Below are positions 1 to 16,856 of a DNA stretch of 16,856 nt, one piece after another (position 1 is the stretch's first letter; the number at the start of each line of letters is the position of its first letter). The stretch lies in the NCBI GenBank assembly GCA_033764315.1, contig JANRJA010000064.1:1-16856 (forward strand), read 5' to 3'. The position numbers and the translations under genes were made by a program. The notes under the pieces were generated by a model, which saw nothing but the letters and a program-made list of their open reading frames with translations, had not been told where the DNA came from and ran no database searches. This DNA is from Oculatellaceae cyanobacterium bins.114 (lineage in GTDB: Bacteria > Cyanobacteriota > Cyanobacteriia > Elainellales > Elainellaceae).

Positions 1-717
1 CAAACAAACCTTTTCTGAGAGCTTTGACACCCTGTACTATTATCGGCACGTCAGCCCAGAGCAGATTCAACAAGTTCTACAAGCCCATAGCGAAGGCACG
101 AGTTTGGGAGGGATTAGCCGCATTACAGGACTGGCTTACAATACCGTTGTCAGTATTGTTCGCTCAGCGGGTGCCAAAGCTTTGCTGATTCACAACGACC
201 AGGTTAAGCAGATAGAAACCGAGGAGGTCAGTAACAATGTCTTGCGGATGAGTTAACGGTGGGAGATTGTTGGATTGCCATCACGTTAGCGAATTCGAGT
301 GGGTTAATTTTGGCAGCACGGGTGGGGAAGCATACCGACGCATTGATTGAGGAGTTGGTGGTTAGGACTGAGGGTAAAACCCATTGCAAGCGATGGAATA
401 GCGATGATTGGGACGGCTATGAACGGGTTCTACCACCTGAAATAGAGCATTACATCGGCAAAGACAAGACTCAACGACTGGAGCGAACCAATGGCATCAT
501 GCAACAACAAACGGGACGATGGCATCGACAGCAGAACAAGTTTGGCAAACTGTGGGAGCAGACGAAAGTGACAACCCGACTAGTGGTGAGTTATTTCAAT
601 TGGATTTGGTCGCATAGTCGCTTGAGGATAACGGCAGACCAACGGGCAGGATTAGCTGAGCATCCTTGGAGTTGGGATGAGCTTATTACTTATTCCGCAA
701 TAGTTTGACGCACTACC
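1..717 (+). mobile_element. IS1-family insertion sequence, right part (left end outside window), probably defective
   Basis: Two transposase frames: 2..256 (KQTFSESFDTLYYYRHVS...HSEGTSLGGISRITGLAYNTVVSIVR, HTH-like) and the DDE half ending at 708 (GDCWIAITLA, WNSDDWDGYER, TQRLERTNG). They are followed by ...GACGCACTACC at 707-717, whose reverse complement GGTAGTGCGTC resembles IS1-type terminal IRs (GGTrrTG). Confidence 0.8.
2..708 (+). pseudogene. IS1-family transposase, disrupted at the frameshift junction
   Basis: The upstream frame reads ...ETEEVS-NNVLRMS* (stop 254-256), and the -1 frame reads QCLADELTVGDCW... The DEMWSFV-type first catalytic Asp motif and the A-rich slippery run expected between EEVS and this point are both missing. 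Confidence 0.65.
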
Positions 718-766
718 GGTTTGTGCATATCCAAATCAATGTAGATACTTCAATTCTTGGGAAAGC

Positions 767-1048
767 CTACCATTGAGGGATACAGGGATCTGGCTCATCA
801 TCTTGCCACACCCCAAAACATGGACCCGCTACGTACCAAAGACTCCGGAATAAACTGCGGTCCCATCTGCAACAATAGTCCCGGTGCCACAAGAGAAACC
901 CTGTACACATTGTACGAGTTTCACAATTTGGAAACTGCTGAAGAATAATTGCTCCCCCATCAGGAGATAAATTGCTAGTTGCCATCGAACTATAGTAGTT
1001 TCTCGTTTGATAGAGGGAGGCTTCTCCAGCGAAATTTGGCATACTCAT
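767..1048 (-). CDS. Small Cys/Trp-rich protein with conserved PxFxxExSLYxT leader (putative precursor C, 93 aa)
   Basis: ATG at 1048. A GAGGT RBS overlaps the upstream gene's TAG, with a 14-nt gap between the genes. Leader MSMPNFAGEASLYQTRNYY aligns without gaps to the two upstream genes. The C-terminal ~55 aa contain 6 Cys and 5 Trp. Confidence 0.85.
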   Translation of the reverse strand: MSMPNFAGEASLYQTRNYYSSMATSNLSPDGGAIILQQFPNCETRTMCTGFLLWHRDYCCRWDRSLFRSLWYVAGPCFGVWQDDEPDPCIPQW

Positions 1049-1062
1049 TGTTTTATTTACCT

Positions 1063-1677
1063 CTAGCTAAAGCAACCATATTCAGATGTTCCATTAACAA
1101 GCTTGCACTCTATACCATCCCGGCAACAGATTTGACCACCACAGCAGGATTTACCCGGCGGACACATTGCAGACTCACAGCACACTCCTGGCGGGCAACA
1201 ACCCTCACTGGTACAACTCCACCCCGCTTCGCAACAGCGATTATTGCAGATTGTACGACCCGGTAGGCAACAGCCATCTGGGAGGCAAGTGCCAAAGCAA
1301 ATGCGATTATTACAGACTGCATTTGAAGGGGCACACCCATCTAGAGTACATACTTCATCTAGTTGACAACATTGACCTTCACACCTTGCTTGACCCGATG
1401 GGCACTTATCATACACATCGCACTTACGGCTACAGTTAAAACGAACTTGTATTCGGCATGACTCATCAGCGCAGGGAAAACTGCTGATGCAATCCTGATA
1501 GCATTTCCATGGATTGAGGATATCTGTATATCGACTACCAATGGAAGATTTAACAAAGTCATTGATCGAGAGCGCGGGATATAGGGTTTCGTTCGCTTGA
1601 GCGAATTTCACACCCATACGATAGTGTCTAGTAGTCTTGTAAAGGGATGTTTCCGCATCGAATCCTGGTAATCTCAT
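1063..1677 (-). CDS. Cys-rich repeat protein with conserved leader (putative precursor B, 204 aa, 32 Cys)
   Basis: Start reassigned from TTG 1719 to ATG 1677, which has a GAGG RBS upstream (ACGAGGTTATTACATG) and puts the leader MRLPGFDAETSLYKTTRHY at residue 1. It is followed by a CxxxC...CxxxC module and CC-containing repeats. Confidence 0.88.
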   Translation of the reverse strand: MRLPGFDAETSLYKTTRHYRMGVKFAQANETLYPALSINDFVKSSIGSRYTDILNPWKCYQDCISSFPCADESCRIQVRFNCSRKCDVYDKCPSGQARCEGQCCQLDEVCTLDGCAPSNAVCNNRICFGTCLPDGCCLPGRTICNNRCCEAGWSCTSEGCCPPGVCCESAMCPPGKSCCGGQICCRDGIECKLVNGTSEYGCFS

Positions 1678-1706
1678 GTAATAACCTCGTCGTTGTATTT
1701 GCCCAG

Positions 1707-2435
1707 TTATGCAAGGCAATTGACTTTACAGCCAAGGCGACCTCCTCCCAAGTCACAGCATTCAAGTCCTGGTTGACAACACCCACCATCACAAGGAACA
1801 CCTAAGCCCAATTTACGGCAAATTTTTGCTGCATCAGAGGAACTAGGAGGGGGAGCTGGCGGTTTAGTTGTACCTGGAGGAAGTAAATCACTCGGAAATT
1901 CACTACAGAAGCCGTCTCGACAGAAGTAATTTGGCGGGCAGCATGTACCACCGCAACAACTATATCCTTTGGCGCAGCATTTACCCTCACAGACGCTTTG
2001 ATCGCTTGGACAACAGCCCTGGCGTGAATTAGGGTCGTACCTATCTACACATTGCTCATTTGACTCACAACAGCCTTCACCCGGCTCGAAGGGGTTAAGA
2101 GGACCACAAATCTTAGGACAGCAATCATCGATTGTGCATAAGGCTTGTTCCCTCAGCAAATTCAGGTTACAGGCTGCAAGGACTCCCCCAGCGCAAACAG
2201 GGTAGAAAGGACCCGATGCTATGCAACCTATCCCACCTATCGCAAGGCACCCTCCCATATTTCTTAAAGCGATCTCTGAACATCGGTTACACTTTGCTTG
2301 GGTTTCTGAACTAGGAAAGTAGGCAGCAACAACTAATTGAGCGTTTGGCGAACCATTAAACTCAGTACTTGAAGAACGATAATTGTTGCTCGTCTTGTAT
2401 AACGAAGCTTTGGCTGTAAACGTAGGTATGCTCAT
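1707..2435 (-). CDS. Cys-rich repeat protein with conserved leader (putative precursor A, 242 aa, 32 Cys)
   Basis: ATGA overlap with the upstream stop, and GGAGG 6 nt upstream. Leader MSIPTFTAKASLYKTSNNY, then a Gly-rich hydrophobic Cys hairpin, CC repeats, a Pro-rich linker (PPGTTKPPAPPPSSS) and a terminal 8-Cys module. Confidence 0.88.
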   Translation of the reverse strand: MSIPTFTAKASLYKTSNNYRSSSTEFNGSPNAQLVVAAYFPSSETQAKCNRCSEIALRNMGGCLAIGGIGCIASGPFYPVCAGGVLAACNLNLLREQALCTIDDCCPKICGPLNPFEPGEGCCESNEQCVDRYDPNSRQGCCPSDQSVCEGKCCAKGYSCCGGTCCPPNYFCRDGFCSEFPSDLLPPGTTKPPAPPPSSSDAAKICRKLGLGVPCDGGCCQPGLECCDLGGGRLGCKVNCLA

Positions 2436-3355
2436 CTCATACCTCCAATCTCGCGATCATAGTAGGGTGACATCTTGGTCACCAGGAACGGAAACTCTTC
2501 AGTCACATCAACGCGCACACAAAACTTTTCTGTAAAATCGGTGTTGCGGTTGGTATAAGCGAAAATGACATCGACGATTTTGCGAGTACTGCTTAATGGT
2601 GACAGGCGCACTTCCACCCCGGTCAATGAAAAATCCAGCGCAAATCTCTCAGCAGCCTTGGCATAAATGACAGGATAGCGCATTGCTAAGTAGTTTAAGG
2701 CTCGGTGTTCGTCGGTTGCACCTGCATTATCCGTTAGCTGCATAATTCTATTGAACAGTTCCTCGGCTGCTGGACGAAACTGTTCAGGATTAATTTCTTC
2801 TGGATTAGGAATAGCGTCAATGAGCGCATCTCGATTAAAGGAATAGATTTGATCGAAAAGGATAATGGGCACCATCAAGCCATTACACATTTCTGGTGGG
2901 GCAATGGGACCGCGCATCCCAATTACAACATTAATATTATTAGAGTCAGGTGTGGGACGGATGGAATCTACTAATAGATCGATGTCCGCTGGATCGCGTG
3001 GCATCAGTAAGTAAGTTTCTAGCCCTTGAATGCTCAATACCCAACATAGTTGGCGTACAAGATAGCGGTTTTGGCGTTCAGACAGAACTGCTTGAAAAGT
3101 CTGTTGGTCAGTTCTCCCGGCAGTATCTATTCGTCCTGTTGCCTGAGCAAATTCCTTCTCGGCAGCAAGATTTGGAAAACGGGCTTCAATTTGCCCAATA
3201 GCGTAGACATAGGAAAGCTTTCGCATGTCATTAGGACTTACGTCTTCCTTCGCTGCTGAACCGCCACACGTTGCACAACCTCCTTGTGGAACAATAACCT
3301 TATTTGTCAGAGCCTCCAGCAAGGAAGCATCATTCATTTCATATTGCTCGTTCAT
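2432..3355 (-). CDS. Stand-alone cyanobactin protease PatA/PatG C-terminal domain (DUF) protein
   Basis: Motifs YVYAIGQIEARFP, DNAGATDEHRALNYLAMRY and VDVIFAY...RVDVTEEFPFLV resemble the PatA/PatG C-terminal DUF (VYALG.IGYDF, N.G....RALNF, DV.L.F...IDVSD..P). AAGGA RBS upstream. N-terminal VIVPQGGCATC. Confidence 0.82.
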   Translation of the reverse strand: MNEQYEMNDASLLEALTNKVIVPQGGCATCGGSAAKEDVSPNDMRKLSYVYAIGQIEARFPNLAAEKEFAQATGRIDTAGRTDQQTFQAVLSERQNRYLVRQLCWVLSIQGLETYLLMPRDPADIDLLVDSIRPTPDSNNINVVIGMRGPIAPPEMCNGLMVPIILFDQIYSFNRDALIDAIPNPEEINPEQFRPAAEELFNRIMQLTDNAGATDEHRALNYLAMRYPVIYAKAAERFALDFSLTGVEVRLSPLSSTRKIVDVIFAYTNRNTDFTEKFCVRVDVTEEFPFLVTKMSPYYDREIGGMR

Positions 3356-3403
3356 AGTTATTTATCCTTGAAAGCAGTTTTCTTTGACCCACAAAATGAA
3401 GGT

Positions 3404-3417
3404 TTCTGATATCAGAA
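3404..3417. repeat. Perfect 14-bp palindrome TTCTGATATCAGAA in the protease-DUF intergenic gap
   Basis: Read directly from the sequence; function unknown. Confidence 0.6.
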
Positions 3418-3433
3418 GTAGCATCACCTGTAG

Positions 3434-4324
3434 TTATTCTTTCTTCATTTTTTGCCCATGGGCTTTTAACAGTGTTTGATAGGCAGCAGCAGCATCCATC
3501 ACAGGTGGAACGACCGAGGTTCGTCGTAGCGTGTTCACTTGGGTGATAGCAAGTTTAATTTGTGCGGCGGTTGCGTTAGGAAATTCAGACCATAACAATG
3601 CTATTGCTCCAGTCACGAACGGTACCGCGACACTTGTTCCCCCAAGTGTCAATGATTGACCTTCGGAACCAAGGCTAGTAATGCTGTCGCCTGGTGCACT
3701 TATTCCCCACCTACCAAGCGAACTGCCCAAATTCGATTGGTTCATCGGTTGACCACGTAGATTACATGCAACGACTGGAATGATCCAGGGGTGGCGAGTG
3801 ATAGCGGAGCTTCCAAGAGTACCTTGATTTCCCGCTGCTGCGACTATAAGCACCCCACGTCTAATTGCCTGATTGAGTGCCTCTTCTAATGCTTGTGCTC
3901 CTTTGGTAAAGGGTTGCACAAGAGCAAGGCTCAAGTTGATTACTCGTGCGCCCGCCTCAATGCAGTCTCTGATCGCTGCTGCAAGTTCCAGAGGCGTTGC
4001 ACTCGGCATGTGTTCGCGTCCAGAAGTTGTCTCGGCAAAAATAGGTCGTATTAGAAGGGTACAGTTAGGGCAAATGGCAGGTGCGGAGGACTGTCGCTTT
4101 GCAAATAGAATTCCGGCTACAAAGGTTCCGTGTTGACATGCTGTACTACTGGATTGAGTGCATTTGGATGCATGACTTCCGGGAAAGACTCGCCTATATT
4201 TATCCTCCAAATCTGCATGTTGGGTAACAACAGGTCCATCAATAAGTCCTATCGCTACCTCAGGGCTACCACTGGTGAGTTCCATCAACGCTGTGAGCTT
4301 AACTAATTCCAAAGGGAATATCAC
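3434..4324 (-). CDS. Subtilisin-like S8 serine peptidase, PatA/PatG (cyanobactin maturation protease)-like, no signal peptide
   Basis: Catalytic residues D29 (GLIDGPV), H65 (HGTFVAG), oxyanion N166 (AAAGNQG) and S231 (GGTSVAVPFVTG). DGPV and ARVINLS motifs are as in PatA-type domains. GTG start with AAGGA RBS. No signal peptide or propeptide is visible. Confidence 0.92.
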   Translation of the reverse strand: MIFPLELVKLTALMELTSGSPEVAIGLIDGPVVTQHADLEDKYRRVFPGSHASKCTQSSSTACQHGTFVAGILFAKRQSSAPAICPNCTLLIRPIFAETTSGREHMPSATPLELAAAIRDCIEAGARVINLSLALVQPFTKGAQALEEALNQAIRRGVLIVAAAGNQGTLGSSAITRHPWIIPVVACNLRGQPMNQSNLGSSLGRWGISAPGDSITSLGSEGQSLTLGGTSVAVPFVTGAIALLWSEFPNATAAQIKLAITQVNTLRRTSVVPPVMDAAAAYQTLLKAHGQKMKKE

Positions 4325-4379
4325 GATATATTTTCCTTGCTAGATTTGCATCCAACTAATAGCTAGCATCACCAGCGAT

Positions 4380-4411
4380 AGGAAAATTGAAACGAAATTG
4401 GGAATTTTCCT
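4380..4411. promoter_or_regulatory. Inverted repeat AGGAAAATT-N14-AATTTTCCT upstream of the protease operon (possible operator)
   Basis: 9-bp perfect arms, ~55 nt upstream of the GTG at 4324, in the divergent intergenic region. The regulatory role is inferred. Confidence 0.35.
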
Positions 4412-4502
4412 TCTGTCTGAGTTACGTGATGGTTAGGCTCAATCACTCAAGTTGCACCAACGGCAACATCCCAGTTGTAATCCTTCAATGCCACAAGAGC
4501 AA

Positions 4503-4518
4503 TTCGACATTTGACCCA
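4503..4518 (+). repeat. 16-bp direct repeat TTCGACATTTGACCCA, copy 1
   Basis: Identical to 5298-5313; the two copies bracket the Uma2 gene. Confidence 0.85.
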
Positions 4519-4601
4519 TACGGTTATTAATCGATCGCAACATTCAACTTGAGAAGACTTCGGTAAGCGCAACTTATACTGAAGGAACGGAGGACATTAT
4601 C

Positions 4602-5285
4602 ATGGTCAACATCCTGCCATCTCCACAAAACCTAACCACCGACACATGGGTACGCGCAACCTGGGAGGAGTTTTTGGCAGCGTGCGATCGCCTTGACCTT
4701 CCTCTAGACGATCATCCTGCTTGGGAGAAAGCACGGTGTTACTACGATGCGGGTTGGATGAGGATTGAAGCTGTGGGAATTGGTTCAGCTCATGGGCAGG
4801 ATAATTCGATACTGGCAGCCGTAGTGACGCTCTATGGAACGCTGAGAAACATTCCTCATATTGCGTTTACCAATGCTAGTTTTCGCCAAGCAGGGGAACG
4901 AGAGTGTCAACCCGATCTGGCTTATTACGTTGGATCTGGGGTGCGGCGCCCTCCCAAGAATAATCAGCCTGTAGATGTTAATGAATATGGTGCGCCAACG
5001 CTGGCGATCGAAATCGCTTCTACCACACTAAATGACGATCTAGGGCAAAAGCGGTTATTGTACGAGCGTTTAGGGGTACGGGAATATTGGGTTGTGGATG
5101 TGCAAAATGCGATCGTGATTGCCTTTGCAGTAGCCGCGGGAGGCAGTCGGCAAATTCAAGTATCCCAAGTGCTACCAGGGTTGGCAATGAAGACCGTAGA
5201 GGAGGCTCTACAGCACAGCCAGACGACTGATGATACAGAGGTCAACCGCTGGCTGATGCAGCAGTTTCAAGCCATCAGTGAGTAG
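4602..5285 (+). CDS. Uma2/DUF820 family PD-(D/E)xK putative endonuclease
   Basis: Motifs QPDLAYY, PTLAIEIASTT and DLGQKRLLYERLGVREYWVVD are typical of cyanobacterial Uma2 proteins. GGAGG RBS at 4589-4593. Confidence 0.92.
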   Translation: MVNILPSPQNLTTDTWVRATWEEFLAACDRLDLPLDDHPAWEKARCYYDAGWMRIEAVGIGSAHGQDNSILAAVVTLYGTLRNIPHIAFTNASFRQAGERECQPDLAYYVGSGVRRPPKNNQPVDVNEYGAPTLAIEIASTTLNDDLGQKRLLYERLGVREYWVVDVQNAIVIAFAVAAGGSRQIQVSQVLPGLAMKTVEEALQHSQTTDDTEVNRWLMQQFQAISE

Positions 5286-5297
5286 TGCCCCTAAAAT

Positions 5298-5313
5298 TTC
5301 GACATTTGACCCA
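5298..5313 (+). repeat. 16-bp direct repeat TTCGACATTTGACCCA, copy 2
   Basis: Identical to 4503-4518; lies 12 nt after the Uma2 stop codon. Confidence 0.85.
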
Positions 5314-5355
5314 CTCGATTGTGAAGTTTTTGTTACTTTCGGCAAGCAATCTATA

Positions 5356-6287
5356 GAGTCCATTTGACATCTTTATAATGGAGGGTGAAAGCATCTACCC
5401 CCTTGACTTCAGTTGCTATGGCATATTCCAGCAGTCTCACCGATGCAGAATGGGAAATTCTTGAACCCCTGTTGCCTCAGATATTACCGCAGAAGAAACG
5501 GACAAGACCTTGCGATTGGACAAAGCGACAAATCTTAGATGGCATCTTCTACCAACTCAAGAATGGCTGTAATTGGGAGGATCTCCCCAAAGACTTGCCG
5601 CCCTACTCAACCGTTTACTGGCACTATAAACAGTGGCGAGCCGCAGGTGCAATCGAGCTACTGATGCAGACGTTACATGAGCAAGTGCGAGAACAGGTAA
5701 AAAAAAGCCCAAGTGGACGACGTTAATCATCATTGATTCACAAGCGGTGAAGAACACGTGTAATGCAGGTGTGGATTCCAAAGGATTTTGTTTCTACAAG
5801 GCAACCAATGGAATCAAGCGACATCTAGCCGTTGATACGCTTGGTTTTCCCTTCTTTACCCACTGCACGCCTGCCAACGTGACTGATGATGCGGGACTGG
5901 TTGAGATGCTGACGCTCAACATCGATTATTTCAAGGCAAAGCCAGTTAATATTCCCAAAATTACAATCTTGCTAGACCATGGATATCACGTTGACTATTT
6001 GACCAATGCGCTTGAGCAAGTTTATCCACAAATCATGACGAAAATCCGATTTGAGTTGTCAACAAAACCCTCGAAGCAAGAGAAGGCCGAACAAGGAAAA
6101 TCTGGATTTGTTCCAGCGATTGCAAGGTGGGTAATTGAACGGTCGAATGCTTGGATGGAGCGGTGTAAAATCCTGGTCAAGAACTTTGAGCGGACGCTTG
6201 CCAATGCCACGACTAAACTCAACCTTTGCTTCATTCGGCTTATGATTAAGCGGCTTGCAGCCTCTCCTTAAGATCTCAAATGGGTTC
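5356..6287 (+). mobile_element. IS5-family insertion sequence (932 bp), apparently complete
   Basis: IRL GAGTCCATTTGACATCTT (5356-5373) and IRR reverse complement GAACCCATTTGAGATCTT (6270-6287) match at 15/18. TATA flanks both sides (5352-5355, 6288-6291) as a probable target duplication. Confidence 0.92.
5418..6271 (+). CDS. IS5-family transposase, two ORFs joined by a -1 frameshift
   Basis: ORF1 MAYSSSLTDAEWEILEPLLP...GCNWEDLPKDLPPYSTVYWHYKQW (ATG 5418; GTG 5385 possible). An A8G run at 5699-5707 shifts into KKPKWTTLIIIDSQAVK. DDE motifs are IDSQ, LLDHGY and RWVIERSNAW. Confidence 0.9.
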
Positions 6288-6523
6288 TATAGGAGTTTTA
6301 TCTAGATTTAGGAGTTACACAAAACAGGGTACCGCGTAGAACCTGAAACGACGTTGTTTGAGTATGAGCGTTTTACCGACCTCTAATGAAAGGTATAAAA
6401 ACTTACGTTGCCTGATAAAGCATCTTTATATTTCCATTGTAAGATTTTAAATTCTTGGTGAAATAGCCTAAGTAAACACTGACTTACACACCTGTATCAT
6501 GGTTTATTAGTGTATGTTATTTA

Positions 6524-6576
6524 TCAGGGTAGCTCAGGGTATATCAGGAAAATATCCCAGGAAAATTAATCAGGGT
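6524..6576 (+). repeat. Five phased (T/C)CAGG(G/A) direct repeats upstream of the sugar transferase
   Basis: TCAGGGT 6524, TCAGGGT 6534, TCAGGAA 6544, CCAGGAA 6557 and TCAGGGT 6570; spacing 10, 10, 13, 13. Confidence 0.6.
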
Positions 6577-6992
6577 TTAGAATTCAACCCTTTTGTAATA
6601 TTGGAATTGCATGGTCTCAGTATTAATGCTGAATTATCTCAGCCCTTTCTCGGTGTTCGATTTCTTCTTTAAGAGATATTTTGGTAGAAGTAATCGTGTC
6701 AGTAGTAGAAAATGTGACATTTTGAGATGGATTTCAAGGCTGAAGAGTTACCTTGGAATGGCTTTTAATGAAGAGCGTTCTGTTGTTACTGATCCATTTC
6801 TCTAATCTCTATAAGGTTAAAGAAAGCTCGATTCAAAAGTCTTTCAGGTTTAGACAGCTTTCAAATTGGTAAATATTAGTTGTGCATTCGGTGTTGAAGC
6901 CATCAATGTATCAGGGGTTGTTTCTTGGTTATGCAGATGTAATCAAGATGTGAGTTGAAGAAAACTGTAGAGATTTAGGGAACAAGGACGCT

Positions 6993-8417
6993 ATGGCTTT
7001 TATGACTTCCCCCATTCATTCAGATTTAGATTTGCGATCGCCATCGGTCACTCACTTTCGTAAGGGATTTGTCATCGGGTGGAGTAGAGTCGCACTACTG
7101 TTGCTTCTAGATATCACCTCTATAGTCGCAGCTTGGTACATTGCTGTTGTTCATGGAACTCAGTTAGAGTCAGCTTGGACTTCTAACGCAAATCTATTGC
7201 TGCTCATTCTATCGATCAAAATTAGTATTCTTGCAGCACGAGGCTTATATAAAGCAGGAGATTCTCGCAGAGACTATTTTGGGTTAGTCAAAGCAATCTC
7301 TTTATCAGAAGTTCTGCTTTTACTGGTTGCATTCCTACACGAGCCTCAAGCCTATGTTTCTCGGTCAACATTTCTTCTATCTTGGTTTTTAACCTTACTT
7401 TTTATAAGTGCTGGTCGTTGGGCCGTAGATATTGGACTTGAGACGATCCGCAAACGAGGTGCTGTCAGATATCCAGTGTTTCTGATTGCTGATACCAAGA
7501 CTCAGGAAAAGAACCTCAAACTGATAGAGCATGAAAATCGCTACAACGTCATCGGAGTTGCTGAAGCTAGTTGTTTAGATAAGCATAATCGGGAGAAGAC
7601 GTTTGAATCCCTACGGGCAATGGGCATTGCGGAAGCGTTTGTAGCGTGGGATGCCATTCAAAATCGGTTACATATTTGTTGGTACTTTCAAACGGCAGGT
7701 ATTACGTTAAGAATTTTGCCAACAGATACCAACTCGTTCTTTCCCAAATCAGAATCTTGGACGATTGGTGGCATTCCTTCGTTAACCGTGCCTGTGCCCG
7801 TGATTGTGGGTGGCGATTATTGGATTAAACGCGGGTTTGATTTCTGTTGCTCAAGTCTGGCAATTTTGATTTTGTCACCGATTTACTTACTTATTGCGCT
7901 GTTGATCAAGCTAGATTCTCCAGGTCCAATCTTTTTCCGCCAAACTCGTATTGGTTTACATGGGGGTGAGTTTAAGGTCTGGAAATTCCGCACGATGGTG
8001 CAGAATGCAGGGCAACTGCAAGCTGTATTAGAAGCTCAAAACGAGATGAAAGATGGCGTTCTCTTTAAAATGAAGGATGACCCTCGCATTACTAAAGTGG
8101 GTAAGTTTCTGCGGGCTTACAGCTTGGATGAGCTACCCCAGCTATTCAACGTTTTAGTAGGACAAATGAGCATTGTGGGGCCGCGTCCCTTGCCTGTTAG
8201 GGATGTGGAAAAATTTGAGGAGAAACACTTCATTCGTCAAGAGGTTTTACCTGGCATCACTGGATTGTGGCAAGTATCTGGACGCTCTGACATTACAAAT
8301 TTTGATGATGTTGTGAATCTAGACAACTTCTACATCTCAAATTGGTCACTCTGGTTAGATTTAAGAATTATTCTGCAAACCTTCAGAGTGGTACTTCAGA
8401 AGACGGGAGCTTACTAA
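6993..8417 (+). CDS. Exopolysaccharide priming glycosyltransferase (undecaprenyl-phosphate sugar-1-phosphate transferase, WcaJ/CpsE/WbaP type)
   Basis: N-terminal transmembrane segments. C-terminal bacterial sugar transferase motifs KRGFD, DSPGPIFFRQTRIG, KFRTM, DDPRITKVGKFLRAYSLDELPQLFNVL.GQMSIVGPRP and PGITGLWQVSGRS. Confidence 0.95.
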   Translation: MAFMTSPIHSDLDLRSPSVTHFRKGFVIGWSRVALLLLLDITSIVAAWYIAVVHGTQLESAWTSNANLLLLILSIKISILAARGLYKAGDSRRDYFGLVKAISLSEVLLLLVAFLHEPQAYVSRSTFLLSWFLTLLFISAGRWAVDIGLETIRKRGAVRYPVFLIADTKTQEKNLKLIEHENRYNVIGVAEASCLDKHNREKTFESLRAMGIAEAFVAWDAIQNRLHICWYFQTAGITLRILPTDTNSFFPKSESWTIGGIPSLTVPVPVIVGGDYWIKRGFDFCCSSLAILILSPIYLLIALLIKLDSPGPIFFRQTRIGLHGGEFKVWKFRTMVQNAGQLQAVLEAQNEMKDGVLFKMKDDPRITKVGKFLRAYSLDELPQLFNVLVGQMSIVGPRPLPVRDVEKFEEKHFIRQEVLPGITGLWQVSGRSDITNFDDVVNLDNFYISNWSLWLDLRIILQTFRVVLQKTGAY

Positions 8418-8457
8418 GATGAGTTCCCTGAATATTGATTAAGTAATCGGAATGCAG

Positions 8458-8499
8458 ATGGGCAAGGGATAATGCGATACGTTATCCCTTGCCCATTTT
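8458..8499. terminator. Hairpin between convergent genes, probable (bidirectional) intrinsic terminator
   Basis: 15-bp perfect stem ATGGGCAAGGGATAA (8458-8472) / TTATCCCTTGCCCAT (8482-8496) with a 9-nt loop, followed by TTT on the + strand. Confidence 0.8.
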
Positions 8500-8526
8500 G
8501 GTGTTGAGGTTGCGCTATGCCCCAAT

Positions 8527-11500
8527 CTACCAGGGGCTACCAATCATGGTAAAGGCTGCCCAGTAATAGGGATGGGTCAGATTGCGTTCGGTGTTAGAGA
8601 TGAGTTGAGGGGGCAGGTCGATCGCTGTTCCGTCAGACACAACCAGTTGGTTGCGTTGAAGTTGTACTTTGCCTTGCAACATCGCCAACTGTGTACGACG
8701 CAATGCTTCAGCCTTGATGGGGGCTTGTCGCAATTGTTGATAAAACTCAGTCATAAAGCCCAATGTGCCATCATCACTGACATACCAAAGGCTTGCTAGA
8801 GCCGTCCTGACTCCTGCCTGTACTGCTAACCCACCAAAGCCCAGTTCGGCTTGTTCATCACCGAGTGCGGTGCGACAGGCACTTAACACCAACAAGTCTA
8901 CGGGTGGATTGTTGAGATTAAGTTGCCGAAGTTGATCAAGTTGCAGTTGTTGATTCCAGAACTGAATGTAGGAATTGCTTAGGTTGCCTTCTCGAAATTC
9001 GGCATGAGTTGCCAAATGCACAATGCGATAGGGAGTTTCTTGGCGTTGGAGTTGTAGGTTCTCTAGTGTAAAAGCATTATTGAGAAACGATCGCCCTGAC
9101 TGAGCATTGTTAGTTATGGTTAACAACTCTGTAGGAACGGCGGGTAAGTCAGGTAGCTTGTTTTGAAAATCAGAGGCACCCATCGCTAACACCTGAGCAT
9201 CACGCAAATCGGAATAGCGAGTATCAGTCAGGTTGAGACTGGGCATAAAACCAACGCTGTATTTCTCAATCAAAAACTGGTTTCCATCATGAAGTGCGGC
9301 GATCGGCAAAGAGCGCAAGCCAGCATCCATGATAAATGACAGATTTTCGATGTTTTGTGCTTGTAACTCCGCCTCAATCGGTGCAATCAACCATTGATAG
9401 AGTTGCTGAGCGGGTCGCAGATAAGCAGTGCTACGAAGCCGACTGCGATCGGTGATTTGGTTGAGCAGTTGAGTTGAGGCTTGCCTCACCTGTGCTCGTG
9501 TTACGCCGGGCACTGGATAGCGAATGGGTTCTCCCTTAGAGGTGACAATCAAGATTTCGAGTTCATCAGTGTCACTAGCCGTGGCTGACAGAGCCGTTTC
9601 ACCGCTGGGGCGATCGAGATATTGCGCAAACTGCTGAGTTGAGTTTGCTTCGCGTCCAGCAAAGTCGTTGTTAATGGGAATGTCGGCGGAAACAAACCCA
9701 ACATAGATCAACGCAGGAACAGTGCTCGTTTGAGACTGAATTTGTTGCAGGGTTGTTTGAGCCACTCCAATGTTAGGGGGTTCAATGGGGGGTTCTGTAG
9801 GGGGTGGAGGAGGTGGGGGTGGGTCTATGGTTGGGTCTTCGATCGCCTCAGTGCTGATTTGAATGTTGCCCTGAGTGAAATCGCCCTCAATTCGCTGAGG
9901 GGGGGTTAGGGTGGAAGAGCCTGTGGTGATAGCTCCAGCCGTGCCGTTGATGCTGGCATTGCCGACTACAAAAGGAATATCTCTCTGTTCGCTGCCGTCC
10001 TGTCCTGCAACGCGGATGAAGATGCGGCCTCCAGTACCACCGTTAGTGCCACCACGAGTGGAAATACTGTTGACCCCATCAAAGGTACTTAATGCGCGGA
10101 AAAATCGACCTGCAACAACGCGGACATCACCGCCATTGCCGTTACCACTGCCTTGCGTGTTGATCGATCGCACCTCTACGTCGCCAATGGGGTCTAGCTC
10201 AACCAGACCACCATTACCATTGCGTGTGGCACTGGAGTCGATCGCCCCCGTTGTAATGCGATCGCGTGCTCTCACCACAATTTCTCCGCCCCCAGTTGCC
10301 CCTGATGAAAGCAGATCCCCAATCTCTACAATTCCGCCTCTGGCAAACAAACGAATCGTGCCTCCTGTGGCAGCTTCAGAACGGGTATCGAGAATTCCAG
10401 TGGGGGAAACAGACCCAGGGGGAGGATTACCCCGTCGCACAGAACCATCACTAGAGAGGGTAATGCCAGCGGGAGCCGTAATGTTGTTGACGACAATATC
10501 ACGACCCGCACTGAAATCAATGGGAGTATTGGCTCGACCTGTAATGGTATTGTTTGCGGTAATGCCACCTTGTCCGGCGTCAATTCTAGCATTGCTGCCA
10601 ATTGTGACTGGGCTATTGAAAACAATATTGCCATCAGTGTTGATATTGGCAGCAATCTCGGTTGCCAATGCATCGATTTCTAGGCCAGCGAGACGGGCAA
10701 CTTCACCCACTCTGCCATCAAAGCGAACAGTGCCATTAGGAGCATTGACGCGAAAACCAAAATTGCCATTGATAGGACCGCCAAACGTAACCGCATTGTC
10801 GCCGCTAGCGTCGGTAGCAGTGGTTCTCAGTGTGACATTTCCTTGCAGCTCGACCCTACCAAAGTCAATGGGGTTGTTGGTCGTAAAGTCACGGCGCAAG
10901 ATGGTGGCTGTTCCACCCCGGAAACTAGCTCTGGCATTATCTTCTAAAGTCAGATTACCATCTAGAGAAACCGTACCATTGGCGGCTCGAAAGATCACTG
11001 GATCGCGAAAAGTAACATCGCCGATCGCAATGTTGCCCGTCCCCGTTTCAGAACCAATCGTGATGCGACGGAAGCCATCGGCTAACGCATTGATATCGGT
11101 TGAGGTGAGGTTGAGAGCAGCTTCATCACTGAGTGCCCCTAAGTCGCCTACTTCAATGGCTTGATCCTCTGAACTTGGTTGCAGTGTAAGGAATTGACCA
11201 CTCACCGTATCGGCTCCGCCTAACAAGTCGATTTCACTGCCGATCAGCGTAAGGGGAGTGCTGCCTGCTGTAAAAGTTTGCTCAAAGATGAGATTATTGG
11301 CTGAAAGGGTCAACCCTTCAGTGTTGCTCTCAGCAATAGTGACAGGGCTGTTAAAGCGAATATTACCGACGGCTCCCACATTTTCGGTGAGTTCGGTCGT
11401 TTGAGCCGTGACATTCAAATTGCCCAAGTCTGAACCCACCGTTCTGCCAAACCGGACAGTGCCGTTGCCTGCGTTGACGGTGAGGTTATTGGTTTCGTCT

Positions 11501-14500
11501 GAGACACTGTTGACCGCGCTAGCAAAGAGAATATTGCCACCACTGCTAAAGATGCCTACGTTATCTTCGAGGGTGGTGCGGCTTCGCAGGGTAATGTCTT
11601 GCCCTTCCGTGCTGATATCAGCATTGAGGGTGGTTGCACCAATCAGGGCGATCGCCGCATCGTCAACCCCGGTGATTCCTCCATTCACAGTAATCGAACC
11701 ATCAGGAGCTTGAATTGTGGTGGGATCTCGAAATCCTACAGTATTTACGGTAATATCGCCCCGACCGTTCTCACGGCCAATGGTGATGGAGCTGAATCCA
11801 TTTTGCAGCGAGTTCACTTCAGCTCGGCTGAGAATCAGAGCATCCTCTCTCGATTCGGCTCCCCCGATTTGAATGTTGCGGGCAGCCGTTGTGGGTTGAA
11901 TCACCAAATCACCTGTGCCAGAGACAGTGCCCCCAAAGTCGATTGTATTGCCCGTCAAGGTGAGGTTGCCGCCTGCTCCGGCGATATCACCACTGAGGCT
12001 TCCCCCATCTTCAAACACAAAGGTATCGTTGGCATCTCCCGTGGTGATATTTTCAATGTTGTTGAAGGTGAATCCATTGGGAAATGTGCTGTTGAGATTG
12101 CCTTGATCCGCCCCACTCATGATCCAAGTAGTGTCTTGGTTAAGCCCAACCAGGGTTGACCCACCCAAAATATTAATCGGATTGCTGAAGGTAACACCGG
12201 AGTTGAGTGTGACCGTTCCTGTTCCGGTTGATCGCCCAATGTTGATCTGGTTGAACCCGGATTGCAGTTGAGCCAGATCGCTATTCGTCAGGTCAAGCGT
12301 GGTTACACTGCCACTGTCGTCTCCACCCAGAGCGATCGCCTGAGACACAGTCAGCGGTCGCAGGGTCAAAATGCCACCTCTCAGCGTGCCACCTCCCAAG
12401 CCAATTTCATCGGTGGTTAGCGTCACGTCTCCACCTCCCGTGGATTCTACCGTGCCTAAACTAATTCCAGGGGTAGTCGAGGCTCCGTTCCCAGTGCCTG
12501 TAATTTGGATATCTCCAGTATTGCTACGGATGGTTGTAGCACCCACCCCAACTCCATTCGCAGTTGCTATCCCTGTCAGTTGAATGGAACCTGTCCCGGT
12601 TGCTTCGACAGAAGAAGCATTGATCTCAATGCCATCGTTGTTATCACCTGTGGCACTACTCAACCCGTTTAGAGTGATATCGCCATTGACCGTCCGGATC
12701 TGGCTATTTACAAACAGCAAAATGCCATCAATAAAAAGGCCACTGCCATTGCCCGTGCCATTTAGCTCAATTGTGCCATCACCATTCGTCTCAACCAGGG
12801 TGTCGCTGGCCAGGGTAATTCCTGTGTTGCCAGTTCCACTCCCTCTAATCGAAATGTCGCCCCCTCCAGCATTCAGCGTCGAGCTATTTAGATCAACACC
12901 TCTAACTCCATTCACATTCCCCACTGCGGCTTGAGTTCTAGGGTTAGTGCCACCCCCTAAGACGATGTCGCCACCATTGGAATTAATTTGGACACCATTC
13001 AGCGCGATCGCCCCTGCCCCATTGCTATCACGATCGGAATTGAGAATAATGTCACCGCCATTGGTGCTGAGAGAAACTTCTCCTGCAAAGATGTTGTTAT
13101 TGGCTTGCGCAGTAATACCTCCTAGCCCAGTATTGGCGGCAATACTTCCTAACGCAATATCTTGACCTGCTTGAAAAGTCAGGGTAGCGTTGCCTGCTGT
13201 GGTGATGAGGCTCCCTGTTGCGTCAATAGAACCCAGTAGCGATTGAAATACCGCCGGATCGTTAAAGGTAACAGTCCCTCCTAACGTCAAAGTGCCGCTG
13301 GCAGTTTGAATGAGATTGCTGTTACCAGAAATAGTGCCGTTGGTGTTGATCGTTGTTCCTGTCAGGGTATTAGTTCCATTGGCTCCAGCGGTTCCCCCCA
13401 AGGAAGCTGAGCGCGAACTTAGATTGTTATTTAGGTTAATCGTGGGGGCTGTGATCAAGATGTTGCCGCTGTTTCCAGCACGGCTGCTACCCCCGTTGGC
13501 GATCGCACTAGTACTGACTGCCCCTCCAAGCGTGACTGTTCCAGTGGTGGTGCTAATATCAATGGTTCCAGCATTGCCTACGCGATCGCCTGCTCCCACT
13601 GAAGTTGCTTCTGCGGTCACACCTCCAGTAATATTCACATCACCCAACGGTGCTCTAACAGTGATATTGCCCGCGTTGCCAACATTTCCAAAATAACTGA
13701 GGGCACTCGTAGTCAAGCTACTAGCATTGATGCCCCCGGTTGCTGCTTCTAAAAAAATATTGCCCGCATTGGGAGAACCTCCCGTGTAGATCAAGGCGTC
13801 AACAGCCCCCAAATTGAGGCTGTCTCCCAAAATAGTAATGTTGCCTCCAGTCCCTGTAATGACTCCGAGATTGGGAGTCGCTGGCACATACCCTGTGCTA
13901 ATCGTGCCAGCGGTGGTGTTGACGATGCCTTCAGTGCTGGTGATGCTGATGGCGCGACCAGGGTTAGAGATGTTGCCTGTTGTGATGTCAGCTAGGGCTT
14001 GGAGGGCGATCGTGGCGTTATCAGTTCCGGTGATGGTGCCGCCTGTGGTGTTGATCGATCCTGCCGGAGCACGGAATGTGACAGGGTCATTGAAGGTGAC
14101 ATCGCCTCCTAGAGTAATCGTTCCACTACCATTTGCTCGACCAATCGTGATAGAACTAAATCCATTGCCAAGTGTAGCGAGATCTGTAGCTAACAAATCA
14201 AAGGTTCCTACACCACTGTCGGCTGCTCCATTGAGGGCGATCGCTGTTGTAGGGGTAAAGGGTTGTAGCTGTATTTGTCCTAGACTTCTAACAGAATTAG
14301 CCCCCCCTAATAAGTTGATTTCGTCACTCGTCAAAGTAATGTTACCTGTCCCAACTTGGTCAATGCCAGGAACTGAGACGCTGTCTCTAGCATTAATCAC
14401 ACCATTCACGACAATGTTGGTGTTGGTGCCTCCTGCTTCAAGCACAACATTTCCATCAACTCCAGTACGTGAGTAAGACTCTAAACTGTTACTCAAAATG

Positions 14501-16548
14501 TTGCCGTTCGCAGTTGTTAGAGTAATCGCACCACCCGGTCCGTTGTTAAACCCATACGACTGTAATGTATTAGTCGAAATATTTCCTGTTCCCGTAACCC
14601 GTAAGGTAATACTCCCCCCTTGAGAACCTGTTGTAACTGTATTAGAAAGGGTTTGAATATTTCCGGTGATGATATTTCCTGTTGTTGTCGTAAAACTGAC
14701 TGCTCCTCCTGATCCATTCGCTGCAAATGTATTAGAAGATGCATTTGTGATACCGCCCCCGATAGCATTCAAAGTGATACTTCCAGCATTACCAAGACCA
14801 TTGTTGATAGCCGTGACTAAACTTCCGGTAGTAATAGTTCCATTGGAACTAGAAATCTGAATATTGCCGCTATTCGTCAGACTACCAACAGAATTAATGC
14901 CAGTATCAATATTGCCAACTGTAACTTGTGTCCCAGAAATTGTGATATTCCTGCCATTTGTAGTAGCGTCACCCCTGGCAACAATAGATTGGGTTGGATC
15001 CATTGAAAACGCACCCACTCCATCATTGTTGGTATCGGCAGTGAAGGTGATAGAGCCGCCGAGTCCAAAGTTGAGAGAGAGACCGTTGATAATGGAAATG
15101 TTATCTGTTGCTTCTAGAACAACATTTGCCGCTTGATTTTCGAGTGTTGTAGCGTTGATGGTGATGTCACCTGGCAAGTCAGTCGCAAAAATATCAGGGA
15201 GTGCTGCCCCTACACCCGCAGTATCAGGGGCAGTAGAAATAGTGATATTAGTCGGGTCAAGCAACAATGTTCCCAGTTGCCCGTTAATAGCCGTGACATT
15301 CACCAGACCATCAAACAATAAATTTTGTGCGCCTGACACTTCGACAAAACCGCCATTTCCTGAGAGGGTACCCCCTTGAGCCGAAATCGTCCCTACAAAG
15401 CGAGTAGTGTCATCTGCCCAGACAATGACTCGTCCGCCATTGCCATTGGTTAGCGCATTGGCTTGAATGGAGGAGTCTTGACTGACAACTGTGCGAGAGG
15501 CATTGAACACACTACCCTGTCCTTGATAGTCGCCGCCAATCCGAATTGTGCCGCCGCTGTTGGTTCCAGAGGCAATGATTTGGGAAGCAAGCACGCCAAC
15601 GCGATCGCCCAATATAGCGACACTTCCCCCCACGTCTCCAGAGACATCCACTATGCCAGAGGCGATCGCTGTTCCTGCGCTCGTGGAAATAGTCGTATTC
15701 GTATTCGTGAGTTGTACCGTACCATCGGGGTTTACCGTCAGCCCAGTCGGCTCCTCAACATTGCCCCCGGTTAACAATTCAGGAAGTGATAGAGGAGTAA
15801 AAGGTAATGCATTTGGGGTAGAGCCAGTTGCAGTCGTTTCTAGTTCCAAGCTCAGCAATAGCCCTTCTTGGCGGACTCGGACTCGGTTTTCTCCTGACAC
15901 AGCGGCAATGGTGACTGCCCCCTCCGGAGCAGAGAGCGTACCTGTGTTGATTACGGTTCCACCCAGCAACATCAAGCTTTCGCCAGTGGCGACTGCGAGA
16001 TCTGCCGCGTTGACTAAGGAACCAGGCTGAGCCGTGGTAAAGGCAAACTGATCGGGATTGCCGACTAGGTTGGCGTAATCATTAGAGCCGATCGCGCTGA
16101 ACCAGGTGTTGCCAAAACCAATGCCGGTTGCGGTTGTGGCGGTAAAAGAAGCGGGCAAATCGAGACGAGCGTTTGCGCCAAACAAAATCCCTGCGGGATT
16201 GATCAAATATAGGTTAGAGTTGCCCCCAGTGATTTGCAACAAGCCATTGATTACTGAGGCATCGCCCCCGGTAACTCGACCCAGAATATTTTGAATGTGT
16301 GGATTAGAGAGAAAAGTAGCAATCTCTCCGGCAGTCAACCCAAACTGCTCAAAACTATGAAATAGATTTTGCCCATCACGCGATAACGTGCCACCCTGGA
16401 TGTTGTACTGATCACCCCTGTGATTAATTTGTGTATTGGTGCCATCAGGCGCGGCTGTAACCTGGGCGTTAGCAGGGCTGATATAAGCGAATGCTCCAAT
16501 GGGAGTCAAAATTAGTGACAATACAATTTTTGTCAAGCAACGTTGCAT
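8527..16548 (-). CDS. Filamentous haemagglutinin-family (TpsA-like) exoprotein with C-terminal CHAT (caspase-like) domain, ~2673 aa
   Basis: Probable start ATG 16548 (GGGAG RBS 7 nt upstream) gives a signal peptide MQRCLTKIVLSLILTPIGAFAYISPANA|QV. TPS/haemagglutination-domain motifs NLFHSFEQF, NILGRVTGG and NLYLINPAGILFG. Long G/T/N-rich beta-helix, then a poly-Pro linker. CHAT motifs HLATHAEF, LLVLSACRTALG, ASLWYVSD and HPYYWAAFTMIGSPW. Confidence 0.93.
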   Translation of the reverse strand: MQRCLTKIVLSLILTPIGAFAYISPANAQVTAAPDGTNTQINHRGDQYNIQGGTLSRDGQNLFHSFEQFGLTAGEIATFLSNPHIQNILGRVTGGDASVINGLLQITGGNSNLYLINPAGILFGANARLDLPASFTATTATGIGFGNTWFSAIGSNDYANLVGNPDQFAFTTAQPGSLVNAADLAVATGESLMLLGGTVINTGTLSAPEGAVTIAAVSGENRVRVRQEGLLLSLELETTATGSTPNALPFTPLSLPELLTGGNVEEPTGLTVNPDGTVQLTNTNTTISTSAGTAIASGIVDVSGDVGGSVAILGDRVGVLASQIIASGTNSGGTIRIGGDYQGQGSVFNASRTVVSQDSSIQANALTNGNGGRVIVWADDTTRFVGTISAQGGTLSGNGGFVEVSGAQNLLFDGLVNVTAINGQLGTLLLDPTNITISTAPDTAGVGAALPDIFATDLPGDITINATTLENQAANVVLEATDNISIINGLSLNFGLGGSITFTADTNNDGVGAFSMDPTQSIVARGDATTNGRNITISGTQVTVGNIDTGINSVGSLTNSGNIQISSSNGTITTGSLVTAINNGLGNAGSITLNAIGGGITNASSNTFAANGSGGAVSFTTTTGNIITGNIQTLSNTVTTGSQGGSITLRVTGTGNISTNTLQSYGFNNGPGGAITLTTANGNILSNSLESYSRTGVDGNVVLEAGGTNTNIVVNGVINARDSVSVPGIDQVGTGNITLTSDEINLLGGANSVRSLGQIQLQPFTPTTAIALNGAADSGVGTFDLLATDLATLGNGFSSITIGRANGSGTITLGGDVTFNDPVTFRAPAGSINTTGGTITGTDNATIALQALADITTGNISNPGRAISITSTEGIVNTTAGTISTGYVPATPNLGVITGTGGNITILGDSLNLGAVDALIYTGGSPNAGNIFLEAATGGINASSLTTSALSYFGNVGNAGNITVRAPLGDVNITGGVTAEATSVGAGDRVGNAGTIDISTTTGTVTLGGAVSTSAIANGGSSRAGNSGNILITAPTINLNNNLSSRSASLGGTAGANGTNTLTGTTINTNGTISGNSNLIQTASGTLTLGGTVTFNDPAVFQSLLGSIDATGSLITTAGNATLTFQAGQDIALGSIAANTGLGGITAQANNNIFAGEVSLSTNGGDIILNSDRDSNGAGAIALNGVQINSNGGDIVLGGGTNPRTQAAVGNVNGVRGVDLNSSTLNAGGGDISIRGSGTGNTGITLASDTLVETNGDGTIELNGTGNGSGLFIDGILLFVNSQIRTVNGDITLNGLSSATGDNNDGIEINASSVEATGTGSIQLTGIATANGVGVGATTIRSNTGDIQITGTGNGASTTPGISLGTVESTGGGDVTLTTDEIGLGGGTLRGGILTLRPLTVSQAIALGGDDSGSVTTLDLTNSDLAQLQSGFNQINIGRSTGTGTVTLNSGVTFSNPINILGGSTLVGLNQDTTWIMSGADQGNLNSTFPNGFTFNNIENITTGDANDTFVFEDGGSLSGDIAGAGGNLTLTGNTIDFGGTVSGTGDLVIQPTTAARNIQIGGAESREDALILSRAEVNSLQNGFSSITIGRENGRGDITVNTVGFRDPTTIQAPDGSITVNGGITGVDDAAIALIGATTLNADISTEGQDITLRSRTTLEDNVGIFSSGGNILFASAVNSVSDETNNLTVNAGNGTVRFGRTVGSDLGNLNVTAQTTELTENVGAVGNIRFNSPVTIAESNTEGLTLSANNLIFEQTFTAGSTPLTLIGSEIDLLGGADTVSGQFLTLQPSSEDQAIEVGDLGALSDEAALNLTSTDINALADGFRRITIGSETGTGNIAIGDVTFRDPVIFRAANGTVSLDGNLTLEDNARASFRGGTATILRRDFTTNNPIDFGRVELQGNVTLRTTATDASGDNAVTFGGPINGNFGFRVNAPNGTVRFDGRVGEVARLAGLEIDALATEIAANINTDGNIVFNSPVTIGSNARIDAGQGGITANNTITGRANTPIDFSAGRDIVVNNITAPAGITLSSDGSVRRGNPPPGSVSPTGILDTRSEAATGGTIRLFARGGIVEIGDLLSSGATGGGEIVVRARDRITTGAIDSSATRNGNGGLVELDPIGDVEVRSINTQGSGNGNGGDVRVVAGRFFRALSTFDGVNSISTRGGTNGGTGGRIFIRVAGQDGSEQRDIPFVVGNASINGTAGAITTGSSTLTPPQRIEGDFTQGNIQISTEAIEDPTIDPPPPPPPPTEPPIEPPNIGVAQTTLQQIQSQTSTVPALIYVGFVSADIPINNDFAGREANSTQQFAQYLDRPSGETALSATASDTDELEILIVTSKGEPIRYPVPGVTRAQVRQASTQLLNQITDRSRLRSTAYLRPAQQLYQWLIAPIEAELQAQNIENLSFIMDAGLRSLPIAALHDGNQFLIEKYSVGFMPSLNLTDTRYSDLRDAQVLAMGASDFQNKLPDLPAVPTELLTITNNAQSGRSFLNNAFTLENLQLQRQETPYRIVHLATHAEFREGNLSNSYIQFWNQQLQLDQLRQLNLNNPPVDLLVLSACRTALGDEQAELGFGGLAVQAGVRTALASLWYVSDDGTLGFMTEFYQQLRQAPIKAEALRRTQLAMLQGKVQLQRNQLVVSDGTAIDLPPQLISNTERNLTHPYYWAAFTMIGSPW

Positions 16549-16627
16549 AACAGAACTCCCAAATTCCCAGTGATGCCAATGAGTAACTGGTTGTAACTTT
16601 ACTGTGAAATGCACCCTTCTGTGCCTA

Positions 16628-16658
16628 ATACTATGGCTGTTTCATACTATGGCTGTTT
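16628..16658. repeat. Tandem 15-bp direct repeat ATACTATGGCTGTTT x2 (16-bp period)
   Basis: Copies at 16628-16642 and 16644-16658, ~80 nt upstream of the FHA-CHAT start. Confidence 0.8.
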
Positions 16659-16856
16659 TCCAGAGATTATGCGGAGATTGACTTATTTTTCTTCACACTT
16701 TAAAACAACTGAAACATAAGAGCCTATCCGAAAACCTGAATTGCCCTTATAGCAATACATGCAAAAGCAAGGTGGATCATCGCTAGATAGTTTTGTGGTT
16801 TCTTCTCCCAACGAATTAATAACCGTCGAAAGCGGTTCATCCATGAGTGTGTTCGT

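Follow-up and report, generated by a model that had tools for sequence, protein, structure and literature searches.

Judging from sequence, the five minus-strand genes described here rather likely form a self-contained three-part peptide-maturation module, in which a cytoplasmic PatA-like S8 protease would remove the leaders of Cys-rich precursors and a separate PatG-DUF protein would serve as an adaptor. The module is present in at least ten phyla and is very widespread yet apparently undescribed: literature searches found no paper describing it, and no entry was found in Pfam, NCBIfam or PADLOC. This agrees with the sequence-only reading of the locus, which had proposed an undescribed system.

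Results

Layout of the Operon

The window analysed is the whole 16,856-nt stretch of contig JANRJA010000064.1. The operon in it consists of five genes in the same orientation on the minus strand. These encode the PatA-like S8 protease (3434..4324, 296 aa, GTG start), a stand-alone protein consisting of PatG_D and PatG_C, referred to here as the DUF (2432..3355, 307 aa), and three Cys-rich proteins with an N-terminal motif in common, namely precursor A (1707..2435, 242 aa), precursor B (1063..1677, 204 aa counted from the ATG, with a mechanical ORF that extends upstream to a TTG at 1719) and precursor C (767..1048, 93 aa). The spacing read from the sequence is 78 nt, a 4-nt ATGA overlap of the precursor A start with the DUF stop, 29 nt and 14 nt. 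A purine-rich RBS-like stretch (GGAGG, GAGG or AAGGA) lies 7–13 nt upstream of every start. The gene coordinates, tight coupling and RBS-like stretches of the earlier reading were thereby confirmed. The operon promoter is expected in the intergenic region 4325..4601, between the S8 gene and a divergent Uma2 gene; no convincing promoter was found there, the weak consensus matches numbering 5 versus a mean of 6.0 in shuffles. Pfam and NCBIfam scans also showed IS fragments on the flanks of the locus. The window ORFs scanned contained no PatE-like motif, YcaO, prenyltransferase or transporter, which bears out what had been claimed of the window.

The S8 Protease

The 296-aa protein matches Pfam Peptidase_S8 (PF00082) at 8.9e-31. 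Its catalytic residues are D29, H65 and S231 together with the oxyanion Asn N166; across an alignment of 85 sequences, D29, H65 and N166 never vary, whilst the conservation of S231 is at least 90%. The Pfam match and these conserved residues identify the protein as a peptidase of the S8 (subtilase) family with an Asp-His-Ser triad, as had been proposed. Four further conserved Cys residues (C55, C63, C85 and C88) are specific to this S8 family. The nearest solved structures are the N-terminal cyanobactin proteases PagA/PatA (4h6v, 3zxx, 3zxy and 4h6w, 4e-30 to 2e-26), which marks the protein as a PatA-type protease domain such as the cyanobactin pathway has. The matches to subtilisin structures are weaker (~1e-18), and those to the PatG macrocyclase structures 4aks and 4h6x (~5e-15) cover residues 64–246 only. 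A PatG-type macrocyclase, i.e., a second S8 with a capping insertion, is absent: the locus has a single 296-aa S8 and no second S8 recurs across the loci compared. The PADLOC search returned only generic subtilase and IetS-type matches for S8, at 3.9e-15 and weaker. With its catalytic site intact, S8 is predicted to be an active protease of the leader-removing type. It has neither a signal peptide nor a prodomain, and an N-terminal hydrophobic segment was found in 0 of 85 sequences.

The DUF Protein

In Pfam, the 307-aa protein matches PatG_C at 1.8e-34 and PatG_D at 3.1e-34, and both PF18047 and PF18065 exceed their gathering scores (118.2 and 118.7 bits versus cutoffs of 27 and 25.9). Its AlphaFold2 model (mean pLDDT 88.1, pTM 0.81) has 4uvq as the sole significant fold match in the PDB (Foldseek E 2.8e-15, TM 0.65/0.75), and 4uvq is also matched in sequence (2e-06). 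The two Pfam domains and the 4UVQ fold confirm that a separate PatA/G-type DUF protein is encoded. In the model, residues ~45–300 fold into a compact PatG-DUF domain, and residues 1–44 are a disordered arm. No RRE (PqqD-like) domain was matched in Pfam or NCBIfam, and PADLOC gave no match for the DUF or any of the three precursors. An N-terminal hydrophobic segment was absent from the DUF in all 85 sequences (0/85).

The arm carries the motif V-I-V-P-Q-G-G-C-A-T-C-G at residues 20–31 (3263..3298, minus strand). It consists of an [I/V]-x-P-Q element, which resembles the putative cleavage motif of the precursors, and a C-x-x-C pair. In a set of 19 sequences, P23, Q24, C30 and G31 do not vary, and across 85 sequences, fusions included, the conservation of C30 is at least 90%. 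Regex searches of 70 stand-alone DUF N-termini detected a Cys pair in 39, of which 20 have P-Q as well as C-x-x-C and 19 have only C-x-x-C; by eye, a C-x-C pair can be seen in many of the remaining 31. Among the 67 fusions with a locatable DUF start, 51 keep a Cys pair in the linker.

The stand-alone DUF is the commonest form of the protein. All 8,000 of the 8,000 scored candidates were significant, giving at least 8,000 stand-alone proteins versus 88 fusions, which were counted as the longer matches. The S8 and DUF genes are indeed separate, as noted earlier, but to call them "split" is misleading, since the fusions are the minority. In different fusion proteins, the DUF lies C-terminal to S8, Gamma_PGA_hydro, Fic, GT1, alpha/beta-hydrolase or JmjC domains. 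Such varied partners, with Fic, JmjC, glycosyltransferase and hydrolase domains among them, suggest an adaptor role for the DUF. Its identity across phyla is 63–83%, and many of its polar residues are invariant (e.g., D215, R218, N221 and Y222).

The Precursor Family

Pfam holds no family for the three Cys-rich window proteins. They share the invariant residues M1, P4, F6, S11, L12, Y13, T15 and Y19. The same motif is carried by 236 ORFs in 78 other loci, which puts this common N-terminus far outside what chance would give. The resulting set of 239 precursors (236 leader-bearing ORFs in the loci plus the three in the window) has a common layout: a conserved leader of ~20 residues with the consensus M-N-M-P-G-F-T-A-E-A-S-L-Y-K-T-x-x-x-Y, then a constant-length spacer, a V/I-x-P-Q/A motif and a hypervariable Cys-rich core. 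A search with the leader profile found at least 5,797 protein clusters at 50% identity.

The boundary motif, searched for as [hydrophobic]-x-P-[QASM], occurs in 183 of the 239 precursors at position 35–39 (10th–90th percentile), with V or I at -3 in 155 of the 183; in this definition it is absent from the other 56, window precursor C included. In the motif-bearing precursors, the Cys frequency is 0.1–0.8% ahead of the motif and 5.5–13.9% beyond it, and the Cys count is even in 173 of 183 cores (binomial p = 1.6e-39). The median length is 90 aa for the precursors and ~53 aa for the cores, and 374 cores fall into 172 clusters, of which 136 are singletons. One core has a weak, sub-threshold match to NF040898, "LDCC motif putative metal-binding protein".

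With a mean hydropathy of -0.45, the N-terminus of the precursors is hydrophilic and does not look like a Sec or Tat signal; an N-terminal hydrophobic segment was found in only 1 of 239. Being free of such segments, the module components are predicted to be located in the cytoplasm. Among the 239 precursors, the cyanobactin recognition sequences RSII (G[L/V]E[A/P]S) and RSIII (AYDG) were found in 0 and 1, respectively, none of them in the window, so that no PatE-like precursor with RSII plus RSIII is present. A conserved C-terminal follower was not found in this set either, and a loose GG leader pattern occurs in 41 of the 239, none of them in the window.

Precursor A has a leader beginning with MSIPTFTAKASLYKTSNNY and matched by the leader HMM (2310-2435, minus strand), with the putative boundary after ...YFPS at residue 42. 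Its core contains 32 Cys and is related to long cores in L012, L018, L028, L033, L049, L077 and other loci. The leader of precursor B, which begins with MRLPGFDAETSLYKTTRHY and also matches the HMM (1573-1677, minus strand), would end after ...LYPA at residue 35; this core likewise contains 32 Cys, and the leader and core start recur in P0225, L012 and L049. Precursor C, whose leader begins with MSMPNFAGEASLYQTRNYY, had the top leader HMM score of the first round (48 bits). Its putative boundary lies at about residues 37–41 (...ILQQFPN), the position being uncertain, and its core of 6 Cys is a singleton without a relative among the 374 cores.

The three proteins had been read as having a shared leader and unrelated bodies. 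The shared leader stands. In core-versus-core BLAST comparisons without composition correction, precursors A and B (242 and 204 aa) have bodies that match each other and long "CCPPG"-type cores in other loci, and "unrelated" holds for the 93-aa core only. Similarly, the substrate sizes of 93–242 aa apply to the window, but proteins above 200 aa are the long tail of the family and atypical of it.

The Module across Genomes

For the comparison of neighbourhoods, 79 genome loci were used, every one of them fetched via its DUF protein. Leader-bearing ORFs were found by the leader HMM in 78 of these 79, as predicted by the earlier proposal that leader matches would co-localise with stand-alone S8 and PatG_D/PatG_C genes. 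The S8 gene is present in 68 of the 68 loci with at least 1.3 kb of upstream sequence, and the gene order likewise recurs. In the 42 fully flanked loci (at least 8 kb on either side of the DUF gene), none of the 135 leader ORFs is more than 5 kb away from the DUF gene: 124 are 0–5 kb downstream on the same strand and 11 within 5 kb upstream. The pairwise distances of S8 and DUF in the 63 loci with both genes are correlated (Mantel r = 0.75, with 0 of 2,000 permutations as high), which points to co-inheritance of the two proteins. The number of precursor genes per module ranges from one to nine.

Besides S8, DUF and precursors, no further gene recurs, no other cluster being found in more than 10 of the 79 loci. 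In these loci, no exporter, immunity gene or thiol oxidase was recurrent near the module, no recurrent ABC or C39 gene cluster (PCAT transporter) was found, and no RiPP tailoring enzyme acting on the core was recognised at the module. The cyanobactin tailoring genes (YcaO heterocyclase, oxidase, PatF prenyltransferase and PatB/PatC) were neither present in the scanned window ORFs nor recurrent in the 79 loci. The module appears to have spread horizontally. It is found mainly outside cyanobacteria, to which 2 of the 79 loci belong, and its hosts include many nitrifiers and methanotrophs in raw counts uncorrected for sampling. An AcrB/CusA-family gene is a neighbour in 8 loci, and Cus-type copper efflux genes adjoin the module in a betaproteobacterial subset of these.

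Discussion

In the mechanism that we propose, the DUF protein would be the leader-recognition or adaptor subunit and would hand the precursor to S8. We infer both cleavage and its position from the boundary statistics: S8 would cut after the P-Q/A motif, with a hydrophobic P4, Pro at P2 and Gln or Ala at P1. Leader cleavage by NisP takes place at a P-R site. The S8 leader peptidase ElxP cuts at a similar site, (D/E)(L/V)xxQ (PMC10885120). The freed core of ~30–120 residues would then fold by means of its even number of Cys, through disulfides or possibly Cys4 metal sites. The V-x-P-Q/A Cys boundary and the even Cys counts fit the original proposal that a leader is removed from disulfide- or metal-rich mini-proteins. 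Against the mechanism stand the 56 of 239 precursors that lack the motif as defined, and a neighbourhood in which no exporter or thiol oxidase recurs that would let a cytoplasmic product form disulfides or leave the cell. Hypervariable, multi-copy and horizontally mobile as they are, the cores point to a diversifying role that is extracellular or competitive, whether antimicrobial, signalling or metal-binding.

It is rather unlikely that the DUF is instead a modifying enzyme, which would make true RiPPs with some modification (e.g., on Cys) from which S8 only afterwards removes the leader. The conservation of the DUF across phyla is unusually high for a mere adaptor and would equally fit an enzyme, and its many invariant charged or polar residues and the conserved Cys pair on a flexible arm speak for the same. 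So does the only published test of a PatG-type DUF, which saw no binding to PatE, the precursor of its own pathway (PMC4259220), and which leaves simple leader binding unproven for this fold. Fusion to varied catalytic domains, however, suits a common recognition module better than a second catalyst, and the DUF has no cofactor-binding family match in Pfam or NCBIfam and a model that resembles no enzyme. Cyanobactin protease and macrocyclase domains function in vitro without the DUF, which also counts against it. A different view of the products, which we regard as unlikely, is that they are intracellular or periplasmic metal binders, metallothionein-like or copper-handling, rather than secreted disulfide-rich peptides. 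The very Cys-rich cores, the cytoplasmic appearance of all components, the adjoining Cus-type genes, the many nitrifier and methanotroph hosts in the uncorrected counts and the sub-threshold NF040898 match all lean towards it. Nevertheless, hypervariable cores and several distinct precursors per locus are not what a housekeeping metal buffer would be expected to show, Cus genes accompany the module in only a few related lineages, where the synteny could have been inherited, and even Cys counts suit disulfides no less than metal sites.

The predicted cleavage itself could be questioned, since the conserved N-terminus might be a targeting, secretion or assembly tag that is not removed, with S8 and DUF acting elsewhere or only regulating the precursors. 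The absence of an exporter gene nearby means that the N-terminus could serve as an export or recruitment signal, and the [I/V]-x-P-Q-like motif of the DUF arm means that S8 may act on the DUF protein itself. We consider this quite improbable: the N-terminus is hydrophilic and not Sec- or Tat-like, a P-Q/A motif at a fixed distance, whose P4 and P2 residues are of the subtilisin type, together with a Cys boundary is how a cleavage site is expected to look, and S8 is closest to the leader-removing PatA/PagA enzymes. Finally, both halves of the system are homologous to parts of PatA/PatG and IS fragments flank the locus, as would be the case in a decayed cyanobactin cluster whose PatA gene was split by mutation. 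This has a vanishingly small probability and is contradicted by the comparative data, namely the dominance of the stand-alone DUF and its identity across phyla, the intact S8 and DUF genes with conserved catalytic residues, the identical gene order in 68 of 68 loci and the near-absence of RSII and RSIII.

The module offers a route to the function of the long-mysterious PatG-type DUF. Tentatively, and with some doubt, this DUF may be a hitherto unrecognised class-independent leader-recognition module, a functional counterpart of the RRE, that in different lineages recruits protease, Fic, JmjC, glycosyltransferase or hydrolase domains to a single, very large family of leader-tagged, hypervariable and disulfide-rich peptides. 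In that case, the family would be the bacterial equivalent of the libraries of conotoxin- or defensin-like peptides, passed on horizontally among at least ten phyla.

Comparison with Known Systems

A conserved leader and variable core beside processing enzymes give the locus the general features of a RiPP, as far as sequence can tell. It does not group with RRE-dependent RiPPs, with double-glycine leaders served by a C39-peptidase ABC exporter, or with the anti-phage defence systems known to PADLOC.

The module resembles cyanobactin maturation in its S8, which is nearest the leader-removing PatA/PagA domain, in its partner with the PatG-DUF fold, and in the predicted cytoplasmic processing without a dedicated exporter gene; in its fused S8-DUF relatives, the domains follow one another as they do in PatA. 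It differs in that protease and DUF are on separate genes without a macrocyclase-type second S8, a PatE-like leader, RSII/RSIII sites, heterocyclase, oxidase or prenyltransferase. For TIGR03895 (PatA/PatG), with its curated cutoff of 421.05 bits, the scores of S8 (114.3 bits) and the DUF protein (30.8 bits) are far too low. Cyanobactin cores are 6–20 aa long, whereas those of the module are Cys-rich with a median of 53 aa.

With NisP and ElxP, the S8 peptidases of class I lanthipeptides, the module shares a subtilisin-like enzyme, a predicted leader removal and a short site motif in which P4 is hydrophobic and Gln or Pro stands near P1/P2. ElxP is also cytoplasmic (PMC10885120). The module departs from these systems in that it lacks LanB/LanC and any other tailoring enzyme, its leaders belong to another family, and a DUF partner gene is obligatory. 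The role proposed for the DUF, that of a non-catalytic leader-binding module, free-standing or fused to many enzymes, is like that of RRE (PqqD-like) domains, but its fold is unrelated, and the leader binding proposed here was negative for PatG-DUF with PatE (PMC4259220). The precursors resemble those of conotoxins, defensin-type peptides and bacterial Cys-rich RiPPs such as bufferins in having a conserved N-terminal region followed by a hypervariable even-Cys core, with paralogues often clustered. Those precursors carry Sec signal peptides and depend on different enzymes, which are MNIO enzymes in the case of bufferins, whereas the leader of the module is hydrophilic and its partner enzymes are S8 and PatG-DUF.

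The operon and its flanks

The sequence-only reading had proposed that a protease/DUF operon with leader-tagged Cys-rich proteins forms a maturation system. This proposal is supported at the comparative-genomic level, and the operon turns out to be a single representative of a large, mobile module that would mature leader-tagged, hypervariable, Cys-rich peptides. The five genes are located on the minus strand and encode an S8 protease (3434–4324; 296 aa, GTG start), a DUF protein (2432–3355; 307 aa) and the Cys-rich precursors A (1707–2435; 242 aa), B (1063–1677; 204 aa) and C (767–1048; 93 aa). Their tight coupling, with gaps of 78 nt, a 4-nt ATGA overlap, 29 nt and 14 nt, agreed exactly with the earlier description. 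The Pfam search found Peptidase_S8 (8.9e-31) on the 296-aa protein and both PatG_D (3.1e-34) and PatG_C (1.8e-34) on the 307-aa protein, which confirmed that the S8 and PatG-type DUF domains are placed on two separate proteins. No Pfam family was assigned to the three Cys-rich proteins of the window. The leader said to be common to them was found again, residues M1, P4, F6, S11, L12, Y13, T15 and Y19 being identical in all three. It was likewise correct that the window carries no transporter or tailoring enzyme, as judged by the Pfam/NCBIfam scan of its ORFs.

The operon is surrounded by mobile-element debris on the plus strand, namely an IS1 transposase fragment and an IS5-family transposase split into two consecutive ORFs, together with a Uma2-family gene (259–708, 4602–5285 and 5385–6271). 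This debris fits the arrival of the operon by horizontal transfer. The flanks also encode a sugar transferase of the EPS type. A further flanking gene, on the minus strand at 8527–16614, specifies a protein of 2,695 aa that begins with a TPS (two-partner secretion) domain and ends with a CHAT protease domain; it is probably unrelated to the module. Neither the Rfam scan nor the tRNA scan gave a hit in the window, and the promoter/terminator matches in it were no more numerous than in shuffled sequences. The Uma2-family gene matched the PADLOC candidate models PDC-S17 and PDC-S03.

Conservation of the module across genomes

A genome scan with the DUF protein gave 264 confirmed relatives, from which 79 loci were kept together with flanks of at most 10 kb. 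Culturable carriers among them include Methylobacter luteus (L014), Nitrosospira multiformis (L071, L075 and L076) and Edaphobacter modestus (L022). An HMM built from the three window leaders was iterated over all the ORF segments of these loci and recognized 239 leader-bearing ORFs, including the 3 of the window; the other 236 belong to the loci. The co-localization of such leaders with S8 and PatG-type DUF genes, on which the earlier proposal depended, was evident: 78 of the 79 DUF-fetched loci contained at least one leader ORF, and in the only exception (L011) the DUF gene is at the contig end. Wherever the sequence upstream of the DUF gene extends to 1.3 kb or more (68 loci), an S8 homologue was present. 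It lies nearly always directly upstream of DUF on the same strand, and downstream of it in L022, L038 and L048. Where both flanks reach 8 kb or more (42 loci), there are 135 leader ORFs in all, of which 124 are situated on the same strand 0–5 kb downstream of DUF; the other 11 are at most 5 kb upstream, and none is found beyond 5 kb.

The clustering of all larger ORFs of the loci revealed DUF (71 loci), S8 (65 loci) and the precursors, and no other recurrent neighbour gene. The next clusters comprised at most 10 loci each and corresponded to antisense artefacts, two-component systems, AcrB/CusA-CusB efflux, Ser/Thr kinases and an HD protein. No oxidase or exporter was found encoded near the module. 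The distances of S8 and DUF co-vary in the 63 loci holding both (Mantel r = 0.75, with 0 of 2,000 permutations as high).

In L013, which was the sole pump-bearing locus scanned with Pfam, an AcrB-family (CusA-like) pump and a CusB/CusF-type membrane-fusion gene (344–4881) are encoded a few kb upstream of the module. Pump homologues were detected by BLAST clustering in 8 loci, including Nitrosospira/Nitrosomonadaceae loci, with L070, L071, L075 and L076 among them. The proximity of a Cus-type pump may reflect lineage synteny or hint at a copper link.

Distribution and mobility

The 79 loci were distributed among Pseudomonadota (37), Acidobacteriota (22), Planctomycetota (5), Chloroflexota (3), Actinomycetota, Nitrospirota, Myxococcota, Cyanobacteriota and Verrucomicrobiota (2 each) and Candidatus Tectimicrobiota (1), with one locus not assigned to a phylum. 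The phyla are interleaved on the DUF tree, showing 24 label changes against a minimum of 9, it being noted that the labels were taken from the submitters' MAG titles, so that contaminated bins could give a false impression of transfer. Different phyla are united on several branches supported at 95% or more, and the DUF of the window groups apart from both cyanobacterial copies. The Brocadia MAG CAZBCT01 holds two modules, L005 and L032, the DUFs of which are in different parts of the tree.

The module was also found on plasmids of Mesorhizobium, Sinorhizobium and Streptomyces, a Tn3 transposase adjoining the Streptomyces copy. Leader-bearing Cys-rich ORFs lie directly downstream of DUF in the plasmid loci L080 (5811–6092 and 6229–6564) and L081 (5134–5547). 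In these two RefSeq plasmids (Mesorhizobium and Streptomyces), the precursor ORFs are missing from the available gene table, which is known to be incomplete, and the plasmid DUF is annotated merely as a "hypothetical protein". The phage collection yielded no DUF relative.

The S8 protease

Among solved structures, the S8 protease comes closest in sequence to PagA and PatA, the N-terminal cyanobactin proteases (4e-30 to 2e-26), while generic subtilisins are more distant (~1e-18) and the PatG macrocyclase aligns with residues 64–246 alone (~5e-15). The alignment of 85 relatives bore out the intact D29/H65/S231 triad, with D29 and H65 invariant and S231 at least 90% conserved; the oxyanion Asn N166 is invariant as well. 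An N-terminal hydrophobic segment was seen in none of the 85 S8 sequences. Judging by its sequence, the protein is an intact, cytoplasmic PatA-type enzyme.

Alignment conservation also revealed four family-conserved Cys residues, C55, C63, C85 and C88 (4061–4162, minus strand). C88 is invariant and aligns with a Cys of PagA, and the other three are each at least 90% conserved and unmatched in the aligned PagA. Close to the catalytic His, the four residues may make up a structural metal site or be joined in disulfides.

The DUF protein

The DUF protein gave a weak sequence match to the PatG-DUF crystal structure 4UVQ (2e-06). The first model, obtained from a shallow alignment of 19 sequences, was poor (mean pLDDT 41.9) and was discarded. 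An alignment of 85 sequences gave a confident model (pLDDT 88.1, pTM 0.81), and its sole significant PDB neighbour is 4UVQ (E 2.8e-15, TM 0.65/0.75; next E 0.05). None of the 85 DUF sequences contains an N-terminal hydrophobic segment. The protein atlas search with DUF returned its own family and nothing else.

Residues 1–44 of DUF are predicted to be disordered. This N-terminal arm contains [I/V]-x-P-Q and, after it, a Cys pair of the form C-x-x-C or C-x-C (C27/C30 in the window; 3263–3298, minus strand). The motif could be where self-processing takes place, could act as a pseudo-substrate, or could have a redox or metal function. It is also seen among the DUF proteins of L001–L079 and resembles the putative cleavage motif of the precursors.

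Stand-alone DUF proteins are very common, all 8,000 scored candidates being significant, and the 120 matches listed are 71–83% identical to the window DUF, its own entry excepted. Among longer proteins there were 88 fusions, most of them S8-DUF proteins of ~600 aa with 45–67% identity to the window DUF. A gene of its own is thus the usual arrangement for DUF, and a PatA-like fusion is exceptional. The linker Cys pair was retained in 51 of the 67 fusions with a locatable DUF start. In further fusions (P0122–P0124, P0146, P0149, P0188, P0205 and P0207), DUF is C-terminal to Gamma_PGA_hydro, Fic, GT1 glycosyltransferase, DUF676/alpha-beta-hydrolase or JmjC domains, as verified with Pfam. In its domain combinations, DUF behaves like a module joined to varied enzymes working on peptides or proteins.

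The precursors

Median length among the 239 precursors is 90 aa. Their leader consensus reads M-N-M-P-G-F-T-A-E-A-S-L-Y-K-T-x-x-x-Y, with P4 in 235/239, F6 in 234/239 and A8 in 233/239. An N-terminal hydrophobic segment occurs in just one of them. With a regular expression designed after inspecting the precursor sequences, a hydrophobic-x-P-[Q/A/S/M] motif was found in 183 of the 239, at residues 35–39 (10th–90th percentile). V or I occupies position -3 in 155 of these 183, and the Pro is followed by Q in 94 and by A in 62. When the sequences were aligned on the motif, the Cys frequency was 0.1–0.8% upstream and 5.5–13.9% downstream, the background in long ORFs of the same loci being 1.3%. The core has a median length of 53 aa. 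The number of Cys after the motif is even in 173 of the 183 precursors (p = 1.6e-39 versus one half), and these even counts point to disulfides or Cys4 metal sites in the cores.

The cores are hypervariable: 374 of them formed 172 clusters, 136 of which were singletons, in a permissive single-linkage BLAST clustering without composition correction that inflates the largest cluster (117 members). Several families of cores nevertheless reappear in different phyla. The core of cluster 1, ~45 aa long and ending in ...RCRANGGSDLICRFFGGLPPFTIGGLL, was found nearly unchanged in 14 loci of distant taxa (L006, L007, L013, L015, L019, L026, L030, L032 and others). The earlier claim that the bodies of the three window proteins are unrelated stood in part: it holds for the 93-aa core, which is unique in the set, and fails for the two long cores, which belong to a recurrent "CCPPG" subclass.

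A search of 1.84 billion cluster representatives with a 41-position leader profile gave 5,797 matches at E ≤ 0.001, and 202 of them reach E ≤ 1e-10. For almost every one of the 150 matches listed, the alignment begins at residue 1–4 of a small protein. None of 11 precursors (the three of the window and eight canonical ones) had a Pfam/NCBIfam match at cutoff. One core in L014 showed a weak, sub-threshold match to NF040898, "LDCC motif putative metal-binding protein".

Proposed mechanism

We propose that S8 would cut the precursor after the V/I-x-P-Q/A motif, since the motif is at a fixed distance from the leader, marks the onset of Cys, and offers a hydrophobic P4 and Pro/Gln near P1. The known S8 leader peptidase ElxP uses a hydrophobic P4 and Pro/Gln near P1 (PMC10885120). 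In the least secure step, DUF may act as a leader-recognition or scaffold subunit, because it is always present, co-inherited with S8 and recombined with other enzyme domains. The finding that PatG-DUF did not bind PatE (PMC4259220) argues against such a role, and the very high conservation of DUF would also suit a catalytic protein, which it could be. The boldest reading of a leader-recognition role would make the PatG-type DUF a new general recognition domain for a large library of disulfide-rich bacterial peptides.

Three other readings of the operon were rejected: a broken-PatA pseudogene; a defence system, for which PADLOC gave no match of DUF or the precursors and just generic subtilase and IetS-type matches of S8; and macrocyclization, as there is neither a PatG-type insertion nor a C-terminal recognition motif.

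Significance and comparison with known systems

The structure of the PatA/PatG C-terminal DUF was solved in 2014 (PMC4259220), and the domain has had no assigned function since then; a 2025 cyanobactin paper still names it DUF (PMC12639078). In the module, DUF is a separate, highly conserved protein next to a precursor family of its own, so that its role could be probed simply, with two proteins. As the huge precursor family (5,797 clusters) matched no Pfam/NCBIfam model at cutoff in any of the 11 precursors scanned, and the ORFs of two RefSeq plasmids are missing from the available gene table, a class of small Cys-rich bacterial peptides is being overlooked. The short portable leader and the two-gene processing set could serve the production of disulfide-rich mini-proteins.

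A search of the open full-text literature, in which just four papers mention the PatG DUF, found no published account of the module, which is apparently undescribed so far. The broader class, leader-guided proteolytic peptide maturation, is already known. The module is not a cyanobactin pathway, because it has no macrocyclase, no RSII/RSIII sites and no tailoring genes and because S8 and DUF score below the curated family cutoff (114 bits for S8 and 31 for DUF against 421 for the PatA/PatG family model of NCBIfam, which gave sub-threshold matches only). The earlier statement that there is no PatE-like precursor also extends to the family, with RSII in 0 and RSIII in 1 of the 239 precursors. 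The module is neither RRE-based nor a double-glycine/PCAT system. It would work in the manner of leader removal in cyanobactins or lanthipeptides.
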